Shown here piece after piece: positions 1 through 64,000 of a stretch of 64,000 nt of DNA. The DNA is from a virus: the IMG/VR virus record IMGVR_UViG_3300045988_170068; one strand, given 5' to 3'. Every line of letters begins with the position of its first letter. The first letter of the stretch is position 1. A model generated the notes under the pieces. The model was not told the DNA's origin. It saw nothing but the letters and a program-made list of their open reading frames with translations, and made no database searches. The position numbers were made by a program, and so were the translations under genes.

Positions 1-51
1 TAGAACCTTGTATACTCATGAGTTAAGCTCTTGAAATGAGGAGGTATATTT

Positions 52-735
52 ATGACCCTTTCTGAGGACATGAAGAAAATAGCCCAAGACGATATAGAAG
101 AAATCATTGGTTGGCTTGAAGATGATGGATACAAAGCCAGTTTAGTTTCAATGGAACTTGATCCTGATGAAATTGAAATGGATTTGATTCAAAATGTAAA
201 AGCTGTTTTCAGTGTAAACGGCAAACAAGTTCCTCTCGATTTTTATTACTCAATCAAGACAGAGGCAAAAGATATCTATATAAACAAGCCAGATGATGAG
301 CTTGCAAATGAGTTGAAGAAAGCATCTAGAAATGTATCAGAATCTACTAGAGTTAAATCAAAACCAGTTACTGCTGCTAAGATAACTGCTGCGGATGAAG
401 ATTTTGAAAGCGATGAATTTGATGAGTCTTTTGACGATGCTCCTGAAGACGAAGGTGAAGACAGCTTAGCTGATAGCATTGATAGCATTTCCGATAAAGT
501 TGACGATATGCAAGATACTATTGACGATGCTGAAGTGGAAGACGACATTGACATAGACATAGAAAACAACATAGACAATCATTACATTGCTGAGTGCGAA
601 AGATGCCATGGTATCTTTATTTCATCTGTTGTTGAATCCGATCAGCAGCTTGAAAAAATTCATGGAACTTGCCCTCTTTGCGATAGAGATACCGATCAGT
701 ATCTAAAATGGACTGTCAAGAAGGTAGAAAAATGA
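52..735 (+). CDS. hypothetical, extremely acidic protein with C-terminal zinc ribbon
   Basis: 227-aa ORF with GGAGG about 7 nt upstream of the ATG. Long D/E tract (DEDFESDEFDESFDDAPEDEGED...). C-terminal CERCHG...CPLCDR pair. Confidence 0.6.
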   Translation: MTLSEDMKKIAQDDIEEIIGWLEDDGYKASLVSMELDPDEIEMDLIQNVKAVFSVNGKQVPLDFYYSIKTEAKDIYINKPDDELANELKKASRNVSESTRVKSKPVTAAKITAADEDFESDEFDESFDDAPEDEGEDSLADSIDSISDKVDDMQDTIDDAEVEDDIDIDIENNIDNHYIAECERCHGIFISSVVESDQQLEKIHGTCPLCDRDTDQYLKWTVKKVEK

Positions 736-911
736 AGAGTAAAAAGAAAGGATTTTTAACTTGTGATATATGTGGAAAAGACTTCATAAAGGTTTATGAT
801 AGCATATATCAGTTTCCTTTCAAAGGTAAAATGTGTCACTTCTGCTCATATACATGTTATAGAGTTGGGCAAGCGACTAAGGAGAGATTGAAAAATGAAA
901 AAGATGATTAG
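732..911 (+). CDS. small Cys-rich zinc-ribbon-like protein
   Basis: ATG overlaps the upstream stop (ATGA). Contains CDICGK...CHFCSYTC. The track ORF starts at 708, but 732 fits translational coupling. Confidence 0.45.
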   Translation: MKSKKKGFLTCDICGKDFIKVYDSIYQFPFKGKMCHFCSYTCYRVGQATKERLKNEKDD

Positions 912-1299
912 ATCATTCCGACGTGATGTCAAAGCTTCTTCAATGAATACAAAGATTACTCAAACTAATAAAATTAGAATAGGTGGACATAATTTTAGAG
1001 TGCATACAACAGAATACAATGATGCACCCGATGCAGATGTCATTCAGTTATACAATGATTTCTGCGCGTCTATTTCCATGATTGCACCCTACGATGATGC
1101 AGATTACTTCTGGGCAACAATTACAAGAGGAACAATCAAGTATATTCGAGGCGGAAAAGTAAAAGAAATTGATTACTACATGAACGCTGATGATATGGAC
1201 ATTGAAAACAATGAATGGGCAAACGAAATAATTGAACAGGTTTGTGTTAGACTGAATCAGTTAAATAAAAACATTGAACCTAGAATTATTCACAATTGA
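895..1299 (+). CDS. hypothetical protein
   Basis: 134-aa ORF with GGAGAG upstream of the ATG. No recognisable motif. Confidence 0.5.
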   Translation: MKKMIRSFRRDVKASSMNTKITQTNKIRIGGHNFRVHTTEYNDAPDADVIQLYNDFCASISMIAPYDDADYFWATITRGTIKYIRGGKVKEIDYYMNADDMDIENNEWANEIIEQVCVRLNQLNKNIEPRIIHN

Positions 1300-1309
1300 G
1301 GTGAAATGT

Positions 1310-2482
1310 ATGAAGATAAGCAAAAAGAGAATATGCTGCTCGTTTACCGGTGAACCCGACCCTACAGGTATTTCTGAAGGGTCATTGCGAGATGCGCAGA
1401 AAGCAAAAACATGGCAAGAAGTTCAAAAATTGTTTGATAAAATTGTAGACAAATATATGCCTGATGCTGAAAAGATTGAAAAAGAAGTTTACAACCTCTA
1501 TTCAAAGAATAAAGGCTTAAAACAGTATCAAGAAGCATACGATCATTGGATGGATGAAGCTGATTTATCTATCGAAAATAATGAAGAAGACGAAATAGAG
1601 AGCTCTGTTGATATTGACGAAGAAACAGAAGATCCTAAATGGATATGTCTTGATATTAAGCATGTAAGAGACAGCGACGGAATGCTAACAGATTACGCTC
1701 TTTACACTACCAAAGACGAAGATAAATACATCTGTATGTTCGGAGATGCGGATGTATACGCTCCAGATGAGATGTATGCAGATGCTGAGTTTGATACAGA
1801 AGATGAAGCTCTTGAATGGTTTGAAAACTATGTTGGGCCTGGGGATGAAGAGGATGAAGATGATATCTACTCCTCAGAAGAAACTAATTCTGACGAAGAT
1901 AATGACAATTTTAGAATTGTGTATCACGCTTCTCTCACACCGGTTTCATTTCCTCTTAACTTTAATTTATCTAAAGAAGTAGGACTTCACTGCGGTACAT
2001 TAGAGCAAGCAACAACTAAAAATGGAACTGACTATGTTTATAAAGTAACTCTGAAGCCATCATTTGCTTGCGCCCATCTTAAATCAGATACCGAATCAAG
2101 TTATGGTAGCATGGAGTTTCTGTATAATCTTTTTCACAGCGGTATAATAGACGACCTAGATTTCAATAATCTGCTCATGCTTTTACGCGACAAAGCGGGA
2201 GATAAAGATAAACAAAAAGCATATTCAAAAATATATCGTGATTTTTTACTTGAAAAGGAACTTAAGGCTTTTGACTACCCTAATACTGTAGAAAGTACCT
2301 CCAAGGATAAATCTATTTGTATTATTGATAACAGTATAATTACTGATTTTAAGCAAATTGATATGAAGACTAAAAACGAGGATTATGGCTTATCACACCT
2401 AGATCAAGAATTCGATTCTACTGATAAATATATTAACTCAAGCAAGCTTCTGGATGTGAGCAATCAAATTATATTTATTTGA
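1310..2482 (+). CDS. hypothetical acidic protein
   Basis: In-frame ATG at 1310 is preceded by GAGGTGA, while the track start at 1274 has no SD. EEDE-rich centre and a globular C-terminal part (VYHAS...GLHCGT). Confidence 0.55.
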   Translation: MKISKKRICCSFTGEPDPTGISEGSLRDAQKAKTWQEVQKLFDKIVDKYMPDAEKIEKEVYNLYSKNKGLKQYQEAYDHWMDEADLSIENNEEDEIESSVDIDEETEDPKWICLDIKHVRDSDGMLTDYALYTTKDEDKYICMFGDADVYAPDEMYADAEFDTEDEALEWFENYVGPGDEEDEDDIYSSEETNSDEDNDNFRIVYHASLTPVSFPLNFNLSKEVGLHCGTLEQATTKNGTDYVYKVTLKPSFACAHLKSDTESSYGSMEFLYNLFHSGIIDDLDFNNLLMLLRDKAGDKDKQKAYSKIYRDFLLEKELKAFDYPNTVESTSKDKSICIIDNSIITDFKQIDMKTKNEDYGLSHLDQEFDSTDKYINSSKLLDVSNQIIFI

Positions 2483-2560
2483 GTGAGAAAATATGCAAAT
2501 ACTTTCATACAGATGAAGGAGAAGATAAGATTAAATATGGTTGGAAAGTAGGAAGATTAA

Positions 2561-3967
2561 ATGAAACTATTGAAAATAACTGCTAATATTGATGAAAATG
2601 ATTTCGAATTAAATAACCCTGAACAGGAATTTACATCAGAGAACACATCAATAAACAAGAACAAGCTTCCTGCAGTTTATCGTTTGATAAATATACCTGA
2701 AGGATCTGTAGGAATTGATTTTGGTGGCGGAAAATGGGATACCGCTGTCGAATACATCCGAGACCTAGGAGCCACACTTTGTGTTTACGACCCGTATAAC
2801 AGAACTGCTCAGCACAACAGAGAAATGCTTAAAACACTAAAAGCAAATGGCGGAGCTGATTGGGCTGTAAACTCAAATGTTCTGAACGTTATCAAGGAAC
2901 CAGAAGCAAGACAAAGTGTTCTAAGAAACATTTCTAAGATAACTAAATCTGGCGCCCCTATTTATATTACAGTCTACGAAGGTAGAGGAGACGCAAAGGA
3001 AGGTCCAACAAAATCTGGTTACCAGCTTAACAGAAAGACTCAAGATTATCTAGAAGAAATTCAAGAAGTCTTCCCAGATGCAAAGAGAAAAGGCAAGCTG
3101 ATTGTTGCACACAATGTTAAGTCAGCAAGTTCTTCTAAAAATGTTAATTCGTCTGAAAAAATTCGCCCTATCGATGAATTAAATGATGTAACAGATCAAC
3201 TTAGAGACGACCTGATTCAGAAACTTATTGATGTGATGACAGGACCAAATTTCGGATTTCCAAGAAATGATGTTCTTGATTATTCAAGAGTAGATATTAG
3301 ATTTGATGACGATGAAAACAGGATTGAAGTTGAAGTTGGAGCAGAAGTTAGCTACGACGGTCTAATGCAGATTGCTCAAGAGCTTGATCCTATCATTGAG
3401 TCGTATGATCATGGTGCTTATTTTGATGCAGAAGATGCAGGATTGCTATTAGCAGTTATTCCTTATGAGTCATTAAGAAAGCATACAGATGTTAATTCAG
3501 CTGTTGACGTTCCAGAACCTTCATTAGATCCTACTGAATACGATGATCCTGAGGAAGGTGAAGAAACAGTTGAAGTTGAATGTGACATCAATCAACTTGA
3601 AATAAAAGTTGACGAAGACGGATCATGGGAGTATCAAAGAGATGATTTCCTCGACGAAATGCTTACTGCTGAAGATGAGCTTACTTCCGAAGAGTATGAT
3701 GTATACGTTCGAGACAGAAACGGCTTGATTGAAGACTTTGATTCAATTGTAGAACCTAACATACCTGGAGTACCTGGAACTTATTTAATTTCCTGTTATG
3801 TGAAGATGGTTTATGATGTAACAGGAGTAGAAATTGTAAGTGAATATCAAGGTAAAGACGAAGACGGTGACCCTATAATTGATGAGGATTACTACACCGG
3901 AAATGCTGATGTAGAGTTCAACAGAAATGAAAGCTACATCACAAACTTCTATTCAGAAGAGATCTAA
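2561..3967 (+). CDS. putative class I SAM-methyltransferase-like N-terminal domain fused to a long acidic region
   Basis: GIDFGGGKWD (motif I-like), CVYDPY (motif II-like) and VNSNVLNVI. The remaining ~280 aa are D/E-rich. Assignment rests on motifs only. Confidence 0.4.
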   Translation: MKLLKITANIDENDFELNNPEQEFTSENTSINKNKLPAVYRLINIPEGSVGIDFGGGKWDTAVEYIRDLGATLCVYDPYNRTAQHNREMLKTLKANGGADWAVNSNVLNVIKEPEARQSVLRNISKITKSGAPIYITVYEGRGDAKEGPTKSGYQLNRKTQDYLEEIQEVFPDAKRKGKLIVAHNVKSASSSKNVNSSEKIRPIDELNDVTDQLRDDLIQKLIDVMTGPNFGFPRNDVLDYSRVDIRFDDDENRIEVEVGAEVSYDGLMQIAQELDPIIESYDHGAYFDAEDAGLLLAVIPYESLRKHTDVNSAVDVPEPSLDPTEYDDPEEGEETVEVECDINQLEIKVDEDGSWEYQRDDFLDEMLTAEDELTSEEYDVYVRDRNGLIEDFDSIVEPNIPGVPGTYLISCYVKMVYDVTGVEIVSEYQGKDEDGDPIIDEDYYTGNADVEFNRNESYITNFYSEEI

Positions 3968-3985
3968 ATAGATAAGAATCGTTAT

Positions 3986-4022
3986 AATCAGTGAAGGAGA
4001 AATTCTTCACTGATTATTTTTT
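3986..4022 (+). terminator. rho-independent terminator
   Basis: 11-bp stem AATCAGTGAAG/CTTCACTGATT with an 8-nt loop, followed by ATTTTTT. Confidence 0.75.
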
Positions 4023-4039
4023 ACGGAGGACACATCAAA

Positions 4040-4420
4040 ATGAAAAAATTCAGATCCGTACTTTCTGTAATATTTGGAGTTATCTGTGCATTCAGTTTCT
4101 TTATCTGCATCAGTATCAATGCAGATCATCCTGATTGGTTCAAGTATCTCATGATTGGATTCATTACCTTTGTAGTGTCTTTCTTCCTTGCAAGCTTCTG
4201 CTACAACCCTCATAAATACATTCGTCATTTGTATGCGTCTTTCATGACCATTGCAACTAAGATTCATATTCATCGTAGACCTAATAGCAAACTTGCTGTA
4301 AGTGTCAGAGCAAGATTTTCCTCCAGGTATGGTGGTCGTTATAATAAGAAAATCAACTACAAGAAATTCTATCGTTATGCTCTTAGCTACTATGATAGAG
4401 ATCATTTTCAGGAGGTATGA
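4040..4420 (+). CDS. small membrane protein (two predicted TM helices)
   Basis: GGAGG upstream of the ATG. Hydrophobic N-terminal half and basic C-terminus. Confidence 0.55.
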   Translation: MKKFRSVLSVIFGVICAFSFFICISINADHPDWFKYLMIGFITFVVSFFLASFCYNPHKYIRHLYASFMTIATKIHIHRRPNSKLAVSVRARFSSRYGGRYNKKINYKKFYRYALSYYDRDHFQEV

Positions 4421-6909
4421 AAAAGTTGAATCTGAATGAAGAACAGAAGCGAGCAGTTGAGTGCGATGATGATCTAATTCTATGCATGGCTGGAGCAGGG
4501 TCTGGCAAAACAACTGTTCTCATTGAAAGAATAAGCAGACTTTGTGAAAAAGAAGATCCAAAGAGTATTCTTGCTCTTACATTTACAAATGCCGCAGCAT
4601 TTGAAATGAAGGACAGATACATAAGACGAAATCCTGGAAAGCTTGTACCAGAATTTAGAACATTCCACAGTTTCTGCTATTCTGTTCTTTGCACAGATTA
4701 TGAAATCCGAAATAAACTTGGATATCATTCTGTTCCGAGCATATGCGACGAAGCAAAGATGAAGCGTATTCAGAATACTGTTTATCTTGAATTAGGTCTA
4801 CATCTTTCTAAAGATGAATTAAATGGTAAGGTTAAATTAAGTCCAAAGCATAAGCAAGAATTTATTTTATACAAAAAGCGAATTAAAAAAGTAATGAAAG
4901 ACGAAAACATTATCACTTTCGATGAATTGTCTTCGTCTATCTGTGATTTGTTCTTCAACGAAGACCAATTGACCAATAAATACAAAGATCGATTCAAGTA
5001 TCTTCTTATTGATGAATTTCAGGATACAAGTCCTGAACAGTGGAAATTTGCAACTTCGTTCAAACATTCTAAAATTTTTCTTGTCGGCGATGAGATGCAA
5101 TGTCAACCGGCAGGGTCAATTGTAACTATGGCTGACATGACAAAAAAGAAAATAGAAGACCTTCAAATTGGGGATTATGTCTTATCATACAATAGGCGAG
5201 AAGGACGATATTTAAGATGCCTGAATTACAATAGCGGAAATTTGAATAGATATACAAGCAAAGTTACTGATATTTCTAAACATTTTGCGACAGACGTTGT
5301 TAAATTAGTTACAAGAAACCATGAAAGCAGATATACAAAATCGCATTTAACTTATGCAAGAATACATTTTCCGGGAAACGAAAATGCTTTTGTAACTTAT
5401 CTAATGAGTAACAAAAAAGGATGGTGGAGAGTAGGAAGTACTAAATTGTTTCTAACTTCTCAAAATGACTACTTTGGTCCAAGACTTAGATTGCAAGAAG
5501 AAAAGGGAAATAAAATATGGATACTTGGTGTTTACTCATCTCAAAATGAAGCTTGGATGAATGAACAGCTTGTTGCATATAAATACGGTATTCCTCAAGT
5601 TACATGGCAGCATAAAAATGTTAAATTTTCATTAGATGATGTAGACTATCTTTATTCAAATTTAGGCGATTTATCTGAAAAAGCGAATATTTGCTTGAAA
5701 GCTTACAGCAGGGACATAAACTATCCATTCTTTACAGATAAAGATAAAAATAACCATTTTTCAAAGCTTCATTTATTTGAATGCCGTGTCGGTAATATAA
5801 TCCCTGGTATATTTGATATTGTTGTTCCTGAAGAAAAATTTACATCAAATAATTATGTCGAACTTCGCAATTCATACGAACTAATTGAATCTGTTGTTGA
5901 CGAACCCGACCAGTATGTATATGGGTTAAATATTGATAATACACACAATTATGTTAGTGACGGAATACTAACTCATAATTGCATATACGCCTTCAGGGGC
6001 GCTGACAGCTCTATCATTAAGATGCTGTCAGAACTTGATTCTTGGACTCATATCTATCTTCCTAGAAATTATAGATCAACAACGCAAATATGCAGTTTCG
6101 CAAATAAAATTGTTCGTCAGTCTGGTAGCAAACTGAAGATAGAACTGATTTCTGATAGGTCAGGACCTAGTGTTACTGTTCTTCCTTCTACATCAAACAG
6201 ATATTCTGAACCTATTGGAATAGATGATTTTGCTACTTTCTGCGAAATGAATAGAAAGCTTGAAGGAACAACAGCAATTTTATGTAGATCAAACTCAGAA
6301 GTAGCAGAAGTTTGCAGAATGCTTGATGGTGCAGGACTAAACTATCTTACAGGTAAGAAGAACACAGACTACAAGTATATTCTTAAATCTGTAAAGGATA
6401 ACGAATATCTAGCAGACTGGCTTGCTTCTTACTTGAATGCAGATAAATACGCTGATTTTATTCGTATTCAGTCAATTGAAAATATGAGCAGAATTGATGT
6501 AATTGTAGATTATTTTTCAAATGTAAGGAAGATCCAAGAGAGACTTAGAAAAGTGGTAACTATTAGAAAAGCGTTGAAAGACCCTTCTAGGTCAAGGATG
6601 TCTATGGCAGTCGATATATTGACTATCTGTGGATTCAATCCCTTAGATAATCAAATTGAAGTAGACGAAAATTGTTCGTCTGACGAACTTTTTGAAGCAA
6701 TTACAGCAGTGATTGAAGAGAAGATTGTATCAGATCTATATGTAGGAACAATTCACAGCTCTAAGGGACTTGAATATGACAATGTATTTCTTTTCAATGT
6801 GAACGACTATTCATTCAAATTGAACAAAGAGGATCAGTGGAATCTTTATTATGTAGGTGTTACAAGGGCAAAGACTAATCTTGTTATATTCAAAGGAGAC
6901 GCATACTAA
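4417..6909 (+). CDS. UvrD/PcrA-like superfamily 1 DNA helicase, interrupted by an intein
   Basis: Walker A AGAGSGKTTV. Motif II LLIDEFQDTS. Motif III is split as VGDEMQ | intein | CIYAFRGAD. C-terminal VGVTRAK. The start could instead be TTG 4426, because GGAGG lies only 1 nt from ATG 4417. Confidence 0.85.
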   Translation: MKKLNLNEEQKRAVECDDDLILCMAGAGSGKTTVLIERISRLCEKEDPKSILALTFTNAAAFEMKDRYIRRNPGKLVPEFRTFHSFCYSVLCTDYEIRNKLGYHSVPSICDEAKMKRIQNTVYLELGLHLSKDELNGKVKLSPKHKQEFILYKKRIKKVMKDENIITFDELSSSICDLFFNEDQLTNKYKDRFKYLLIDEFQDTSPEQWKFATSFKHSKIFLVGDEMQCQPAGSIVTMADMTKKKIEDLQIGDYVLSYNRREGRYLRCLNYNSGNLNRYTSKVTDISKHFATDVVKLVTRNHESRYTKSHLTYARIHFPGNENAFVTYLMSNKKGWWRVGSTKLFLTSQNDYFGPRLRLQEEKGNKIWILGVYSSQNEAWMNEQLVAYKYGIPQVTWQHKNVKFSLDDVDYLYSNLGDLSEKANICLKAYSRDINYPFFTDKDKNNHFSKLHLFECRVGNIIPGIFDIVVPEEKFTSNNYVELRNSYELIESVVDEPDQYVYGLNIDNTHNYVSDGILTHNCIYAFRGADSSIIKMLSELDSWTHIYLPRNYRSTTQICSFANKIVRQSGSKLKIELISDRSGPSVTVLPSTSNRYSEPIGIDDFATFCEMNRKLEGTTAILCRSNSEVAEVCRMLDGAGLNYLTGKKNTDYKYILKSVKDNEYLADWLASYLNADKYADFIRIQSIENMSRIDVIVDYFSNVRKIQERLRKVVTIRKALKDPSRSRMSMAVDILTICGFNPLDNQIEVDENCSSDELFEAITAVIEEKIVSDLYVGTIHSSKGLEYDNVFLFNVNDYSFKLNKEDQWNLYYVGVTRAKTNLVIFKGDAY
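5101..5979 (+). mobile_element. intein (293 aa) in helicase motif III
   Basis: Starts with Cys (CQPAGSIV...). Block B TKSH. Ends ...VYGLNIDNTHNYVSDGILTHN, followed by a +1 Cys. The flanking exteins rejoin to the canonical VGDxxQxIYxFRGA. Confidence 0.8.
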
Positions 6910-7238
6910 TGAATAACCCAACCGAAGATTTCTTGACAACAATATCAAAAAGATTATCATCTAGGTCAGATTGTAAGAATGTTATGTATGTTGTTAGAAT
7001 CAAAAGTAACAAAGTGACAATGTTTCCAGATATCTATGTATACAGAAGTAAACACAACAGAAGACCTGAAGATAAGATGAACATACTATGTTATGTTCAG
7101 AATGTAGTTAAGGGACTTCATGTAAATTTAGATGTAGACGGTGGAATCGTTATTGACGATGTAAATCTGCAGGACGGTACATACATTTATCAATCTTCTT
7201 TTGATAACAAGAGAAGAAAATGGATAAGACTTGTCTGA
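6909..7238 (+). CDS. hypothetical protein
   Basis: 109-aa ORF with start overlapping the upstream stop (TAATG). Confidence 0.45.
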   Translation: MNNPTEDFLTTISKRLSSRSDCKNVMYVVRIKSNKVTMFPDIYVYRSKHNRRPEDKMNILCYVQNVVKGLHVNLDVDGGIVIDDVNLQDGTYIYQSSFDNKRRKWIRLV

Positions 7239-7255
7239 AACTATAGGAGGAAAAT

Positions 7256-9040
7256 ATGAGAATTAAATCAGTTGAGATCTGGGGAATGCACAATGTGTTG
7301 CACAAGAAGTATGACTTCAGTAATGTAAACTATTTCTTCGGAAAGAATGGTTCTGGAAAAACAACTGTGCTGCAGGCTGTGCAGCTGGCGCTTCTCGGGT
7401 ATATTCCTGGAACCAATAAGAAGGCACAGGATATCTTTACACATAGCTGCGCGCCAGAGATGAAAGTTTCTCTGGTATTTGACAATGGATACAATATCAC
7501 TAGAAGTTACAAGAAAAATGGTCAGTCTGTGAAATCAGAAACAAAGTGCGTCCCCGATGAATTTGATCCTGCTGATATTGTAAAGGATCTAGAGCTGCCT
7601 GTTTTTAACTTTAGTACTTTTCTTTCAATGTCTCCAAACGCTATGAAGGATTGGTTCATCAAATTCTTACCATCTTCTGAAAATGAAGTAAATTGGAAGG
7701 AAATTTTAGACGGATCTGAAGTAAGCTATGTAAACGATTCTCTTTATCAATATGTTCTTAATTATGCATCAGAGCTGACTCCTGATATTGAAGGTGTTAT
7801 TAAGCTAAATGAATACATGAAATCTTTGCTTTCATTTAAGCAGGCAGAGCAGAAGCGATATCAGTCTACGTTTTCTTCATTGGTTTACTATCAGGACTAT
7901 GATGGTCCAAACAATGAAAACGAAATTACTGCTAAAATCGCTTCTCTTCGTCTTACTAAACAGAAGTATTTGAATGATGTCTCTGCTTATAATTCTCAGC
8001 AGTATACTGAACGATGTCTTTCTGAATATTCAGACTTAAGCGATGAAATAAATAATGATGACGATTTTATTTCCTGCCAGTCTTCTGTACCTGATCTTGA
8101 AACTAAACTTAAAGACATTGATTCTGAAAAGTTTGAAATTGAAAGAGAACTGAATTCAAAGCGCCATGAATATGATGAAGTAAACAAAGTTGTATCAACT
8201 GGTGGAATTTGTTCTTACACAAACGAAGTTTGCTCGTCTATTCAGCCAATGATAAACGGAATGAAAGAGCGTGCAGTAAGGTTGAAAGAAAGCATTTCTA
8301 ATCTAAAAATTCAGCTAGAATCTATTTCTTACTCTAGAGTGTCTGTATGTAAAACTTTGAATGAAACAAAACAGAAAGTTGCGGCTATTATCAAGCGTTA
8401 TGATGAAAGAGATACTATTCTTAAAAGCTATAATCCTGTAAGTAAGCCCGAAGATCTGGATATTTCTTTCATTGATAATGAAATTGCAAGACTTGAGGAA
8501 TGTATTGTTCAGTTGCGAGCAAACCTTCAATATGATAGAATTTCCGAAAATGTTAGCAGAGAAAAGATGGTCATGGAGCAGGACATTGACACACTAAAGA
8601 ATTGGATCAATGCTACCGGGCCAAATGGAATTCAAGCAAGCTTGTCTGAAAAGCCATTCCATGATATGGAAATCATTCTAAATGATTTCCTCCATACAAT
8701 GTATGATCCAAACATCTCCTTCAAGTTTATTCTTGACATCAAGAACAATAGTTTCGGATTTGGAATCATTCGTGATAAACGGTTCATCAAATTTGATACT
8801 CTATCAAGTGGTGAGAAATGCATTGTATCTATTGTACTTGCTACTGGGTTGATTAGCTGCAACAAATCTCAAATTCATCTTATGCTTGTCGACGATGCTC
8901 TTGATCATCTTGATGACGAAAAAGCAGATATGTTCTTCAGCACACTCGCAAAACTTGAAGACACTCAGTTTATCCTTGCAGGTGTTAAGAAATGCAGTGT
9001 TAGTAACAGTGATAACTTCAAAATCACTGAAATAATTTAA
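7256..9040 (+). CDS. SbcC/Rad50-like (gp46-like) ABC-type ATPase
   Basis: N-terminal Walker A FGKNGSGKTT, long coiled-coil middle, signature LSSGEK and Walker B LMLVDDALDHLD. Confidence 0.7.
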   Translation: MRIKSVEIWGMHNVLHKKYDFSNVNYFFGKNGSGKTTVLQAVQLALLGYIPGTNKKAQDIFTHSCAPEMKVSLVFDNGYNITRSYKKNGQSVKSETKCVPDEFDPADIVKDLELPVFNFSTFLSMSPNAMKDWFIKFLPSSENEVNWKEILDGSEVSYVNDSLYQYVLNYASELTPDIEGVIKLNEYMKSLLSFKQAEQKRYQSTFSSLVYYQDYDGPNNENEITAKIASLRLTKQKYLNDVSAYNSQQYTERCLSEYSDLSDEINNDDDFISCQSSVPDLETKLKDIDSEKFEIERELNSKRHEYDEVNKVVSTGGICSYTNEVCSSIQPMINGMKERAVRLKESISNLKIQLESISYSRVSVCKTLNETKQKVAAIIKRYDERDTILKSYNPVSKPEDLDISFIDNEIARLEECIVQLRANLQYDRISENVSREKMVMEQDIDTLKNWINATGPNGIQASLSEKPFHDMEIILNDFLHTMYDPNISFKFILDIKNNSFGFGIIRDKRFIKFDTLSSGEKCIVSIVLATGLISCNKSQIHLMLVDDALDHLDDEKADMFFSTLAKLEDTQFILAGVKKCSVSNSDNFKITEII

Positions 9041-9057
9041 CAAGGAGAATATACTAA

Positions 9058-9513
9058 ATGGGTCTAGAAATTGGTAAATTTGTTGATGTCGAAGTAATTC
9101 GTATCATTGACAAGGGAGCAGTTGTTCGTCTAGAAGACGGACATACCGAGCTCATTCATCTATCTAAAGTTTCTAACAAGTTCGTTAGAGATGTAAACGA
9201 CTATCTTGCTGTAGGCGACAGACTTAAAGCAGAGGTAGTCAAAGGTACATATAAAGAATCTGAGCTGTCAATCAAATATCTAGATCTGTATCCTAAAAAG
9301 AAGGAAGAAAACACTAACGAAAAGCCCGTTGAAAATGCTAAGCCTAAGAAATCATATAATCAAGCTAAAAAGGAATCATTTCCTCAGATGAGCCTCGATG
9401 ACATGATAAAGCAAAGCAACAAGCAGTTCGACGATAAGTTCAGAGGTAAGCGAGAGTTCACAAAGAAGAATAAGAACTATCGAAAGAACAAAAGACCTTA
9501 CGAAGATGATTGA
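9058..9513 (+). CDS. S1 RNA-binding domain protein with basic C-terminal tail
   Basis: GKFVDVEVIRIIDKGAVVRLEDGHTELIHLSKVSNKFV...GDRLKAEVV matches an S1/OB pattern. Confidence 0.65.
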   Translation: MGLEIGKFVDVEVIRIIDKGAVVRLEDGHTELIHLSKVSNKFVRDVNDYLAVGDRLKAEVVKGTYKESELSIKYLDLYPKKKEENTNEKPVENAKPKKSYNQAKKESFPQMSLDDMIKQSNKQFDDKFRGKREFTKKNKNYRKNKRPYEDD

Positions 9514-9696
9514 GACCATATTTCTTCCTGACGGAAATATTAGATACACAAATAGCTGTTCAAACAAATTGTATAACAGTTATTCTGATGCTAAAATAAA
9601 CGAAGAAGAAATGAAGCAATTAGATATCAGGCTGAGGAGAAAATCCTCAGCCAATATCTATATCAACAAAACATTTGTCAAGAAAACAAGAGGTGT

Positions 9697-10944
9697 ATGA
9701 TGTTTAATAAATATCCTGAATTACGAATTGCATATGAAAATGAATGCAGACGACAGGAACAAAACATAGAGCTCATTGCTTCAGAAAATTTTGTAAGTAT
9801 TGATATATTATCAGCACTAGGAAGTGTATTTACAAACAAATACAGCGAGGGTTATCCAAAGTACAGAACTGAAGATAAGGGAAACAAAGGAAGATACTAC
9901 GGAGGGTGTCAATACATTGACGAAGTAGAAGATTTCTGTATTGAGCAATGGAAGAAAGTATTTCATTTAGATCATAAGATATCTGGATTGAATAAAACAA
10001 GTTATCATGTCAATGTTCAGCCTCATTCTGGTTCGCAAGCTAATATGGCTTCGTATATGAGTGTACTTAATCCTGGTGACACTATTCTGTCAATGAACCT
10101 AAACAACGGAGGGCATCTTACACACGGATCCTCTGTTAATTTCTCTGGAAAACTTTATAATGTTGTTTTCTATGATGTAGATGAAAGAGGATACATTGAT
10201 TATCTTGACATTGAAAAGAAGATAAAAGAGTTCAAACCTAAACTTGTTTTAGCAGGAGCAAGTGCCTATTCTAGAACAATTGATTTTGAAAGGATATATA
10301 ACATAATAAATATCTGTTCGACTCATGATTACAGACCGTATTTCATGGTAGATATGAGCCATATAGCAGGATTAGTTGCTACAGGTAACCATCCTTCTCC
10401 CTTTGGTTATGCAGATATTATAACTACCACAACACACAAGACATTAAGAGGGCCTAGAGGCGGTATAATATTTTGTGTAAATGACCTTGCAAAGAAAGTA
10501 GATAGTTCAGTATTTCCTGGTTGTCAAGGTGGTCCGCTTCAGAATGTAATTCTTGCAAAGGCAGTATGTGCTTGTGAAGATTGTCAACCGGAATATTACA
10601 AATACATTGATAGAGTTGTTAGGAACGCAAATGCAATGGCAACTAGATTCAAACAACTTGGTTATGACATAGTAACAGGTGGAACCGATAATCACATGTT
10701 CTTGATTGACTTGTCTAAAACTCATCCTAATTTATCCGGTAGAGATGTTCAGGAATATTTAGACAAATTTAATATAACCGTTAATAAGAATTGTGTACCA
10801 AATGAAAAACGAGGTCCTCAGCAAGCTTCAGGAATACGGATTGGTACACCTGCAATGACAACTAAGGGCTGGTCAGAAACGGATTTCATGATTTGCGCTG
10901 AGAAGATTGACGAGCTTATTAAACAACTAAATAAGAATCGTTAA
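9697..10944 (+). CDS. glyA: serine hydroxymethyltransferase
   Basis: ELIASENF, HLTHGS and the PLP-lysine motif TTTTHKTLRGPRGG. The start is ATG 9697 or 9700. Confidence 0.9.
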   Translation: MMFNKYPELRIAYENECRRQEQNIELIASENFVSIDILSALGSVFTNKYSEGYPKYRTEDKGNKGRYYGGCQYIDEVEDFCIEQWKKVFHLDHKISGLNKTSYHVNVQPHSGSQANMASYMSVLNPGDTILSMNLNNGGHLTHGSSVNFSGKLYNVVFYDVDERGYIDYLDIEKKIKEFKPKLVLAGASAYSRTIDFERIYNIINICSTHDYRPYFMVDMSHIAGLVATGNHPSPFGYADIITTTTHKTLRGPRGGIIFCVNDLAKKVDSSVFPGCQGGPLQNVILAKAVCACEDCQPEYYKYIDRVVRNANAMATRFKQLGYDIVTGGTDNHMFLIDLSKTHPNLSGRDVQEYLDKFNITVNKNCVPNEKRGPQQASGIRIGTPAMTTKGWSETDFMICAEKIDELIKQLNKNR

Positions 10945-10956
10945 TAAGTATGTAGG
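10935..10956 (+). promoter_or_regulatory. 22-nt promoter-like box (GAATCGTTAATAAGTATGTAGG)
   Basis: One of 7 extended copies of AATCGTTAT..(T/C)ATGTAG. This copy overlaps the glyA stop. Confidence 0.45.
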
Positions 10957-11142
10957 CAGACAACATCTGCTTACAACTAGAAGAGAAGGGTCGCGACCTT
11001 CGGGAAGTGCTAATTTTGGGACGAGCACTCAGGCAAGTTGGTGGGTAGCCTTGCCAGTTAAGATTCATTCTTACCAAATCGGAAATGTAGTGTATTTTGG
11101 CTTATCTACAAGCTGAATTTTTAAGCAATCGAAAGAGGTTGA
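10957..11142 (+). ncRNA. ORF-free hairpin-rich segment downstream of a promoter-like box (leader or small RNA)
   Basis: No ORF. Hairpins GCAGA..TCTGC and CAGGCAAG..CTTGCC. Function unknown. Confidence 0.25.
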
Positions 11143-11352
11143 ATGATAGTGAAACCTGAGTCAAATAAATACTACGATCAGATTGATGAAGCTATCAAGT
11201 CGTATGAACAGTTTAGACCTTGTCATCCTATGGGTCCTGATAAAATATGTGACAAGATTGATTGGTGCTGGAAATGGAGAAAAATTTCTGAAAATCAAAT
11301 GCACATCCTTGTCGATAGAATAGTTTATCTTATGGACAATAACTTAGTTTGA
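11143..11352 (+). CDS. hypothetical protein
   Basis: 69-aa ORF with AGAGG upstream of the ATG. Confidence 0.45.
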   Translation: MIVKPESNKYYDQIDEAIKSYEQFRPCHPMGPDKICDKIDWCWKWRKISENQMHILVDRIVYLMDNNLV

Positions 11353-11366
11353 GCTTATTTTAATAT

Positions 11367-11441
11367 TGGGGCGTAGCCAAGCGGAAAGGCAGTAGACTTT
11401 GACTCTATTATTCGCTGGTTCGAATCCAGCCGTCCCAGCCA
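11367..11441 (+). tRNA. tRNA-Gln(TTG)
   Basis: Hand-folded cloverleaf with U1:A72, anticodon loop CTTTGAC, T-loop TTCGAAT and encoded CCA. Confidence 0.85.
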
Positions 11442-11644
11442 GTGGTCAATTAGCTATTGACTGATGTCAGAGTAATCAGCTAACCTGACAAAGAATGAAA
11501 ATGATCGCTGAAAACTGCTACTAAAGGATGCGTCCTCGTTATTTACCTTAAGATAGGGGCTAATCATCTCCGGATTATTAGTTGATAATGAGTAGCGTGA
11601 CAATCTAAGCGGTAAGCTGATGAGTTAGTGTAGGAGGAATATAA

Positions 11645-12028
11645 ATGAAAATTCTTCGTCATCAAAACATAGAAGGAATGGCGAGAGTTGGATTTACTTC
11701 AGATAGCTACGAAGTATACGTCAATACAGACGATGGTGGAAAAATTCCTCACTTTCATTACAGACTGAAAAATGATTGGAATAAGTTTCACACATGTATA
11801 AAAATTGAAAGTCCTGGATATTTTCATCATACAGGCAAAGAAAGCGTGTTGAATTCTAAACAAATTAGATCGCTCATTCGATTTCTTAAGTCACCTGTAT
11901 CTCTATCACAATATAGTGAAAAATTTTCTAACAACTTTGAATTGATTATTTTTCTATGGAACATAAACAATTCGGATGTTATAGTTGATCCTGAAGCAAA
12001 AATTCCTGATTACTATCAACTAAATTAA
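11645..12028 (+). CDS. hypothetical protein (DUF4160-like PHFH motif?)
   Basis: GGAGG upstream of the ATG. GGKIPHFHY motif. Family assignment is weak. Confidence 0.45.
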   Translation: MKILRHQNIEGMARVGFTSDSYEVYVNTDDGGKIPHFHYRLKNDWNKFHTCIKIESPGYFHHTGKESVLNSKQIRSLIRFLKSPVSLSQYSEKFSNNFELIIFLWNINNSDVIVDPEAKIPDYYQLN

Positions 12029-12031
12029 ATC

Positions 12032-12053
12032 CAATCGTTATTAAGTATGTAGC
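12032..12053 (+). promoter_or_regulatory. 22-nt promoter-like box (CAATCGTTATTAAGTATGTAGC)
   Basis: Extended copy of the AATCGTTAT..ATGTAG box, 48 nt upstream of repeat unit C. Confidence 0.45.
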
Positions 12054-12101
12054 AGCTAATAAGCTGTAACATAAGGAGCTCACAATCCTGCCTAAGTAGA
12101 T

Positions 12102-12134
12102 GTCTCATTAGATATATAATGAGTGAATTGAAAT
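12102..12134 (+). repeat. solitary type I-C-like CRISPR repeat unit C
   Basis: GT-CTCATTA-GATATA-TAATGAG-TGAATTGAAAT: perfect 7-bp stem plus an 11-nt tail that differs by 1 nt from the I-C handle TGGATTGAAAT. Confidence 0.6.
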
Positions 12135-12235
12135 CGCACAAACTAGAAAAGAGTGAGTGGCAAGGAATATGCCAGGAATGATTCTAAGCTTGACATGCAA
12201 GTACAACCGGGTGAGAAACTAGTCCCGGTAAATAT

Positions 12236-12310
12236 TGTCAATTAGTTTATTAGGTAAAACATCATAGCTTAAGATATGATAAGTAGGTTCAAATCCTACA
12301 TTGACAGCCA
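12236..12310 (+). tRNA. tRNA-like gene with aberrant anticodon arm (8-nt loop GCTTAAGA; anticodon TAA?)
   Basis: Perfect acceptor stem TGTCAAT/ATTGACA. D arm GTTT/AAAC. T arm GTAGG-TTCAAAT-CCTAC. Encoded CCA. The only well-paired anticodon stem, TCATA/TATGA, leaves 8 loop nt and a 3-nt variable region. Confidence 0.5.
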
Positions 12311-12339
12311 TCGGTCATTGTTGACTGACGCCCTACCGA

Positions 12340-12378
12340 ATATGCTATCTTGGATCATCAGTAGCATATGCAGTTTTT
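12340..12378 (+). terminator. terminator-like hairpin
   Basis: ATATGCTA/TAGCATAT stem with a 14-nt loop, then GCAGTTTTT. Confidence 0.45.
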
Positions 12379-12430
12379 CAACTCTTTTTCTGCTCATCGA
12401 GTGTGTTGATAATAAAAGAGTCATATACAT

Positions 12431-12522
12431 GGCGCGATACCGAAGTGGTCACAACGGAGCGGTCTTGAAAACCGTAGGCGGTGATGAGCCGTCCGTGGGT
12501 TCGAATCCCACTCGCGCCGCCA
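12431..12522 (+). tRNA. tRNA-Ser(TGA)
   Basis: Acceptor GGCGCGA/TCGCGCC, anticodon loop CTTGAAA, long variable arm, T-loop TTCGAAT and encoded CCA. Confidence 0.9.
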
Positions 12523-12747
12523 TGCCTTTTCATATGCTGACATTAGATTGTCAAGTTGATGAAAGTGAAACCAACTATGCTGGCAGGTTGTCGACGGGTT
12601 GAAGAGCCGTAGAGTCTAAACTATTCTCCTCTATTCTAGAAAGAGTCGGAAAGCTAGGTCCCGTAGTAGCAGCCGAAAAGTATCCTAAAACGATAGGCGT
12701 TAAAACATGTTTTATAGGTGACAGCCTGGAAAGACAGGCAAATATAT

Positions 12748-12824
12748 TGCAGGGTGGACAAGTAGCTAAGTCGCCAGCTTCATGCGCTGGAAATCGCAGG
12801 TTCAAATCCTGCCCACTGCAACCA
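12748..12824 (+). tRNA. tRNA-Met-like (CAT) with bulged acceptor stem
   Basis: Anticodon arm CCAGC-TTCATGC-GCTGG and T arm GCAGG-TTCAAAT-CCTGC are clean. The acceptor TGCAGGG pairs with CC(A)CTGCA only if one A is bulged. The D-loop lacks GG. Confidence 0.5.
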
Positions 12825-13152
12825 TTGTCTACTGGTCACCATCTACATACGACAATCAAAACTGCATAGGAGATGGGATGGGCAACGGCAGCCCTGATAA
12901 GTGAAGCGATGTTCGAGTCATCAACCTGATCCTGTTCGACTCAGGCAGGGCATGGTGCAAAACTTATCAAGAGGAACTAAGTACCTGCCTCGCTTCGGAT
13001 AGCAAAGAAGGCGTTAGTAGTAATCGAAAAACTACTCGCGGTTACAGGGAGGGAGCGGCGTTATAGGTAAACCTCCTGGGTGTTCTGCTATCGTGCACCT
13101 TAGAAAGGCGAAGCTTTTCAGTTAGGACTAATCCGGCCAGATAGCAAAATAT

Positions 13153-13226
13153 GCGGATATAGTGTAACGGTAACATGCGACTCTTCCAAAGTCGTGTTGC
13201 GGGTTCGAGTCCCGTTATCCGCTCCA
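13153..13226 (+). tRNA. tRNA-Gly(TCC)
   Basis: Acceptor GCGGATA/TATCCGC, anticodon loop CTTCCAA, T-loop TTCGAGT and encoded CCA. Confidence 0.9.
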
Positions 13227-13244
13227 TAGAGGAAGGTGACAAAT

Positions 13245-13580
13245 ATGTCTGTTTATAAATGCCCAATTTGCGGAGGAAGAGGATTTGTTCCTTGCGGATT
13301 CTATTCAAGTCAAACATATGATGGAAGCTCAGTGACTAATTCTACTTCAAACGAAGTTTGTAGAAGCTGTCATGGTAGAGGAATCGTATTTGATGAATTC
13401 TTAGGATCAACTTCAAATAGTATTCATAGATGTTGCAGTAATTGTGAAATGAACGATGGTTTGGTTTATACATCTAATCCCCCTAAGTACAGATGTACTT
13501 TATCTGGTTATTTCAATGAAGGAACACATGTATGCAATCTAGATGATATTTTGTCAAATGGAAATAACCAATCTAAATAA
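13245..13580 (+). CDS. Cys-rich protein with DnaJ-type CxxCxGxG zinc-finger repeats
   Basis: CPICGGRGFV and CRSCHGRGIV. ATG 13245 is preceded by GGAAGGTGA. Confidence 0.5.
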   Translation: MSVYKCPICGGRGFVPCGFYSSQTYDGSSVTNSTSNEVCRSCHGRGIVFDEFLGSTSNSIHRCCSNCEMNDGLVYTSNPPKYRCTLSGYFNEGTHVCNLDDILSNGNNQSK

Positions 13581-13625
13581 GTTGATACTCGGTAGGGCGC
13601 TGCGGTGTGCTTGACCGTGTGTTTC

Positions 13626-13661
13626 CGTCCAGGTGTTGGCGCACCTGGACGCTTTCTTTTT
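13626..13661 (+). terminator. rho-independent terminator
   Basis: 10-bp GC-rich stem CGTCCAGGTG/CACCTGGACG followed by CTTTCTTTTT. Confidence 0.8.
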
Positions 13662-13668
13662 CTATCTA

Positions 13669-13692
13669 GTAAATTATTAACGAATGATTAAG
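13669..13692 (+). promoter_or_regulatory. 24-nt box GTAAATTATTAACGAATGATTAAG (copy 1)
   Basis: Identical 24-mer at 59339-59362. Both copies lie just upstream of TTGACT -35 elements. Confidence 0.5.
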
Positions 13693-13696
13693 ACTA

Positions 13697-13725
13697 TTGA
13701 CTTTTCACAAGAATCGTTATATAAT
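13697..13725 (+). promoter_or_regulatory. sigma-A-type promoter (TTGACT-17-TATAAT)
   Basis: -35 at 13697-13702, -10 at 13720-13725, 17-nt spacer. The spacer and -10 contain the AATCGTTAT box. Confidence 0.65.
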
Positions 13726-13778
13726 ATGTACATAAGTCAGCCAACACATCAAAAAGCTTCAAAGCTAAGGAGAACAAA

Positions 13779-14009
13779 ATGAACGGATACATTATCAAAG
13801 CTACATACCTCACCGGTCCGAACACAGGAAGATCTTATTTCCTTCAAAAAGCGCTTGAAAGAAGCAACATGCTTGAACACGTATTAGAGAAGAGATACAG
13901 AGAGTATCAATCTAAAAACGGGTACAATGTATCGAAATACATGATCAACGAATTGATGAAATACACACCGTATTTCGTCAAAACTGTTCACAATTCGGAT
14001 GTTCACTGA
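13779..14009 (+). CDS. hypothetical protein
   Basis: 76-aa ORF with AAGGAG upstream of the ATG. Confidence 0.5.
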   Translation: MNGYIIKATYLTGPNTGRSYFLQKALERSNMLEHVLEKRYREYQSKNGYNVSKYMINELMKYTPYFVKTVHNSDVH

Positions 14010-14022
14010 GGAGGTATTCATA

Positions 14023-14295
14023 ATGATCATCAATTCTCGTTTTGAAGCAAGAAAGTCTGTTGAGCATAGTTTCGAGCTTGCGTCCAAGCTTCATATGACT
14101 GTCATCAATGTCTTTCATAAGGACTTGATTACAGGTGAAATTGTTCTCACTGATATGTTCAGCCACGATAGTATTCAAGCCGTTACATGGAGAGACAATT
14201 ACCTTGAATCGTTAAAGAAGCTAGAGGTACCTTACATTTGCTATGTGGGAGATCATTTCACAGAAGCATCTGGCTACTTAGACTTTGAGGAGTGA
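14023..14295 (+). CDS. hypothetical protein
   Basis: ATG 14023 lies 7-8 nt after GAGGAGG. The track start at 13999 lacks an SD. Confidence 0.5.
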   Translation: MIINSRFEARKSVEHSFELASKLHMTVINVFHKDLITGEIVLTDMFSHDSIQAVTWRDNYLESLKKLEVPYICYVGDHFTEASGYLDFEE

Positions 14296-14300
14296 CAATC

Positions 14301-14597
14301 ATGGATAGAAAAGTTTTTGAAGCTTTATCTTCTGCAAATAAATTGATCAACCATCAACTTGATTGTCAAAAGGCCGCTATTCTTGATATAAAAAAGGCCA
14401 TTGAAGAAACATCGAAAGCTTTCAATATCACTTACAAACAGGGCCGCAGTGAAGGATTTGAATCCGAAACTATTGAAGACACAGCAGGAATATATGCTCT
14501 GCTTGTTGGAGCAAAATCTGAAATCGAATGTGCTGTTTCTAAACTTGAGGAAGCTAAGAACATGATGCCCAATTTTGATAAAGGAAAGAATATATGA
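14301..14597 (+). CDS. hypothetical protein
   Basis: ATG 14301 follows GAGGAG. Confidence 0.5.
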   Translation: MDRKVFEALSSANKLINHQLDCQKAAILDIKKAIEETSKAFNITYKQGRSEGFESETIEDTAGIYALLVGAKSEIECAVSKLEEAKNMMPNFDKGKNI

Positions 14598-14989
14598 AAC
14601 GAATAATCAAGAAATCGGCTGTAATCGGGATGGCTAAAGAACCGTCAAGAGGTGTTTTTTGGATAGTTGATGGAAAAGTCCTGTCATTTCCTTTTTACAA
14701 TGACATAACTTCTCCCGGCGTTGCTAAATCCGGATTGACTTACAACCACAAAAATTTGTGGCCCGATGTTAAACCTAAAGGATGCAATAAACCGTATAAT
14801 TACTACCCTCGTGGACGAGTGGAGCTAGGAAAGAAAAATCCTATCATATATGTAAATCCTAACTTCGATAAATATGATTTAGCAGAAGTTAGAAAGGATT
14901 TTGGACTTATCAATGAGCCTAAAGTAGTATTTGATAATTCAGATCATTACAAATGTTATCTAGATGACGGATGGAAGCCAGATAAATAA
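14594..14989 (+). CDS. hypothetical protein (FWIVDG...YYPRGRV motifs)
   Basis: 131-aa ORF coupled to the upstream gene (ATGA). I cannot name the family. Confidence 0.5.
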   Translation: MKRIIKKSAVIGMAKEPSRGVFWIVDGKVLSFPFYNDITSPGVAKSGLTYNHKNLWPDVKPKGCNKPYNYYPRGRVELGKKNPIIYVNPNFDKYDLAEVRKDFGLINEPKVVFDNSDHYKCYLDDGWKPDK

Positions 14990-15011
14990 CAATCGTTATA
15001 TAAAATGTAGT
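14990..15011 (+). promoter_or_regulatory. 22-nt promoter-like box (CAATCGTTATATAAAATGTAGT)
   Basis: Extended box ending 10 nt before tRNA-Leu(TAA). Confidence 0.5.
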
Positions 15012-15021
15012 AATCAAATTT

Positions 15022-15106
15022 GCTGGTGTGGTGGAACAGGCAGACACAGGGGACTTAAAATCCCTCGGAGAAATCCTTACGAGTTCGAATCTCGTCACCA
15101 GCACCA
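15022..15106 (+). tRNA. tRNA-Leu(TAA)
   Basis: Acceptor GCTGGTG/CACCAGC, anticodon loop CTTAAAA, long variable arm, T-loop TTCGAAT and encoded CCA. Confidence 0.9.
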
Positions 15107-15108
15107 CT

Positions 15109-15140
15109 GTCGTAGTCAAATTGATTACGTGGATTGAAAC
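15109..15140 (+). repeat. solitary type I-C-like CRISPR repeat unit A
   Basis: GT-CGTAGTC-AAATT-GATTACG-TGGATTGAAAC, 32 nt. It has a 5' GTCG, a 7-bp stem (one G-U) and the tail CGTGGATTGAAAC, as in canonical I-C repeats. Begins 2 nt after the tRNA CCA. Confidence 0.7.
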
Positions 15141-15160
15141 GAATCCCGTCACCAGCACCA
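15141..15160 (+). repeat. 20-nt duplicate of the tRNA-Leu(TAA) 3' end, directly abutting repeat unit A
   Basis: GAATCCCGTCACCAGCACCA versus 15087-15106 GAATCTCGTCACCAGCACCA: 19 of 20 identical. Confidence 0.85.
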
Positions 15161-16134
15161 AATGAGGGTTTGTCCTCAAGTAATGCTACTGAAAGTGCAT
15201 CCTTACGGTGGAGGTATTGGTTAACCGTTATTAGATTATTGTAAAATACAATAGAAAATAAAAGCGAGGTTCAATTCAACAGTAGTTCAATTTTGTTAAA
15301 TGAATTACTTTTGATGGTCCGGTACGATTCCGGAGGGATTGTCTTCATTCCTAACGCTTAGACCTATCTTTTCTATATAGCTGGCCACTATTCTGCCAAT
15401 CGACGGATTGGATGAGGTTTCGACCATCAGATAAACGGCTGAAAATGTATAGGCGTTTACTGCTTAACGAAATGAAGCGGGCTGTTGTTCATCTCAGGAT
15501 AAGAAGATGGCGTGCCAGCCGACATTGTTAGCCTATTTCGGTAGGTATTCGGTTAGAATAAGGAATGCTACTTATTCGGGAGCTAAATTGAATGTGCATC
15601 CTTCTGAAGTTGGAGTCTCGAAGATAACGTTTCTGAGAGATAGATTTTAAGTTAGTACTTAGAATTGAGGTTAAACTTGTCAGCTCCTAAAAGTTAATAT
15701 CGAGCAAACTCACCATAAAGTGTTCTAGCTGCTAATCTAAAAGAGAATGAGATGATTAGAAGGATTGAGCGAATCTAGATGCTCGTTATTATATTTGCCA
15801 TCTGCTGGTCCTACACAGCAGTGAGGATGGTAGGACATCCAATAACTAAGCGAACAGCCGAAATAGCGCCGGACACCTCGCCCGTTGAGGAGGGAATTTG
15901 AACAAAAAGGTGAGATATGTTCACACCAGAACATAAGGGCATATGGAATGGTGGAAATGCTTACTAAACCAAGCTGCCAGGTTATCTGATAAGAAGTCAG
16001 GATTTGAGGCAGATAAGTGATAGAATGAAGTAATCTCATTTGACTTTGAGAAGAACCTTTCATATTATCACTTAATGAGTTCTATGCGTTGCAAACACTT
16101 CTCTCATTCGGGAAAGAAAAGAAGGGTTAGACAT
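15161..16134 (+). ncRNA. ~1 kb ORF-free, structure-rich block between tRNA genes (candidate large ncRNA and/or ORF-less intron-like element)
   Basis: No plus-strand ORF. Long-range pairs TGATGGTC 15312-15319 with GACCATCA 15422-15429. Pseudoknot-like CTGCTG-GTCCTAC-A-CAGCAG...GTAGGAC near 15800-15838. An 18-mer is shared with the polA intron. Confidence 0.4.
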
Positions 16135-16209
16135 GGCGCCTTGGTCAAGTGGTTAAGACACGGCCCTTTCACGGCTGTAACACGGGTTCGAGTCCCGTAG
16201 GCGTCACCA
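16135..16209 (+). tRNA. tRNA-Glu(TTC)
   Basis: Acceptor GGCGCCT/AGGCGTC, anticodon loop CTTTCAC, T-loop TTCGAGT and encoded CCA. Confidence 0.9.
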
Positions 16210-16300
16210 TCACATCATATAAGATGTGTTAAGTGTGATATATGGTAACAGATTCCGACCTAAGCGCACGGGTCTTCTAGAGGCCTTCGGAATCGAATAT

Positions 16301-16376
16301 CCGGGTGTAGCTCAGATGGTAGAGCGCGTGGTTTGGGACCACGAGGCCGCTGGTTCGAAACCAGTCACTCGGACCA
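16301..16376 (+). tRNA. tRNA-Pro(TGG)
   Basis: C1:G72 acceptor CCGGGTG/CACTCGG, anticodon loop TTTGGGA, T-loop TTCGAAA and encoded CCA. Confidence 0.9.
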
Positions 16377-16406
16377 TTTTTCACCCAACAGGAATGGGGT
16401 AGTAGT

Positions 16407-16949
16407 ATGAAGAAATTGATTAGACGAATGCCTGTAGTGAAAAAGTATATTGATATTATAGTCAATATTGACGACTACAAAAATGATTCATCTATTGCTG
16501 CTAATTCATTCACAAAAGCAAGAACATTTCAACCATCCGTTAAGAAAAAGTTCAAGATTTCAGATGAAGCGTTAAATATGTATACTGATTTCTTAAATTG
16601 CATACTCGAAGTAATTGTTAGAAACGGATTGAAAATATCTAAGCAATATCAATCTAAGAAAGGATACACATACTATATTCAGGTTGATCATATTGGATTA
16701 GTTGACGGAACAAAAATAAAGTACGAAATAACATTCAGGATAAACAATAATGTTAATCCTACTTTGAACAAAGGGCCTAAATTTGAGGGCAGCAGACAAA
16801 TGGTCATGCCTATAATGAAAAATATCAAGCTTGGAAAATTTGATCCTGCTGTCTACTCCGAAGCAATGTTTCATCTAAATAAAGTTTGTAAAGGTATACG
16901 AGAAGACAACAGAGATATTCTAGTAAACGAAGACATCTATTTCAATTGA
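16407..16949 (+). CDS. hypothetical protein
   Basis: 180-aa ORF between tRNA clusters with a weak SD. Confidence 0.5.
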   Translation: MKKLIRRMPVVKKYIDIIVNIDDYKNDSSIAANSFTKARTFQPSVKKKFKISDEALNMYTDFLNCILEVIVRNGLKISKQYQSKKGYTYYIQVDHIGLVDGTKIKYEITFRINNNVNPTLNKGPKFEGSRQMVMPIMKNIKLGKFDPAVYSEAMFHLNKVCKGIREDNRDILVNEDIYFN

Positions 16950-16957
16950 AATATGTA

Positions 16958-16979
16958 GAATCGTTATATAACATGTAGG
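16958..16979 (+). promoter_or_regulatory. 22-nt promoter-like box (GAATCGTTATATAACATGTAGG)
   Basis: Extended box followed by about 100 nt of ORF-free hairpin-containing sequence. Confidence 0.45.
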
Positions 16980-17080
16980 CGGCATCCATCTCGGATACAA
17001 TACTACAACGTAGATAGAGAAAACATTTTCTCTGTAATGAGAGGTAAGATACTCTTGAAGTAGCCTAAAAAAATAAATTA

Positions 17081-17102
17081 GCATCGTTATATATCATGTA
17101 GC
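17081..17102 (+). promoter_or_regulatory. 22-nt promoter-like box (GCATCGTTATATATCATGTAGC)
   Basis: Extended box ending 9-10 nt before tRNA-Thr. The leader CATCAAATAT resembles TAATCAAATT upstream of tRNA-Leu(TAA). Confidence 0.5.
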
Positions 17103-17111
17103 ATCAAATAT

Positions 17112-17187
17112 GCTGGATTAGCTCAGTTGGCAGAGCGCGTGATTTGTAATCTCGAGGTCAAGGGTTCGAGTCCCTTATCCAGCTCCA
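17112..17187 (+). tRNA. tRNA-Thr(TGT)
   Basis: Acceptor GCTGGAT/ATCCAGC, anticodon loop TTTGTAA (one U-U mismatch in the stem), T-loop TTCGAGT and encoded CCA. Confidence 0.85.
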
Positions 17188-17189
17188 TT

Positions 17190-17221
17190 GCCACAATTTA
17201 TTAGATTGTGCGGATTGAAAC
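17190..17221 (+). repeat. solitary type I-C-like CRISPR repeat unit B
   Basis: GC-CACAATT-TATTA-GATTGTG-CGGATTGAAAC, 32 nt, with the same 2+7+5+7+11 layout as unit A. Begins 2 nt after the tRNA-Thr CCA. Confidence 0.65.
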
Positions 17222-17276
17222 CATCTCATCTCCTTCCTGATCCAGTTTCTGGTCTGGATAAAAACCATGTAAATAT

Positions 17277-17352
17277 GCTGATGTAGCTCAACAGGTTAGA
17301 GCCGGCGACTTATAATCGTCAGATTCGAGTTCGACTCTCGGCGTCAGTACCA
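17277..17352 (+). tRNA. tRNA-Ile(TAT)
   Basis: Acceptor GCTGATG/CGTCAGT (two G-U pairs), anticodon loop CTTATAA, T-loop TTCGACT and encoded CCA. Confidence 0.8.
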
Positions 17353-17545
17353 GGGGTAACCAAACTACCTTAATCGTTTGGTGAGGACTCAAGTTACTCG
17401 AGTTAGGTCAGCTTGACATCCAATAGTGAGGACCTACGACAGGTGAGAATGACGGCTTAGTCCTTTCTTGAATAAACAGAACCTGACCCATTGGCCAAAA
17501 GGGTGAACGCTGCTTCAAGGTAAAGAAAGGCAACAAATTCTATAT

Positions 17546-17622
17546 GGGAGCATAGCTCAGTTGGTTAGAGCGCATGACTGTTAATCATGATGTCGAAGGT
17601 TCGAGTCCTTCTGTTCCCGCCA
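17546..17622 (+). tRNA. tRNA-Asn(GTT)
   Basis: Acceptor GGGAGCA/TGTTCCC, anticodon loop CTGTTAA, T-loop TTCGAGT and encoded CCA. Confidence 0.9.
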
Positions 17623-18170
17623 GCGCCTATATCAGTCTAGGTCTTGAAATGATATAGAGACCAATGCATTATCTTTTTAGAAAGGTAGTGTATCTGATGA
17701 AAAAGAGATCATCAACTCTCGGCGAATTATAACTTGACGAATTTTTCTTTTGAAACAAAGAAGTAGCAGGTTCGTCTCTGCGCTTAATCTACTGAACTGC
17801 AATGTTGATGTAAGCAGTAATTAGGTTCCCAAACCAATTCAGGGAGATTAAGAAAAAGTTTGCTTATTTAGTAGAAAGAGGGTTGGAGGGGCACAGCAAG
17901 TAGAATAAAAGGACCTATCCAGAATGCCAGGATTGACATCATAAAATGATGTCAATGAGAGCATCAGTATTAGACCACGGTGAAGCGATGTGATGATGAT
18001 AGGAATTGGGACTATCTAATTTCATCTAATGCCGGTATACATCTGGTTGTGTAGGTAGGCAACAAATTTGAAAGCTATTACAGGATGTGCCAAGGAGTAG
18101 AAGTAATCACCTCTGTCTACTGTGTATTTCTTCTAAATAAGTTCAACTTTTTTATTAAGGAGTTTGAAAA
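17623..18170 (+). ncRNA. ~550-nt ORF-free hairpin-rich block (candidate structured ncRNA)
   Basis: No ORF of 60 aa or more on either strand. Perfect 10-bp hairpin TTGACATCAT-AAA-ATGATGTCAA at 17932-17954. CTATATCA/TGATATAG near 17626-17662. Confidence 0.3.
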
Positions 18171-18386
18171 ATGAAAACAATCACTTTTATCAGTTATGAT
18201 AAATATCCAAAAACATTTAGAAAGTTTCACATTTTTAAGAAGCGTTTTTCTTCGTTATCAGATATTGCTAGATTCCTGCAAGTTTCTAGTAAAATCTATT
18301 TGAAAAATCCGATGAACGAGTTGTCTAAAGACGAACTAAGAATTCTTTCAATGAAAGTTCGATCGTTAAATAAAATGAAGGTGTAG
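18171..18386 (+). CDS. hypothetical protein
   Basis: 71-aa ORF with AAGGAG upstream. Its last 10 nt overlap the start of tRNA-Lys. Confidence 0.4.
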   Translation: MKTITFISYDKYPKTFRKFHIFKKRFSSLSDIARFLQVSSKIYLKNPMNELSKDELRILSMKVRSLNKMKV

Positions 18387-18452
18387 CTCAGTAGGTAGAG
18401 CACCTGCCTTTTAAGCAGGCTGTCAAGAGTTCGAATCTCTTCACCTTCACCA
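18377..18452 (+). tRNA. tRNA-Lys(TTT)
   Basis: Acceptor GAAGGTG/CACCTTC, anticodon loop CTTTTAA, T-loop TTCGAAT and encoded CCA. Confidence 0.9.
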
Positions 18453-18458
18453 AAATAT

Positions 18459-18543
18459 GCACCTGTGGTGGAACTGGCAGACACGCTTGACTTAGGATCA
18501 AGTGCCTTCAGGTTTAAGGGTTCGAGTCCCTTCAGGTGCACCA
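18459..18543 (+). tRNA. tRNA-Leu(TAG)
   Basis: Acceptor GCACCTG/CAGGTGC, anticodon loop CTTAGGA, long variable arm and encoded CCA. Confidence 0.9.
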
Positions 18544-18548
18544 TATAT

Positions 18549-18587
18549 GGAGGATTAGCTCAGCTGGTTAGAGCAACTGACTTACAT
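18549..18587 (+). pseudogene. 5' fragment of a disrupted tRNA-Val(TAC) gene
   Basis: GGAGGAT-TA-GCTC-AGCTGGTTA-GAGC-A-ACTGA-CTTACAT. No complementary TCAGT follows. Confidence 0.7.
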
Positions 18588-18630
18588 CTTTAGTGTAACC
18601 CAAATAGTAATTACCTAATATAAATGTGAG

Positions 18631-19455
18631 GTGATAAATTTGAGCAAACTTAAAGATGTAATGTCAAGAATATCAGATATGACGAACGGGAGGTATTCAA
18701 TAGCAGGAGAATTCAAAGGATATGATCAACCCTTATCAATAAGATGCAATATTCATAAACAAGTATTTGATATAAAACACGCACAATATTTACTTGAGGT
18801 CTGTAAAAATCCTAACAAAATATTCTATGGATGCAAAGAATGTAGAAAAGAAAAGGACGGCACAATTGAATTAAATTGCGAAATTTGTGGAAAGAAAATT
18901 ATCAGACCTAGAGGTTGGGCAAATGGAAACAAAAGCAAATTTGCTTTCTGTTGTAGAGAACATAAGAATATTGCCCAAAGGTTAGAATCAGGATTTGGTG
19001 ATATGATTCCATCGCATTATGGAACAAGAAAAGATTACCGATACATAGCTTTCAGAATATATCCGCATAAATGCGCAGTTTGCGGCTGGGACGAGGATGA
19101 AAGAATATTGGAAGTTCATCATAAAGATATGAACAGAGAAAACAATTCCGACGATAACTTAATTATCCTTTGCCCAAATTGCCATTCAAAAATATCAAAA
19201 GGATTGTATATGCTGCAAGGTAATTTACTTGTTGATCCCGATGATAACTACTTAAAGTTCTTTAGTTTGCATACTTACAGAACTAAATCTCCTGGTATGT
19301 CTTGTAAAGTAATTTGCGTAGAAGATGGCTTAGTTTTCAAGTCAATAACAGAATGTGCAAATCACTACAGAGTATCGGATACAACTATCAATTATGCTAC
19401 TGTATCTGATAATAAATTATGCAAATCCTTAGATAAGCATTTTGAGAGGATATAA
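18631..19455 (+). CDS. HNH homing endonuclease
   Basis: HHKDMNRENNSDDNLIILCPNCH. Several CxxC pairs. C-terminal VFKSITECANHY DNA-binding-like module. The start is GTG 18631, TTG 18640 or ATG 18661. Confidence 0.8.
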   Translation: MINLSKLKDVMSRISDMTNGRYSIAGEFKGYDQPLSIRCNIHKQVFDIKHAQYLLEVCKNPNKIFYGCKECRKEKDGTIELNCEICGKKIIRPRGWANGNKSKFAFCCREHKNIAQRLESGFGDMIPSHYGTRKDYRYIAFRIYPHKCAVCGWDEDERILEVHHKDMNRENNSDDNLIILCPNCHSKISKGLYMLQGNLLVDPDDNYLKFFSLHTYRTKSPGMSCKVICVEDGLVFKSITECANHYRVSDTTINYATVSDNKLCKSLDKHFERI

Positions 19456-19457
19456 AT

Positions 19458-19532
19458 GCACCGTGTCCTCGGTGGTCTGAGGGCTTGGCTTACATCCAAG
19501 TACATTGAGTTCGATTCTCAAACGGTGTACCA
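19458..19532 (+). tRNA. tRNA-Val(TAC), divergent replacement copy
   Basis: Acceptor GCACCGT/ACGGTGT (G1-U72), anticodon arm CTTGG-CTTACAT-CCAAG, T arm TTGAG-TTCGATT-CTCAA and encoded CCA. Starts 2 nt after the HNH stop. Confidence 0.8.
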
Positions 19533-19559
19533 AAAGTTCGAATCTTGCATTCTCCACCA
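19533..19559 (+). pseudogene. 3' fragment of the disrupted tRNA-Val gene
   Basis: ..GTTCGAATCTTGC-ATTCTCC-A-CCA. ATTCTCC pairs with the GGAGGAT acceptor strand at 18549. The 5' strand of the T stem is missing. Confidence 0.6.
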
Positions 19560-19565
19560 TTATTT

Positions 19566-19642
19566 GGCCAAGTAGTTCAGTTGGTTAGAACGCCAGCCTG
19601 TCACGCTGGAGGTCGAGGGTTCGAGCCCCTTCTTGGTCGCCA
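19566..19642 (+). tRNA. tRNA-Asp(GTC)
   Basis: Acceptor GGCCAAG/CTTGGTC, anticodon loop CTGTCAC, T-loop TTCGAGC and encoded CCA. Confidence 0.9.
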
Positions 19643-19647
19643 TATTT

Positions 19648-19722
19648 GGGTCCGTATTTCAATGGGAGAAAGCTTCTTTTGCACGGAAGAGGTTGCGTGT
19701 TCGAATCACGTCGGATCCACCA
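19648..19722 (+). tRNA. tRNA-Ala(TGC)
   Basis: Acceptor GGGTCCG/CGGATCC with the G3-U70 identity pair, anticodon loop TTTGCAC and encoded CCA. Confidence 0.9.
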
Positions 19723-19843
19723 TTTGAGACTTCAGCCAAGTTGGCTAGAAAGTCGTATTAAATGACATACAATGAGACGATACCAAGACTTTAGTTCGTT
19801 ACAGAGCGGTGACTGAATGTCAAATCCCTTATGTCATTTATCT

Positions 19844-19920
19844 GGGCCTTTAGCTCAGTTGGTTAGAGCCTCCGGCTCATAACCGGATCGTCCCGGGTTC
19901 GAATCCCCGAAGGCCCACCA
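19844..19920 (+). tRNA. tRNA-Met(CAT) (elongator or Ile2-type)
   Basis: Acceptor GGGCCTT/AAGGCCC, anticodon loop CTCATAA, one C-C mismatch in the T stem and encoded CCA. Confidence 0.8.
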
Positions 19921-20074
19921 TAATTGGTACAACACGACTGTAACGGCTCCCGCGGTTTAGAGTTGTATCCCGTTTCTTAGTTGAAGCGTGAAGTGTCAAG
20001 AGAGCCTCACCAGACGAGCCATATGGGCACCACCTAGCGGTGAAAAGATATGATAAGCTCGTCAATCATTAAAT

Positions 20075-20151
20075 ACCTCAGTAGCTCAGCTGGATAGAGC
20101 AACTGCCTTCTAAGCAGTAGGCCACAGGTTCGAGTCCTGTTTGAGGTGCCA
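20075..20151 (+). tRNA. tRNA-Arg(TCT)
   Basis: Acceptor ACCTCAG/TTGAGGT, anticodon loop CTTCTAA, T-loop TTCGAGT and encoded CCA. Confidence 0.85.
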
Positions 20152-20224
20152 GAAAGCACATTAAATAACGTGGAATAAAAATAGAGGTTGTGCTGGGACG
20201 TTGAGCCTCTTGTAAAAACAATAA

Positions 20225-20293
20225 GATGCTTTACGCCAGTAGGTAGACGGCTCTTGTACAGAGAAGCCGCTGGTTCGATTCCAGCAATCATCA
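20225..20293 (+). pseudogene. degenerate tRNA-like sequence (GTA/Tyr-like loop), no CCA
   Basis: Good T arm GCTGG-TTCGATT-CCAGC. Acceptor GATGCTT/AATCATC has one mismatch. The D and anticodon arms pair poorly, and only 44 nt precede the T stem. Confidence 0.3.
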
Positions 20294-20574
20294 AAAGCTG
20301 CTCTGATTGGGTCCATGCTTAATCGAAAGTTGCAGGAAGATAAAAGCCTGCACGCTAATCTTCATCACACAGAGAAGAGAAAGGACAGCAGTAACAATCT
20401 GTCAAAGATCAGATAAGACAGAAAACTCCATCGAGCAAGTAGAGATAGCGCTGTCTTGAAAGCTCAAAAATATCCTATCTGCAGTAGGATATTAAATCTA
20501 GCCCTCCGTGACAACACGGATGGCTTCACTATGAATCGTTATAGTACATATATCGATACAGGGGGGATATCAAT

Positions 20575-20754
20575 ATGGATCAACAAGAATCAACTATTCA
20601 GAATAACATAAGGACACAATCAAAACTTATTCAAGACTACATAGAAAAAGTAAGACAGCAAAAGAAAGAAATTGAAATGCTTCAATCCGAAATAGATAGG
20701 CTTACCTTTATCATTCAAGACTATCAATGTATGATGATTGTTAATAAGAGGTGA
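20575..20754 (+). CDS. small coiled-coil protein (59 aa; below the track cutoff)
   Basis: ATG 20575 follows GGGGGGA. Heptad-like KKEIEMLQSEIDRL. Preceded by an AATCGTTAT box at 20533. Confidence 0.35.
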   Translation: MDQQESTIQNNIRTQSKLIQDYIEKVRQQKKEIEMLQSEIDRLTFIIQDYQCMMIVNKR

Positions 20755-20759
20755 AATAA

Positions 20760-22676
20760 ATTAGTTTCAATGCACTTGAAAAGAAAATAAAGGAGAATGC
20801 TCAGAAATACTATACAGATGGGTCTCAGTCAATGACAGACTCAGAATTTGATTCTGCAGTAATCGAACTAAAAAAGTCAAAACCCAATTCAGAATTATTT
20901 ACAACAGGTTGGGGATATGATCCAAATGAAAACAATTCCGGAAAGAAGTTCAAACATAGATACGGAATAGTTGGATCATTAGATAAAGTTCATAATTGGG
21001 AAGAACTGCAGAAAGATCTTAGAGACATAGAAGTAATTGCATCATTGAAGCTTGATGGTCTAAGTGTAGTTTTATATTATATTGACGGCAAACTTGATCA
21101 AGCTCTTACCCGTGGCGACGGAAAAATTGGAATTGACATCACTGACAAGGTCTTGTTCATCAATTCTAAACTGAAGCAAATTGATAAGACATTTACAGGA
21201 GGCGTTAGAGGAGAAATCCTTATGTCCTACCCTGCGTTTGAAAACTACGCTAAAGATCATGAAGACGCTAAGAATCCTAGAAACACTACTGCAGGTCTCA
21301 TAAATGCAAAAGAAATTTCATCGGATTTGAGACTTCTAGATATTGTTTTCTATAAAGTAGTTGGATGTAGTGAAGACAGATTCGATAACTATGTTGATAT
21401 GCTGAACTATATTGAATCTCAGTTCTATCCTTATGTTGTAGATTATGAGAATGTTTCTCTATTTGAGAAAGCAATCATTTACAAGATGAACGATCTAAGA
21501 TCTATATGGTATGGTCATTATCCTGCAGATGGAATTGTGGTTGCAAGAAATGATTTAGGCAGACTTACTCAAAATGAAACTGGAAATATGAATAGCGATG
21601 AAACAAACGAAACAATTTATACATTTGTTTCACAAGCATTCAAATTTCCTGCTGAAACAAAAGAAGCAAAAGTAGAATGTGTTGAATGGTCTTTGAGTAA
21701 AACAAAATATCTCATTCCAAAAGTGAAGATTGAACCTACACAGCTTTCAGGAACAACTGTCCAGTATACAGCAGGATTTAATGCTGAGTATATTATGAAT
21801 AACAAGATAGGTCCGGGATCTGTAGTTGAAATATGCAAGTCAGGAGAAATAATCCCTGATATTCAAAGTGTTGTAAAAATTTCCGATGAAGTTAAACTGC
21901 CTATAATTTGTCCATTCTGCGGAGAATATCTTGAATGGAAAGGTGTGCACTTATTCTGCCCTAATATTGATTGCGGTCATTCTAAGATGACTGATTTGCT
22001 TATTTGGTGTTCAAAACTTGTTCCAATTGATGGGCTTGGAGCTAAAATAAGAGAAAAATTCTTTACAGAAATTTATGGAGAGGAATACTGCACTGTCGAT
22101 CAAATAATGAAATATCCTGTATTGACCCGTGCAAAGGTACCTGATATTGACAAAGGAAAGCAGTATCAGCTATTTAGAGATTCTCTACTAGATCTTTTCA
22201 GAAATAAATTCAATATCGTTAATGTTCTTGAAGCTCTTAATATTCCAAGACTTGGACATGAAACAGCAAAGAAACTGTCTAAGTATCCAGATGTTATCAA
22301 GAAACTTGCAAAAAATGATGAAAATACCTTCATGAACCTTCATTCATTCATTGGAAATGCAAACGCAGATTCTATCAATGAGCATAGAGAAAAGTTCATG
22401 CGTATCAATTTCCTGTTAGATAGAGATGGAATTGATTGGAATGTGACAGAATCTTCTAATATAAGAGTTGCAATAACAGGTAAACTATCATGTAAGCGAG
22501 CGGATTTTGAGAAAGAGCTTGAATCAATTGGAATCTCAGTTGGTTCAATAAATAATGAAACAAAATACTTGATTACTGATGACCCTAATAGTTCTTCAGA
22601 AAAGAATAGAAAGGCAGACAAATTAGGGATCAAAAAGATAACAGAAAAAGATTTCAGAAAACTTTTCAATATTTAG
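20760..22676 (+). CDS. ligA: NAD-dependent DNA ligase (proposed non-AUG ATT start; first ATG at 20832)
   Basis: KLDG adenylation motif. Zn finger CPFCGEYLEW..CPNIDC. HhH and C-terminal BRCT-like regions. The in-frame upstream stretch ..LEKKIKENAQKYYTDGSQS- completes the domain Ia YY..D...sD.E(F/Y)D signature. GAGGTG lies 6 nt before ATT 20760. Confidence 0.8.
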   Translation: MSFNALEKKIKENAQKYYTDGSQSMTDSEFDSAVIELKKSKPNSELFTTGWGYDPNENNSGKKFKHRYGIVGSLDKVHNWEELQKDLRDIEVIASLKLDGLSVVLYYIDGKLDQALTRGDGKIGIDITDKVLFINSKLKQIDKTFTGGVRGEILMSYPAFENYAKDHEDAKNPRNTTAGLINAKEISSDLRLLDIVFYKVVGCSEDRFDNYVDMLNYIESQFYPYVVDYENVSLFEKAIIYKMNDLRSIWYGHYPADGIVVARNDLGRLTQNETGNMNSDETNETIYTFVSQAFKFPAETKEAKVECVEWSLSKTKYLIPKVKIEPTQLSGTTVQYTAGFNAEYIMNNKIGPGSVVEICKSGEIIPDIQSVVKISDEVKLPIICPFCGEYLEWKGVHLFCPNIDCGHSKMTDLLIWCSKLVPIDGLGAKIREKFFTEIYGEEYCTVDQIMKYPVLTRAKVPDIDKGKQYQLFRDSLLDLFRNKFNIVNVLEALNIPRLGHETAKKLSKYPDVIKKLAKNDENTFMNLHSFIGNANADSINEHREKFMRINFLLDRDGIDWNVTESSNIRVAITGKLSCKRADFEKELESIGISVGSINNETKYLITDDPNSSSEKNRKADKLGIKKITEKDFRKLFNI

Positions 22677-22688
22677 GAGGAATTTTCA

Positions 22689-23630
22689 ATGGAACTAATT
22701 AACCCAAGCGTAGAAATGATAAATGAAAGAGATATTTATAAACGAATTGAGCTTGCAGGGAGGACCTGCTATAAGTCAGAAGACAAGATTAAAGAAGACT
22801 CTGCAAAAAAGTTTGTTAGAGCTATGATTAAGAGTAATCATACTGCTATGCTGGAGCATGCGTCACTTGTATTTCAAGTAGATTCATATTTTGTTTGGGA
22901 AAAAATCAAGAGATGTAATAGAAGATATCTGAATCTAACTGAATGCTACGTTCCTACAGGATACAACAACCAAGAGAGACGGCTGCTTGTTTCCGGTAAC
23001 ATTCGAGCTATCAACGAATCTAAAAATCCTTTTCTGCTTGAAGCTATGGTGAATGCAGGATACGGTGACGCAGTATATGGTGACCCTACAGTAGAAACAA
23101 ATAATGAATACGATGTAGAGGTTCGAGTTGTCAATCTCATTGATCTTGAAAATATTCAGAGAGAAGAAATTTTGAACCACTACTATCCCTCTTTCAGATG
23201 CATCACAGATAGGGCAGTAACTCATGAGATGGTTCGTCATCGTCCAGCAAGTTTTGCTCAAGAGTCTCAGAGATATGTAAACTATGAAAAGAAGGGTGGA
23301 CTAGAATTCATCAAGCCCTATTGGTATGATTCGGCTTCCGAGAATGAAAAAATCTCTTTCAAATTCTCTCTTCAGAACTCCGAGGGAATATACAAAGAAC
23401 TGATTGAGGCAGGTTTGAAGCCTCAAGAAGCAAGAGGTGTCCTTCCTAACGCAACTAAAACAGAAATTGTAATGACAGCTCCTATTTATGAATGGCAGCA
23501 TTTTCTGAATCTTAGATATTTCGGAACAACAGGAGCACCTCATCCCGATATCAAGAACATTGCAAAATACATTCATGACTACTTGAAAGACGATATGATT
23601 GTAAGTAAATACGGTGCAATTGTTCTATAA
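22689..23630 (+). CDS. thyX: flavin-dependent thymidylate synthase
   Basis: ThyX signature RHRPASFAQESQRY with GGAGG upstream. Confidence 0.9.
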   Translation: MELINPSVEMINERDIYKRIELAGRTCYKSEDKIKEDSAKKFVRAMIKSNHTAMLEHASLVFQVDSYFVWEKIKRCNRRYLNLTECYVPTGYNNQERRLLVSGNIRAINESKNPFLLEAMVNAGYGDAVYGDPTVETNNEYDVEVRVVNLIDLENIQREEILNHYYPSFRCITDRAVTHEMVRHRPASFAQESQRYVNYEKKGGLEFIKPYWYDSASENEKISFKFSLQNSEGIYKELIEAGLKPQEARGVLPNATKTEIVMTAPIYEWQHFLNLRYFGTTGAPHPDIKNIAKYIHDYLKDDMIVSKYGAIVL

Positions 23631-23705
23631 TCACAACTAAATTGTAAACAGAAAATCACCTTCTGAACCTTGTATACATCCGAACCAGGTCAGGAGGTGA
23701 TTTCT

Positions 23706-23939
23706 ATGTGTAACAATTGTTTTCTTGAAATTCCAGATACATGTATTAAAATTTTTGAAGGATCAAAAGTTCGACTAGGAAGATTTGAAACTCAAGTTTG
23801 GGTTTTGCATCATGGATGGTATACATGTAATGGAAATAGGCCGCACTGTGGGTGGTACTTTGTTAACTTAGATAATCCTTCAATGATAAAACCTGTATCA
23901 TTGCCTGATTTATACGATATATATTTAGTAGAAAACTAA
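23706..23939 (+). CDS. hypothetical small protein, paralog of the N-terminus of the next gene
   Basis: ATG 23706 follows CAGGAGGTGA. VWVLHHGWYTCNGNRPHCGWYF resembles WIVRQGWFSYQGQQRNGWYF in 23962-24591. Confidence 0.5.
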   Translation: MCNNCFLEIPDTCIKIFEGSKVRLGRFETQVWVLHHGWYTCNGNRPHCGWYFVNLDNPSMIKPVSLPDLYDIYLVEN

Positions 23940-23961
23940 ACCTTGAAAGGAGGTGAACGAA

Positions 23962-24591
23962 TTGAACTACATTTCCGTTCCTGGTACCGGAACAAAACTT
24001 TTTGATGGTACAGTAGTTGCTTTAGCAAAATATCCGGGAACAAAATGGATTGTTCGACAAGGATGGTTCTCTTATCAAGGACAACAACGAAATGGATGGT
24101 ATTTCTGTTCAATTTCTACTCAGACGACGATACCTGTTAGCAACGAAGACCTTTTGACGGTGACGGTTATTTCATCTGACGGATGCGGATGTTGTCCACC
24201 TACTCCATGCCCTCCGACACCATTTCCTCCTGGTCCTCCAGGTCCGCCACCAATGGGTAATCAATTCAGCGATAAAGACAAATTTCAAGTAGACCGATCA
24301 TTCATATCTGTTGACACAATAGCTGAAAGAGATTATCTACTTCAAAATCAGCTTATTCCAGATGGTAAAATTGTCAAAGTTAATCAGACCAAGCAAGGAA
24401 CAATGTACTTCACCTGGAATCAAGTTATGTCCCAATGGGAAGAAGAAACCTTTGGTATTAACACAGATAAATTCGTAACCAATGAAGGGCTTGAAACAAA
24501 GATTACTGAAACAATTAAGTCAAGCGACGAAGTTAAAACAGTAATAAAAGAAGTTTCTCAAGCAGACATTGAATGGAATCAATTAAATTAA
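23962..24591 (+). CDS. structural-module protein with Cys/Pro-rich linker
   Basis: TTG 23962 lies 8 nt after GGAGG. Contains DGCGCCPPTPCPPTPFPPGPPGPPPMG. Confidence 0.5.
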   Translation: MNYISVPGTGTKLFDGTVVALAKYPGTKWIVRQGWFSYQGQQRNGWYFCSISTQTTIPVSNEDLLTVTVISSDGCGCCPPTPCPPTPFPPGPPGPPPMGNQFSDKDKFQVDRSFISVDTIAERDYLLQNQLIPDGKIVKVNQTKQGTMYFTWNQVMSQWEEETFGINTDKFVTNEGLETKITETIKSSDEVKTVIKEVSQADIEWNQLN

Positions 24592-24605
24592 GGAGTGAAG
24601 AATAA

Positions 24606-26105
24606 ATGGCCAAAGTTCTATTTAGTTATGGCTCAAAAGCTAACTATTTAGCTCTCTCCGTCAAAGATGAAAATACACTGTATTTCATCACAGACAGCCA
24701 GGAAATCTTCAAAGGTAATCAGCTTGTAGCAGATAAAACAAAGCTGAATGTTTCCTTTGTATATGCTATTCCTACAGCTGAAGCATCCGTTCCTAATGTC
24801 CTTTATGTAGCTACTGTTGACGGTAAGACTACAATGTGGATCAAGAGCGGAGATTCAGTTATTCAGACAGGCGGCGGAGAAGCTACTGAAATTGCTGACG
24901 GTGTAATTACTATCAGCAAGTTTGCAGATGGAACAGTTGCTAAGACTCTTGATGCAGCATCTGATACTACTATTCCTACTTCTAAGGCAGTTGCCGATGC
25001 TATTGCAAATGCTGTCAAGGAACTTGATGGTGCTTTTGTTGATGTGTCAGCTGAAGCTGCTCCTGAAGGCAGCACAGGGACAGTTATCAAGTTTACTGCT
25101 AAAGACGGATCTACAAAGCAAGTAACTGTTGCAGATATCTTCCTTGCGAGTGCAACTTATGATAATGTTACTCATAAGCTGAAGCTGACTCTAAATGACG
25201 CTTCTTCTTCTATTGTAGAGGTTGATCTTTCCGACCTTATTGGAAATTCACTTTCTGATGTAATTGTTGGCGAAGATGAGGCCTTCACAGTAGAACTTGG
25301 AAGCGGTGGTACGCTAGGTGGATTCAAGACAGGTGACAAGGTAGCAAAAGACATGACAGTTGAAAACATTGTCAAGAAACTTCTGATGAAGCAAGTACCT
25401 CCTACTTATACACAGCCTTCTGTTTCTATTTCAAACAACGGTGGTTCTGCTGCTGGAGCATACGAAATTGGTTCTACTGTAACTCCTAAGCTTAGAGCTA
25501 CGTTCACTAAGAACGATGCAGGTGCTCTTACTTCTATTCAGTTTAAGAAAGCAGGTACTGCTGTTGGAGATGCAGCAACTGCTTCTCCTGCTGACTATAC
25601 AGAGGCTGCATTCAATCTTAGCGCTGCTGTTTCGTATTCTGCAACTGCTTCTTATGGGGAAGGTGCTATCAAGAAAGATAACCTGGGCGAGGATTATCCG
25701 ACCGGTCATATTGCTGCTGGTTCCAAGAACACAAGCAACTTCACCTTTACTCCTTACCGTCAAGGTTATTTCTGCGGTTATACAGTTGATACTGCTACGC
25801 TTACTTCTGACGGTATCAGAAACCTTCAGCAGAAGAAGGGCGGAGCTTATGCAGCAGGTACAGTTAAAGTAACTGTTAAGGCAGGAGCCAAGAGAGTTGT
25901 TATTGCTGCACCGCTTGCAAACAAAGGTATGACAAAGGTTCTGAATGAATCTGCACTAAATGCTGATGTTACTTCTACTTTTGTTAAATCCACTGTTGAT
26001 GTCGAAGGTGCAAACAAATACGAAGATGCTACTTACAATGTTTGGACATTTATCCCAGATGTAGCTTATGGCAAGGATGCTGTCCTTGCTGTAACCTTCG
26101 GTTAA
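24606..26105 (+). CDS. tail-fibre-like structural protein (fibre N-terminal motif)
   Basis: N-terminus FSYGSKANYLALSVKDENTLYFITDSQEIFKG. A/T/G/S/V-rich beta-type composition. Confidence 0.55.
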   Translation: MAKVLFSYGSKANYLALSVKDENTLYFITDSQEIFKGNQLVADKTKLNVSFVYAIPTAEASVPNVLYVATVDGKTTMWIKSGDSVIQTGGGEATEIADGVITISKFADGTVAKTLDAASDTTIPTSKAVADAIANAVKELDGAFVDVSAEAAPEGSTGTVIKFTAKDGSTKQVTVADIFLASATYDNVTHKLKLTLNDASSSIVEVDLSDLIGNSLSDVIVGEDEAFTVELGSGGTLGGFKTGDKVAKDMTVENIVKKLLMKQVPPTYTQPSVSISNNGGSAAGAYEIGSTVTPKLRATFTKNDAGALTSIQFKKAGTAVGDAATASPADYTEAAFNLSAAVSYSATASYGEGAIKKDNLGEDYPTGHIAAGSKNTSNFTFTPYRQGYFCGYTVDTATLTSDGIRNLQQKKGGAYAAGTVKVTVKAGAKRVVIAAPLANKGMTKVLNESALNADVTSTFVKSTVDVEGANKYEDATYNVWTFIPDVAYGKDAVLAVTFG

Positions 26106-26130
26106 TCTAAGAAAGGAGTGAAATTGAATT

Positions 26131-27708
26131 ATGGCAGTTATCAAAAAAGATAATTCCTACATGGAGTTTCCTCTTCAGATAAGCCGTCAGTACGGTGGTC
26201 CTATTGATAGATACTCAGTATTCTATTCAATGGACGACGCTACTAACTATGCTACTACTAGCCCTCTGTCCTATGTAGGCCAGATCATTTCTGTTGTAGA
26301 TGAAGCTGCTCAGACTTCTACAGCGTATCAGATTTCAAATACAGCAGGCGACCTTGTCGAAGTAGGTAAGGGAGCTAATAAGCCGATGCTCTTCGTTGCT
26401 GATGAAACTGCTATGCTTGCTTTGCAAGACATTGAAGTTGGTCAGCAGGTTTATCGTGAGGACAAGAAGACCATTTGGATCTTCAAAGGCGGTGACGCTT
26501 CTCAGCTTTCTAACTGGGTTGAATCCGCTGCTCAGAATGATACAGTTTGGAACGGAACAACTAACAAGGTTGTATTCTACTCACTGACGCAGAAACAATA
26601 TGACGCCCTAGGATCAAAGGATGCAAATACTCTGTATTTCACATCCGACACAGGTAAGGTTTACAAAGGAGCAGCAGACATGACAAAATCAGTAATTGTT
26701 ACTGATTCTGTTCCTGCTGTTGCTGATGCTATTCTAGATAAGCTGTATATTGATTCTGCTTCTTTTGAAGCTAAGATTACAGTAGATGGTAGCAATTGGA
26801 TTATCTTGTCTCCGGGCTATCTGACAGACGGAGCTAACTGGGCAAGTGCAGATTCTAAGAAATTTGCAACTATTGGTCTGATTAAGAAAGGCATCAGCTC
26901 TGCTGTTGAAGCTATTTCCCTCAACACTACCTTTGATGGTACTTCTGGTACTGTTAAAGTTGGTCAAGGTGAAGGAGCTACTCTTACAGGAATTGCTCAT
27001 GGGATTGCTTATGATGCTTCTTTGCTTAAGATTACAATTCCTCAGTACGGTAGTGAGGATCTTGTAATCAACATTCCTAAGGATAAGTTCTTAACCGCTG
27101 GTAAGTACTACGAAAATTACCCTGAGACAGATCCTACTCATCATAAGGTTATTGTCCTTACAATCGACAATCAAGTCGATCCAGTTATTATTCCTGCTGA
27201 AGCGCTTGTAAACATCTACACTGCTGACAATACGGCAAAGAACCTTGTTGTTACTATCTCTGATGACAACAAGATTTCTGCTCAGTTAATTATTGATCCA
27301 GCAAGCGGAAATGCTTTAAGATACAGCGATGCAGGATTCATGGTTGACATTTCTGGTAAGCTCGACAAGCTGTCAGGCGCTCTGGGTCAGAAACTGCTTA
27401 TCAGTAATACAGATGGTACAATTACCGAGAGTGGATATGGAATCCAGACAGAAGGGGATCTAACAGACTCTACTTCTGATCTAGCTGTAAACAAAGTTAT
27501 CTACGACGCACTTGCTAAGAAACTTGATGCTGTTGCAGGAACTGAAAACAACATTGTTGTATTTGGTACAGGTAAAGCAATCAAGGATTCAGGAAAGGCT
27601 GTTGGTGGAGACAAACTTAAGGCAACAGTTGATGCTAAAACAGTTGCTACTGAGGCTGCTGTTAAAGCTGCAATTGATGAAGCTCTTGAGTGGTCAACTA
27701 TCGGATAA
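26131..27708 (+). CDS. tail-fibre-like structural protein
   Basis: Internal copy of the motif: VVFYSLTQKQYDALGSKDANTLYFTSDTGKVYKG. Confidence 0.55.
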   Translation: MAVIKKDNSYMEFPLQISRQYGGPIDRYSVFYSMDDATNYATTSPLSYVGQIISVVDEAAQTSTAYQISNTAGDLVEVGKGANKPMLFVADETAMLALQDIEVGQQVYREDKKTIWIFKGGDASQLSNWVESAAQNDTVWNGTTNKVVFYSLTQKQYDALGSKDANTLYFTSDTGKVYKGAADMTKSVIVTDSVPAVADAILDKLYIDSASFEAKITVDGSNWIILSPGYLTDGANWASADSKKFATIGLIKKGISSAVEAISLNTTFDGTSGTVKVGQGEGATLTGIAHGIAYDASLLKITIPQYGSEDLVINIPKDKFLTAGKYYENYPETDPTHHKVIVLTIDNQVDPVIIPAEALVNIYTADNTAKNLVVTISDDNKISAQLIIDPASGNALRYSDAGFMVDISGKLDKLSGALGQKLLISNTDGTITESGYGIQTEGDLTDSTSDLAVNKVIYDALAKKLDAVAGTENNIVVFGTGKAIKDSGKAVGGDKLKATVDAKTVATEAAVKAAIDEALEWSTIG

Positions 27709-27781
27709 TATTTTCATTGTCAACCCTCCGCTTCGGCGGAGGGTAGATATACAATTAACTTAAATTTTTAGGAGTGATTTT

Positions 27782-29128
27782 ATGCCCGAAATTAAAGGTG
27801 TTGTAGATTTTAAGTATGGTCTGCAATCAGCTTACTCTGGCCTGGCAGCCAAAGATGTAAATACTCTTTATTTTACTACTGATACTCAGAGACTATTCGT
27901 CGGTGAAACTGAGTACACCCGTCCTGTAGGTCACGGTACTTCTCTTCCCGGAGATTTCATGCCGCCAGACTCTCTATTCGTTGTAGAGAATGGTACTGCT
28001 CGTTCCCTTTACTACAGTAAGGATGGTGAATCTTGGGACCTTATTTCTCGTCTGCCTGCGTCTATTACTGCCGGTGTAGTAGGTGCTAACGCTGGTGGTC
28101 AGCTTGACTTTGGATCAACAATCAAGATTCCCAAGGTAACTTATGATGATAGAGGCAATGTAACTGCTGCCGAAGATGTCACTGTTAAGCTGCCTGCTAA
28201 GCCTTCAGATATTAAGAACACAGTTACTGTTAGTGGCACCGGAAACGCTGTAACGGCTGCTGAATTTGATAAAGCTGGTCATGCCCTGACACTTACAAAG
28301 GGTGAGACTTTTGCTACAAAGAAAGAGCTGACAGATGCCATCGGTTCAATCACATCTTTTGAGATTGATTCTAATGGTGGTAATGGCTATGCCTCACTTG
28401 CAGCTCTGAAACAAGCGCATGCAACTGGTACTGCTGGAGTGTTTTATCTAGTTGTCAATCCAGATGCAACTGATAGTAACGCATTTGTCGAGTACTTCTG
28501 GACTGGTAAAGCTTATGAAATGGCTGGCAAGTTCGGAGAAGTTGATCACAGCTCACTTGCTACAAAGAAAGAGCTTACTGACGGCCTTGCTGAGAAAGTT
28601 GACAAGACAACTACTGTCAATGGTCAAGCACTTAGCGGCAATGTTCAAATTGATGACATTACTGGCAATGCCGGAACAGCTACTAAGCTGAAGACCGCTA
28701 GAACAATAAACGGCGTAAGCTTCGACGGTAGTGAGGATATCACAATTGATGTTGGTCCTAACACTCTTGCAGGTCAGACTGATGTCAATATTGCTACTCC
28801 TGCTGGGGGTCAGTCTCTCGTTTACGATGCTGCTACAAAGAAGTGGATCAATAAGAAGCTTGCTAAGGCAGATGTAGGTCTTGGCAATGTTGATAACACC
28901 GCCGATGCTAATAAGGTGGTTAAGTCTGCAGGTACGCTGACAAATGCTCGTACCATCTCTCTTGCTGGTGATGCTACTGGCTCTGTTAGCTTCGACGGAT
29001 CTAAGGATGTAACAATCAATGTTACTGGTGTCAAGGCTGCTGCCGATGGCGATGGTAACAATATTGTTGCTACTTATGCTACTAAGGAAGAAGCAGCTGC
29101 TGCTGTCCTTACCTGGCAGTCCATCTAA
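27782..29128 (+). CDS. tail fibre protein with fibre repeats
   Basis: N-terminus DFKYGLQSAYSGLAAKDVNTLYFTTDTQRLFVG. Repeated ATKKELTD and (T/N)ART(I)..SFDGS.D(I/V)TI units typical of phage fibre repeats. Confidence 0.65.
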   Translation: MPEIKGVVDFKYGLQSAYSGLAAKDVNTLYFTTDTQRLFVGETEYTRPVGHGTSLPGDFMPPDSLFVVENGTARSLYYSKDGESWDLISRLPASITAGVVGANAGGQLDFGSTIKIPKVTYDDRGNVTAAEDVTVKLPAKPSDIKNTVTVSGTGNAVTAAEFDKAGHALTLTKGETFATKKELTDAIGSITSFEIDSNGGNGYASLAALKQAHATGTAGVFYLVVNPDATDSNAFVEYFWTGKAYEMAGKFGEVDHSSLATKKELTDGLAEKVDKTTTVNGQALSGNVQIDDITGNAGTATKLKTARTINGVSFDGSEDITIDVGPNTLAGQTDVNIATPAGGQSLVYDAATKKWINKKLAKADVGLGNVDNTADANKVVKSAGTLTNARTISLAGDATGSVSFDGSKDVTINVTGVKAAADGDGNNIVATYATKEEAAAAVLTWQSI

Positions 29129-29143
29129 TCATCTAACTAAGAT

Positions 29144-29188
29144 AGGCAGAGTCAATTGAAATAAGTAAATTGGCTCTGCCTTATTTCT
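29144..29188 (+). terminator. terminator
   Basis: AGGCAGAG...CTCTGCCT stem followed by TATTTCT. Confidence 0.6.
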
Positions 29189-29221
29189 AGAATCCTTATA
29201 TAACAATGAGAGGTGATTGTA

Positions 29222-29602
29222 GTGGCCAACAAAACAGAAGATGTGATTTTTAGAAGAGGTCCGGCAGCTACAATGCCCCAGGAGAAACACTCCGGAACTC
29301 TTCTAGTTGAATCTGATACAGGTAATGTATTTGTAGACGACTCTGATGAAGTCAGAGTACAGCTCACAGATACATCAAAAATATCAAGACACGGTGACAA
29401 GTTCGACAATGATGTTGAACTTGATTTCCCTTCAGAAACAGCAGGAAAATCTTCTAAGTTATCAAGTGATAACATAAATTTCAAAAATGGTGAAAACTTT
29501 GCTAAATTCGACAGTAACGGACTTGATGGAAGCAAAAAAGTCATTGATAATATAAGAAAAAAGTTAGATGTTCCAGATCATTTCGTTTGGGAATCTATCT
29601 AA
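29222..29602 (+). CDS. small fibre-associated protein (degenerate fibre N-motif)
   Basis: GTG 29222 lies 8 nt after GAGAGG. Contains TLLVESDTGNVFVDDSD. Confidence 0.45.
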   Translation: MANKTEDVIFRRGPAATMPQEKHSGTLLVESDTGNVFVDDSDEVRVQLTDTSKISRHGDKFDNDVELDFPSETAGKSSKLSSDNINFKNGENFAKFDSNGLDGSKKVIDNIRKKLDVPDHFVWESI

Positions 29603-29629
29603 TCTACACATGAAAGGGTTGATTCTTGA

Positions 29630-30145
29630 ATGGATCATGTTATTGATTTAGACATAGTGATTTATATTTGTACACTAATTGCTTCAATTTCAGGAGCTGC
29701 GCTAATAATTGGAAAGGTAATAAAGAAATCAGTTTCATCTGCAGCAAAAGAAATAATTGATGAAAGATTAAAGAAGTCTGACGAAGAGCATAAGAAGTCT
29801 ATAGACGAGATGGAATATAGAATGAATACAAAAATTAGTGCTCTTCAAGATTCTGTAGACACTAAAATATCGGAAATTCGTAAGCAGCTGGATGATATAA
29901 CAAGGTCACAGAATGATGTTAATAGTAAAATGCAATCCGCACTGCTTGCCAGTACACGAGACAGAATAAATCAGGCTCATGATTATTATATGAGGAAAGA
30001 TTTTATTGGGACACATTCGTTGTATATAATTGAACAGCTATATGAATCTTACAAAGAGCTTGGAGGAAATAGCTTCATCAAAGATCAGATGAAAGATATT
30101 CATAGCTTAGAAGTAAGAAGTGCTGAAATGAATATTAAAGATTAA
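29630..30145 (+). CDS. membrane-anchored coiled-coil protein
   Basis: N-terminal TM helix (IVIYICTLIASISGAALIIG) followed by a helical, charged region. Confidence 0.5.
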   Translation: MDHVIDLDIVIYICTLIASISGAALIIGKVIKKSVSSAAKEIIDERLKKSDEEHKKSIDEMEYRMNTKISALQDSVDTKISEIRKQLDDITRSQNDVNSKMQSALLASTRDRINQAHDYYMRKDFIGTHSLYIIEQLYESYKELGGNSFIKDQMKDIHSLEVRSAEMNIKD

Positions 30146-30168
30146 GTCTTTGAGAGGAGATATTGTAT

Positions 30169-31341
30169 ATGCCTACTGCAAAGAATGAGGTTAAACTTAA
30201 ATTTGGTACTAAGGCGAAATACACATCAGCTACAAAAAACGCAGACACAGTATATTTCATTACTGACACTAATCAGATTTTTGTTGGATCTTCACTAGTT
30301 TCTTCAAAATGTTACTATGTAACAAATTCTCCTGTATCTTCAAATTACGGAGTTGGAGATGTTGTAGTTTGGAAGCTTTCAGATAATGCTGCAAATATAT
30401 GCGTAGTTAATTCATCTGGAGAATTTGACGTTTTCACTATTTCTATACCAAATGATGAAATAACCGCAAACACGAAATCAAGACATTCGCACGACAACAA
30501 ATCAATTTTAGATAAAATAACCGGAATTGTTACAAAAGATAACTACACCAATCCTAATAAAACAACCGACTTAGTTGACTATTCAGGATTCAGAGCTGGT
30601 AGTAACGATATCCTTGCACAAACTGTTCATACAAATGATGAACAGAAATTAACAGACACCCAGAAAACGCAAGCACGAACTAATATTGGAGCGCTTGGAA
30701 CAGTTGTACCTAATCCTACCAATGACAATGATGCAGCAAACAAAGCTTATGTTGATTCAAAAGTATCTTCAGGAGGAGTTACTGTTGACCCATCACTTTC
30801 TGACACATCTACTAATCCTGTTCAAAATAAAGTTATTAAAGCAGCAATTGATGGAAAATCGTCAGTAACAATCAAATTCTGGACTGCTGATGATGTAGGT
30901 GGGATAGATGTAACCCTTGCTTCTGGAACTACTTATATCATTGACGACCGAAGTTTACAAGCAATTGCAGAAAATATAGAAGAACTAGACGGAAAAATTA
31001 TAATTGAACTTCCGTCAGCAATACTGGCTGACAACAATGGTCAAAGCATTATACAAGAACCTACAAAGCTATATTTAGGATATGGTTACAATCCTATCGG
31101 AGATAGAACGATATATGTGTCTAAATTTAATCCAACTATGTTACTGGGATCAGAAATACTATCAGTTGAATTTACTTATCCATATATAGAATATAGAGCA
31201 GGAGATGTTTCTGGAAGTGGTAAAATAATGAAAGTTCAAAATACAATTAACTCAAATTCGACTATAAATTACGCACAAGTTCAAATACTTTCAAATGTAA
31301 CAGTATCAAGTAAGCAAAAACAGATGCTTTTCGAAGAATAA
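30169..31341 (+). CDS. tail fibre protein
   Basis: ATG 30169 lies 9 nt after AGAGGAG. Contains KLKFGTKAKYTSATKNADTVYFITDTNQIFVG and TQKTQARTNIGALG. Confidence 0.6.
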   Translation: MPTAKNEVKLKFGTKAKYTSATKNADTVYFITDTNQIFVGSSLVSSKCYYVTNSPVSSNYGVGDVVVWKLSDNAANICVVNSSGEFDVFTISIPNDEITANTKSRHSHDNKSILDKITGIVTKDNYTNPNKTTDLVDYSGFRAGSNDILAQTVHTNDEQKLTDTQKTQARTNIGALGTVVPNPTNDNDAANKAYVDSKVSSGGVTVDPSLSDTSTNPVQNKVIKAAIDGKSSVTIKFWTADDVGGIDVTLASGTTYIIDDRSLQAIAENIEELDGKIIIELPSAILADNNGQSIIQEPTKLYLGYGYNPIGDRTIYVSKFNPTMLLGSEILSVEFTYPYIEYRAGDVSGSGKIMKVQNTINSNSTINYAQVQILSNVTVSSKQKQMLFEE

Positions 31342-31351
31342 ATAAAGTAAA

Positions 31352-31385
31352 AGCTCGGTGCAGAAGTGCACCGGGCTTTTTATTT
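31352..31385. terminator. bidirectional terminator between convergent genes
   Basis: AGCTCGGTGCA-GAA-GTGCACCGGGCT is flanked by an A-run on the 5' side and a T-run on the 3' side. Confidence 0.75.
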
Positions 31386-31462
31386 CATAATATCATTTCT
31401 AAGTACTTGTTGAATGAATATTAACCATGAACGTGTAGTTAAAGTTAATGTTGGTATTATTA

Positions 31463-32236
31463 TCACAATTTTCCTATATTCCAAGAATTATATTTCCATC
31501 CATTATTGTATATGAACGGAATCCCATATAAGAACTTACTTCCGTTATAAATCTTAGCGGGTTCTGTATGCTTAGTTGAAACTTGCGTTTGACTGGCAGA
31601 GGTTCCCACTCGAAATTCACACTTATTAGTTGTTGCTGTTCCTCCTGTTGAATCGTCAACAACACAATAAACATAAGTATTATCATAGGTACTATTGTAA
31701 AGTGTCCCAGTCAGATTCTTAGAAGTTCCAACAATAGTAGTTCCTTTATACCACTTATAAGTATATCCTGTTCCTCCCGATGGATTACAAGTTAGCGTAA
31801 AACTATCTCCATCATAGCCAGCTATGAATTCTGGAATAAGCTGAACAGATATAATATTTACGCTTGGAGGAGGTGGGGCAATTTGAGGAAATGTTATTGT
31901 TCCTGACACTGAAAGAGAATATGGAGTATACGTTGTCTCATTTTCAGAACACCACATAGCAGATACATTAAGAGAAGTAGCAGAAGTATCGTATACTTTT
32001 ACAGTTCTACTTCCAATAGTGTACCAACCAGCTGAGCTAAAGTTATATGTCTGATAAGCTTTTTCTCCTTGAATGATATAGTAGGCGCTATTCGTATCTC
32101 CATTGTAAGAGTATCCTGTAGCATCATATACTTTTAGGGTCAAAGTAATTGTGGTGGCTGAAGATGACTGACTATATGAATATTCAAGCCTTGCATACCA
32201 ATTTTTTGAGGATTTTGGGCCATCAAAATAACTCAT
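31463..32236 (-). CDS. fibre-accessory / receptor-binding-module protein with Ig-like C-terminal domain
   Basis: N-terminus WYARLEYSYSQSSSATTITLTLKVY.., PPPP linker, then YKWYKG...VYCVV (Ig-like). The N-terminal pattern resembles that of 33854-34948. Confidence 0.5.
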   Translation of the reverse strand: MSYFDGPKSSKNWYARLEYSYSQSSSATTITLTLKVYDATGYSYNGDTNSAYYIIQGEKAYQTYNFSSAGWYTIGSRTVKVYDTSATSLNVSAMWCSENETTYTPYSLSVSGTITFPQIAPPPPSVNIISVQLIPEFIAGYDGDSFTLTCNPSGGTGYTYKWYKGTTIVGTSKNLTGTLYNSTYDNTYVYCVVDDSTGGTATTNKCEFRVGTSASQTQVSTKHTEPAKIYNGSKFLYGIPFIYNNGWKYNSWNIGKL

Positions 32237-32247
32237 TTACTCACCCC

Positions 32248-32949
32248 TTACGCAGTTCTCTTCCAGATATATATACTTAGATAAGGAGGCATATTGTTGT
32301 GAGAACTTCCTCCACCAGTAGTACCGGTCAAAGAGTTACGGCTGATGTCAAAGGCCACTGGGGCATAGGGATAATATCTCCCAGTACCGCTCTGAACGCC
32401 CATATCACCTACTTCAAACGCTTTACTGCTATTAGTGATGAAGCCATAATATCCTGACTGATTAGCCGGGTTGTGCCCATGGCTGGGCATCTCCGCTGTC
32501 GTTAGGGTGTGGCTGGCTTCACCACCTTGGCTTCCCGCAGGATAGCTACTACTCATTCCAAGTAAGAACTTGCCTTGAATCTGCTCCCAAGTTCCTCCAA
32601 AGAGCGTCCCAGGGTTTGTACTATTTACATTCATATAAATAGAGCCGATTGGATAGACATTATCCAAAACAAAATTAGTCCCAGCTGTCTGGAAAAACAA
32701 CTGATTATTAGCTGGGCTACTAGGTAAAGTAGTACCATAATCTGTACCCGAAGTTAGCTTTATACCTTTGGTAGTAAGTGCACCTGTCATAGTTCCACCA
32801 GAAAGCTGTAAGTAATTAGCTGAATCATCCTCTTCAACTAAATATATCTCGTCATCGTTTATCAGTCCTTGTGTTTTCATCTTTTCAAAAATTGATTTAG
32901 TAGGAACTTTATTTATGACAAAATTGATAACATGTTTTTCTGTAGGCAT
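32248..32949 (-). CDS. tail fibre / receptor-binding protein (minus strand)
   Basis: ATG 32949 follows GGAGG. The N-terminal 45 aa are about 75% identical to 33068-33841. The C-terminus has GSIYMN..LFGGTWEQI..GGEASHTLTTAEMPSHGH..HNNMPPY motifs seen in fibre tip domains. Confidence 0.6.
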   Translation of the reverse strand: MPTEKHVINFVINKVPTKSIFEKMKTQGLINDDEIYLVEEDDSANYLQLSGGTMTGALTTKGIKLTSGTDYGTTLPSSPANNQLFFQTAGTNFVLDNVYPIGSIYMNVNSTNPGTLFGGTWEQIQGKFLLGMSSSYPAGSQGGEASHTLTTAEMPSHGHNPANQSGYYGFITNSSKAFEVGDMGVQSGTGRYYPYAPVAFDISRNSLTGTTGGGSSHNNMPPYLSIYIWKRTA

Positions 32950-33067
32950 GAAAATACCTCCAATTTTCATTAAGATTATCAATCATATGTAGGGTCGACC
33001 TTGTATTTATTTGTAATCAGTAATTTACGCTATCTTAGCGATATTTTGATAAATTGGAGGTAACAAA

Positions 33068-33841
33068 ATGCCGACTTCAAAGAAAATTACAGACTTTGTT
33101 ATCAATAAAGTCCCAACAAAAGCAATTTTCAATAAAATGAAAGAACAAGGTCTAATTAACAATGACGAGATTTATTTGGTTGAGGAAGATGATTCCGATA
33201 ACAAATATGTTTCGTATGAATCTCAATCACTAACTGCTACACAGATGGAACAAGCAAGAAATAATATTGGCGCTTTAGGTTCTACTGATATTGTGTCTAT
33301 TAACCATGGCGGTACTGGTGCATCAACTGCTGCCAATGCTAGAGCTAATATAGGAATTCAATATGGAACAAGTTACCCAACTTCGACTCCTGTTACAGGT
33401 ACAGGATCTCTTTATTTTGTACAGCAGGAGAATGTAGTAACTCCTATTTCAGAAGGAGGTACAGGTGGTACAACACAAGATGCTGCAAGGACCAATCTAG
33501 GATTACCTACACAGGACAAAATGTTATTAACTATATGTAGTGGTACAAGACTTGTATCAGGTTCTAACATAACAATAACATTAGATCCTACCGAAGCCAA
33601 GAAATATAGTGCAATTCTTATTCTTCTTGGTACTCCTCTCGGAGGGAATTATGGTAACATGTATGATTCATTTGTTTTTCCGCTTAGCCCAGATACTTGG
33701 TCATTCAGGTTCTTCAAATATACTCTAGAAGGACAAGATTGGCAGTGTGCAAAAGCAAATCTAAGTAGTGATTGGACAACTTTTACTATTACTGCGGTTT
33801 CAGGAAACACAAATCATCCATGCTGGTGTTACTTAATGTAA
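33068..33841 (+). CDS. tail fibre / receptor-binding protein (plus strand paralog)
   Basis: MPTSKKITDFVINKVPTKAIFNKMKEQGLINNDEIYLVEEDD. Also ATQMEQARNNIGALG, ARANIGI and ARTNLGL motifs. Confidence 0.6.
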   Translation: MPTSKKITDFVINKVPTKAIFNKMKEQGLINNDEIYLVEEDDSDNKYVSYESQSLTATQMEQARNNIGALGSTDIVSINHGGTGASTAANARANIGIQYGTSYPTSTPVTGTGSLYFVQQENVVTPISEGGTGGTTQDAARTNLGLPTQDKMLLTICSGTRLVSGSNITITLDPTEAKKYSAILILLGTPLGGNYGNMYDSFVFPLSPDTWSFRFFKYTLEGQDWQCAKANLSSDWTTFTITAVSGNTNHPCWCYLM

Positions 33842-33853
33842 GGAAGTGATAAT

Positions 33854-34948
33854 ATGGCATATACAACTGTATTATCAAACAAACAATCTACAGTAGGATC
33901 TCCTTATGTAATCTATACTGTTCAGCTTCAACCTTCATCGAGAACTGAATCAACGGTCAACATTGATTGTATAGTCACTCTGCACCTTTCAAGTAGTTCT
34001 TCTTATCTTGGCACAGGCCATGTGCTAACAGGATACATAACAATAAATGGTCAAATCTTTAGTATTGACTTAAAAGGTTGGAGTGAATCTTGGGATGGTA
34101 CAACAAATCATACAGCATCGACATCTTTTCAGGTAACTGGATTATCTTCTAGTACAACATCTTTGTCTTCTACATTTTCAGTTGCAAATTCTGGAGGCAA
34201 CGCAGGAACTTTGAATGAAACAGCGATGTCATCAATTTCAATTGGTTCCGGTAATTCAGCAAGCTTATTCAAAATACAATCTGATATATATGTAGGAGAT
34301 AAAATAACAGCTCACATTACATCATTATCAAGCACAAATTATCATCGTATTTCCATATCATATGAATCTAAATCAAACACCTTCACAACTAACGCATCAT
34401 CAGATTTTGTATGTAATTTTTCATCATCATTATTTAATTCTTGGTTCAGCTCTACAGTAAAAATGATTGAAGCAACTATGACATGCACAACATATTCATC
34501 AAATGGTAGCAACTTAGGAGCAGTTTCTCAAAAAGTTTATTTACATCTACATGAATATCAATATAAACCGTATGGAGGATCTGGAAAGGTTTCATCTGAA
34601 ACTAATACATCTTGCAGAATAGTTTTAACAACTCCAACATTTCAAAATTCTTCGTCATTTAGCAAATGGGAGATTTCGTGCTCATTAGGAAGCTGCTCTT
34701 CATTTAATAACACAATTAGTATAACAGGATTATCTGCATCTAATAATCAGACTGGAGTTTTAGTAGCAGTATGCGTTGATTCAAGAGGGTTTAGAAGTGA
34801 TCCAATTTATGTTCAGTACCACATAAGAAAAGCCGGTATTTGTGTATACAATGGAAATGTATATGTTCCAGCTACAAGTTACTTATATTTAAGTAAATGG
34901 GTCAAAGCAGATGGATACGCTTGGAATGGTTCTAAATATTTGAAATAA
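33854..34948 (+). CDS. S/T-rich fibre-accessory protein
   Basis: 364 aa. N-terminus VIYTVQLQPSSRTESTVNIDCIVTLHL resembles the N-terminus of 31463-32236. Confidence 0.5.
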   Translation: MAYTTVLSNKQSTVGSPYVIYTVQLQPSSRTESTVNIDCIVTLHLSSSSSYLGTGHVLTGYITINGQIFSIDLKGWSESWDGTTNHTASTSFQVTGLSSSTTSLSSTFSVANSGGNAGTLNETAMSSISIGSGNSASLFKIQSDIYVGDKITAHITSLSSTNYHRISISYESKSNTFTTNASSDFVCNFSSSLFNSWFSSTVKMIEATMTCTTYSSNGSNLGAVSQKVYLHLHEYQYKPYGGSGKVSSETNTSCRIVLTTPTFQNSSSFSKWEISCSLGSCSSFNNTISITGLSASNNQTGVLVAVCVDSRGFRSDPIYVQYHIRKAGICVYNGNVYVPATSYLYLSKWVKADGYAWNGSKYLK

Positions 34949-34952
34949 AAAA

Positions 34953-34986
34953 TGGCACACCAAAATAGGTGTGCCAATTTTTTTTT
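34953..34986 (+). terminator. rho-independent terminator
   Basis: TGGCACACC-AAAATA-GGTGTGCCA followed by a T-run of 9. Confidence 0.85.
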
Positions 34987-35238
34987 GATTACAGAAGATA
35001 TATTTGAAAAGAGAAATAACCTTCATCTGTATAGACATTTATCAGATACAAAACTTACTGATTGTTCTATCATAATAGAAATGATTTTTGCTTTTATGAT
35101 AGATCGCCTCCTCATTTCATTCTTTATGAAAAATTAAAAATAAAGTTAAGCTATGACATGAAAATACAAGAGATTTAGTTTAGGACCTTGTATACATTCA
35201 ACATGATGAAATTTACCTTATTTAGGAGGTTGAAATAA

Positions 35239-36867
35239 ATGCCTAGACAAATTTGGAATGAAGGCCGTGTACAAGGCTATTCTGCATACGAAATATATCT
35301 TAAACAAGCGCTTTCCGATGATCCTGATTTACAACCTGCTACTGAAAGAGAGTGGCTAGCTTCAAGTATAGCTTGCGGATCTTCTATGGTTGTTAAGATC
35401 CCAAAAACGAGCAACGATGCTGGATATTTAGATATCTCTCTTCCTGAAAATTCCAAGCTATGCGCAGCAAATGTAATATTTGCTAATTTATTTTTAGGTG
35501 ATTGCGAATACGATATTAACAGTTATTTTGCAAAACGGGTAATTAACTATGGATTCTGCATAAGCAACACATTAAACTTTCACCCTGATACAAACGGAAC
35601 GCAGATACCTACTACTGACGACGATATATCATTAGAAAGCGTTCTTTCCTATTCAGAGGCGTACAACAAGATAATTGATGGTGTAGTCATTCAACCAGGT
35701 AAATGGAAAGAAACAGGCGACGAAGCAGGGCAATATATGGACCTATCTCCGGATATGTCTAAATCGCCTTTCATAAGAATCTTCTATTCTGGAAAGATTG
35801 AATCTACTATACAGATAATGCTTACCGGGTTCACGATTAGATCTGTTATTTCGGGAGTTTGTGGACTAGACGGAAGCTATAATGCTACATCTCCTCAAGA
35901 TGGTACATTCTTGGGCCCAGCTCAGTTTCCTTGGGCAGCTAAAATAATTTTTAGCCAAAGCACTGCAACATCAATCTCTCTAAATATGTCAAATTACATA
36001 CGAAAAATAAAGGGGGAAAAAGCTGTTTCTAAATTAAGGGGTAAATCATTAGTTGATATGGAAACATGCGACCCAAGTATTTTCTATTCATCAAAACAGC
36101 CTGATGCAAAAATTGATTTTGATTCTTGCAGTCTTGACTCTCCTGACGGAAAAGGAAATATTCTAACAATCCATTCAAAATCAGACAAGTATTCTCCTGC
36201 AATATATGCAACTAGATATGATCCAGATAAGGAAAAGTCATTATCTCCTTTCAATGTTGTAGGTAAGGGAGCTGTTCAGATGTTTGACAATTCTACATCT
36301 GACGCTGATATGAAAGGATATGAGAAGACATATCCAGGTACATTCGCACTAAGACGAAAGGATGACGGATCTGTTGAAACTCTAAATGAAAACAATGATG
36401 TGATACCTGTTGCTAGAATAGATCACAAGGAGCTTTCCTATACAAATCTAGTTACAGATGACAAAAAAGCAAAGGGAGTAGTTACATCAGTCGGAAACAA
36501 AAAATCATTATCTGTTTCTTTATCGGATGATGAAACTGATAGTCAACTAACTATAGGTGATGACGGGACAAGCAACGTAAGCATTGGATCTACATCATTT
36601 AATAAGGGAGCAATGAATAAACTTTCTCCAAGTTCTTCAAATATCACACCGGCATACATCCTAGAAGCTATTGCAAATAACAAGTCAATTGATATACTAG
36701 GAGATAGAATGAAAGCTCTCAAGGCTGGATTAGCAAAAGAAACATCTGCAGGTAATGTAGGATACATTCAGTTACCTAATGGATTAAGATTATACATTTC
36801 AGCTACTAAACCAACTGCAACTGATGTTCCTATTGGATCTATTGGAATAGGCTGGACAGAGGAGTGA
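35239..36867 (+). CDS. tail-fibre-like structural protein
   Basis: N-terminus GRVQGYSAYEIYLKQ...EREWLAS (the G-SAYE-I..EW motif common in fibre N-termini). GGAGG upstream. Confidence 0.5.
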   Translation: MPRQIWNEGRVQGYSAYEIYLKQALSDDPDLQPATEREWLASSIACGSSMVVKIPKTSNDAGYLDISLPENSKLCAANVIFANLFLGDCEYDINSYFAKRVINYGFCISNTLNFHPDTNGTQIPTTDDDISLESVLSYSEAYNKIIDGVVIQPGKWKETGDEAGQYMDLSPDMSKSPFIRIFYSGKIESTIQIMLTGFTIRSVISGVCGLDGSYNATSPQDGTFLGPAQFPWAAKIIFSQSTATSISLNMSNYIRKIKGEKAVSKLRGKSLVDMETCDPSIFYSSKQPDAKIDFDSCSLDSPDGKGNILTIHSKSDKYSPAIYATRYDPDKEKSLSPFNVVGKGAVQMFDNSTSDADMKGYEKTYPGTFALRRKDDGSVETLNENNDVIPVARIDHKELSYTNLVTDDKKAKGVVTSVGNKKSLSVSLSDDETDSQLTIGDDGTSNVSIGSTSFNKGAMNKLSPSSSNITPAYILEAIANNKSIDILGDRMKALKAGLAKETSAGNVGYIQLPNGLRLYISATKPTATDVPIGSIGIGWTEE

Positions 36868-36871
36868 TACA

Positions 36872-38089
36872 ATGCCTCAGCTAAGTTATTCGTGGCATCA
36901 AGATGAGTGGTCTTACAGTGCAGAAGGTGTGCTAAAGAAAATAGGCACATTCACAAACAATACAAGCAAGAAGATAAAGATTTCTTCGGTTGAATTGTAT
37001 CTTGGAACGCTTAGAGGCTATGTAAACTCTGGAACAGTATTTACAGGTAACGGAGGTTCAATAGATACTTACATCCAACTCGGTGGTAATGAATCAGATA
37101 CTAAAACTGTTTCAACTGTATGCGGAACTGGAGGTAGTGGAGATAACGTATGGGCTGATACAAACAGCTGCCAAAAATACACTTTCTCTATTTCTCCAAT
37201 AACACTATCAGTTGGGTCATCTGCTGATCTATATATAATGACTCCTTCTCTTCCTGAAGGGAGTACCGGAAAAGTTCTTGTTATGCAGAAGTCTACCGGT
37301 AGAGCAAATTATGAAGAAGTACAAGATACATTTACTATAACATACAATGCTAATGGATATGGAACAGCTCCTTCGTCACAAACAGGACAGCTACCTTTGA
37401 CAATAAAGTCAGGTCCAACGGGCTATGACCAAGATTTGTATCTATTTAATCATTGGAACACAAAGTCAGACGGTACAGGTACAACATATACTGCTGGATC
37501 ATTATACAACGTTCAATCAAATATTACACTGTATGCAACATGGAGTTATGGATCTTGTTATTTAGCGAACGGAGGAATAATTTATCAGTCACCAGGGCTC
37601 CAATACCCAGAAGGAGCTTCGTTTGAGAAAGACATAACATGGTCAACCGCCTACACTAGAAAAGTCTTCATACCTTCAAATGATGTTTGGCAAGTAGATT
37701 TCAATCAAGAAGAAACAGGTGAAATTTTTCAATACTGGGCAGATAGGTCAGACGGATCCGGTAATAAGTACTATCCTGGAGATCAATATACTATAAGCGG
37801 CGGTCATAAGTTTTACGCTGTATCAAATTTACCTAGTTACACTGTCAAATGGTTTGATGGATATACAGATAAAGTACTGAAAACTATGACAGTAAAGCAG
37901 GGAACTACAATACCAAAATCTGACTATCCTTCAGAACCTGTTAGACAAGGATACAAATTTGCTGGATGGTACGGAGATACAACAAATATTAGAGGAAATT
38001 TGAATGTTATCGCTATGTGGGGAGAATCTCCTGTTTGGATAATGACAACAGATGGATGGAAGAAATACATACCAAAGGAGAAGAAGTGA
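36872..38089 (+). CDS. structural protein with Listeria-Bacteroides (Flg_new-type) repeats
   Basis: FTITYNANGYG..LFNHWNTKSDGTGTTYTAGS..ITLYATW and YTVKWFDGYTD..RQGYKFAGWYGD..NLNVIAMW. Confidence 0.6.
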   Translation: MPQLSYSWHQDEWSYSAEGVLKKIGTFTNNTSKKIKISSVELYLGTLRGYVNSGTVFTGNGGSIDTYIQLGGNESDTKTVSTVCGTGGSGDNVWADTNSCQKYTFSISPITLSVGSSADLYIMTPSLPEGSTGKVLVMQKSTGRANYEEVQDTFTITYNANGYGTAPSSQTGQLPLTIKSGPTGYDQDLYLFNHWNTKSDGTGTTYTAGSLYNVQSNITLYATWSYGSCYLANGGIIYQSPGLQYPEGASFEKDITWSTAYTRKVFIPSNDVWQVDFNQEETGEIFQYWADRSDGSGNKYYPGDQYTISGGHKFYAVSNLPSYTVKWFDGYTDKVLKTMTVKQGTTIPKSDYPSEPVRQGYKFAGWYGDTTNIRGNLNVIAMWGESPVWIMTTDGWKKYIPKEKK

Positions 38090-38093
38090 TTTT

Positions 38094-38855
38094 ATGGGAT
38101 GGGAATACTACAACGGAAAACCACAATTCTATTCATATCCTAACTATGTATTCAATACTGGTGCGAGCAAAGTATATTTGAAAAACGGAGTAGATTCTGG
38201 GACTGGGTCGCTTCATTATTGGTCATGGCAGACAGGCTCACTTTTCAAAGGTCATGATATCGTTATAAAATATACAAACGATACAGAAGGCGCTATAAGA
38301 TTAAAAAGCTACAGCATAAAGACAACAGCTTGTGATTCAGGTGGATTAAGCTACTGGGCTTGGGGAGGATTAGTTGAAACACCGTGTGTGGGATATGGAG
38401 GAACTTACTACACATATGTTAATGTAACAAATGACAACGGAAAGACATACGAAAGTTCATCTGTTGTGAATGTGAGTGTTCCAAATCTTTCAAAAACAAA
38501 TATGAACTACAGAGGAAGCGATGCCACGCACAGTGCATCATTTGGAAACCCTCCTCAATATCCTGAAGGTCAACCTGGTGGCATGACAGGAAGAGTATTT
38601 GAATTAACTGATTGCCCTGCAATTCAGCCAGGCGGATACGCCTATGTTCACCTTGGAGTTGGGCATTTCAACGACCCTGCAACTGATCCAATATCTACGG
38701 TTATACGATTCAAGATGGATCCAGGTGAAATGGAAGTAATTGCAGAGCCTGCGGAAAATCCTGTTATCTGGAGATTTAGTGAAGACAAAGATTGGCACCT
38801 AGTTAAAACACTATTTAAGATGACTTCGTCAGGTTGGAAGCAGATAGATAATTGA
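38094..38855 (+). CDS. structural-module hypothetical protein
   Basis: ATG 38094 follows AAGGAGAAGAAG. The track start at 38052 overlaps the upstream gene. Confidence 0.5.
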   Translation: MGWEYYNGKPQFYSYPNYVFNTGASKVYLKNGVDSGTGSLHYWSWQTGSLFKGHDIVIKYTNDTEGAIRLKSYSIKTTACDSGGLSYWAWGGLVETPCVGYGGTYYTYVNVTNDNGKTYESSSVVNVSVPNLSKTNMNYRGSDATHSASFGNPPQYPEGQPGGMTGRVFELTDCPAIQPGGYAYVHLGVGHFNDPATDPISTVIRFKMDPGEMEVIAEPAENPVIWRFSEDKDWHLVKTLFKMTSSGWKQIDN

Positions 38856-38864
38856 GGTGATCAA

Positions 38865-39275
38865 ATGAAAATAGAATGTAAATCTAATCAACCATTATCA
38901 GCAAATCAACAAGTAAATAGATTAGGAAAATTTCTATATAAACATATTGATGGAGCTTTCAACTATAAGAAATCATCAAATATGTATGATTTATACATGA
39001 CAATATTGTATCAACTTCCGGTAGAAAAACAAGATGAGTCAAAAGGAAAAGAACACAATGATCTTCATGAAATGACTCTTGATATCAACATTACAACCTA
39101 CATGAATAAGGTTCGTGTAAATGTAATTGAAATGACTCCCGAAGAAAAGACAATTGGATATGATTTATATGAACCTGAAAAACTTGAAGATTTAGTGAAA
39201 GCAAGTGAAACCATATTGAAAAAGATTCACAGAAGAATATCTAGAGAATTCAGAGAGTATGATTTCTTATTTTAA
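38865..39275 (+). CDS. hypothetical protein
   Basis: 136-aa ORF with GAGGTGA upstream. Confidence 0.5.
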   Translation: MKIECKSNQPLSANQQVNRLGKFLYKHIDGAFNYKKSSNMYDLYMTILYQLPVEKQDESKGKEHNDLHEMTLDINITTYMNKVRVNVIEMTPEEKTIGYDLYEPEKLEDLVKASETILKKIHRRISREFREYDFLF

Positions 39276-39363
39276 TTGAACCGTTATTGTATTTGAATAA
39301 TCGGATGAATCAGATGTAGAAGGAGATGCAAATACTTAATCATCATGTCTGTTGATATATCTG

Positions 39364-39416
39364 ACCTGTGTTTTGTAAATTTCCTGAAATCCACAGGTAA
39401 AACAAAAATAAAGGAG
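39364..39416 (+). promoter_or_regulatory. riboswitch-like SD-sequestering pseudoknot, copy 1 (upstream of yhhQ-like gene)
   Basis: P1 is ACCTGTG/CACAGGT. 21-nt loop TTTTGTAAATTTCCTGAAATC. A-rich tail TAAAACAAAAATAAAGGAG. Loop TTCCT can pair with the SD AGGAG. Confidence 0.45.
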
Positions 39417-39426
39417 TAGCATACAT

Positions 39427-40176
39427 ATGAATAAACTAAAACAAATCATTGTGACAGAAGCAAAGGACTACAAAATCCTTCTAAGAAACGCTCCAACTGT
39501 TACAATGATTTTCTTTACCCTCAGCGTAGTTCTGATGAACATTTTTGCATCAAAAGAACTGCTAAATATTGAATACCTTGCTCTTGACTGTGGATTCCTT
39601 CTGTCTTGGATGAGTTTCCTTTGCATGGATATGCTTACAAAGAGGTTTGGAGCAAGAGCAGCAATCAAGCTATCTCTTTTCGCTGTATTCATGAATCTTA
39701 TTTGCTCTGGAATCTTCTTTTTTGTTTCTAGAATTGGAAACAACTGGAGTGTATTTTATAACTTCAATGATAGCATCGCTAATGATGCAGTGAATGGAGT
39801 ATTCGGTGGAACATGGTATGTACTAGTAGGATCTATGACTGCATTCATCGTTTCCGCTATTGTAAATGCTATCATAAACGATGGAATCGGAAAGCTTATA
39901 AAGAAGAAAAATTTCTTTGAATATGCAATGAGATCATATTTTTCTACAGCTATCGGTCAATTTGTAGACAACTTTGTTTTTGCTACAATTGTTTCCAAAG
40001 TTTTCTTTGAGTGGACATGGACTCAAGTTGTGTTTTGCTCGATTGCAGGCGCAGCAGCTGAGCTTCTTTCCGAGGTTGTATTCAGCCCTGTAGGATTCAA
40101 AGTTTGCAAGCGATGGGAAAAGGAAGAAGTAGGAAAAGAATATATTGATTTTACTAAGGAGGCTGCTAAGACTTGA
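39427..40176 (+). CDS. yhhQ: YhhQ/VUT-family queuosine-precursor transporter-like membrane protein
   Basis: Polytopic membrane protein of about 250 aa. FLCMDMLTKRFGARAA resembles the YhhQ D..tE.yG...A motif. Sits within the que genes. Confidence 0.55.
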   Translation: MNKLKQIIVTEAKDYKILLRNAPTVTMIFFTLSVVLMNIFASKELLNIEYLALDCGFLLSWMSFLCMDMLTKRFGARAAIKLSLFAVFMNLICSGIFFFVSRIGNNWSVFYNFNDSIANDAVNGVFGGTWYVLVGSMTAFIVSAIVNAIINDGIGKLIKKKNFFEYAMRSYFSTAIGQFVDNFVFATIVSKVFFEWTWTQVVFCSIAGAAAELLSEVVFSPVGFKVCKRWEKEEVGKEYIDFTKEAAKT

Positions 40177-40844
40177 TTGTAATTGTTACAGGTTCTTCTA
40201 ACGGTATTGGTCGAGAAACAGCTAAGAAATTTCTTGACAGTGGGGACATTGTGCACGGAATTGACATTAGTCCTGAATATGATAAGGAGTATCTACAAAC
40301 TAAAGTAGGAAGATATTTCCATCATGTAGCAGATGTAGGAAAGTTTGAACAGCTTCCTACCCTCTATGATCCAGCTATTCTCGTCAATAACGCAGGTAGG
40401 CAAAATGGTCCGAATGATATTGAAACAAATTTGATTGGTGTAATGAACTGCACTAAGAAATATGCACTTTCAAACAGAAAGATTAAATCAGTTGTAAATC
40501 TTGCATCTGTATCAGCTCACAATGGATGCGAATTTCCTGAATACACTGCATCAAAGGGCGGAGTCTTATCCTATACTGTTTGGACAGCCAAACAAATTGC
40601 AAAATATCAAGCAACTTGCAACAGCATCTCTTTTGGTGGTGTAGAAACTGAATTGAACGCACAAGTCATGAATGATAAAGAAAAATGGAAAGATATCATG
40701 AGGATGACTCCACTAAAGAAATGGGCGAGTGCAAAAGAAGCAGCAGATTGGATCTACTTTGTTGCAAAAGTAAACAAGTCTATGTCAGGACAAGATATCA
40801 TAATTGATAATCTTGAGATGCTAAATCATAGATTTGTCTGGTGA
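40173..40844 (+). CDS. short-chain dehydrogenase/reductase
   Basis: VTGSSNGIGRE (TGxxxGxG), NNAG and the catalytic YTASK (YxxxK). TTG start overlaps the upstream stop. Confidence 0.75.
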   Translation: MIVIVTGSSNGIGRETAKKFLDSGDIVHGIDISPEYDKEYLQTKVGRYFHHVADVGKFEQLPTLYDPAILVNNAGRQNGPNDIETNLIGVMNCTKKYALSNRKIKSVVNLASVSAHNGCEFPEYTASKGGVLSYTVWTAKQIAKYQATCNSISFGGVETELNAQVMNDKEKWKDIMRMTPLKKWASAKEAADWIYFVAKVNKSMSGQDIIIDNLEMLNHRFVW

Positions 40845-40853
40845 AGTATTCAA

Positions 40854-40906
40854 AGAGAGTTTTGTATTCCTTTGAAACCCTCTCTGAAAATAAAAATAAC
40901 AAGGAG
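40854..40906 (+). promoter_or_regulatory. riboswitch-like SD-sequestering pseudoknot, copy 2 (upstream of queF)
   Basis: P1 is AGAGAG/CTCTCT. 20-nt loop TTTTGTATTCCTTTGAAACC. Tail GAAAATAAAAATAACAAGGAG. The loop is homologous to copy 1 and the stem covaries. Confidence 0.45.
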
Positions 40907-40915
40907 TAATACACA

Positions 40916-41434
40916 ATGTCTGAATCAAACAAATCAAGGACAGCTGAAGAGCTGTCTGGAGTAACTCTACTTGGCAACAATAACACCAAGTATAGCTGCG
41001 ACTACAATCCAGAAGTTCTAGAAACATTTGTAAACAAACATCCTGACAACGATTATGTTGTAACATTTGATGCATATGAATTTACATCAAAGTGTCCAAA
41101 AACAGGTCAGCCTGATTTCGCAAAAGTTGTAATTAGCTACATTCCTGACGATAGAATGGTTGAAAGCAAGTCCCTTAAACTTTATCTCTTCTCTTTCCGA
41201 AATCATGGAGATTTTCATGAAGACTGCATGAACATTATCATGAAAGACTTGATAAAGCTTATGGATCCAAAGTACATTGAAGTGAAGGGTATTTTCTCTC
41301 CCAGGGGTGGTATATCGATCTTTCCTTTCGTAAACTATGCAAATCCAAAATTCAATTATCAGGATTTTGCAAAATCTAGAATGCTTGATGCACTTAGAGA
41401 TGCAAGCAACAGAAAAGTAAGATACGACATGTAA
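40916..41434 (+). CDS. queF: NADPH-dependent 7-cyano-7-deazaguanine (preQ0) reductase
   Basis: [14 protein letters not shown] (catalytic Cys) and the QueF motif ESKSLKLYL. Unimodular YkvM type. Confidence 0.85.
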
Positions 41435-41448
41435 TCATAGGAGGAAAT

Positions 41449-42330
41449 ATGGATGAAAATTGGGTAAGAATTCCAGGATATGAAAATTTTTATCTGATAT
41501 CTTCAATTGGAAGAATAAGAAGCCTTCCTAGAAATATCGTAGCTAAAGATGGAAGGCGAATAAGTTTTCATGAAAGAATTTTGAAACAATCATTAGACGA
41601 AGATGGATATCTAAATATAAGCTTAACAGATGAACATGGTCAAACAAAGCAATACAGAGTGTCTAGATTAGTTGCAATGACATTTATACCTAACCCAGAT
41701 AATCTACCTATTGTTAATCACTTAGATGGAAATAAGCAGAATAACAATGTAGATAACTTAGAATGGTGTACCGTTAGGCGAAATAATTTCCATGCTTATG
41801 AAACAGGACTAAATAAAACAAATGTACCTGTTCCTGTAACTTGTCTAGATAATATGATGAAGTTTGAGTCATATTCTGAAGCAGCTAGATATGTAGGCTG
41901 TGACATAGGAAATATAATTGAATCAATAGAAATGAAATCTTGTTGCAAAAATAGATTATGCTTCTGCAAAACTTCTGAAATTCCAGATGATATAGAAAAG
42001 TATCTATTTCTTGCAAGAAGAAAATATGATAACAACAAAGTTGCGTACAGATCTGAAATAAAATGTTTAGATTCCGGAGAAGTTTATAAAAGTATTGCAG
42101 ACTTCGCAAGACAAATAGAAGGAAAGGCTGGATATATCCAGGAATGTATAGCAAAGAAAAGGCTGTACAAAGGAAAATGTTATGTAAGGACAGAAGATGT
42201 TAGAAAATACCAATGGAATGAAACAGAGTATTGTAGATGGGTGCATGAAAGAAAATTAGCTAACTCTAGAAGAGACTATCGTTATTTAGAAAGGCTTGAT
42301 GAATATGGAAAACAAAAGAAATTTATGTAA
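41449..42330 (+). CDS. HNH homing endonuclease (NUMOD4 + HNH_3 type) with two C-terminal DNA-binding repeats
   Basis: WVRIPGYENFYLISSIGRIRS. VNHLDGNKQNNNVDNLEW. Repeats VTCLDNMMKFESYSEAARYVG and IKCLDSGEVYKSIADFARQIE. Confidence 0.8.
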   Translation: MDENWVRIPGYENFYLISSIGRIRSLPRNIVAKDGRRISFHERILKQSLDEDGYLNISLTDEHGQTKQYRVSRLVAMTFIPNPDNLPIVNHLDGNKQNNNVDNLEWCTVRRNNFHAYETGLNKTNVPVPVTCLDNMMKFESYSEAARYVGCDIGNIIESIEMKSCCKNRLCFCKTSEIPDDIEKYLFLARRKYDNNKVAYRSEIKCLDSGEVYKSIADFARQIEGKAGYIQECIAKKRLYKGKCYVRTEDVRKYQWNETEYCRWVHERKLANSRRDYRYLERLDEYGKQKKFM

Positions 42331-43021
42331 GAAAGCACTTGTGCTCTCGTCAGGGGGTGTGGACTCAACTACTTGCGTAGGTATCGCTGTAAAAGATGTA
42401 GGTTCGGAAAATGTGAGTACTGTTTCTGTCTTTTATGGCCAGAAACATAATAAGGAACTTGAATGTGCTGACAAAGTTGCAGAATTCTACAATGTAAAGC
42501 ATTATGTTCTTGACCTGTCCAATGTTCTTCAGTACAGCAATTGTTCTTTGATGAAGAACAGCACGGAAGACATTCCTATGATGAGTTATGCAGAACAGAT
42601 TGAGAAGAACGGTGAAGGCAAAGTTTCTACCTATGTTCCCTTTAGAAACGGCTTGATGCTATCTGCAGTAGCTGCGCTGGCTCAGTCTATTTATCCCGAT
42701 GACGATGTAGATATCTACTTAGGTGCTCATGCGGACGATGCAGCTGGCAGAGCTTATGCAGATTGTAGTGAAGAATTTACTTCTGCAATGAATACAGCTA
42801 TTGTAATTGGCACATATGGTAAAGTTAGAGTAGTTGCGCCGCTTGTTAATCTAAATAAAGCAGGAGTAGTCAAGCTTGGCTTATCTATTGATGTACCTTA
42901 CAAATACACATGGAGTTGTTATTCAGGCGGAGATAAGCCTTGCGGACATTGTGGTACTTGCATTGATAGGGCTAAAGCATTTGAAGCAAACGGAATTTCC
43001 GATCCGGCTTTGGAGGACTAA
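42299..43021 (+). CDS. queC: 7-cyano-7-deazaguanine synthase
   Basis: PP-loop LSSGGVDST and C-terminal Zn site CGHCGTCIDR. The start overlaps the HNH gene by about 30 nt. Confidence 0.9.
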   Translation: MNMENKRNLCKKALVLSSGGVDSTTCVGIAVKDVGSENVSTVSVFYGQKHNKELECADKVAEFYNVKHYVLDLSNVLQYSNCSLMKNSTEDIPMMSYAEQIEKNGEGKVSTYVPFRNGLMLSAVAALAQSIYPDDDVDIYLGAHADDAAGRAYADCSEEFTSAMNTAIVIGTYGKVRVVAPLVNLNKAGVVKLGLSIDVPYKYTWSCYSGGDKPCGHCGTCIDRAKAFEANGISDPALED

Positions 43022-43024
43022 AAT

Positions 43025-43462
43025 ATGTATGCGGTTAAGACAAAAGTTTCATTTGAAGCTGCTCATCGTTTATACAATGTAGACACTTATTCATCCGAAT
43101 GTAGAGATAATCTTCACGGCCATTCGTACAAAGTTGAAGTTCTTGTTGGTGTAAATGATTTGAATAACGCTGGAATGGTCATTGATTTCAAACTTCTGAA
43201 GAAGATAATCAAGGATGTAATTGAAGACAAATACGATCATTCTTGCATTCTTCGAAATAGCGACCCTATTGCAAAGGTGGTTAAAGAAAACTGTAAGAAG
43301 GTTATCATTGTTGACAACAGTCCCACAGCTGAATGGATGGCTAAAGAGTTCTATGAAATGATTCAATCTAGAATGAACACATTTTCTTCTGATTTACATG
43401 TTATTTCAGTAGGAGTACAAGAAACAGAAAATAACATTGGATATTATCTTCCGGAGGAGTAA
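43025..43462 (+). CDS. queD: 6-carboxy-5,6,7,8-tetrahydropterin synthase
   Basis: FEAAHRL...HGHSYKVEV...GMVIDF...DHSCIL. Confidence 0.85.
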   Translation: MYAVKTKVSFEAAHRLYNVDTYSSECRDNLHGHSYKVEVLVGVNDLNNAGMVIDFKLLKKIIKDVIEDKYDHSCILRNSDPIAKVVKENCKKVIIVDNSPTAEWMAKEFYEMIQSRMNTFSSDLHVISVGVQETENNIGYYLPEE

Positions 43463-43464
43463 AT

Positions 43465-44106
43465 ATGAAAGTTGTTGAAATATTCAAAAGCATTGACGGT
43501 GAAGGTAAGCGGGCTGGTATGCCCGCAACCTTCATTCGACTTGCTTTCTGTAATCTTCGATGCAGTTACTGCGATACTTCATATGCATTTGACGATAAAT
43601 GCGCTGAAGATATGACAGTTGATGAAATTGTACATAAGTGTATTGAGCTGGATTGTCCTTCTATTACAGTTACAGGTGGGGAACCTCTTATTCACAGAGA
43701 TGTTGAAATTCTGCTTGCTGAACTTGACAGAAACAACTTTGATGTAAATGTAGAAACAAATGGAACAATTGACCCATCTTATTACCATAAGCTAAAGAAT
43801 GTTTGGTTCACTATTGACTACAAGTCTCCGTCTAGTGGATGCGAAAATGCTATGAATCCTGAAGCATTCAAAACGCTTCGTCATCAAGATGTATTGAAAT
43901 TTGTAGTAGGAAGCGATGCAGATCTTGAAGCAGCACTGAAAGCTATTCGAGAATATAGACCTTCTGCCCAGGTTTACTTTAGCCCTGTATTTGGATATGA
44001 TGCAAAGAACATTGTAAACTTTCTTCTTTTCAATAAGTTGAATAGCTGCAAAATTCAGCTTCAGATACACAAATACATCTGGCCTGTAGATATGAGAGGT
44101 GTATGA
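43465..44106 (+). CDS. queE: 7-carboxy-7-deazaguanine synthase (radical SAM)
   Basis: EIFKSIDGEG and the CNLRCSYCDT cluster motif. Confidence 0.85.
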   Translation: MKVVEIFKSIDGEGKRAGMPATFIRLAFCNLRCSYCDTSYAFDDKCAEDMTVDEIVHKCIELDCPSITVTGGEPLIHRDVEILLAELDRNNFDVNVETNGTIDPSYYHKLKNVWFTIDYKSPSSGCENAMNPEAFKTLRHQDVLKFVVGSDADLEAALKAIREYRPSAQVYFSPVFGYDAKNIVNFLLFNKLNSCKIQLQIHKYIWPVDMRGV

Positions 44107-44330
44107 TGGACAAAGAAAAAGTGCAAGAAGCTGTAAGAAATCTTCTTATTGCTTTAGGAGAAGATTTTACTAGACCAGGTCTAGTAGAAACTCCTAAGAG
44201 AGTAGCGAAGTATTGGGAAGAATTACTTGAAGGTGAAAATTACACTAACAGGGAAATAGCTGATATGTTCAGGAAGGACTTCCAAGTAAGCTATGATTCA
44301 ATGGTTATCAAAGAGGGTGTAGTAGCATGA
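44103..44330 (+). pseudogene. N-terminal fragment (75 aa) of a second, divergent GTP cyclohydrolase I
   Basis: About 40% identical to residues 1-75 of the following FolE (LLIALGEDFTRPGLVETPKRVAKYWEELLEG vs [31 protein letters not shown]). Stops just before the catalytic core. ATGA overlap at both ends. Confidence 0.6.
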
Positions 44331-44902
44331 AAAATATTGATAAAAATAAAATTGAAGAGCTTACAAGAGAGTTCTTGATAGCTTTAGGCGATAATCCTGA
44401 CAGAGAAGGATTGAAGAAGACTCCAAATCGAGTTGCAAGAATGTGCGATGAATTGTTTGAAGGTATGATTTATACAAATGAGGAAATTGCACATAAGTTT
44501 GATACATGCTTCGAAGATCTAGAAACTGGAGATCTTGTAGTTGAAAGTAACATCCCTATTCATAGTTTTTGTGAACATCATTTAATGTTGATGTATGACA
44601 TGACTGTTGCAATTGGATACATTCCAAACGGAAGAGTAATTGGATTGAGCAAGCTAGCAAGAATTGCAGATATGGTTAGTAAAAGACTTCAGCTTCAAGA
44701 AAAAATTGGAACTGACATAGCAGAAATTCTATCAATCATCTTAAGAACTGAAGATATAATTGTAGTTATTCAAGGGAAACACGGATGCATGACAGCACGT
44801 GGAATTAAATCCAGAGAAGCAATAACTAGAACAGCTACACTTAGAGGAAGATTTGAATCAGATTCAGATCTAAGGTCTGAATTCTATTCGCTCATCAAAT
44901 AA
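44327..44902 (+). CDS. folE: GTP cyclohydrolase I
   Basis: SFCEHH zinc motif, [15 protein letters not shown] and VIQGKHGCM. Confidence 0.9.
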
Positions 44903-44919
44903 ATAGCTTGAATCGTTAT

Positions 44920-44957
44920 TGTAGACGTACTAAAACATAGTGCGTCTACAATTTTTA
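44920..44957 (+). terminator. terminator
   Basis: TGTAGACG...CGTCTACA stem followed by ATTTTTA. Confidence 0.65.
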
Positions 44958-44970
44958 TAGGTGAAATATT

Positions 44971-45432
44971 ATGAAAACAGTAAGAATTTATACAGATGGG
45001 TCGTGTTTAGGTAATCCAGGTCCCGGAGGATGGGCAGCTTGCTTGAAATCAGATAAGCAGTACAAAGAGATTTCAGGTGGAACAAAACATACAACAAACA
45101 ATGCAATGGAACTTACAGCTATTTTAGAAGCGCTAAAATGCTTAAAGAAAGCTCCGCTAATAGTTGAAATCTATTCGGATTCTAAATATGCAGTAGATGC
45201 ATTCAGAAAAGATTGGATTTCAAATTGGAAAGCAAACGGATTTCTAAGGAATCCTATGAACCCTCACCCTGAATACATACCAAATGCTAAGCTATGGATG
45301 GGAATTTTAGAAGAAGTAGCTAAGCATGATGTCTATTTCAACTGGGTGAAAGGGCATTCGGAAGATGTAATGAATGAACGATGCGATCAGCTAGCTAAAG
45401 CTGCTGCACGGTGGTATCGTGATAACGGATAA
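44971..45432 (+). CDS. rnhA: ribonuclease HI
   Basis: IYTDGSCLGNPGPGGWA, NNAMELTA, YSDSKY and KGHSE..NERCDQLA. Confidence 0.85.
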   Translation: MKTVRIYTDGSCLGNPGPGGWAACLKSDKQYKEISGGTKHTTNNAMELTAILEALKCLKKAPLIVEIYSDSKYAVDAFRKDWISNWKANGFLRNPMNPHPEYIPNAKLWMGILEEVAKHDVYFNWVKGHSEDVMNERCDQLAKAAARWYRDNG

Positions 45433-45444
45433 GGAGCGAATCCT

Positions 45445-45915
45445 ATGAAAATATTTGCATTTGCAGATGCAAAAGATAACATAAAGAATAAATTGAAAGA
45501 CAAATCAGATGAGCTAGTTTATCATTTAGTTAAGATATTTATCTTTCCTAATTGCGGAATAACATCTCATTGGTGTCAAGAAGTATATGGATTTATTCAC
45601 TCTGTACCTAAAATGAAAAACAAAAATAAATTTCCAAAGAAGGAATTTATTTTTGACAACACTTTTGGAGTATGGGGTGACACAGTTGAATCCTGTATCA
45701 TAACTGCCATAAAAGATTATCCTAATCTAGTTCCAATGTTTAACAAAGAAAATGGATTAGGTGTTTGTGAAGCAGCAGTTAGAAAGTATTTTAATTGGCT
45801 TTCAGAAGAACTTTCTAACATTGGAAGAGTTGCATCGTCCGATGTATACAAGAAAATTGATTCACTGATTGAGGAGGTCATTCAAGAACTAGACAACAAT
45901 ACGCCTACTCTATGA
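45445..45915 (+). CDS. hypothetical protein
   Basis: 156-aa ORF with AAGGAG upstream. Confidence 0.5.
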   Translation: MKIFAFADAKDNIKNKLKDKSDELVYHLVKIFIFPNCGITSHWCQEVYGFIHSVPKMKNKNKFPKKEFIFDNTFGVWGDTVESCIITAIKDYPNLVPMFNKENGLGVCEAAVRKYFNWLSEELSNIGRVASSDVYKKIDSLIEEVIQELDNNTPTL

Positions 45916-45927
45916 AAAATAAAGAAA

Positions 45928-46413
45928 ATGGAGAAACTAAATATGTATGTTAAGGATTTTATGATTGGTTCTGCTGCTGAAGCGATTCAGACAATGACTA
46001 AGAAGTATGGTGGTCCGTTTGGTGCTGCTGTTGTAAAAAATGGAAAGGTAATAGCTATCTGCTCTAATACTGTACTGAGGGATCATGATCCAACTGCGCA
46101 TGCAGAAGTCAACGCCATCCGAAAAGCATGCCAGGTGTTAAATACACATGACCTAAGCGGATGTGAGCTTTATGCAACTGGCTCACCTTGTCCTATGTGT
46201 ATTAGCGCAATCATCTGGGCAAATATTAAGACTGTTTACTATTCTGGTAAGTATGAAGATTGCAAAAATATCGGGTTCAGAGATGACCACATCTTCAAAT
46301 TTATTCAAGAAGGCGCAAAGGATGAAAATGTAGTCAAGCTTGAACTTCACGATAATGATATTGCAAAAAGTATGTACAATATGTATTATGCAATGTCTGG
46401 AACAATCTACTAA
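45928..46413 (+). CDS. CDA-fold zinc deaminase, guanine-deaminase (GuaD)-like
   Basis: GGPFGAAVVKNGKVIA..DPTAHAEVNAIRKAC...SPCPMCISAI resembles the Bacillus GuaD pattern as I recall it. The start could be ATG 45943. Confidence 0.65.
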   Translation: MEKLNMYVKDFMIGSAAEAIQTMTKKYGGPFGAAVVKNGKVIAICSNTVLRDHDPTAHAEVNAIRKACQVLNTHDLSGCELYATGSPCPMCISAIIWANIKTVYYSGKYEDCKNIGFRDDHIFKFIQEGAKDENVVKLELHDNDIAKSMYNMYYAMSGTIY

Positions 46414-46442
46414 TTGAGGCGAAATTAAGTTATAAATTTAGA

Positions 46443-46478
46443 TAGCTGTGATAATTGAATTTATCACAGCTAATTTTT
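46443..46478 (+). terminator. rho-independent terminator
   Basis: 12-bp stem TAGCTGTGATAA/TTATCACAGCTA followed by ATTTTT. Confidence 0.8.
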
Positions 46479-46538
46479 GATTTTTAACTAATATTAAATT
46501 TATCGTTATTGATATTAAATTTAATGGAGGATATAAGC

Positions 46539-46895
46539 ATGTATGATTTAATGACTTCAAAATTTGATGTAGATGAACATATCAAAAACTATCCTTTTTA
46601 CACAGAGATTGTTATCTTTCCTGACGGACATGTTGAATATGCAACTCCTTCACATCAAGAAAAGCTCTGTCAAGTTTTAAGCAAAATGAAGAACTGGACA
46701 AGACAAGAAGTTATTGACAATACTCCAAAAGAACATTACTTTGACTGGATGACATGGCTGTTAAACGAAACTAGATGTATTTCTGTTTGGTATGATTTCA
46801 TCTTGACACCAGAAGAAGTTACTGATGCACAGACAAAGACAATAGCAATGCTTATTCAGAAAAAGGCAATCAAAATATCAAAAACAGTTCAATGA
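46539..46895 (+). CDS. hypothetical protein
   Basis: ATG 46539 lies 8 nt after GGAGG. Confidence 0.5.
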   Translation: MYDLMTSKFDVDEHIKNYPFYTEIVIFPDGHVEYATPSHQEKLCQVLSKMKNWTRQEVIDNTPKEHYFDWMTWLLNETRCISVWYDFILTPEEVTDAQTKTIAMLIQKKAIKISKTVQ

Positions 46896-46938
46896 ACCTC
46901 ATATAATTGTAAATAAAAATGTAATGAGGTGAAATAAT

Positions 46939-47322
46939 TTGAAAATCCTCATAAGATATCCTGAAATACTATGCTGTCAAATATTTGATTCCAATCATAG
47001 GAAAGAAACAATAAAATGTGCAATTTCCACTAGAGATATCACTAAAGGTATGACAAGATGCAGATCATCTAACATGTGGGGATATACTTTGAATGTAAGA
47101 AACAAAGGTGATAAAGAAGGAGATCTATTCATACAATTCAAAGGCAAAAATGGCGGACCTGATGATATCTACATATATTATGATGTCCCAATAAGGCTGT
47201 ATAGAAAATTAGTAACTGTACCATCTAAAGGACATTTTTTCTGGCAATACATTAGAAATAATTATAAGTACTCGAAGTTGACTGGAAACAAACGTGGTGT
47301 TTTACCTAATGCAATAAATTGA
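46939..47322 (+). CDS. KTSC-domain protein
   Basis: SSNMWGYTL..LFIQFKG..IYIYYDVPIRLYRKLVTVPSKGHFFWQYIRNNYKY. TTG start follows GAGGTGA. Confidence 0.55.
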   Translation: MKILIRYPEILCCQIFDSNHRKETIKCAISTRDITKGMTRCRSSNMWGYTLNVRNKGDKEGDLFIQFKGKNGGPDDIYIYYDVPIRLYRKLVTVPSKGHFFWQYIRNNYKYSKLTGNKRGVLPNAIN

Positions 47323-47332
47323 GGAAAATGAA

Positions 47333-47827
47333 ATGAAAATGAAAAGATATAAATCAACAAAGCTACAATCAGTAACAGCTGCTTCTAATGTAGGAACAAC
47401 ATATTACAGAGCTACATTAGGCACTGTTGTTCAAACACTTGCAAGAAATGATGCAAACCTTTTTCTCCTTTATCTGATTGAAGAATATGGATTTGACGCT
47501 CTAGACTTCAAGAAGCACATGTTTGGAAGTGCTGTTGTTGAAGAAAACAACGAAGATGTAATCTATATTTGTGTTACAGACGGATATGAAATTGAAGTAG
47601 ATGGAGAAATGGTTGATCCGGAAGAAGCACTCGAGAATTATGCTCCTATCTATCTTGAAAATCATATTCAAGATGCAAATGATGATGTTATAATGAAAAA
47701 CATAACTCCTTACGAACTATCAGATTTTGACGAGTCTTCCGTTGCAAGGGGCATACTTATAACCTATGATGTTAGCTTCAAGAAAGTAGTTTCTGATTTT
47801 GAAGAAATTGAAAATATGAATAGATAA
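47333..47827 (+). CDS. hypothetical acidic protein
   Basis: 164-aa ORF. Confidence 0.5.
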   Translation: MKMKRYKSTKLQSVTAASNVGTTYYRATLGTVVQTLARNDANLFLLYLIEEYGFDALDFKKHMFGSAVVEENNEDVIYICVTDGYEIEVDGEMVDPEEALENYAPIYLENHIQDANDDVIMKNITPYELSDFDESSVARGILITYDVSFKKVVSDFEEIENMNR

Positions 47828-47882
47828 GAATCGTTATTATATTTGAACATATCAAGACTATTCAAATTGAGGATATTCAAAT

Positions 47883-48110
47883 ATGAACAATGAAATGTTT
47901 TCTATCAAGTTCAAAGGCATTGTTTATGATGACGCCTGGAGAGATAAAGCAGGGCACATTTGGTTTGGCAGTAACAAATATGAATATGTTCCTGTCAATA
48001 GTATTTTCAATAGACCTGAACATTTAATTATTCACAATTTCGTTCAGACTGAATTCGGTTTTTCTTTGAAGCCAAAAACATCATACGCAAAGATCAAAAT
48101 TTTAGATTAA
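47883..48110 (+). CDS. hypothetical protein
   Basis: 75-aa ORF with GAGGA upstream. Confidence 0.45.
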   Translation: MNNEMFSIKFKGIVYDDAWRDKAGHIWFGSNKYEYVPVNSIFNRPEHLIIHNFVQTEFGFSLKPKTSYAKIKILD

Positions 48111-48123
48111 AATAAGAATCGTT

Positions 48124-48166
48124 AAATACATTGCAAGCAGAATAGTTTGCAATGTATTTTTATTTT
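48124..48166 (+). terminator. rho-independent terminator
   Basis: 13-bp stem AAATACATTGCAA/TTGCAATGTATTT followed by a T-rich tail. Confidence 0.8.
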
Positions 48167-48292
48167 GAGGTGATGCTACTAGAAATTTGAAAAGATATGA
48201 TAGCCAATATAGGATTACACATCAACACATTAACTAATGATCTGCGCCAATCTCGCAATGATCGCAACCTATCAAGAAAGGAATATTTATCA

Positions 48293-48940
48293 ATGGATGT
48301 AGTAAAGAATATGCGAGGAAGTATCTGGTGGTTGAAAGATGAATTTGATAAATACAAAGGAGAAAGAGGAATCCTTAGAGGTTCTCGTCCTGTTATCATT
48401 ATCAACAATCCTGCCAATGAAAATGATAATTGCACCATCACATATCTTCCTATTTCTAAATGCGAATCTCATGCAGGTGATGATAGCCTTATTCAGATGT
48501 TCTATCAGGTACCTATTCAGATTCCCGGTAACAAGTCAAGTTATGTTTGCTGTAACAGCATCATGACTACAACTACTCTTCATCTTGGAGAGTATATTGG
48601 TCAAATTTCTGAAAGTAAACTGAACGAAGTAGAAGCTGAATTGATGAGATATCTTTCTCTTTCTGAAAAAGTCATCACAAGGGAAGTAGTTAAGGAAGTA
48701 AAAAAATCAGAAGATGCTACCAAAACAACTTCTTTCTCAATTACAGACGCAGTTGCTTGTCCGGAACTCAAGAAAGTATTTTCTAACTGCACTGAAATTG
48801 CTAAGGAACTTGATTGCTCTCCTGCTTCTATCAGCAAAGCAAGCAGATGGGGAAGCAAACTGATGCACAAATACACTGTGTTTAAGGTAGCAAACGCTAC
48901 TGGAAACTATATTGGCAAAACTAAGGAGGAAACTAAATGA
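48293..48940 (+). CDS. PemK/MazF-like fold protein with C-terminal HTH-like module
   Basis: RGSIWWLKDEF..GSRPVIIINNP...ITYLPISK matches the PemK pattern G.I.w......RP.lv.s......v.piT. C-terminal VFSNCTEIAKELDCSPASISKA. ATG 48293 is preferred over the track start at 48197. Confidence 0.4.
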   Translation: MDVVKNMRGSIWWLKDEFDKYKGERGILRGSRPVIIINNPANENDNCTITYLPISKCESHAGDDSLIQMFYQVPIQIPGNKSSYVCCNSIMTTTTLHLGEYIGQISESKLNEVEAELMRYLSLSEKVITREVVKEVKKSEDATKTTSFSITDAVACPELKKVFSNCTEIAKELDCSPASISKASRWGSKLMHKYTVFKVANATGNYIGKTKEETK

Positions 48941-49905
48941 GCGAATTACTCTATATTCCTGGTATTCTTTGGCAAGACCTAGGAACAAGAACTGATCCAG
49001 AATGCACAACTATTGACAGCTTGATCAAGAAATCTGGTGCTAACTACACTGTATCTGCATACAAAATGTATACAGAAGTTACAAACAGCGTAGAAGGTTA
49101 TCATGCTGTATACAGAGATGATGACAAGCGTCTTATGTGTGTAGTAAATAATTACTACCCTCAAATCATTCAAAATGGCTTTACATTTTCTATCATGAAA
49201 CCGTTACTTGCAGCAAATCTAGTTTCTCTTGAATTTGTATCTGTTGCAGCTGGAGGGCTTTATCATTACGGTGTATTCAAATCTACAAAGACATACAAAA
49301 TTCTTGACGAAGACATTGAGCATTATTTCCTTGTCGTAAACGACCATAGCAAGCCAGATGGAAAAGTAGCAGTATATAACCTTCCTGTAAGAAAGAAGAA
49401 TAAAACAATCCTCCTTTGTTCAATGACGAATAGTGCATACAAGCTTCGTATGCCGGTTTCTGAAGACGAAAAGTCAAATGAGGCTATTGCAAGCATGATC
49501 ATGTCTTCAGTTGATGACGCATTTCTTTGGTGTGAAATCAAGCTGAAGAAGCTACATGAAAAAGCTATTGATCTTGAAGAAGTTACTAAAGTAATGGACG
49601 AGCTTTTTCCATATGTCTCTACTTCTGATGGAGAAATTCTTGATACGAAAGCAAACGAAAAATTAGACGAACTTAGAAGTACTTTCCAAGAATGTATTGA
49701 TTCGGATGATAATGATCAGTACAGACAGACTGCACTGTATATTTACTTTGGTATGTTGGATTACACACAGCACTATTGGAACGATGCAGGAAAGGGATAT
49801 GACATCAACAAGAAAATGACTATTGTACCAGGATTTTTCGCTTCTATCGATACAGAAGGTGCAAAGGTAGGAAAACTAATGAAAATGATATATCCTAAGA
49901 AGTAA
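48937..49905 (+). CDS. hypothetical protein (possibly DUF932-like)
   Basis: 322-aa ORF with AAGGAGG upstream. Family guess is weak. Confidence 0.5.
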   Translation: MSELLYIPGILWQDLGTRTDPECTTIDSLIKKSGANYTVSAYKMYTEVTNSVEGYHAVYRDDDKRLMCVVNNYYPQIIQNGFTFSIMKPLLAANLVSLEFVSVAAGGLYHYGVFKSTKTYKILDEDIEHYFLVVNDHSKPDGKVAVYNLPVRKKNKTILLCSMTNSAYKLRMPVSEDEKSNEAIASMIMSSVDDAFLWCEIKLKKLHEKAIDLEEVTKVMDELFPYVSTSDGEILDTKANEKLDELRSTFQECIDSDDNDQYRQTALYIYFGMLDYTQHYWNDAGKGYDINKKMTIVPGFFASIDTEGAKVGKLMKMIYPKK

Positions 49906-49921
49906 AAATTTCAAAAATATA

Positions 49922-49954
49922 AGAGATGGGCTAAAAGTCCATCTCTTTTTATTT
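49922..49954. terminator. bidirectional terminator between convergent genes
   Basis: AGAGATGG-GCTAAAAGT-CCATCTCT followed by TTTTATTT, with an A-rich 5' flank. Confidence 0.75.
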
Positions 49955-49961
49955 ATGTAAA

Positions 49962-50726
49962 TCAGAAAGCTTCTCTAAGATCCTGGCTCGATCTTAATCT
50001 AGAATACAGTATTGTTTCTGCTGTTTTTAGTTTACCACGAATAGTCCTATCATCTATTCCATAGATATCACAAATTTCAAAAATATCGTTGTTTGTAAGT
50101 TTCCTTTCTCTGTCTATCATCTCTCTTATCAATAATTCTTCCACTGTATCATATTTATCAGTAAGTTCTTCATCAAATTTACTAAAAGATCCTTCTTCTG
50201 AAGATAAAAATGGTTCATGATTGTCTAAATCTGCTATATAAAGTGTTCCAAATATCGCCTTCAAAGAATTCATCTTTTCGGTAGGTAAATTTAATCTTGG
50301 ATCCATAAGATCATCGTACTTTACCTGTCCCCAGTGTTTGCCAAGTTGTTTTCCTACCTCCATACATAGAGAACGACGTATAGAATATTTAACTTCATTC
50401 AGCTCTCTTTCTATCATCTCTCCTACACGGAGTTTGAAAAACACAGTAAAAGAAAGATCGCACCGGTATCCTTTATGAGTTTCATCACCCTGCCATAGAT
50501 ACCACCACCAGCATTCGCAAAAGTGTAGCAAGGCTGACTGAAGCTTATCTTCGTATGTAACAGAAGTATTGTTTATGAATGTATGTGATGCTATGTACCC
50601 GAAAAAAGAATAGTTAAGTTCAATTACTCTGTCACGTACATCTGTACGTTTCATGCGAAGTTCTTTTTCTTGAGGAAGGGATTGATATAGTCGTATAGTT
50701 TCTTCTTTGATTTCTTTCATATTCAT
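49962..50726 (-). CDS. sigma-70-family-like transcription factor
   Basis: Region-2-like RDRVIELNYSFFGYIASH. C-terminal region-4-like HTH LTNNDIFEICDIYGIDDRTIRGKLKTAETILYSRL. One of only three minus-strand genes. Confidence 0.45.
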   Translation of the reverse strand: MNMKEIKEETIRLYQSLPQEKELRMKRTDVRDRVIELNYSFFGYIASHTFINNTSVTYEDKLQSALLHFCECWWWYLWQGDETHKGYRCDLSFTVFFKLRVGEMIERELNEVKYSIRRSLCMEVGKQLGKHWGQVKYDDLMDPRLNLPTEKMNSLKAIFGTLYIADLDNHEPFLSSEEGSFSKFDEELTDKYDTVEELLIREMIDRERKLTNNDIFEICDIYGIDDRTIRGKLKTAETILYSRLRSSQDLREAF

Positions 50727-51059
50727 AAACAACAACTCACTTTATTTTTCAATTTTGTATTCGCACCTAAAAACCCAACCTTTGATAATCTTGAATGCAC
50801 AATTATTTTCTTCAATATTATTATATTTAACAGAAATAAGAAAGTCAATAGAATTTTGAATATTTATTTGATTTTATTTATTTTATGTATTTGAAAACAC
50901 TAGAATAAACTTAAACTATTAACGAATCGTAAATTTTTTATAAATTTTTAGTTCTTTATGATTTGATTAGAATCATATAATAAGTAAAATGTAATGATGA
51001 ATATTTTCAGCACAATCAAATCAACAACATATTGATATTCTTCATTCCTTTAACCGAAT

Positions 51060-51560
51060 GTAGATAAGTGTCAAAACAATGTAAATTTACCAGAATAGTC
51101 AAAATTGAAGATAAATGAATATTCATAGATAAAATCAATTTAACATAAAATTTGAAATAAAATGTAAATTTAACTGGATTTGAATTTTCAATATTATTTC
51201 AAATTGATAGTTCAATATTTAATATTCTTTCAAATTCAGTAAAATTGGTACATTTTGAATATCACATAATCTTTCAATTTCAATCTAAATATCTCATATT
51301 ATTTCAAATTGAAGGAAAAAGGTCAATTTCTTAATATCTCTAAATCTTTCAATTTCATTCAAATTTTCAAAATATTTCAGTTTGTAAATATCACATAATC
51401 TTTCATATTCATTCAATTTGAAATAAACTGTAAAATTCAGTGCTTCATTCAAATTTTCATATTTTAGAATATTTAATGAAATTGAAAGAAAATGAAAATT
51501 TCAAATTCACATATAATTTCAATTTGATTTCAATTTGAAAGATTTTTCCAGTTTCATCTC
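51060..51560. repeat. AT-rich iteron cluster (candidate replication origin / regulatory hub)
   Basis: Direct repeats: AATATCACATAATCTTTCA at 51258 and 51387. TTCATTCAAATTTTCA at 51354 and 51444. ATTATTTCAAATTGA at 51193 and 51298. No credible ORF. Confidence 0.5.
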
Positions 51561-51801
51561 GCATATATAATATCTTTTGAGATAATAGAGTGAATGAAAT
51601 GAACGATATAAAGAGAAAAAGAAATAATTGAGATAAGGATATAATAGCGCCTCGCCACTCCAGAAATAAAAAATAAGCTCGCAAAGCTCGCATAGAACGC
51701 TTTACGATGTGAACATAAATTTGCTATTTATAGCCGGAACCGAACCGCATTGACCTTTATGTTAGCGAGCAAAAAAAATTCAAAAATTTTCAAGAAAGGT
51801 A

Positions 51802-51830
51802 TTGACTTTTCGACAAATAGGCATTATACT
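51802..51830 (+). promoter_or_regulatory. sigma-A-type promoter (TTGACT-17-TATACT)
   Basis: AAAGGTATTGACTTTT is shared with the promoter at 59377. 17-nt spacer. Confidence 0.65.
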
Positions 51831-52258
51831 ATGCGTGTAGGTTAAGCTAACTGATGAACACTTCGTTTTCAGTTAGCAAAAGTAGCTGCAGCGAAGAGCT
51901 CACCTAGTTGATATAGATAGACCATTGAAGAAGAATCGTTATTCTACTTGCACCTGGTCATAAATTTTCAAACAAAATACATAGTCAAAGTTGGTTCACA
52001 TGGAGTGCCAATTTTGTACTCCCTATCAGTTAATTCAGATTGCTACTGAGCGAAGTGACTGCTTTATATCCGTCAGGGTATCAAGCAGGTCAGTAGGAAT
52101 AAGGATTAACAGGAAAACAGCAGTTTAGTAAGATAGGGCGGAGACGCATAAGCGTACCTTCGTCGTCAGGTGTTCGCTGCACATGACAGCTATTCTGAAA
52201 TCTGCTGGTAGTGAGTGCAAAATTGACACTCTATTTGCTTTATACGGAGGAAATTTGA
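51831..52258 (+). ncRNA. ~430-nt ORF-free leader between a strong promoter and the first replication-module gene
   Basis: No ORF. Contains hairpins such as AGCTAACTGA..TCAGTTAGC, plus an internal AATCGTTAT box at 51933. Confidence 0.3.
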
Positions 52259-53407
52259 ATGGATATTTACACAGCATTGAAATCAGCTTCAAAGCTTGAG
52301 AACTTCATACTAAGCGAGTTTGATTTCAACAAAGGGATGTATAGTACAACATTCGCAAAGCTGAACTCTATTTCAGAAAAGTGCGAAATGGTCCATTCAA
52401 AGATCCAGGATTGCGTCAAAGTCGATAAGAAGATTCTCGAAGAAGATCCTATGAAGAAAGCTATTGATTTAGCAAATCAGCTTAGTGATGTTCTTGACAG
52501 TATATCTTCAAATGGTTCGGCCATATCGTCTTCATATGATGATATGGTCAATTTGCATTATACTGTCAAATGTTGCGCAGATAAAATCGGAATAGATACA
52601 AGTGAACATGACCCACCTAAATCCGGGTTAGATGAAAAATTAGACATGATACTTTCTATGCTGAAAAGTGGTCAAGAACCAAAAGTTTTCATGGATAGCA
52701 GTAGTACTTCAGAAGTGATAGAAGCAAAATTTCAAATTGACGGAGATGAACCTTCGGAGATTGTTGAACCATCGAAATCTGAGCGAGAAGAAATGCCTAA
52801 GAAAGAGATATTGAAGTTATATTCAAGTACAGTGAAATCCGCAAAACTTGTTTCTACTGGGTATAAAGAATCTGATATTTTGAAAGATATCATTTGCAGA
52901 TGGTTTGAAACAAGATTCTCAATGGCGAAGAAAAATAGGTTTACATACAACTTGGCAGATATGTCTAAGTGGATTCAGAGCATTACAATTGCATTTTCTG
53001 AAGCATATTTGTCAGGCAATATGGATGAATTCAACAGGAATTTTGATTCCTGGATTGACGATGTAAATTCTGGTGAAAATAAATACCCTGTTCCCTATTT
53101 TGTAAAGGATGCTTATGAGAATCCATCTGAGGAAGTATTCGGTCAGTTTACATTTTCCGTCTGGGAGCTCATCTTAACTAGAGCTTTTGATAAACTGATA
53201 ATGTTTAAAGCAATTCCTATAAAGTATATTTGTCAATCATCTTGTTTCTTAGGAATAAATGATGTAGCGATGTATCTTGAGAGACTTCGTATGGACGGAA
53301 ACACAAAATACAAAATTACAGATTATTCGGATCCTTATCATGAGGATGAATTTTTTAGAAGTAGATCATACCTAACTTGTTTAGAGGAGGTGAAGGCAGA
53401 TGTCTAA
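52259..53407 (+). CDS. hypothetical protein
   Basis: 382-aa ORF with GGAGG upstream. Confidence 0.55.
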   Translation: MDIYTALKSASKLENFILSEFDFNKGMYSTTFAKLNSISEKCEMVHSKIQDCVKVDKKILEEDPMKKAIDLANQLSDVLDSISSNGSAISSSYDDMVNLHYTVKCCADKIGIDTSEHDPPKSGLDEKLDMILSMLKSGQEPKVFMDSSSTSEVIEAKFQIDGDEPSEIVEPSKSEREEMPKKEILKLYSSTVKSAKLVSTGYKESDILKDIICRWFETRFSMAKKNRFTYNLADMSKWIQSITIAFSEAYLSGNMDEFNRNFDSWIDDVNSGENKYPVPYFVKDAYENPSEEVFGQFTFSVWELILTRAFDKLIMFKAIPIKYICQSSCFLGINDVAMYLERLRMDGNTKYKITDYSDPYHEDEFFRSRSYLTCLEEVKADV

Positions 53408-54578
53408 AGTAAAATTTGAGAACATTACAGATAGTTTATCATATCCTGTTATGAAGGAATCTGCTATTTCTGTTGCACATAATGCTATAGTTTCGTCTGC
53501 TATCTCACTATTCAAGAATACTTATGACTTCAAGAAAAATGTCATAAGAGCAATGAATATAATTTCGTACTGTATCATAAACAACATGGTAATAAATAGC
53601 AAATGGGAATCTAGTAATTTCTGTGAAGGTCTTGAAGACATTCCTGAAGAAAAATTGAAATCTGAATTAGGCAAGACTTATATCAATATGAAAGATATTG
53701 ATTGGAGTAGCTGTTATTCAGAAGTTGAATTTAACGAAGAGATTTCTGAACATACTGATGATAAGGTAGAAGAAAAGAAAACTTACAATATTGATGAAAT
53801 TTTAGCTAACACGAACCCAGAAGATATATATGATGAGCACCCAAAGTCTTCGCCGGAGGACTTGTACTTGAATGGTCCTCGTATTCCTAGAATTGATACT
53901 TCTAAGGTATGGAAGAGCGGAACAGTAGACGGAACAAAACTCTGTATTTATTATTCAATTCCTCGTGTGCCTACCGTTCAATCAGAAATTTCAGTTACAA
54001 CTAATCCTGACGAACTAACCGATTCTGAGCTTCTTCATCTGTATCCAGATTGCATGTTCTATACAAGACCAATGGAAGTATATTCTGTTGCTTGCGGAAT
54101 GGATATTCATCCTACTTATGGAGGAATCCCAAAAATAAAAGGATTTACAAAGAAGCAGATAATTGACAACATTATAAAGTATCCTTGCATTGACGGTCTT
54201 ACTCGTGTTGGTAAGAAGAAAGGACAGCTGGTTTTTGTAGAGTTTGAGAAGTTCATTGAAGTTGACGGTGAGCTATATAAAACAACTGATATGATGGAAA
54301 AGATTCCTGAAATGAAGAATCTTAAGAAAACATGGCCTGTGATAAGAGAATATGTTGTCCGTCGTTATTTGTTAGAGAGAGACATAAAAGGAATCGAGCA
54401 TAAATATCCAATTTTTGGAATTTTAGATCCATTTGTAACTCTTTTCATGCCGTCTAAAATGTATAGAGAAGAAGGATACAAAGATTCTGTAGAAATTGCA
54501 AGACAATGCGTCAAGTCAAGAGTATCTTATCTTCAAAGCAGAAATCCTGTAATAAGGAGGCTTGAGGAAAATGAATAA
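53400..54578 (+). CDS. hypothetical protein
   Basis: 392-aa ORF with GAGGAGGTGA upstream. Confidence 0.55.
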   Translation: MSKVKFENITDSLSYPVMKESAISVAHNAIVSSAISLFKNTYDFKKNVIRAMNIISYCIINNMVINSKWESSNFCEGLEDIPEEKLKSELGKTYINMKDIDWSSCYSEVEFNEEISEHTDDKVEEKKTYNIDEILANTNPEDIYDEHPKSSPEDLYLNGPRIPRIDTSKVWKSGTVDGTKLCIYYSIPRVPTVQSEISVTTNPDELTDSELLHLYPDCMFYTRPMEVYSVACGMDIHPTYGGIPKIKGFTKKQIIDNIIKYPCIDGLTRVGKKKGQLVFVEFEKFIEVDGELYKTTDMMEKIPEMKNLKKTWPVIREYVVRRYLLERDIKGIEHKYPIFGILDPFVTLFMPSKMYREEGYKDSVEIARQCVKSRVSYLQSRNPVIRRLEENE

Positions 54579-55155
54579 TTGCATATATACTCCGTATTGT
54601 ACGTATAAGCAATGTGACCTTGCTTGCCCTGCAAATACAGAGATCAGTTATTGGATGAAGCGATGCGGAATTTCAATGAAAAATCCCTGTCTATCTGCAA
54701 GTAAGAATAAGATTGATAAAGCAAGAGAATTACTAGACGAGCATTCCGGAGAAACTTGCTATTACAAGTCTTCAAATCCTATGGAAGCTGCAGATATCTT
54801 CTGTTATACAGCTATTTGTCTTCACGGTAGAGGAACCGCATTAGGTAACGGAATTTACCACCTTGACTATGCTTCCTATATCGATAAGATAAAAGACAGC
54901 TGGAATGATCACATTGAATCTTACGACCTTCAAATGATTAAGGTTTGGATAAATGCAGCAAAGTATCTCTTCATTTCCAATCTTGATTATGTTAAGTTCG
55001 GAGATTTTGAAAGCCAAACTATGCTGAAGATTTTCAACGATAGAAGAGATTCAGACAAAACAACATTCCTTATTTCAGGTAAAGAAGACTTGATTGGAGT
55101 AGGAAATTTCTTTCCTCGTCTTCAGTCAGTTTTAAAAGGAGTGCTTGTTGAATGA
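54571..55155 (+). CDS. possible DnaC/IstB-like helicase loader with degenerate P-loop
   Basis: KYLFISNLDYVKFGDFESQTMLKIFNDRRDSDKTTFLISG resembles the DnaC Walker B to sensor region. No GxxGxGKT. Lies directly upstream of the helicase. Confidence 0.3.
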   Translation: MNNCIYTPYCTYKQCDLACPANTEISYWMKRCGISMKNPCLSASKNKIDKARELLDEHSGETCYYKSSNPMEAADIFCYTAICLHGRGTALGNGIYHLDYASYIDKIKDSWNDHIESYDLQMIKVWINAAKYLFISNLDYVKFGDFESQTMLKIFNDRRDSDKTTFLISGKEDLIGVGNFFPRLQSVLKGVLVE

Positions 55156-56525
55156 CAAACTCGGTAGAACTTCAGGTCATTTGTAGACTTCTAACTACAC
55201 AAGATGCTAGTGAAGTTGACCGACTTTGCTCATTTGATGATTCTTACTATTCTGTATTCAAGGATCAAATAAATTTCATACTTGAGCATAGGGAGAAGTA
55301 TGGTGATGTACCAGATCTTTTTACTTTTCAAGCTCAATTTGAAGATGTTGTAATTGTAGAAGTAAATGAACCTGTAACATATCTTGAAGATCAGCTAAGA
55401 AAAAATAAGCAACATATTCTTTTTCTTCAAACATTTAATAAGTTAACAGACCTTGGGTCAGCAGATGTTTCTGAAGCATGGGCATATCTTCAATCTCAAT
55501 GTGAAAAAGCTGCATCACTTGATTCATCAAATCCTGTTAATATTGTAACAGAAGCATTCAAACGAAGCGATGAAATCATTGCATTCAACAAGCAAAAAAG
55601 AATTCCTACAGGATTCAAAGAGCTAGATAAAGTTATGTACGGAGGATTATCTACTGTTGAAGAATTATGCTTGATAGTAGCAAGAACCAACTCTGGTAAG
55701 AGCTGGGTTTGCACAAAGATGATGGAGTGCGCTCAGCTAAATGGATTCCCAGTTCTTTACTACAGCCCAGAGATGCAATCTTCTTTCATTGGTACTCGAT
55801 TTGATACTTGGCGAGGTCATTTTAAGAACAGTGAACTTCAAAGAGGTATGTATAATGAAGAATACTTCAATTATCTTAAAAAGCTTGTTACCGAAGAAAC
55901 TGGAGCATTAGTTGTTGAAGATAAAGATATGTCTGAAGGTAAGACAACTGTTCGAGCAATGGAGAATCTTGTAAAGAAACATCATATCAAACTTCTAATC
56001 ATTGACGGTCTGTCTTATATGTCGGACACAGAAAGAGCTGACAGCGATGTTCTACGATACAAAAACATTTGTAACGGATTATTCAGACTCAGCAAAACAT
56101 ATGGCTGCGCAGTTGTTGTTGCAGTTCAAGCCAATCGTGAAACTAAAGGAAACACTGATGAAAAAGGTATTCCATTTCCGGATCTAACAAACATTGAAGG
56201 ATCTGATCATCCAGGTAGAATTGCTACACAAGTATTTGCTCTCAGACAACTTTTTGAGGAACACACTCTTGAAATAAAGTTGCTTAAATCTAGAAATGCA
56301 AAGAATACAAATCAAACTTTCGCATATGTTTGGGACCCGAATACAGGATCCACTGAATACATATCAGATAGTTCTGATTCTGATTCGCCTCCACCTCCTC
56401 CTTCAGCACCCGGTCAGCTTCCTAAGTTATCAACACCTACAGTTTCAGCAAAGATTGTTCATAATGAACCGGATGAAAGCTTAATTTCTGATGACGACGA
56501 TGACCTGGACGATGTCGAATTCTAA
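55152..56525 (+). CDS. DnaB-family replicative DNA helicase
   Basis: GFKELDKVMYGGL, Walker A ARTNSGKS, Walker B LLIIDGLSYM and VVVAVQANRE. Acidic C-terminal tail ..SDDDDDLDDVEF. Confidence 0.8.
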   Translation: MTNSVELQVICRLLTTQDASEVDRLCSFDDSYYSVFKDQINFILEHREKYGDVPDLFTFQAQFEDVVIVEVNEPVTYLEDQLRKNKQHILFLQTFNKLTDLGSADVSEAWAYLQSQCEKAASLDSSNPVNIVTEAFKRSDEIIAFNKQKRIPTGFKELDKVMYGGLSTVEELCLIVARTNSGKSWVCTKMMECAQLNGFPVLYYSPEMQSSFIGTRFDTWRGHFKNSELQRGMYNEEYFNYLKKLVTEETGALVVEDKDMSEGKTTVRAMENLVKKHHIKLLIIDGLSYMSDTERADSDVLRYKNICNGLFRLSKTYGCAVVVAVQANRETKGNTDEKGIPFPDLTNIEGSDHPGRIATQVFALRQLFEEHTLEIKLLKSRNAKNTNQTFAYVWDPNTGSTEYISDSSDSDSPPPPPSAPGQLPKLSTPTVSAKIVHNEPDESLISDDDDDLDDVEF

Positions 56526-56534
56526 TGATTAAGA

Positions 56535-56572
56535 CCTGCTGATCGTTATATGATCAGCGGGTTCGCTTTGTT
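56535..56572 (+). terminator. terminator-like hairpin
   Basis: 10-bp stem CCTGCTGATC/GATCAGCGGG followed by a weak T tract. Confidence 0.45.
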
Positions 56573-56606
56573 GTATCGTTAAAGAAAGTACAAAGAAGGT
56601 GAGTAT

Positions 56607-57605
56607 ATGGATATAAATATTGTAATTGATAAATTGGCTGAGCAAGGTATGCTCAGGCCTAATAGAAAAATAGGTGATTATTACAGTTGCTACTGTCCGT
56701 TTCACAATGATGGTAATGAAAGAAAACCTTCTTCAGGTATTCTTCTTCACGACCAATATAGAAACGGACAGATGTATCCTGCTGGCTGGTTCAACTGTTT
56801 CACCTGTCATCATTCTTACCGGCTTCCTGATTTTATTTCAGAGCTTCTTAAAATTCATTCAATTCATCAAACAGGTAAGGCCTGGCTTGAGGAAAATATT
56901 GAAGGATACAATAATGCAGTAGAATTTGAGCCGCTTATTCCTGAAGATATGATGAAGGGAGTAAACAACGCATTTGCAATACAGTCTATTAAGGAAAGGA
57001 TGAAGACTCAGAAACCTTCATATATTTCTGAGCAAGAGCTTGCGAAATATAGATTTACAGTCGATTACATGTATTCACGAAAATTGACTGACGAAGTTAT
57101 TGAAAAATTTGATGTAGGGTTTGATGCAAATTTCCTTCCTACAGGTAGAAAGAAAAAGATTCCTTGCGTAACGTTTCCAGTTAGAGATGTTAATGGAAAT
57201 ACGCTATTCATATGTAGAAGGTCTGTTGAAGGAAAAGCCTTCTATCTTCCTTCAAAAGTTGAAAAATCAGTATATGGATTGTATGAACTTCCAATAGGAT
57301 GTGAGTCAGTAATAATCGCAGAAAGCTGTTTCAATGTTCTAACATGCTATGTTTACGGCTATCCTGCTGTAGGCCTTCTTGGTACCGGTACGCCGAGGCA
57401 AATTGCTCAACTAAAAAGACTTGGTGTTAAGGAGTTTGTACTTGGAATGGATCCAGACGAAGCAGGAGATTCAGCTTGCAGACGACTGAAAAATGCTCTG
57501 AAGGATGTAGCTATTGTAAGACGAATGATAGATATTCCTATTGGAAAGGACATAAACGATCTTTCTAAAGAAGAATTCGTTAATATATACAACAACAGAA
57601 TTTAA
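56607..57605 (+). CDS. DnaG-like DNA primase
   Basis: Zn finger CYCPFHNDGNERKPS...CFTCHH. TOPRIM region IIAESCFNVL...GMDPDEAGD. Confidence 0.8.
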   Translation: MDINIVIDKLAEQGMLRPNRKIGDYYSCYCPFHNDGNERKPSSGILLHDQYRNGQMYPAGWFNCFTCHHSYRLPDFISELLKIHSIHQTGKAWLEENIEGYNNAVEFEPLIPEDMMKGVNNAFAIQSIKERMKTQKPSYISEQELAKYRFTVDYMYSRKLTDEVIEKFDVGFDANFLPTGRKKKIPCVTFPVRDVNGNTLFICRRSVEGKAFYLPSKVEKSVYGLYELPIGCESVIIAESCFNVLTCYVYGYPAVGLLGTGTPRQIAQLKRLGVKEFVLGMDPDEAGDSACRRLKNALKDVAIVRRMIDIPIGKDINDLSKEEFVNIYNNRI

Positions 57606-57617
57606 GGAGGACACACC

Positions 57618-57926
57618 TTGTATATTTCCAGTCATAACGACAATTTTATGAACAAGAAAATTGATAAGCCTTATGAAGATAGATTTGATTATACAGTATA
57701 TGAGATGATCATTTCTGAAATGAATGCTGAAATTTCTAGACAAAACAAAAGGATTGAAGCGTTTAAGCTTGTAGAAGAGATGAATAATCAGATGATTGAT
57801 GCTTTGATTGAAGCTAATCGTCGTCTTCAAGCTGAACTTGAGAAGGGAATTGATCCGAATGATAGATATTACAGATCTAAGCCTGGACGGGTACCAGTTA
57901 GAAAGAATCCTAGACATAAGGAGTAA
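57618..57926 (+). CDS. hypothetical coiled-coil protein
   Basis: TTG 57618 lies 7 nt after AAGGAGG. An alternative ATG at 57648 has no SD. Confidence 0.4.
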   Translation: MYISSHNDNFMNKKIDKPYEDRFDYTVYEMIISEMNAEISRQNKRIEAFKLVEEMNNQMIDALIEANRRLQAELEKGIDPNDRYYRSKPGRVPVRKNPRHKE

Positions 57927-58143
57927 ATGCAGACGAATCATTGACTGGATGCTGAATGAGAAGTGCTCAATTCGTGATTGTGCAAAAGATGTCGGAATGC
58001 CTAAATCAACTGTTCATCAATATATTCACACATATATCAGAGACGGTTGGGATGAAGAGTATCAAGAGATCAAAGTTATACTTCGATGGAATAAACGAGA
58101 GCGGTTCAAGCCTAAGAAGTATTGGCGCGGCAGACCGTGGTAA
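57859..58143 (+). CDS. SpoIIID-like helix-turn-helix regulator
   Basis: CSIRDCAKDVGMPKSTVHQYI aligns with the SpoIIID segment TVRVIAKEFGVSKSTVHKDL. The start is uncertain (57859, or 57949 which would truncate helix 1). Overlaps the upstream ORF in another frame. Confidence 0.55.
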   Translation: MIDITDLSLDGYQLERILDIRSKCRRIIDWMLNEKCSIRDCAKDVGMPKSTVHQYIHTYIRDGWDEEYQEIKVILRWNKRERFKPKKYWRGRPW

Positions 58144-58152
58144 GGAGATATT

Positions 58153-59331
58153 ATGAACTACGCATGGATGATCCGGCAAGATGGAAAGCCTTTTGAGTGT
58201 TCTCATCATTTCTATTGTATGAATGATGACGACCTTTCTTCTGAAGCTGAATGTTCTGCATTTATCATCAACACTAAATCTAAGGATGTTGATTTAGCTA
58301 ACCAAGTTATTGACGCTTGGCTCGCTCTTGGCATTGAACAAGAAATTGATTATAACGCAGATGTTCATGATATCAACGAAGCTATTTTGAAATTTGTGAA
58401 CAATCTTCCTTACAGATTTCAATATCCTATTTCTGCAAGACAGATTCTTGATATTCATATCAATCAAAATGCTTATTTTGATGTCGATACTCTTTATGAA
58501 TATTGCGATGAAGTTAGAGAAAATCTTTCTACTATTCAAGAGGATATTAAACATTCTATCAATCAGCAGTTCTGCAGAGCTAGATATGGTGGTCAGTACA
58601 ATTCCACATATAGAAACAATACCATGTGGTTCCGAATTTCTAGTGTAGGTTTCAATTGGGCTGATATTGTTTATATATTTACTGCAAAGAACAAAAATAG
58701 ATTGCATATTGATAAAGTAACTATCTGTAGGGACCATGAATCGGATAATGGATATGATTCAGATGAACCTGAATATTTCTACAAAGCCAAAGATGGTACA
58801 GTTTATTATGATATGCCTGTTGATGAATTTCTAAACGAGGAGCATGAACACTCTCTTGTTTTCTCTGCTTCTATGCTTCCCTCAACCGTATTGATCTACG
58901 CAGTAAGTTTCGCTGGTGGAGCTACTGAACGACAGGTAGTTTACTCTGCTAATCGTAGAAGAAACCAATATGATTATAGCACCTGGGATAAGCTGAAGAC
59001 GATTGAGAAGAAAATCAATTGTATTTCTGCATCTGAATTTCTTGACAAAGCGCCTACTCGTACTAGAAATAGAGTTCAAAAAATTCAAGACGACATTTTG
59101 AACACATATCCCGAAATTAAATCTGTTGATGTAGATTTTAAGCATAGGGAAAACACAAGAGGAAAAAATGTTGGCGTAGAATATATTTTCATTGTATCTT
59201 CTGACGATCCTAGAATTGATGGAATTAAAGTAGGAGTAGCTTTCAACAAACCAGAAACTTCTCCAGATTTGATTTTCAGAAGATTCAGAATGGAATATGA
59301 GGAATTCAAAGGGTTCAAAAATATTGAATAA
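58153..59331 (+). CDS. hypothetical protein
   Basis: 392-aa ORF with AAGGAG upstream. Confidence 0.55.
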   Translation: MNYAWMIRQDGKPFECSHHFYCMNDDDLSSEAECSAFIINTKSKDVDLANQVIDAWLALGIEQEIDYNADVHDINEAILKFVNNLPYRFQYPISARQILDIHINQNAYFDVDTLYEYCDEVRENLSTIQEDIKHSINQQFCRARYGGQYNSTYRNNTMWFRISSVGFNWADIVYIFTAKNKNRLHIDKVTICRDHESDNGYDSDEPEYFYKAKDGTVYYDMPVDEFLNEEHEHSLVFSASMLPSTVLIYAVSFAGGATERQVVYSANRRRNQYDYSTWDKLKTIEKKINCISASEFLDKAPTRTRNRVQKIQDDILNTYPEIKSVDVDFKHRENTRGKNVGVEYIFIVSSDDPRIDGIKVGVAFNKPETSPDLIFRRFRMEYEEFKGFKNIE

Positions 59332-59338
59332 AATTCAA

Positions 59339-59362
59339 GTAAATTATTAACGAATGATTAAG
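59339..59362 (+). promoter_or_regulatory. 24-nt box GTAAATTATTAACGAATGATTAAG (copy 2)
   Basis: Identical to 13669-13692 and lies 14 nt upstream of a -35 element. Confidence 0.5.
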
Positions 59363-59376
59363 TCGTCAAAAAGGTA

Positions 59377-59405
59377 TTGACTTTTTCATTAAAATATATT
59401 ATAAT
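59377..59405 (+). promoter_or_regulatory. sigma-A-type promoter (TTGACT-17-TATAAT)
   Basis: -35 at 59377-59382 and -10 at 59400-59405. Confidence 0.7.
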
Positions 59406-59475
59406 ATGTTTGTAGTTAATCAGTCAACATCAAAGCCAGACACATCAAAATTTATCAATATTGGAGGAACCAAAG

Positions 59476-60168
59476 ATGGCAAGAAGACCTTTGTACAAGC
59501 AAGTTTCCGCTTTTGAGAGCACTAATAGACATAGAGTTGCTCGTGGTGTTGAGCCTATTCCGACAGTCAATCCGTTTAAGGCTACTTTCAACATGTTCCG
59601 CGAGTATCTCGGCTACGTCAGACCGCTGACCTATTCCGAGTGGATGGAAGTTGATCCCGAAGATAAGGCAGCGGTTCTTTATGTGCAGTTCTACGATCAG
59701 ATTACACTTGCATGGTACAAGTCTCGTAGTTTCTATGCACAGGAGGAAGACGGAGTATCTACCATGATGCAGTATCTTATCAAGAATGTTCCCGTCCTTG
59801 AGAAAGATCCTAAGCGGTTCTCTGAGCGGTACATCTATCGTGTTGCTTACAATTGTCTGTATTGTATCTGTCACGATATCAAGGTCGACAAAGACCGTTA
59901 CGAGCTTGAAACTAGCAACATTCAGGCTACTGATGGTGATGATGAGGTTGATCTTTTCAATCTTGTTCAGTCTAATTTCTCTATTCAGACAACTATCAAT
60001 AAGGAGAAGTTCTGGGCAGTTGTTATGTCTATGGACGACGATGTATTGACCTTCGTAGATTGTCTTATCAATAAGACTCGTTTTCCTGCAGGAATGAAAG
60101 CTAAGAGTGCCTCTTACATTGAGAAGCTTCGTGTAGCTCTTAAGGATTTCCAGGATATGGATTATTGA
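59476..60168 (+). CDS. possible ECF-like sigma factor / late transcription regulator
   Basis: ATG 59476 follows GGAGGA. AAVLYVQFYDQITLAWYK..EEDGVSTMMQYL..YRVAYNCLY resembles sigma region 2. Weak C-terminal region-4-like segment. Confidence 0.35.
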   Translation: MARRPLYKQVSAFESTNRHRVARGVEPIPTVNPFKATFNMFREYLGYVRPLTYSEWMEVDPEDKAAVLYVQFYDQITLAWYKSRSFYAQEEDGVSTMMQYLIKNVPVLEKDPKRFSERYIYRVAYNCLYCICHDIKVDKDRYELETSNIQATDGDDEVDLFNLVQSNFSIQTTINKEKFWAVVMSMDDDVLTFVDCLINKTRFPAGMKAKSASYIEKLRVALKDFQDMDY

Positions 60169-60189
60169 TTGATAGGGAGGTTAATCAAC

Positions 60190-60363
60190 ATGAAATTCAA
60201 ATACACTATTCAAATTCAGTCCGGTTCAGATGGTAGCTGGCAAGAGATATCTGGATTCTTTCTTTCTGAAGATTCTGCTAAGGCTTACATTGAAAAGAAC
60301 TTTGACAGACTTATCAATGCAGGTATTCCGGTATCTGTATGCAAGGAACCTATATCTTTATGA
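60190..60363 (+). CDS. hypothetical small protein
   Basis: ATG 60190 follows GGGAGG. Confidence 0.45.
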   Translation: MKFKYTIQIQSGSDGSWQEISGFFLSEDSAKAYIEKNFDRLINAGIPVSVCKEPISL

Positions 60364-60383
60364 ATCGTTATTACATATGTAGA
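60362..60383 (+). promoter_or_regulatory. 22-nt promoter-like box (GAATCGTTATTACATATGTAGA)
   Basis: Extended box overlapping the upstream stop and running straight into the GGAGG of the next gene. Confidence 0.4.
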
Positions 60384-60394
60384 GGAGGTGATAG

Positions 60395-60808
60395 ATGTTG
60401 AGCACAACAGTTTCTACTTCAGTTGATTTTGAGTTTGCTTATCTTATGAAGCTGAAAGGTAAACCTATTCTTAATTCGCACAGATATACAATGGTAGCTA
60501 CAGTAGGTTCTTCTGATATCCAAGATGGAATCATTATTGATTATGATGAACTTAAGGATATTCTTCTTTCTTCAGTTCCAGATAAAACATTTGTAGCCTC
60601 CATGGTAAATTCTGATAAGGAATTGAATGTAGCTAAGGCGCTACAGGATTATGGGGTACCTATCAAAATTGTGTCATTTGAGCTATGCACAGAAAGACTT
60701 GTGGAGCTATTCGCAAATACAATTCAATCAAAGCTTGATGAATATCACCTTGGATATGTTCTACTTTCATTGATTCTACAGGAGAACAGCTCTTCTTCTG
60801 TTAATTGA
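60395..60808 (+). CDS. divergent QueD/PTPS-like (T-fold) protein lacking the HxH zinc motif
   Basis: FEFAYLMK..NSHRYTMVATV..GIIIDYDELKDIL..PDKTFV parallels QueD FEAAHRLY..HGHSYKVEV..GMVIDFKLLKKII..DHSCIL. Confidence 0.4.
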   Translation: MLSTTVSTSVDFEFAYLMKLKGKPILNSHRYTMVATVGSSDIQDGIIIDYDELKDILLSSVPDKTFVASMVNSDKELNVAKALQDYGVPIKIVSFELCTERLVELFANTIQSKLDEYHLGYVLLSLILQENSSSSVN

Positions 60809-60862
60809 CAGAATCAGAAATCAAATCTGTAATCATATCAAAACAAACTGGAGGAATTTAAT

Positions 60863-61564
60863 ATGGCATTCAAGACAGTCGAAAGCTACAATGAGGCTCG
60901 CTTTGGTGGGTTCTTCCTTCTTCGAAATGATGGTGACTTCGCAGATGTCGTTTTCATGTATCGAAATAAGGATGATGTCCTTGTAGCTGACACACATTAT
61001 GTGAAAGGTTCGGATTATTCCGGTTATGTTCACTGCTGCGGAAGAGGGTGTCCTGCTTGTTCTAAGGGTATCCGTGTGCAGACAAAGCTCTTCATTCCTG
61101 TTTACAACATCAATGAGAAGAAGATTCAGTTCTGGGATAGGACAATGCGTTTTGAGCCTCAGCTCATGAACGATGTATTCAAGAATTTCCCCGATCCTTC
61201 TAATTATGTATTCCGGATCACTCGTCACGGTCAGGCAGGTAGTGTCGATACTACCTATGAAATTCAGGCCATCGGTAGAAACAACATTATGAGCTACAGT
61301 GATATTCTTGCAGCAAATAACGCTTCTTCTCCTGATTATTATAGTGAAGTTTGCCGCGAGTATACTGCTGCCGATCTAAGCGAACTGTTAAACCAGCATG
61401 CAGACAGTAACAGCAATGTTTCTCCTAGCAGCTTGCCTAGCTATCAGGTGAAGCCTCGTTCGACATCTAATGCTCCTGAGTATGTTCCACCTGCAGTAGA
61501 ACTTCCCGATGAAAATGAACCCGTTGGTACACCTGAAGAGCTTGATGATGACGTAGTATTCTAA
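60863..61564 (+). CDS. putative ssDNA-binding protein with zinc finger and acidic C-terminal tail
   Basis: HCCGRGCPACSKG. C-terminus ..PEELDDDVVF (acidic with terminal Phe, as in SSB and gp2.5 tails). Replication-module context. Confidence 0.4.
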   Translation: MAFKTVESYNEARFGGFFLLRNDGDFADVVFMYRNKDDVLVADTHYVKGSDYSGYVHCCGRGCPACSKGIRVQTKLFIPVYNINEKKIQFWDRTMRFEPQLMNDVFKNFPDPSNYVFRITRHGQAGSVDTTYEIQAIGRNNIMSYSDILAANNASSPDYYSEVCREYTAADLSELLNQHADSNSNVSPSSLPSYQVKPRSTSNAPEYVPPAVELPDENEPVGTPEELDDDVVF

Positions 61565-61578
61565 TAGCAAATTCAAGA

Positions 61579-61615
61579 CCCTACGTGACATCAAAATCAC
61601 GTAGGGCTTATTTTA
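61579..61615 (+). terminator. rho-independent terminator
   Basis: 10-bp stem CCCTACGTGA/TCACGTAGGG followed by CTTATTTT. Confidence 0.75.
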
Positions 61616-61629
61616 TAGGAGGTACAAAT

Positions 61630-62988
61630 TTGAGTTTATTCAATTCGTCTCAAATGGCTAGAATCAATGAAGTAGCCGAACGGACAAAGCAGCTCAATAA
61701 AGAGAAGCCGAAAGCTGTGAGAGTTTCTACAGTTAATGCTGAATTAAATGAGATGTCAAAGGCTGTTCAGGAATACTTCAAAGATTCTAAAGCTATTCTG
61801 ATTAGGACAAAGGATCAACTTCACGATTATGTAACAAGCTGTATTGAAGCCGGTTATGCTGGAATAGATACAGAAACAACAGGACTTGATAGACAAAACG
61901 ACTGGATTGTTGGTGCTTCTCTTTACTATCCAGGCGGAGTAGAGTGTTACATTCCTATGAAGCATCTTGTTCCAATATTTGAAAGTCCTTACAAAGGGCA
62001 GCTAAGTTACGAAGAAGTTTCTGAAGAGTTTAAGCGGATGGAGAACAGCAGCATTCGCCTCATCTTCGCAAATGCAGACTACGACTTGGCCATGATATAC
62101 AAGGATCTAAAAGTTGATTTCTGCGATAGGTTCTACTATGATGTAATCCTTGCATGGAGATGCTTGAAAGAAAACGAACTTCATAACGACTTGAAATTCC
62201 TTTATAACAAGTATGTGCTCAAAGGTAAAGGAGATCCAAAGCGATTTAGCGATTTCTTCTCTGTAAAGTTGTTTCCATTCTCTGATCCAGAGATTGCAAA
62301 GTTGTATGCTGCAAATGACGCAAAGATTACATACGACTTGTTCAAGTGGCAGCTTCCTTATGTTACTGAATCTCATCCTAAATGCAAGAAGGCTCATCTT
62401 GAAGCTATCTCTCGTCTTATATGGGATCTTGAGATGCCTATGGTTAAGGTCTGCCAGAACATGCATCGTACGGGCATGTATATTGACAAGAATGTTGCAA
62501 ATGCTCTAAAGAAGAGATATAGGGAAGATTACAACAAGGAGATGAAGAAACTTCAAGACATGGTACAGGAAATAATTGATAATTCTACTGTATCATATTC
62601 AGGTAAGCGTCCGTTCACCAGGGGATCAGATTTCAACCCAGGTTCACCTCCTCAGGTGAAGTATCTTGTTTATGATCTTCTTCAAGTTCCAAAAGGTAAT
62701 TCTTCTGGTACAGGTAAAGAAGTATTGAACGAAATTAACCTTCCTGTTACAAATCAAATTTTGAAGGTTAGAAGCCTTTCAGTTCTTATCAATACATTCG
62801 TAGATAAGCTTCCTAATTCTGTTGCAAGAGACGGAAGAATTCATGGTCAGTTCAAGCAAATTGGAGCTGATACAGGGCGAATGTCTTCTGCAGAACCTAA
62901 TCTTCAAAATATTCCTTCTCATGCTGTTGATATTCGTCATATGTTTAGAGCTACTCCTGGTTATGTTATGTTAGGAAGCGACTTTAGT
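61630..62988 (+). CDS. polA: family A DNA polymerase, exon 1 (3'-5' exonuclease plus N-terminal part of the polymerase domain)
   Basis: TTG 61630 lies 7 nt after AGGAGG. Exo motifs GIDTETTGLD and YAANDAKITYDLF. ADTGRMSSAEPNLQNIP. The reading frame breaks inside motif A after GSDFS, where (Q)xE.. is expected. Confidence 0.85.
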
Positions 62989-64000
62989 TTACAACTTGTT
63001 GGCTAAAGTAAAACCTTGTTAAGTCGATGAATACTTGATTGATAATTCTATAACCTAAATAAGAGAATTGGTTCGACGATCAAGTTAATATCGAGCAAAA
63101 TAGAACCTTTTATCTTGTTGAGTATATTCTCTTAAAATTGGAGGTATTCAACATGATAATATACAAAATATACAATGATGTTAATTCCAAACTTTACATC
63201 GGTCAAACAACAAAATCGCTTGAAGAAAGAATAAATGGGCACCACGCTTCTATGATAGGAGGGCAAGATACTCATCTTTATCGAGCAATGCGAAAATATG
63301 GTTGGGACAAATTTCATTTTGAGATAATATCTAGAGCTAATAGTCAAGATGAATTAAATTATCTTGAAGAGCATTATATTCGTGAATTAGATACAATAAG
63401 AAATGGATATAACATGGCTACTGGAGGATCAAAAAATGTTATGTACTCACCTATAGTAGCAGCTAAACACGATGCTAAGATGAGAACAGATTCTGTAAGA
63501 AAGAAAATTTCAGAATCAATGAAAAAGTCTTATGCTTCACGCGGAGGTCCTTCAGAAGAACACAGGAAGCACCTTTCACAAGCCAAGAAGGAATATTATC
63601 AAACTCCTGAAAGCGAATTGACACGAGAAAAGTTCAGAAAGTCATTTAAGTTATCTCCTGAACATTACAAGGCATTGAATGACTCGAAAAACAAAAGTGT
63701 ATATTGTATAAATGAATCTAATGAAGTAGTTGCAAAATTTGATAGGGTCAAAGATGCAGCTATTTGGTGGATGTCTACTGGATACAAAGTTAAACACTAT
63801 GATCAGCTTTGCGACAAAATAAAAGAGTCCAGCAAACAAAATAGATTCATAAAGGGGCTAAAATGGTTCTATTGTGTGTAGAGACTATCGAAAGCTAGAA
63901 ATTGACATTCAGAGAAATCTGTAAATGATTTTAGGTAAATCAGGTCAGTTGAGATAACCAAGTGAGTAGAGTACAGCTCAAGTGAGTTAGCATCTGCATG
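62989..64000 (+). mobile_element. group I intron in polA motif A (3' end beyond the window)
   Basis: The exon ends in U (..CTTTAGT). The intron GCTAAAG at 63003-63009 can form P1 with CTTTAGT, giving a U-G pair at the splice site. Carries a GIY-YIG ORF. An AGAGACTA R-like element lies after the ORF. Confidence 0.7.
63153..63881 (+). CDS. GIY-YIG homing endonuclease (intron-encoded)
   Basis: IYKIYNDVNSKLYIGQT..R...H, YRAMRKYG and NGYNMATGG. ATG 63153 lies 8 nt after GGAGG. Confidence 0.85.
   Translation: MIIYKIYNDVNSKLYIGQTTKSLEERINGHHASMIGGQDTHLYRAMRKYGWDKFHFEIISRANSQDELNYLEEHYIRELDTIRNGYNMATGGSKNVMYSPIVAAKHDAKMRTDSVRKKISESMKKSYASRGGPSEEHRKHLSQAKKEYYQTPESELTREKFRKSFKLSPEHYKALNDSKNKSVYCINESNEVVAKFDRVKDAAIWWMSTGYKVKHYDQLCDKIKESSKQNRFIKGLKWFYCV

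Follow-up and report, generated by a model that had tools for sequence, protein, structure and literature searches.

Solitary type I-C-like CRISPR repeat units in the tRNA island of a human gut phage: candidate RNA anti-CRISPR-like decoys

Analysis of a 64 kb stretch of DNA (hereafter the window) from an uncultured phage that is widespread in the human gut reveals three solitary units, A, B and C, that resemble type I-C CRISPR repeats and sit within a cluster of tRNA genes, two of them joined to the 3′ ends of tRNAs. Comparison with published repeats supports their assignment to the type I-C repeat family, in phage-borne and solitary form. The most likely role of small RNAs derived from these units is to occupy or redirect the host CRISPR machinery, and we propose, with middling confidence, that they are co-transcribed with tRNAs and serve as RNA anti-CRISPR-like decoys that engage the I-C Cas5c/Cascade of the host.

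Organization of the units and the tRNA island

The three units share a layout of 2 nt, a 7 bp stem, a loop, and an 11 nt tail, and all are on the + strand with the coordinates and sequences given in the initial annotation. Unit C (12102–12134; GTCTCATTAGATATATAATGAGTGAATTGAAAT) has a 6 nt loop and the tail TGAATTGAAAT; unit A (15109–15140; GTCGTAGTCAAATTGATTACGTGGATTGAAAC) and unit B (17190–17221; GCCACAATTTATTAGATTGTGCGGATTGAAAC) can alternatively be drawn with an 8 bp stem and a 3 nt loop, and unit B begins 5′-GCC and has the tail CGGATTGAAAC. When both strands of the 64 kb are searched, the sequence GRATTGAAAY is found at exactly three sites, all on the + strand and corresponding to units C, A and B, and each is preceded by a 7–8 bp hairpin ending 1 nt short of the site. 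Hairpins of at least 7 bp end at just 0.8% of window positions, and the Poisson probability of three complete units (tail plus hairpin) is ~6e-7. The units had been described as solitary and unaccompanied by cas genes. They are indeed solitary, with no second full or partial repeat within 200 nt of any unit, and 64 window ORFs gave no strong match to a Cas gene among the families listed, the best 25 per library. The units have no known acr gene beside them, and the small ORFs nearby match neither a protein family nor a PDB entry; an HNH ORF is located at 18631–19455.

Units A and B each begin 2 nt past the CCA of a tRNA gene, as the initial annotation had noted. The first of these is tRNA-Leu(UAA) (15022–15106, + strand; ARAGORN, and Rfam at 55 bits), an 85 nt variant that travels with unit A, sister phages without unit A having a different 88 nt tRNA-Leu body; the second is tRNA-Thr(UGU) (17112–17187, + strand; ARAGORN and Rfam), and CCA is encoded in both. 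Units C and D, the latter from sister phages, do not adjoin tRNAs. A promoter-like box, ATCGTTAT-N5-ATGTA, is present in 10 copies, all on the + strand (0.19 expected), standing ahead of tRNAs and ORFs, and we infer that it is a promoter. With the trailing G of the box included in the count, the copy at 14992–15010 is 11 nt upstream of tRNA-Leu, that at 17083–17101 is 10 nt upstream of tRNA-Thr, and that at 12034–12052 is 49 nt upstream of unit C; a further copy is at 16960–16978. The 48 nt given previously for unit C is corrected to 49 nt.

Each unit is followed on the + strand by a flank containing a hairpin unrelated to the repeat, and in units A, B and C, as in A′ and D of sister phages, this hairpin begins 19–25 nt past the unit. 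The flank of unit C (12135–12174) comprises a pseudo-spacer (12135–12169) and the hairpin TGGCA/TGCCA (12158–12174). That of unit A (15141–15178) opens with a 20 nt copy of the tRNA-Leu 3′ end (15141–15160), a remnant of the resident tRNA-Leu that had escaped earlier notice, and continues into the resident trailer; its pseudo-spacer spans 15141–15175 and its hairpin, TGAGG/CCTCA, lies at 15163–15178. The flank of unit B (17222–17259) contains the conserved hairpin ATCCAG-TTTCTGGT-CTGGAT (17240–17259); L061 has this flank but not the unit, and its version of the hairpin shows the compensatory change GCCAG/CTGGC.

Relationship to type I-C repeats and variation among sister phages

A covariance model (R1) built solely from 18 type I-C repeats taken from the literature, with the units excluded, picks out exactly these sites. 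In a 128 kb search the units are the top three full-length matches (21.7 bits for C, 21.7 for A, and 14.3 for B), the next-best window match scores 12.7 bits, below unit B, and variants from sister phages reach 34.2 bits. The unit layout is that of the published Cas5c substrate, in which the enzyme reads the cut site, the following U22-G23-G24 and the handle, with the loop and 5′ overhang not read (PMC8524198), and conservation across 14 unit variants follows what Cas5c reads. From this substrate, Cas5c cuts are predicted between 12123/12124 in unit C, 15129/15130 in unit A, and 17210/17211 in unit B. Type I-C array repeats such as those of B. halodurans (GTCGCACTCTTCATGGGTGCGTGGATTGAAAT) and W. 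coagulans (GTCACACTCCTCGTGAGTGTGTGGATTGAAAT) are similarly 32–33 nt with a 5′ GTC, a 7–8 bp stem, and the 11 nt tail (T/C)G(G/A)ATTGAAA(C/T), including the natural variants GCGGATTGAAAT and GTGAATTGAAAT; the units differ in lying outside arrays and away from cas genes, and in having AT-rich rather than GC-rich stems. The nearest natural repeats come from arrays with Cas1c and Csd2 alongside; for this repeat subfamily, the genes next to arrays comprise Cas1c (17 ORFs, best E 1.6e-151), Csd2 (9), Cas4 and Cas2. The model, the Cas5c geometry and these arrays provide evidence for the assignment that is independent of the units themselves.

The closest individual matches are from sister-phage variants. 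Unit A′ shares 88% identity with an array repeat of L113, a Lachnospiraceae MAG, whose stem is the same down to a G-U pair, and it has the same 88% identity to the I-C repeats of Weizmannia coagulans; for unit D, a Blautia array gives 91% identity. The comparison with array repeats that the initial annotation had proposed places units A, B and C at 78–81% identity to the nearest one among the genome and viral loci listed and the 18 literature repeats, and no host array with exact unit repeats was found, a metagenome scan for the A′/B/E type giving phage copies only. A set of 1337 spacers drawn from 120 I-C arrays contained no match to the phage.

The sister phages (~146 kb, from human-gut metagenomes) carry the units variably, together with the further variants A′, D, E and C″, and bear out the earlier suggestion of stem covariation. 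Pairing is kept in 97.6% of cells across the 14 variants, four of the six pairs change on both sides, and the covariation score is reached by 0 of 500 shuffles, while the 11 nt tail is conserved; unit A, for example, has two compensatory pair changes compared with the A′ of L057. An allele identical to unit A is found in L326. Unit C is present in L063 and L334–L341, with another hairpin in its place in L057–L062, and unit B is represented by variants B1–B4 in L057–L060 and L318 and is absent from L061. Damaged-looking copies also occur, B4 having a mismatch at the stem base and the L322 copy a stem of 5 bp and a loop of 14 nt. Phages differing in units have serine hydroxymethyltransferase (SHMT) proteins that are 97–99% identical, and variable presence at such close relationship is typical of accessory anti-defense elements.

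In unit-less sister alleles, the I-C PAM TTC lies directly 5′ of the shared flank at four of seven insertion sites (P ~4e-6 to 9e-6, or naively ~1e-5; conservatively 2e-4). The unit C flank is identical at 35/35 positions to the L059 allele, which has the preceding TTC (L057 and L058 differ by 1–3 mismatches), and the unit A flank is identical at 35/35 positions to the L058, L318 and L323 alleles, where the TTC is that of a T-loop; for unit E the match is 30/35. The remaining three sites have GTT (B), TTT or ATC (D), and TCC plus an extra base (C″). This PAM link of the flanks is a new finding.

Possible roles of the units

In a decoy role, the box promoters would drive transcription of the units on the tRNA strand, with A and B lying within the 3′ trailers of tRNA-Leu and tRNA-Thr, from which host tRNA processing would release them. 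Host Cas5c would recognize the stem base and 11 nt tail, cut after nucleotide 21–22, and remain on the 11 nt handle, such that Cascade subunits would be loaded with phage RNA and not with host crRNAs. Type I-C immunity would be inhibited by competition, as it is by RNA anti-CRISPRs (Racrs); several units whose stems differ may allow more than one Cas5c variant to be engaged. There is precedent, in that solitary repeats are validated RNA anti-CRISPRs, one of them, RacrIC1, of type I-C (PMC10651486). However, the unit stems are AT-rich and weak (−5.7 to −7.2 kcal/mol; −6.4 kcal/mol for unit C), identity to the nearest array repeats falls below the 90% that defines published solitary repeat units, the genes beside the closest array (L113) are type III-B cmr genes and not I-C genes, the phage shows no TTC depletion, and a pure decoy model does not explain the TTC before the flanks of unit-less alleles. 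Since the RNA following the handle corresponds to a TTC-flanked protospacer in unit-less sisters, loaded complexes could also act as guides.

The units might thus be single-repeat guide modules aimed at sister phages, for competition or homing, which we regard as unlikely on balance. The guide idea, one of the two roles put forward in the initial annotation, draws unexpected support from the TTC-flanked protospacers of unit-less sister alleles. The Cas5c-cut handle and adjoining phage sequence would form a crRNA-like RNA targeting the same locus in co-infecting unit-less sisters; the carrier would be immune because the repeat tail replaces the PAM, and Cas3 damage to the rival allele, repaired from the carrier, would copy the unit and upstream tRNA. 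The PAM positions and flank identities fit, as do the repeat-then-spacer orientation of an I-C array, the downstream hairpins, the swapping of the upstream tRNA body along with the unit but not of the resident downstream flank, and the co-occurrence of carriers and non-carriers in one metagenome. Moreover, host I-C solitary repeats, each a single repeat with an unrelated 3′ hairpin, yield functional crRNA-like RNAs of 48–50 nt, for which TTC or TTA serves as the PAM (bioRxiv 10.1101/2024.12.27.630466). Nonetheless, three of the seven sites have no exact TTC, and in two of the four that do, the TTC belongs to a tRNA T-loop, in which it is a universal feature, and the tail itself is T-arm-like; the "empty" allele at the A′ and C sites is an alternative cassette; the predicted RNAs (~39–46 nt) fall short of known I-C crRNA-like RNAs in length; the first 20 positions of guide A include 19 that also match the carrier's own tRNA-Leu, with a TTC PAM; and homing of this kind is not known to have been described. 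Array-templated recombination would leave the same signature, and it is rather improbable that the units are functionless scars. In that case a spacer/protospacer match would have led, through recombination or repair, to copying from a CRISPR array or a phage-borne repeat-spacer; the PAM would be lost in the process, so that the phage evades the spacer concerned. Such scars, now neutral in a tRNA island that tolerates insertions, would account for the PAM-adjacent collinear junctions, the replaced upstream sequence, the confinement of units to the ORF-poor island, and damaged copies such as B4 and L322. Against this, the metagenome scan for the A′/B/E type found no arrays carrying the unit repeats, at least four very different stems would need several host repeat families per phage species, 14 variants from many samples all preserve the tail along with pairing of the stem, and random capture does not predict a left junction that is repeatedly CCA plus 2 nt.

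Two further explanations are more remote. That the units are RNA-processing or regulatory hairpins of phage tRNA trailers, with coincidental I-C likeness, is very unlikely: the tRNA-Leu trailer is indeed a hot spot for small hairpin cassettes (e.g. a 57 nt insert in L328) and the tail, read directly, resembles the T-arm consensus, but the likeness extends from end to end of the units and takes in the 5′ GTC and cut-site UGG, A′ shares its entire stem with a real array repeat at 88% identity, units C and D are away from tRNAs, and there is no T-run terminator. Least probable is that the units and their downstream sequences steer Cascade to repress host cas or toxin promoters, even though a repeat-like element with following sequence resembles the viral Cracr RNAs of types V-A, I-E, I-F and I-C (bioRxiv 10.1101/2024.10.29.618823). 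The flanks pre-exist in unit-less alleles and are therefore not dedicated spacers, and no TTC plus seed matches of at least 10 nt occur in 0.79 Mb of array-flanking host DNA other than Cas3-side promoters.

Comparison with known systems and implications

Solitary repeat units and Racrs are already an established class. Like RacrIC1 (PMC10651486), each unit is a lone phage repeat of I-C geometry downstream of a promoter-like element, with no cas genes and no second repeat. The present units differ in that two lie inside a tRNA island fused to tRNA gene 3′ ends through a linker of 2 nt, three with unrelated stems are present per genome, their stems are AT-rich and their identities fall short of the published catalogue cut-off (78–81% to the nearest array repeat listed, against 90% to a known repeat), the phage is large (~146 kb) and uncultured with no adjacent known acr gene, and sister alleles show a PAM link for the sequence that follows the unit. 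Host I-C crlRNAs (controlling Nezha, Gabija and CRISIS) and viral Cracr RNAs similarly have one repeat-like hairpin and an 11 nt handle, after which come a guide-like segment and a 3′ hairpin distinct from the repeat, with a TTC PAM; the guide-like segment here is instead collinear phage sequence that matches sister alleles fully, and not a partial match to a host promoter. AT-rich stems are also seen in the phage-borne I-C-like repeats of an unrelated gut phage contig (L319), whose intact repeat GTCACAATCTATATGATTGTGTGGATTGAAAT agrees with B2 at 28 of 32 positions, but which forms a mini-array of repeat-spacer-repeat-spacer-repeat with spacers of 33 and 35 nt, whereas the units have no second repeat.

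Placement of a small RNA directly after a tRNA, from which tRNA processing enzymes free it, is familiar from the tRNA-miRNA genes of MHV68 and synthetic polycistronic tRNA-gRNA arrays, and units A and B have this arrangement; those systems are eukaryotic or engineered, whereas here the tRNAs encode CCA and release is only proposed. Homing endonuclease genes of phage tRNA regions show presence/absence polymorphism, a target found only in the empty allele and disrupted by insertion, and co-converted flanks. The units share the polymorphism, the putative empty-allele-only target and the flank co-conversion, but encode no nuclease, and cleavage would have to be borrowed from host Cascade-Cas3.

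A decoy role presupposes a host with a type I-C system, or another system using the AUUGAAAC handle, and host clues suggest gut Bacillota, in which I-C is common.

Solitary repeats with a type I-C layout

The motif GRATTGAAAY occurs at three sites in the window, every one on the + strand, and each is preceded by a hairpin of 7–8 bp whose stem ends one base upstream. These sites are units C (12102–12134), A (15109–15140) and B (17190–17221), which the initial annotation had described as lone I-C-like repeat hairpins and which lie where it placed them, with the sequences it gave. They fit the format expected of a type I-C repeat, 31–33 nt in length with a 5′ overhang of 2 nt, a stem of 7–8 bp, a loop of 4–6 nt and an 11 nt 3′ tail, and the predicted RNA folds return the drawn hairpins with unpaired tails at −5.7 to −7.2 kcal/mol. 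A type I-C repeat has a 2 nt overhang, a 7 bp stem, a 5 nt loop and an 11 nt tail; Cas5c cleaves it after nucleotide 21, recognizes the cut site, the U-G-G that follows and the handle, does not read the loop or the 5′ overhang, and retains the 5′ handle after cleavage (PMC8524198). The geometry and conservation pattern of the units are those of this published Cas5c substrate. The CGG tail of unit B has a natural counterpart in B. saguini, and the TGA tail of unit C has one in a W. coagulans repeat variant.

A covariance model (R1) built solely from 18 repeats that the literature assigns to I-C was run on both strands of the window with filters off. Its best three matches are the three units, each aligned end-to-end (21.7, 21.7 and 14.3 bits; E values 0.008, 0.008 and 0.48), and the fourth, at 12.7 bits, has no hairpin; unit variants from sister phages reach E values down to about 7e-6 to 9e-5. 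The claim of a type I-C-like repeat therefore stands, with a model of published repeats ranking the units as the top three in the window. Hairpins of at least 7 bp end at 0.8% of window positions, so that three complete units would be expected by chance with P ~6e-7, and a chance origin was rejected on this probability and the R1 ranking. The units were also considered as intrinsic terminators, a possibility rejected on the absence of a T-run.

Comparison with array repeats supports the family resemblance, but the window units are only 78–81% identical to the closest of the repeats listed. Scanned for the GTCACA...TGTGTGGATTGAAAY repeat subfamily, genomes yielded at least 120 array loci, and the ORFs adjoining 52 of these arrays are mostly Cas1c, Csd2, Cas4 and Cas2. 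Against 111 repeats, the closest array repeat among the matches listed has 78% identity to A, 81% to B and 79% to C, which places the window units, among those matches, under the 90% that SRUFinder requires between a unit and a known repeat. The sister variant A′ has 88% identity to its closest listed array repeat, from a Lachnospiraceae MAG, with an identical stem, G-U pair included, and is equally near to W. coagulans I-C repeats; variant D has 91% identity to a Blautia array repeat, among the matches listed. In their final 8 nt, ATTGAAAC, the units also agree with the ending of the I-B repeats compared, and we infer that systems other than I-C might read them. In the 8 kb locus of the Lachnospiraceae MAG closest to A′ (L113), the array of I-C-type repeats lies directly beside cmr4-cmr5-cmr6 (type III-B), a layout that suggests a type III-B module using I-C-type repeats.

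The units are solitary, as had been proposed: there is no second repeat, full or partial, within 200 nt of any of them, and they show neither the 33–37 nt spacers between repeats of I-C arrays nor the spacer enclosed by two or more repeats that marks viral mini-CRISPR arrays. A decayed mini-array was rejected as an explanation, since a partial second repeat is absent. The statement that the window encodes no cas genes is supported too, with no strong Cas match in its 64 ORFs among the best 25 families per library. The 10 kb that precede the window on two sister contigs contain no Cas gene and no additional unit, and adjacent I-C genes (cas5c, cas8c, cas7c, cas3, cas4-1-2) have no strong match in the window or these 10 kb, part of a genome of ~146 kb. 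Each unit is thus a lone intergenic repeat on a virus, as expected of RNA anti-CRISPRs (Racrs) and other solitary repeat units on viruses or plasmids. An unrelated gut phage fragment (L319, an ERZ1034876 contig of 2916 nt) carries a decaying I-C-like mini-array in which one intact repeat (39 bits) and two degraded ones are separated by spacers of 33 and 35 nt; it adjoins YqeY-like and phosphoesterase genes.

Units and tRNA alleles among sister phages

By ARAGORN, tRNA-Leu(UAA) ends with its CCA at 15106 and tRNA-Thr(UGU) at 17187, confirming that units A and B start 2 nt after a tRNA. A box, ATCGTTAT-N5-ATGTA, is present in ten copies, all on the + strand, against 0.19 expected, and with its trailing G it ends 10–11 nt ahead of both tRNAs and 49 nt ahead of unit C. 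Several other features of this region were recorded. The only canonical TTGACT-17-TATAAT promoter found follows a strong terminator (13626–13651) and drives (region 13697–14989, +) four small ORFs at 13779–14989, which lie directly upstream of the tRNA-Leu/unit A module; taken as Acr candidates, neither these nor the ORF at 16407–16949 have a Pfam or PHROG match, the four have no PDB match, and it is possible that they are anti-defence genes. The predicted fold of 15022–15160, comprising tRNA-Leu, unit A and a tRNA remnant, includes an alternative pairing of the tRNA 5′ acceptor strand with the distal remnant. In the ORF-free stretch of ~1 kb 3′ of unit A (15161–16134) there is a RAGATH-36-like structured RNA (15315–15481, +; 43.4 bits against a gathering score of 70, E about 3e-7), whose alignment covers the whole model and includes an insertion of 55 nt. 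An odd tRNA at 12236–12310 (+; Rfam tRNA, 49 bits) is kept in all relatives, ARAGORN gives it no anticodon ('ta', unusual loop), and the stretch between a box and this tRNA (12052–12235, +) is conserved, ORF-free and structured-looking.

The island as a whole (11367–20151) is a mosaic among phages that share a 97–99% identical serine hydroxymethyltransferase (SHMT) protein (L057–L063). The bodies of tRNA-Leu(UAA) and tRNA-Thr differ across these islands, tRNA-Met, Val and Cys are variably present, a truncated 5′ half of tRNA-Leu is found in L061 and L063, and an HNH homing endonuclease ORF (18631–19455, +) takes a place where several sisters have tRNA-Val.

The units are accessory, being present or absent among sister phages. 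After tRNA-Leu, the window and L326 have unit A, followed by 20 nt left over from the 3′ end of the resident tRNA. Seven loci have A′ there, L322 has a variant that keeps the tail on a stem of 5 bp, and the position is empty in L058, L060, L323 and L324. In L328 the slot of A′ holds an unrelated hairpin-rich insert of 57 nt (L328:1716–1772), and on this ground the trailer of tRNA-Leu appears to be a hot spot for cassettes of small RNAs. After tRNA-Thr there are B variants, unit E with a remnant of another tRNA-Thr allele (L320), or nothing (L061). Besides the window, nine loci have unit C (L014, L063, L334–L340), with a different small hairpin (GAAATATCTTCTAGAATATTTC) in its place in L057–L062; unit D lies between two box copies in L058 and L060, and unit C″ before the odd tRNA in L061, L062 and L017. 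The upstream tRNA body swaps along with the unit, and the downstream flank stays as in genomes without it.

These variants bear out the proposal that the stems differ yet stay complementary, and they keep the tail as well as the pairing. Across 14 distinct units, pairing is kept in 97.6% of the cells of the six outer stem pairs. Both sides change in four of these six, two compensatory changes separate A from A′, and none of 500 shuffles reached the observed covariation; in slid registers of the alignment pairing falls to 22–60%.

A TTC signature in unit-less alleles

Alleles sharing the sequence that follows a unit were compared, and the three bases ahead of the first shared base were read in the unit-less allele, that is, the sister locus without the unit. 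At four of the seven sites these bases are TTC, the PAM of type I-C (bioRxiv 10.1101/2024.12.27.630466). The Leu T-loop at unit A reads gggTTC followed by GAATCCCGTC (35/35 identical to window 15141–15175), the Thr T-loop at unit E cggTTC followed by GAATCCGACC (30/35), the Leu trailer at A′ gcaTTC followed by AAGGGC (24/24 over the first 24), and the C site atatTTC followed by CGCACAA (35/35 to L059); the unit-less allele reads TTC + GAATCCCGTCACC... or TTC + CGCACAAACTAG... The remaining three have GTT at B (TTC with a one-base shift), TTT or ATC at D, and TCC behind an extra base at C″. The orientation at the TTC junctions is that of a repeat followed by its spacer, and in carriers the shared flank is preceded by AAC or AAT, neither of which is a PAM. 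A target with a PAM and a carrier copy without one, as expected of a guide against sister phages, is thus exactly what is found at four of the seven sites, and is not found in exact form at B, D and C″. With TTC at a frequency of 0.019–0.023 here, four of seven has P of about 4e-6 to 9e-6, or 2e-4 when the two T-loop cases count once, values to be read with the caveats that T-loops always hold TTC, that the unit tail resembles a T-arm, and that two alleles counted as 'empty' hold alternative cassettes. A search of IMG/VR for further junctions of the tail with a T-loop brought no additional case: it gave 54 matches, mostly one conserved coding-sequence motif of related contigs, and none of the 54 has a unit hairpin beside a tRNA.

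Host clues and possible roles of the units

No close relative of the window was found among deposited phages; an INPHARED search gave DNA matches at the level of tRNAs only, with two proteins unmatched, and the island ORF 16407–16949 retrieved no relatives in IMG/VR. Exact copies of window proteins are present on 145–150 kb contigs from many human-gut metagenomes, and the SHMT protein is 97–99% identical across seven IMG/VR contigs from one metagenome. The affinities of DnaB and PolA (closest to Bacillus, Clostridium and Streptococcus phages, 28–36% identity), the RecU, SleB-type hydrolase, amidase and holin encoded upstream of the window, and the one canonical promoter point to a probable host among the gut Bacillota, and the repeats nearest to the units are those of arrays in Lachnospiraceae, Blautia and Bacillaceae. 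Spacers gave no match: none of 1337 from 120 I-C arrays (among the matches listed) corresponds to the window or its relatives, and neither spacer of the L319 mini-array matches the phage. A metagenome scan for host arrays with the A′, B or E stem found only phage copies and one phage mini-array, no other tRNA-fused I-C repeat is present among 118 IMG/VR loci (matches listed), and TTC is not depleted in the phage (O/E 1.33). The window also encodes a 7-deazaguanine/queuosine-type set (QueC, QueF-like, GTP cyclohydrolase I, PTPS, radical SAM), ThyX and a dCMP deaminase, which together suggest DNA hypermodification, and a UvrD-like helicase (4417–6909, +) split by an intein, with an intein-less form of 537 aa on sister contig L342.

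The best-supported reading is that the units are Racr-like solitary repeats, expressed in tRNA transcripts, that would engage host Cas5c and Cascade. Solitary repeats, one of them I-C, inhibit CRISPR-Cas through competition for Cas proteins (PMC10651486). Since Cas5c is retained on the handle in type I-C, the loaded complex should have the RNA 3′ of each unit as its body. In hosts, I-C solitary repeats that consist of one repeat and an unrelated 3′ hairpin give functional crRNA-like RNAs of 48–50 nt (bioRxiv 10.1101/2024.12.27.630466), and hairpins start 19–25 nt past units A, B, C, A′ and D. Handle retention, the one-repeat crRNA-like RNAs, these downstream hairpins and the TTC signature make it a real possibility that the units are also guides against unit-less sister alleles, with a homing-like spread. 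The tRNA-driven transcript would be cut by host Cas5c to give the handle with adjacent phage sequence, programming host Cascade-Cas3 against co-infecting sister phages that retain the PAM at the locus; the carrier would be immune, its PAM having given way to the repeat tail, and a cut rival repaired from the carrier would acquire the repeat together with the neighbouring tRNA allele. In its strongest form, which we consider unlikely, the units would be minimal CRISPR-hijacking selfish elements, a single I-C repeat sitting exactly where the TTC PAM was and forming a protein-free, RNA-guided drive for homing or allele replacement.

Two further explanations fare less well. The units are unlikely to act as crRNA-like regulators (Cracrs) on host promoters, such as those of cas or toxin genes, given that their flanks already exist in alleles lacking the unit and that TTC with a 10 nt seed match is absent from 0.79 Mb of host loci on the array side, as opposed to the Cas3 side. 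That the units are functionless scars is disfavoured by the conserved tail and maintained stem pairing, by a left junction that is recurrently at CCA + 2, and by the outcome of the metagenome scan for the A′, B or E stem, in which matching host arrays were not found.

Solitary repeat units and Racrs are an already known, recently recognized class, and linkage to tRNAs is mentioned neither in a review of CRISPR in mobile elements nor in the Racr paper (PMC10651486). What is new here is the fusion to tRNAs, the presence of several divergent units per genome, their divergence past current detection thresholds, the cassette-like exchange together with tRNA alleles, and the TTC signature. As Racr-like repeats, the units would be mimics that keep the Cas5c determinants only, and since they fall below the 90% identity demanded by the published search, searches of that type would miss them. 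Their physical coupling to tRNAs, a natural tRNA–small-RNA cassette, suggests that tRNA promoters and processing express anti-defence RNAs. The phage family is common in human gut metagenomes and the units vary between near-identical genomes, so that population data could test their selective value. With the TTC signature it becomes conceivable that a lone 32 nt repeat can turn the host CRISPR system on the alleles of rival phages; if true, conflict between phages would take a new form, with a homing mechanism that needs no protein.

Follow-up and report, generated by a model that had tools for sequence, protein, structure and literature searches.

A solitary type I-C-like CRISPR repeat beside an orphaned tRNA-Leu end in a human-gut phage: a putative tRNA-fused RNA decoy

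The current view of solitary CRISPR repeats in viral genomes is that they act as RNA decoys, and viral mini-arrays are seen as weapons acquired against relatives. In engineered tRNA-gRNA polycistrons, a CRISPR RNA follows a tRNA directly and owes its 5′ end to tRNA processing. The decoys described as Racr include a validated one directed against type I-C, RacrIC1 (Camara-Wilpert et al. 2023, PMC10651486), and for this subtype Cascade assembly nucleates on the 5′ handle of a mature crRNA that has no 3′ stem-loop (PMC7684278). Degenerate repeats are also found in the crRNA-like RNAs CreA, CreR and Cracr, taken here as a pseudo-repeat followed by a pseudo-spacer of ~19-26 nt and then by a second pseudo-repeat or a terminator; viral Cracr spacers have a median of 19 nt and a form with a single pseudo-repeat exists too (10.1101/2024.10.29.618823).

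The locus presented here lies in the tRNA array of a human-gut phage of ~147 kb and was analysed within a 64-kb stretch of its DNA (the window; Table 1). Like Racr, it holds a single repeat-like unit (unit A) with no array or cas genes, conserved in hairpin and handle and of subtype I-C. Unlike Racr, for which PMC10651486 makes no mention of tRNA, the units of this phage are fused 1-2 nt after tRNA genes, several diverged units occur per genome, and in sibling alleles a PAM flanks the sequence that follows the unit. We consider it reasonably probable that unit A is an RNA anti-CRISPR-like decoy transcribed together with a tRNA; it is set in a replaced locus that still bears an orphaned tRNA end.

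Table 1. Features of the tRNA-Leu locus and the further repeat units of the window.
Feature	Position	Strand	Remarks
Second solitary I-C-like repeat, GTCTCATTAGATATATAATGAGTGAATTGAAAT	12102..12134	+	near 5′ end of non-coding transcript
Promoter-like motif, ACAATCGTTATATAAAATGTAG	14989..15010	+	12 nt 5′ of tRNA-Leu; putative promoter
tRNA-Leu(TAA), incoming allele	15022..15106	+	ARAGORN; Rfam tRNA 55 bits
Replaced patch: foreign tRNA-Leu nt 17-76, CT and unit A	15038..15140	+	in L016-like backbone
T-loop TTC, tRNA nt 54-56	15084..15086	+	I-C PAM sequence before copy 1
Copy 1, GAATCTCGTCACCAGCACCA	15087..15106	+	incoming tRNA-Leu nt 57-76, T-loop to CCA
Unit A, solitary type I-C-like CRISPR repeat, 32 nt, GTCGTAGTCAAATTGATTACGTGGATTGAAAC	15109..15140	+	
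Copy 2, GAATCCCGTCACCAGCACCA	15141..15160	+	orphaned nt 57-76 of resident tRNA-Leu(TAA)
35-nt "spacer position" after unit A	15141..15175	+	collinear with resident locus of relatives
Third solitary I-C-like repeat, unit B, GCCACAATTTATTAGATTGTGCGGATTGAAAC	17190..17221	+	2 nt after tRNA-Thr CCA

Type I-C repeats were taken to be 31-33 nt long, with a GTC(G) start, an internal hairpin, a GTGGATTGAAAC/T end and an 11-nt 5′ handle after the stem. Unit A agrees in length, in its GTCG start and in its GTGGATTGAAAC end with documented I-C repeats, and the same ends are found in published Bifidobacterium I-C repeats and in the Roseburia hominis repeat. Its arms (15111-15118 and 15122-15129) form an 8-bp stem at the canonical 11-nt offset, followed by the handle TGGATTGAAAC (15130-15140). 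Across seven sister units 96% of the stem cells are paired, three pairs bear compensatory double changes, and the handle does not vary. The match to Rfam CRISPR-DR9 is weak (16 bits vs a cutoff of 45), and its stem, rich in AT and with one G-U pair, differs from typical host repeats. From this anatomy and conservation we infer that unit A is a solitary repeat unit of subtype I-C, a CRISPR-repeat mimic. It occurs once in the window at up to 3 mismatches (0/100 shuffles gave any match), and folding stability is ordinary (z -1.2 to -2.7). The stem pattern AGTC-N5-GATT-N2-GTGGATTGAAA returned no array in 185,579 genomes, where it had two solitary matches only, and in IMG/VR it returned only the known relatives and one coding-region match.

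At least three such units stand in the phage tRNA array, most of them 1-2 nt after a tRNA CCA. Being scattered over 64 kb, with no Cas among the ORFs tested, they are not members of an array but have the phage context and lack of cas linkage of viral solitary repeats. Neither Cas nor integrase was found among 29 ORFs tested, no acr gene was recognised near unit A, and the genes of the window are of phage type (helicase, SbcC-like, ligase, HNH). Relatives carry a hairpin, GAAATATCTTCTAGAATATTTC, at the position of the 12102-12134 repeat, while unit B is conserved in relatives with its handle invariant; the empty allele there has no TTC.

As a decoy, unit A would be transcribed with tRNA-Leu from the phage promoter-like motif, which is presumed to start a unit carrying both tRNA and repeat. 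Motifs of the ACAATCGTTATATAAAATGTAG type also precede tRNA clusters elsewhere in the window (10934, 13710, 14989, 16957, 17080 and 20533; families D10/D12). Only CT (15107-15108) separates the CCA of the tRNA from the repeat, no terminator-like site was found between tRNA-Leu and unit A, and there is no credible ORF within 15038-15140. Processing of the tRNA 3′ end would free the 5′ side of unit A, much as tRNA processing sets the 5′ end of the CRISPR RNA in tRNA-gRNA polycistrons; unlike these, the arrangement is natural, belongs to a phage and to type I-C, and would involve a second cut by Cas5c. Host Cas5c would bind the unit A hairpin and cut 11 nt before the repeat end, and the resulting handle may nucleate Cas7 on whatever RNA comes next, so that host Cascade subunits would be diverted by a Racr-type RNA anti-CRISPR mechanism. 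Owing to the position of the junction, the RNA that comes after the handle would then match the unreplaced allele of sibling phages perfectly and next to a PAM. We treat this match as a consequence of how or where such junctions form or are retained, with guide activity as the main rival. In the folded precursor the orphan can also compete with the true acceptor strand, which does not in itself speak for a function.

The orphan is what had drawn attention to the locus. The original prediction held that the 20 nt at 15141-15160 abut the repeat handle and repeat the 3′ end of the adjacent tRNA-Leu, and these observations stand: copy 2 directly adjoins the ..ATTGAAAC end, it is identical to copy 1 at 19 of 20 positions with the mismatch at position 6 (a guide position unread by type I Cascade), TTC does precede the copy within the tRNA, and after nt 20 the sequence diverges from the phage's own locus (21/35 identical over 35 nt). 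That TTC is the PAM of type I-C likewise agrees with passages of 10.1101/2022.06.15.496202 and PMC8406640. The two copies are the only matches with up to 3 mismatches in 64 kb (0/100 shuffles gave two); as direct 20-nt repeats they flank a 34-nt segment, CT plus unit A, and give the tRNA-repeat-orphan layout a period of 54 nt. Three readings had been offered without a choice among them, namely a one-repeat guide, the scar of an insertion with a 20-nt duplication, and an att-like core, and comparison with relatives supports this set in part.

Copy 2 is 20/20 identical to the 3′ end of an intact tRNA-Leu in 13 related contigs, where TTC precedes it in the intact resident allele as well. In four of these relatives (L001, L004, L015 and L016) the intact gene ends in GGGTTCGAATCCCGTCACCAGCACCA and continues directly into AATGAGGGTTTGTCC. 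Aligned to L016, the window is 99.3% identical over 14594-15037, 65% over 15038-15086 and 460/460 over 15141-15600, so that the difference is confined to 15038-15140. The incoming tRNA-Leu(TAA) is intact, with T-stem ACGAG/CTCGT, and the CCCGT of the orphan pairs with the resident T-stem ACGGG, not with the incoming ACGAG. These comparisons show that copy 2 stems from the tRNA-Leu(UAA) gene resident in the lineage, whose 3′ end (nt 57-76) it preserves as an orphan, and that a short foreign patch, made of a divergent tRNA-Leu(UAA) from ~nt 17 to CCA, CT and the repeat mimic, took the place of resident nt 17-56. The left junction of the patch lies within sequence common to both alleles, and at the right junction the last base of the repeat is joined to the first base after the T-loop TTC.

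A body at 65% between flanks at 99-100% identity therefore means allele replacement and not insertion with target-site duplication. Thus the scar foreseen by the original prediction is there, and the mechanism proposed for it fails. Formally, two direct 20-nt repeats around a 34-nt insert do look like a T-loop insertion with duplication of its target, or like the core of an integrase att site, and tRNA 3′ ends are classic att sites. We nevertheless hold both to be extremely improbable: the tRNA on the 5′ side of the insert belongs to another allele, the change exceeds 54 nt, the two copies differ exactly where the T-stems of the alleles differ, and there is no microhomology at the junction. 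Target-site duplication is contradicted by both the alignment of relatives and the L016 identity profile, and an att core would demand a 34-nt "element" with no integrase nearby or among the tested ORFs, and an identity that begins in the middle of the T-loop. Replication slippage was rejected too, no microhomology being present at any of the three junctions compared (the window, L012 and L108, see below).

An assembly artefact is excluded because five independent assemblies agree on the junction: it is identical in four others from different ENA samples (L017/L154, L153, L163 and L164), which are 99.99-100% identical to the window over 7-22 kb. Among the contigs compared, the unit A cassette is confined to one clonal lineage. 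The donor of the patch was not found, with no matches for the exact junction and unit A in IMG/VR or for unit A in JGI metagenomes; the only IMG/VR match to the incoming tRNA body was an unrelated phage tRNA-Leu with a different acceptor stem.

In this phage family, orphan tRNA fragments are commonly left behind by allele replacement. In L003, a 27-nt 5′ orphan and a 10-nt 3′ orphan flank another tRNA-Leu allele and an HNH_3 ORF, and the tRNA-Val region of the window itself contains an HNH ORF together with a 3′ orphan of 27 nt. The unit A locus resembles these homing-endonuclease cassettes in that a divergent complete tRNA allele adjoins an orphan fragment of the resident one, and differs from them in carrying no endonuclease gene, only a CRISPR repeat mimic. 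The tRNA-Leu site is moreover a hot spot for repeat units: four different inserts follow tRNA-Leu in relatives, and ~15 distinct sequences follow such handles across the loci of the family. The original prediction had counted a repeat unit without the duplication in relatives as evidence against itself, and part of this was found, since in L002, L006, L018, L020 and L021 a different solitary repeat follows an intact tRNA-Leu with no duplication.

The position of the junction appears to be non-random. Among ~7 repeat sites of the family, 4 have TTC directly ahead of the post-repeat sequence in relatives that lack that repeat (binomial P about 4e-6 to 9e-6), TTC being absent from the empty site in the other 3. 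A tRNA-Ser of L012 and a bacterial tRNA-Leu of L108 show this tRNA-repeat-orphan layout too, again with a 54-nt period, and both loci have two repeat-like units 21-22 nt apart. The L012 orphan matches the resident tRNA-Ser of the family at 19/20 positions, and the carrier's own new tRNA-Ser allele differs from it at 7/20, seed positions included. While left-hand junctions vary by 1-10 nt (CT, T, TT, G, TAAGTAGAT), the right-hand junction is exact. Apart from L012, all matches to looser "handle + GANTC..CCA" patterns in IMG/VR were chance occurrences in coding DNA; of 80 metagenome matches retrieved, 60 proved to be ordinary arrays, and chance accounts for 19 of the 20 solitary ones. Neighbours of L108 retrieved via SerA were not syntenic, and those retrieved via L27 were syntenic and without the repeats.

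One way to obtain so exact a right-hand junction at independent sites, despite the variable left ones, is that it is a footprint of the CRISPR machinery and not a selected guide. A break at a TTC-flanked protospacer could be repaired from the matching spacer in a host I-C array, copying the upstream repeat in at the PAM; alternatively, a DNA end from which the PAM had been trimmed could become joined, through half-site integration by Cas1-Cas2-Cas4, to a phage-borne repeat at its spacer-side border. Both routes would leave the end of a repeat joined to the first base after the PAM, and loss of the PAM would also give escape from that spacer. Varble et al. reportedly described in 2019 spacer-protospacer recombination between phages and CRISPR loci in staphylococci. 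GC-rich, host-like units do occur in relatives (L010, GTCGCCCTCTTCACGAGGGCGTGGATTGAAAT; L013, GTCGCACCTTCAAGGAGGTGCGTGGATTGAAAT), and spacers that begin at nt 57, in the 3′ end of a tRNA, are present in real I-C arrays (L037 and L097, compared with the tRNA-Pro of L023). Against this, the AT-rich stems of units A, B and C1 do not resemble host repeats, and the arrival of a whole foreign tRNA allele with unit A is not explained by the footprint itself. No host array was found with the 35-mers that could be host I-C spacers (among them GAATCCCGTCACCAGCACCAAATGAGGGTTTGTCC, CGCACAAACTAGAAAAGAGTGAGTGGCAAGGAATA and AAGGGCATACGGAGAAAGTGGTCG), and 2879 spacers of 60 unrelated arrays gave nothing above chance against the phage family. 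On balance we regard a footprint as unlikely.

The same regularity keeps alive the one-repeat guide of the original prediction, precisely because the joining of repeat end to post-TTC sequence recurs at other sites and in other genomes. Unit A, processed by Cas5c, would yield a handle followed by GAATCCCGTCACCAGCACCAAATGAGGGTTTGTCC, and the host's I-C Cascade-Cas3 would attack co-infecting siblings with an intact tRNA-Leu, possibly in a drive-like manner. The carrier would be spared, its own copy of the target being flanked by AAC and its functional tRNA allele matching at just 21/35. Repair of cut siblings from the carrier would copy the cassette into them, as HNH cassettes do at the same tRNA genes. 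The match proposed as a check on this idea exists: the 35-mer at 15141-15175 is found 35/35 next to TTC in L001, L004, L015 and L016 (23/35 in relatives with another insert after tRNA-Leu), although trivially so because of common descent, with selection unneeded. Likewise, the 35 nt after the 12102-12134 repeat are found 35/35 next to TTC in L002, L016 and L021. The TTC rule at empty sites, the 19/20 match of the L012 orphan to the resident tRNA-Ser beside a carrier allele that differs in the seed, HNH homing cassettes at the same loci and a Cascade that needs only the 5′ handle to nucleate (PMC7684278) all argue for a guide. The opposing evidence is that the window has no downstream repeat to fix the 3′ end, the cassette sits in one clonal lineage and is not visibly sweeping, 3 of ~7 sites have no TTC, L108 is a bacterial chromosome in which a cutting guide would be self-targeting, and decoy and guide roles for units of one phage are in tension. 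We consider guide activity rather unlikely, and somewhat more doubtful its full extension: that repeats set exactly at a former TTC PAM make a single-repeat crRNA out of the phage's own flanking DNA, aimed at the unmodified allele of siblings, Cascade-Cas3 cutting and repair then copying the cassette as a natural CRISPR-guided homing or gene-drive element alongside the HNH cassettes.

[quoted passage not shown] Mini-arrays, however, hold at least two repeats around an acquired spacer, whereas the window has one, with no second repeat after 15141-15175 and collinearity with L016 for 460 nt; its "spacer" is the phage's own collinear flank, the orphaned tRNA end, and not an acquired insert of 34-35 nt.

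A regulatory role of the CreA, CreR or Cracr type would use the handle and the 20-nt PAM-proximal match to let Cascade bind, without cutting, the 3′ end of a tRNA gene of the phage itself, of a sibling or of the host, and so tune its transcription. The 19/20, TTC-flanked match to the phage's own tRNA-Leu, with its mismatch at position 6 and subsequent divergence, is consistent with this, as are the degenerate or single repeat with a short spacer-like stretch and the 21-22 nt between units in L012 and L108, the size class of viral Cracr spacers; in the window itself, no second unit or terminator follows ~20 nt after unit A. Known crRNA-like RNAs, however, hit promoters of cas, toxin or defence genes (10.1101/2024.10.29.618823), through at least 9 PAM-proximal pairs, and the only matches here are nt 57-76 of tRNA-Leu genes, a gene end with no evident benefit. 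In addition, similarity to relatives continues for hundreds of bases in the window, as expected of a scar, and the L012 orphan mismatches its adjacent tRNA in the seed. Regulation of this kind thus appears very unlikely.

The decoy reading is itself not free of friction. A pure decoy puts no constraint on the sequence that follows, yet TTC stands at 4 of ~7 empty-site junctions, and the junction with its 54-nt period recurs at the tRNA-Ser of L012 and the bacterial tRNA-Leu of L108. The AT-rich stem of unit A and the missing donor of the patch also count against it.

As it stands, the locus presents phage tRNA arrays as an arena in which allele-replacement cassettes of both kinds, HNH-based and repeat-based, are at work. 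It takes a place between decoys and mini-arrays, with one repeat, fused to a tRNA, and a "spacer" that is the DNA formerly following a PAM. If the rule that joins repeat ends to post-PAM sequence is general, then either it records the pickup of host repeats by phages when targeted protospacers recombine in a CRISPR-linked way, or a single repeat can serve as a guide in type I-C, whose Cascade requires the 5′ handle alone.

The phage tRNA array at 11.3-20.2 kb of the window (17 tRNAs by ARAGORN, 18 by Rfam) contains unit A, a conserved solitary type I-C-like repeat fused, as are most such units here, to a tRNA 3′ end and directly followed by a 19/20 copy of the last 20 nt of that tRNA (feature table). 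Unit A has the features of I-C repeats (32 nt, GTCG start, 8-bp hairpin and an 11-nt tail, TGGATTGAAAC, hereafter the handle), and the same ends occur in published I-C repeats of Bifidobacterium and Roseburia hominis, including a GCGGATTGAAAT variant resembling unit B, the repeat after tRNA-Thr. The 32-mer occurs once in the window at ≤3 mismatches and matches in 0/100 shuffles. Three units, all on the + strand of the tRNA region, carry a stem of 7-8 bp exactly at the 11-nt offset, while the remaining six matches of the same scan have weak 5-bp stems. Across seven sister units from the phage family and one MAG, 96% of stem cells are paired, three stem pairs show compensatory double changes and the handle is invariant, which argues that hairpin plus handle are under selection. 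A solitary I-C-like unit, CACCGAGTCTCTAAGATTCGGTGGATTGAAAT, also lies just past an ORF stop in an Acutalibacteraceae MAG contig (L023, 5340-5385, − strand), sharing the AGTC/GATT G-U stem core of units A and C1.

Features of the window and of related contigs (L numbers); a slash marks the junction in the empty allele, the site of a relative lacking the unit
Feature	Position	Detail	TTC before junction
tRNA-Leu(TAA)	15022-15106	ARAGORN	
TTC of T-loop	15084-15086		
tRNA-Leu nt 57-76	15087-15106	GAATCTCGTCACCAGCACCA	
CT dinucleotide	15107-15108		
Unit A, 32-mer	15109-15140	GTCGTAGTCAAATTGATTACGTGGATTGAAAC; empty allele, T-loop TTC of resident tRNA-Leu	yes
20-nt copy directly after unit A	15141-15160	GAATCCCGTCACCAGCACCA	
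Unit	12102-12134	hairpin GAAATATCTTCTAGAATATTTC / CGCAC...; 35-mer 35/35 in L002, L016, L021	yes
Unit B	17190-17221	CCA / AATCTC	no
Unit before promoter motif		AAT / CC	no
Units after tRNA-Leu		L019, L007 ...CATTC / AAGGGCATACGG; 33/35 in L019	yes
L012 unit 1		T-loop TTC of resident tRNA-Ser	yes
Deletion derivative (L013, L022)		GTC / G	no
L001, L004, L015, L016		intact resident tRNA-Leu, end GGGTTCGAATCCCGTCACCAGCACCA, directly then AATGAGGGTTTGTCC...	
L002, L006, L018, L020, L021		same tRNA as L001 group, T, different I-C unit TGTCACAGTCATCTTGATTGTGTGGATTGAAAT, then AAGGGCATACGG...	
L013, L022		L002-type unit, deletion after unit	
L014		another unit after tRNA-Leu	
L019		non-repeat insert, 59 nt, after tRNA-Leu	
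L003	6429-7161	other tRNA-Leu(TAA) allele and 162-aa HNH_3 endonuclease ORF replacing resident tRNA-Leu	
tRNA-Val locus	18544-19559	5′ part of tRNA-Val, 274-aa HNH ORF (18631-19455), 3′ part of another tRNA-Val allele, 27-nt resident orphan AAAGTTCGAATCTTGCATTCTCCACCA	
tRNA	12236-12310	ARAGORN; irregular anticodon loop ('ta')	
Additional tRNA	20225-20293	Rfam, 38.5 bits; missed by ARAGORN	
Homing-endonuclease-like ORF	41449-42330	PADLOC HEase, E 5.7e-19	
RAGATH-36 match	15315-15481	Rfam, below threshold: 43.4 bits vs gathering score 70, E 3.8e-7	

The two 20-mers are 19/20 identical, differ only at position 6 and part after nt 20 (21/35 overall). The original prediction for 15084-15175 was accurate in all its factual statements, coordinates included. 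No third match at ≤3 mismatches exists in 64 kb, and two matches arose in 0/100 shuffles. Five assemblies from different ENA samples share the junction, with 99.99-100% identity to the window over 7-22 kb, which rules out an assembly artefact.

Among relatives collected via the neighbouring 131-aa ORF, content varies downstream of the conserved promoter-like motif and the start of tRNA-Leu. Compared with L016, the window is 99.3% identical over 14594-15037, 65% over the tRNA body (15038-15086) and 460/460 identical over 15141-15600; moreover, CCCGT of the copy pairs with ACGGG, the T-stem strand of the resident gene, the T-stem of the functional gene being ACGAG/CTCGT. So divergent a tRNA body within near-identical flanks, together with an orphan complementing the resident T-stem, indicates that a short foreign patch replaced resident nt 17-56 and left nt 57-76 behind; the 20-nt copy is this orphaned tRNA end. 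Three pieces make up the patch: a divergent allele of tRNA-Leu starting at ~nt 17, CT, and unit A. The earlier suggestion of a scar from a T-loop insertion with a 20-nt duplication was therefore right as to the scar but not as to the mechanism: with the tRNA body only 65% identical to L016, the event is allele replacement and target-site duplication is rejected. An att-like core, also proposed, was not borne out for the same reason, and neither an integrase nor a Cas protein was found among the 29 window ORFs tested. The L003 cassette is likewise flanked by resident-gene orphans (27 nt 5′, 10 nt 3′), and the tRNA-Val region of the window, whose gene is intact in L002, represents a third such replacement, which includes an HNH ORF and leaves an orphan of 27 nt. 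In L019 (4517-4575) and L007 (8397-8456), a conserved, hairpin-rich 59-62-nt segment, TTCGCCCAACTTGAC...GGTTGCATTC, occupies the position after tRNA-Leu held by an I-C unit in other relatives.

The window genome is that of a phage, the phage sequences originating from human-gut metagenomes; its ORFs include a helicase, which is distantly SPO1-like (Bacillus phages, ~25% identity), an SbcC-like protein, an NAD ligase and HNH endonucleases, and it is rich in homing elements. A conserved ~20-nt motif, (A)ATCGTTATATAAnATGTAG, repeated at 10934, 12031, 13710, 14989, 16957, 17080 and 20533, precedes tRNA groups and small ORFs and is probably a phage-specific promoter. The ~1 kb between tRNA-Leu and tRNA-Glu (15161-16134) holds no credible ORF; relatives conserve it, although its 5′ domain varies, and it may be a large structured RNA.

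If the copy acts as a guide, one of the original proposals, the full 35-mer after unit A should stand beside TTC, the I-C PAM, in another genome, and it does so in L001, L004, L015 and L016. In relatives, such a match alone follows from descent, whereas L012, L108 and a survey of empty alleles go beyond it. In the more distant relative L012, the order after tRNA-Ser(TGA) is G, I-C unit, GAATCTCACTCGCGCCGCCA, G, second unit. The 20-mer corresponds to nt 57-76 of the tRNA-Ser resident in the family (19/20, the difference again at position 6), and the complete tRNA-Ser beside it is a divergent allele (13/20). L108, a Selenomonadaceae-like chromosomal contig, came from a metagenome scan for 'handle + GANTC-N12-CCA' and, being conditioned on the junction, shows recurrence rather than frequency. 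It reads rpmA, promoter, tRNA-Leu(CAA), TG, weak unit, 20/20 copy of nt 57-76, TA, second unit and terminator, both units flanking the copy (locus at 354-570) being weak and I-C-like; the insert is absent from five related contigs, and in related bacteria the terminator directly follows the tRNA. A 54-nt period is common to the window, L012 and L108 because the unit lies 1-2 nt past CCA and the junction falls directly after the T-loop TTC.

For each distinct family unit, the survey considered the bases before the same downstream sequence in unit-less relatives. TTC, with a background frequency of ~0.02 in this DNA, stands at 4 of ~7 sites (P ~2e-6 to 9e-6 for four or more of 6-7), and at 2/4 when only non-tRNA sites are taken (P ~0.002-0.003). 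The junctions of HNH-associated replacements in this family lie elsewhere (tRNA nt 67 and ~nt 49), so the post-TTC junction is specific to repeat-bearing cassettes. Replication slippage is unlikely, given that microhomology was found at none of the three tRNA junctions (window, L012, L108). At the sequence level, the junctions follow a PAM rule. Separately, genuine I-C arrays in two metagenome contigs (L037, L097) hold a spacer, GAATCCCGACACTCCGACCA..., whose start corresponds, in a tRNA-Pro-like 3′ end, to nt 57 and which from its second base matches the 3′ end of the L023 tRNA-Pro at 18/19 nt, so T-loop TTC sites do serve as PAMs in nature.

Unit A would be co-transcribed with tRNA-Leu; a promoter-like motif lies at 14989-15010 and no terminator was found between the two. 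Processing of the tRNA would free the 5′ side of unit A, Cas5c would cut 11 nt before 15140, and Cas7 would load onto the RNA downstream of the handle. Since I-C Cascade nucleates at the 5′ handle and a 3′ stem-loop is absent from its mature crRNA (PMC7684278), one upstream repeat could suffice for a Cascade-like particle. Racr decoys are a validated precedent for solitary viral repeats, a type I-C one included (PMC10651486), and decoy activity of this type is the likeliest for unit A. The PAM rule needs an addition to the decoy reading, either guide selection or a CRISPR-linked origin of the junction. Possibly, guide activity against sibling alleles is under selection, unit A then working as a single-repeat mini-array, perhaps a drive-like one, in parallel to the HNH cassettes. 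Alternatively, a targeted protospacer could have been repaired from a matching host-array spacer, or Cas1-Cas2-Cas4 could have performed half-site integration, although none of 2879 spacers taken from unrelated arrays matched. A CreA/Cracr-like regulatory RNA fits only in part: the spacing of 21-22 nt seen in both L012 and L108 agrees, but the target is a tRNA gene end, not a promoter.

By sequence, unit A is a type I-C repeat and, by structure, a viral solitary repeat; it has one repeat where a mini-array has two, lacks the promoter target of crlRNAs, and its locus shows none of the characters of an att/integrase site. Homing cassettes leave orphan gene fragments likewise, but the unit A cassette carries no endonuclease. 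The locus is best filed with viral solitary repeats and mini-arrays, set apart by its tRNA fusion and by a pseudo-spacer formed of the phage's own flanking DNA after the PAM. What most deserves follow-up is the family-wide junction rule, to which the 20-nt copy led.

Follow-up and report, generated by a model that had tools for sequence, protein, structure and literature searches.

A plus-strand structured RNA locus with an expanded RAGATH-36 core in the tRNA array of a large uncultivated phage

GOLLD is a multi-domain RNA of phage tRNA islands (PMC12286853), and ROOL is a pseudoknotted RNA that lies near tRNA islands and has no known protein partner (PMC5737381; PMC12286853). Both form cages bridged by kissing loops (PMC12286853). 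Interdigitated double T-loop modules, present in Stem I of the T-box, the S-domain of RNase P and the L1 stalk of 23S rRNA, dock the tRNA elbow (PMC4810234). RAGATH-36, the Rfam family to which the locus described below proved to be related, found no mention in the literature searched.

The window, the whole 64-kb stretch of DNA analyzed, belongs to a large uncultivated phage and contains an array of 18 tRNAs, within which a ~1-kb gene-free block (15161−16134) lies between tRNA-Leu and tRNA-Glu. The coordinates and the tRNA context given in the first-pass annotation, which had proposed a candidate giant RNA, were correct. RAGATH-36-family relatives occurred in Clostridia metagenome-assembled genomes, and the likeness of the phage DnaB to Firmicutes phage proteins was distant (≤30% identity). 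The GC content was raised above the flanks as claimed, if modestly (0.38−0.43 compared to 0.29−0.38 in the flanking coding DNA). Alignment of relatives placed the 5′ start of the conserved block at 15161 (AAUGAGGG) and its 3′ end at 16134, where the sequence ...GGGUUAGACAU is flush with tRNA-Glu. A blastn search of the block against 50,697 GenBank phage records returned no match, and relatives fetched via the neighboring NAD-ligase belonged to the same clade, except for one distant phage without the RNA.

Searching positions 15107−16134 (1028 nt) on both strands with cmscan at E ≤ 10 gave no GOLLD (RF01998) or ROOL (RF03087), contrary to the class membership suggested at first, and no group I/II intron, HEARO, raiA, tmRNA or RNase P RNA; ARAGORN made no tmRNA call. 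The block resembles GOLLD as a very large phage non-coding block in or next to a tRNA island, with several domains of which one is widely conserved and one less so, and with loop-loop complementarity, but its sequence motifs are unrelated. With ROOL it shares the proximity of a phage/prophage RNA to tRNA islands, a length of several hundred nt and pseudoknots, but it has other motifs and another architecture. The same Rfam comparison did return RAGATH-36 (RF03104) at 15315−15481 with 43.4 bits (E = 3e-7 at 1 kb and 2.9e-6 at 10 kb), a score below the 70-bit gathering score of the family, which we attribute to a 55-nt insert in P3 and to weak P3 and P4 pairs.

The RF03104 model aligned end to end (positions 1−128), and the motif search that finds the window also retrieved bona fide members scoring 73−136 bits. 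The segment 15315−15334 reads UGG-UCCGG-UACGAUU-CCGGA, a P1 with a 5-bp stem and a 7-nt loop preceded by UGG; it is followed at 15335−15361 by P2 and by the invariant UAACGCUUAG, which occurs once in the 64-kb window. P1 and UAACGCUUAG fit the model almost perfectly. P3 ends in CUGAAA...GGCGUU and P4 is a GAAA hairpin, and both helices changed on both sides between alleles (pairs 273−279:357−363 and 375/377:389/387). The homology extended beyond the model, as the 5′ AAGCGAGGUUCRAU and the 3′ domain termed block 2 were common to bona fide members and the window; in nhmmer, four related loci (L006, L012, L015 and L002; the L numbers denote loci) matched profile positions 142−290 and 467−600. The core of the block (15260−15688) is a divergent RAGATH-36 member enlarged by insertions. 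Comparison with about 45 other members puts the natural RAGATH-36 RNA at about 250−460 nt rather than 128 nt, the Rfam model covering well under half of it. In common with the family, which is known from gut Clostridia phages and prophages, the window has the P1 loop UACGAUU, P2, UAACGCUUAG, P3 with CUGAAA...GCGUU and the GAAA-type P4 hairpin. It differs in its 55-nt three-way-junction insert in P3 (~20 nt in the consensus), an enlarged Pa and linker that bring the core to 429 nt compared to about 250−330 nt, the additional 5′ mini-module and 3′ domain (446 nt), and its position within a tRNA array. In canonical loci a ~40-aa ORF has its coding end, KRGSM*, on the 5′ motif; we rejected conservation as a coding end because the motif was equally conserved after a stop codon, which precedes it in the window and in L012.

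Table 1 Coordinates of the RNA domains, their structural elements and the neighboring features
Feature	Position	Strand	Remarks
Candidate promoter TTGACT-17-TATAAT	13697−13725	+	11/12 matches; consensus scan only
tRNA-Leu(UAA)	15022−15106	+	Upstream boundary; ARAGORN and Rfam, alignment
Duplicated tRNA-Leu 3′ end GAATCCCGTCACCAGCACCA	15141−15160	+	Sequence, alignments; compare 15087−15106
5′ module	15161−15259	+	Miniature copy of block 2; sequence, alignment, family comparison
Hairpin	15164−15177	+	5′ module
Hairpin, loop AAUGCU	15179−15190	+	5′ module
GUGCAUCC	15195−15202	+	5′ module
GGUGGAGG	15207−15214	+	5′ module
Palindromic UGGUUAACC	15218−15226	+	5′ module; includes GGUUAACC at 15219−15226
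RAGATH-36-type 5′ domain	15260−15555	+	Rfam match, compensatory changes, family comparison
P0, AAGCG with CGCUU	15262−15266 with 15355−15359	+	Short helix closing the four-way junction
Junction strand AGGUUCAAU	15267−15275	+	Holds T-loop-like pentamer UUCAA 15270−15274
Variable hairpin Pa	15276−15314	+	
P1	15318−15334	+	UCCGG-UACGAUU-CCGGA; tRNA T-arm-like
P2	15335−15351	+	
UAACGCUUAG	15352−15361	+	Invariant in the family
P3	15362−15453	+	55-nt three-way-junction insert, hairpins 15396−15411 and 15416−15425
P4	15462−15478	+	
Linker hairpins	15490−15509 and 15517−15554	+	
Block 2	15556−15688	+	Pseudoknotted 3′ domain; nhmmer, covariation, descriptor scan; outside the Rfam model
Hairpin H, loop GAAUGCUA	15556−15577	+	Block 2
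Closing helix, GGGAGCU with AGCUCCU	15578−15584 with 15682−15688	+	Block 2
Pseudoknot, AUGC with GCAU	15565−15568 with 15596−15599	+	Block 2
Small hairpin, then UUGGAG	UUGGAG 15610−15615	+	Block 2
Two variable hairpins	15615−15664	+	Block 2
UUGAGGUUAAAC	15665−15676	+	Block 2
Clade-specific 3′ domain	15689−16134	+	446 nt; alignment and compensatory changes
Hairpin H1	15802−15821	+	5′ strand 15802−15807
Hairpin H2	15825−15840	+	
3-bp hairpin	within 15845−15858	+	
CUGA/UCAG hairpin	15986−16000	+	
UCUCA/UGAGA hairpin	16034−16051	+	
tRNA-Glu(UUC)	16135−16209	+	Downstream boundary; ARAGORN and Rfam

These comparisons give the uncharacterized RAGATH-36 a much fuller anatomy (Table 1): the RNA has a closing helix and two T-loop-like pentamers, and its pseudoknotted 3′ domain covaries. 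Across the family, the P1 stem occurred in 8 covarying versions around a loop of the form U-A-M-R-A-U-U and hairpin H in at least 9 stem versions. The closing helix of block 2 differed in sequence in almost every lineage and kept its position; the two strands of one sequence paired over a mean of 6.8 bp and mismatched strands over 4.6 bp (p = 6e-7, Mann-Whitney). The pseudoknot AUGC:GCAU was replaced with GUGC:GCAC in L001 and L156. A descriptor of block 2 matched 22 times in related loci and not once in 1.08 Mb of negative-control DNA, which consisted of loci L016−L134 retrieved as chance matches of the 15-mer GCCGGACACCTCGCC, whose scan of viral contigs gave chance matches only. A further 14 apparently standalone block-2 matches of the pattern scan lay inside coding sequence and were dismissed as chance.

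Two pentamers of the core, UUCAA (15270−15274) and UACGA (15323−15327), fit the U-N-N-R-A pattern of T-loops, a resemblance at the sequence level; their family variants UUCRA and UAMRA keep U1, R4 and A5, and both fall in one junction. The pair of pentamers in a single junction recalls the double T-loop modules, and the link to tRNA genes fits such a comparison. P1 by itself might just as well imitate a T-arm (GGUACGAUUCC compared to GGUUCGAUUCC of tRNA).

The block is modular: the family core is flanked by a 5′ mini-module and by a 3′ domain specific to the clade. The 5′ module is a truncated copy of block 2 that precedes the core in this phage clade; its AUGC (15183−15186) can pair with GCAU (15197−15200), and L146 carries unrelated sequence in its place. 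The family-wide RNA ends at 15688, the cores of all other lineages stopping where the 3′ domain begins here. Exact 20−22-mers of the 3′ domain hit only 8 viral and 5 metagenome contigs, all from near-identical phages, and no diverged homologue was obtained; this domain is known from a single clade. Positions 15689−15801 were invariant in 13 of 14 sequences; compensatory changes occurred in five hairpins further downstream, and the predicted long-range helices of the domain showed no variation among the sequences.

Folding energy gave a modest signal, similar on both strands and not strand-specific (z = −2.16 for the plus strand of the core; −2.85 and −2.61 for the plus and minus strands of the 3′ domain), and the real support for the structure is comparative. 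Since the other spacers of the array were 91−99% identical among these phages, conservation of the block was uninformative by itself. Substitutions among 13 close relatives were mostly compensatory in plus-strand helices, RNAalifold finding 24 pairs with double changes in the phage clade. A structure derived from the window sequence alone contained 17 pairs changed on both sides in 10 sequences compared to 4−8 in slid controls. For the 3′ domain, 8 such pairs (30 cells) were found in 13 sequences and none in each of the six slid controls; 99.7% of the cells of the domain were paired. Paired positions also held fewer variable columns (11% compared to 25%, p = 8e-5), and nine pairs switched via G:U, which is workable on the plus strand only. 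The block is thus a structured plus-strand sequence selected for base pairing.

It is also non-coding, in agreement with the first-pass annotation, which had seen no plus-strand ORF and rejected the single minus-strand ORF. No conserved ORF was found on either strand. The 108-aa minus-strand ORF (15737−16063) and several plus-strand ORFs of 39−47 aa, 47 aa being the longest, could in principle be what is left of a protein gene after decay or frameshift, or a group of small ORFs, but we regard this reading as extremely improbable. The minus-strand ORF had no Pfam match and contained 4-nt and 5-nt indels in L140; of 14 homologues, 7 kept it intact and 7 had it shortened to 65 aa. Its amino acid identity was only 85−95% although most nucleotide columns there were invariant, implying that many substitutions in it change the encoded amino acids; base-pairing rules rather than codon positions governed the substitutions, and the blastn search of GenBank phages likewise offered no match.

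Among the helices initially picked out by eye, CCAATC-GACG-GATTGG (15396−15411) was confirmed as a hairpin, changing to CCATTC/GAATGG in other alleles. The proposed helix between TGATGGTC (15312−15319) and GACCATCA (15422−15429) was not supported: it overlaps the family-wide P1 hairpin and the UUCG hairpin 15416−15425, which has a compensated change of its own (GGU/ACC to GGC/GCC), and in the other allele it would contain three U:G pairs and one A:C mismatch. CTGCTG...CAGCAG (15802−15821, H1) was confirmed as a hairpin, with a CTGCAA/TTGCAG variant, whereas the simple H-type pseudoknot assigned to it became less likely. The H1 loop GUCCUAC (15808−15814) is complementary to GUAGGAC (15830−15836), which itself sits in the loop of a second hairpin, H2, whose stem covaries (GGAU/AUCC to GGUU/AACC), indicating a loop-loop (“kissing”) arrangement. 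Both stems covary, the hairpins are 1−3 nt apart, and 7 of the 8 nt in each loop are complementary to the other loop, a single A-to-G change preserving a U:G pair.

These adjacent loops bear on the possibility that the block is one giant ornate RNA of ~975 nt, similar to GOLLD and ROOL, which self-assembles via loop-loop contacts and encapsulates or scaffolds other molecules. By geometric inference, neighboring fully paired loops are hard to form within one molecule and favor intermolecular pairing, so that the H1/H2 loops and the palindromic GGUUAACC would be candidate contacts; the complementary loop pair offers a direct test of multimer formation. In size and in its tRNA-island setting the block is like GOLLD and ROOL (PMC12286853), both ends are flush with tRNA-type junctions, and no tRNA, strong terminator or convincing promoter lies between the modules. 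Beside GOLLD and ROOL, the block is one more candidate among the very few phage non-coding RNAs of tRNA islands that approach 1 kb. The identity with those classes fell, however, since neither model matched, and modularity argues against a single giant RNA: L146 swaps the 5′ module, every other lineage has a core that stops at 15688, the 3′ domain is limited to one phage clade, and no supported base pairing or covariation links the core with the 3′ domain or the modules with each other. H1/H2 could also be an H-type pseudoknot within one molecule. We therefore consider a giant RNA unlikely. A more specific version, in which 15161−16134 would be one mature RNA of ~975 nt representing a third class of giant tRNA-island ornate phage RNA, with the core docking tRNA elbows and H1-H2 intermolecular pairing driving a ROOL/GOLLD-like cage assembly, is speculative and more doubtful still.

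Two further pairings were considered and discarded. The long-range pairing of GCGAGGU of the 5′ motif with ACCUCGC (15876−15882), predicted by RNAalifold, has two invariant strands, and for what looks like its counterpart in L156 the closing helix of block 2 is the better explanation. CUAAGCG (15846−15852) with CGCUUAG (15355−15361) loses 2 of 7 pairs in alleles without compensation.

The position of the core relative to tRNA genes points to its possible maturation. In L001, L012, L156, L157, L158, L179, L184/L186, L185 and L191 the core ends 0−10 nt before a tRNA, and in L155b at an intrinsic terminator. Its termination exactly at the tRNA 5′ end in many relatives implies release by RNase P, and cleavage at the 5′ end of tRNA-Glu would then produce the 3′ end of the RNA. 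The locus would share a transcript with the tRNA array, probably started at the promoter-like site listed in Table 1, which is immediately preceded by a strong terminator-like hairpin (13626−13651) and has no comparable terminator between it and the RNA; the promoter scan overall performed no better than on shuffled sequence (31 sites compared to 31.7 expected). A second promoter-like site (16040−16068) was dropped, its spacer carrying a 5-nt insertion in L140. Excision could proceed by tRNA-processing enzymes, through 3′ maturation of the upstream tRNA and RNase P cleavage at 16134/16135, and the released RNA may act in trans via its conserved tertiary fold, docking on, or mimicking, the tRNA elbow. 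The likeliest activity, judged by the resemblance of the two pentamers to T-loops and by the repeated flush tRNA fusion, is contact with tRNA or with the machinery that handles it. We favor, with moderate confidence, a plus-strand, non-coding, multi-domain structured RNA locus with an expanded RAGATH-36 core that matures with the tRNAs and is probably trans-acting and linked to tRNA biology. The RAGATH-36 anatomy and the flush fusion make RNase P release and tRNA-elbow docking or mimicry testable ideas.

The block could instead comprise separate elements or structured spacers of a polycistronic tRNA precursor, which guide or protect processing and have no function in trans. Another spacer of the array (12825−13152) also showed compensatory changes in 5 pairs, suggesting that structured spacers are a general feature here; the modules are exchangeable, and block 2 occurs alone beside a tRNA in L005, L007 and L153. 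Even as several processed pieces, the tRNA arrays of these phages would still carry several selected non-tRNA structures. Against this, AGGUUCRA, UACGAUU, UAACGCUUAG and AAUGCU/GUGCAU were invariant across distant phages and metagenome-assembled genomes and were kept even without a nearby tRNA, once with their own terminator, which speaks for a role of the RNA in its own right and makes the spacer explanation rather doubtful.

Very improbable in our view is a cis-regulatory leader, riboswitch-like or protein-binding, for a downstream gene. It would suit the many canonical family members that are followed by a protein gene and not by a tRNA, most newly scanned members, which have no downstream tRNA, and L005, L006, L007, L008, L015 and L002b, in which a Shine-Dalgarno sequence and start codon follow ~15−30 nt after the element; in L005 the standalone block 2 is also followed by a Shine-Dalgarno sequence and ATG. 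However, what comes after the element in the window, as in at least 10 further lineages, is a tRNA rather than coding sequence; L155b ends in a terminator, and two tRNAs separate the window element from the first downstream ORF (16407).

The upstream junction of the window has one peculiarity. In L139 and L141 the ...ACCA 3′ end of tRNA-Leu directly adjoins the RNA block in the alignment, whereas in the window a specific 34-nt insert (15107−15140) and the duplicated tRNA-Leu 3′ end intervene, the duplicate being a rearrangement scar at the tRNA/RNA junction.

The block at 15161-16134 is a genuine locus of structured, non-coding RNA. A motif search of viral contigs recovered 15 loci, five of them full-length relatives at 85-98% identity, and ligase-based retrieval together with a metagenome scan raised the full-length set to 13. 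The conserved block runs from 15161 to exactly 16134. Because all spacers of the surrounding tRNA array were 91-99% identical among the available relatives, sequence conservation alone was uninformative. The block sequences were mosaics in which each segment came in two or three allele types, and these alleles differed mostly through compensatory changes. RNAalifold gave 24 double-changed pairs (6 sequences), and the structure predicted from the window only, mapped onto 10 sequences, gave 17 compared to 4-8 in slid controls; 4 of 500 shuffles reached the observed 17. The G:C/G:U and A:U/G:U switches were compatible with the plus strand only. Two of the three helices proposed in the first-pass annotation were confirmed, whereas the third (15312-15319 with 15422-15429) was displaced by better-supported local hairpins. 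Folding energy was moderately better than that of shuffles (z between -2.2 and -2.9) and alike on both strands, so thermodynamics alone would not carry the claim of a structured RNA.

The earlier description of the block as ORF-free held: the longest plus-strand ORF had 47 aa, and the 108-aa minus-strand ORF had no Pfam match, was interrupted in half of the homologues (7 of 14), and diverged faster at the amino-acid than at the DNA level. The GC content, described as visibly raised, exceeded that of the flanking coding sequence but only slightly.

Features of the window discussed in the text
Feature	Coordinates	Strand	Remark
UvrD-like helicase	4417-6909		intein-splicing domain
tRNA array	11367-20293	+	18 tRNA genes
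tRNA call	12236-12310		anticodon loop not assignable by ARAGORN; Rfam tRNA model 49 bits
ORF-poor spacer	12825-13152		328 nt, between tRNA-Met and tRNA-Gly; GC ~0.48
Terminator-like hairpin	13626-13651		strong; upstream of unit; consensus scan only
Candidate promoter	13697-13725		near-consensus; after terminator-like hairpin; consensus scan only
tRNA-Leu(UAA)	15022-15106	+	upstream neighbour of block
Insert	15107-15160		34 nt, plus duplicate of tRNA-Leu 3′ end
5′ module	15161-15259	+	miniature block 2
Core	15260-15688	+	RAGATH-36-type
RF03104 match	15315-15481		whole model aligned
Block 2	15556-15688	+	3′ part of core
3′ domain	15689-16134	+	446 nt, flush with tRNA-Glu
Minus-strand ORF	15737-16063	-	108 aa
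H1	15802-15821	+	hairpin
H2	15825-15840	+	hairpin
tRNA-Glu(UUC)	16135-16209	+	downstream neighbour of block
HNH endonuclease ORF	18631-19455		within tRNA array
tRNA-Sec-like match	19457-19529		weak; 37.5 bits, gathering score 47
tRNA	20225-20293		Rfam 38.5 bits; absent from ARAGORN calls

At gathering thresholds, Rfam returned tRNAs only. With E-value reporting, the sole non-tRNA match was RAGATH-36 (RF03104; 43.4 bits, E=3e-7), below the gathering score of 70. GOLLD, ROOL, HEARO, raiA, introns, RNase P RNA and tmRNA gave no Rfam match at E<=10, which ruled out the GOLLD- or ROOL-type identity initially guessed for the block. Among the loci recovered by the motif search of viral contigs, the distant ones were bona fide RAGATH-36 members (73-136 bits). 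At its centre, the block carries a new and expanded variant of the known but uncharacterised RAGATH-36 family, on which no paper was found in the literature searched. In a genome scan, RAGATH-36 occurred in metagenome-assembled genomes from Clostridia (Oscillospiraceae, Acutalibacteraceae, Herbinix and others) and in one Saccharibacteria bin. Phages at seven retrieved loci (L002, L005, L006, L007, L008, L012, L015) carried canonical RAGATH-36 with RAGATH-4 and RAGATH-16 no more than a few kb away, and the tRNA array of L012 contained a pistol ribozyme.

The Rfam model covers only part of the RAGATH-36-type RNA. An nhmmer search with the clade alignment matched distant members inside the 128-nt model and at two places outside it, and inspection of about 45 distinct members revealed a common plan. 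It comprises AAGCG, which can pair with CGCUU of UAACGCUUAG as helix P0; a junction strand AGGUUCRAN; a variable hairpin Pa; UGG; P1, a 5-bp stem (eight covarying versions among these members) with the loop UAMRAUU; P2 followed by UAACGCUUAG; P3, GCGUU, P4 and a linker; and a 3′ pseudoknotted part, block 2. This analysis redefines the RAGATH-36 architecture and yields concrete, testable mechanisms. At canonical loci, a conserved ~40-aa ORF overlapped the upstream gene's stop codon and ended within the RNA 5′ motif AAGCGAGGUUCGAU (L005 6859-6978; equivalent sites in L002, L006, L007 and L015). Its pattern was M-(I/V)-KRF...G-(F/L)-IE-(F/Y)-R-x-YGFGG-x-YL-x-IGQ...TL-(K/R)-RGSM, and synonymous third-position differences between loci suggested that it is translated. 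Tandem or truncated RAGATH-36-type copies within ~0.4-1 kb of one another occurred in L002 (oriented 12281-12350, 12697-13030) and L155 (4319-4700, 5363-5660), and L159 held a copy with an internal deletion.

Block 2, which is not in Rfam, opens with a hairpin whose loop is AAAUGCUG. A closing helix brackets the remainder: between its 5′ and 3′ strands lie, in order, AAAGUGCAUCCUU, a small hairpin followed by UUGGAG, a variable hairpin, and UUGAGGUUAAAC or UGGUUAACC. The sequence of this helix differed in nearly every lineage (GGGAGCU:AGCUCCU, CGCGGUA:UACCGUG, GUGGG:CCCAU, GAGCGCG:CGCGCUU, CGGACGGU:ACCGUCUG, CAGCAGCA:UGCUGUUG, GAAGGGGU:ACCCCUUU), and two strands taken from one sequence formed longer helices than mismatched pairs did (6.8 compared to 4.6 bp, p=6e-7). 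The loop AUGC can form a pseudoknot with GCAU of GUGCAU, and both sides were altered, to GUGC and GCAC, in L001 and L156. A structural descriptor of block 2 hit the related loci (0.49 Mb) 22 times, compared to 0 hits in unrelated viral DNA (1.08 Mb). A complete block 2, with the AAAUGCUG hairpin, GUGCAUCC, GGUGGAGG, UGGUGAACC and a closing helix of 8 bp, also occurred alone (L005 9118-9225, L007 385-492, L153 3407-3514). There it follows tRNA-Ala at a distance of ~120 nt and closely precedes a Shine-Dalgarno sequence and ATG. Its occurrence outside the core shows that block 2 is portable as a domain. The 5′ module is a miniature version (AAUGCU hairpin, GUGCAUCC, GGUGGAGG, UGGUUAACC) without the closing helix, and is exchangeable, since L146 carries unrelated sequence in its place.

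In viral contig and metagenome searches, the 3′ domain was found only in the phage clade of the window. Its low divergence notwithstanding, compensatory changes occurred in five hairpins: H1, H2, one with a 3-bp stem, CUGA/UCAG (becoming CUGG/CCAG) and UCUCG/UGAGA (becoming UCUAG/UUAGA). Double-sided changes affected eight pairs (30 cells), compared to 0 in each of the six slid controls, and 99.7% of all cells were paired. Paired positions were depleted of variable columns (p=8e-5), especially in the predicted long-range helices (p=9e-8), which were invariant in all sequences; this depletion is supportive only, because RNAalifold favours conserved columns. The pseudoknot annotated earlier near 15800-15838 was right in its 7-nt loop complementarity, but the region forms two adjacent hairpins instead, H1 and H2, with both stems covarying. 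On geometric grounds, full pairing of the two loops is not easily achieved within one molecule. The loops may pair between molecules, which would echo the kissing-loop bridges of ROOL and GOLLD cages (PMC12286853).

A tRNA gene started 0-10 nt past the closing helix in L001, L012, L156, L157, L158, L179, L184/L186, L185 and L191, whereas an intrinsic terminator followed the core in L155b, and a Shine-Dalgarno sequence and gene in the canonical subgroup. The flush tRNA junctions, together with the established role of RNase P, suggest that this enzyme defines the RNA 3′ end in many lineages. The block would be co-transcribed with the tRNAs and excised by tRNA-processing enzymes, as either one ~975-nt RNA or several RNAs; a consensus scan found no terminator or promoter signal inside the block comparable to those upstream of the unit. 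The most distinctive conserved features were two pentamers with the T-loop pattern: the junction strand contains UUCRA, and P1, a hairpin that differs by one base from the canonical T-arm of a tRNA, contains UACGA. Paired T-loops serve RNase P, T-box leaders and the L1 stalk for docking on the tRNA elbow (PMC4810234). These pentamers and the genomic fusion to tRNA genes make a tRNA-directed or tRNA-mimicking role our best guess, albeit a rather doubtful one to be taken as a lead.

The gene neighbourhood is that of a large uncultivated phage and includes a UvrD helicase with intein, an SbcC-like ATPase, DnaB, an NAD-dependent ligase, glyA and tail proteins. Related contigs measured 75-148 kb, and the best matches of DnaB (<=30% identity) were in phages of Bacillus, Streptococcus and Clostridium. 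The HNH ORF and the UvrD intein point to mobile-element traffic. The upstream tRNA/RNA block junction is a rearrangement hot spot: small accessory ORFs took up 2-3.5 kb at this site in L143 (1074-4544) and L014, and another tRNA stood upstream in L140 and L142. The ORF-poor spacer at 12825-13152, which had no Rfam match, is probably a second structured RNA of the array. Five predicted pairs in three hairpins (GGGC/GCCC, GGGAGG/CCUCCU, GAAAGGC/GCUUUUC) changed on both sides with pairing kept among seven relatives, and structured spacers may thus be a general property of the array.
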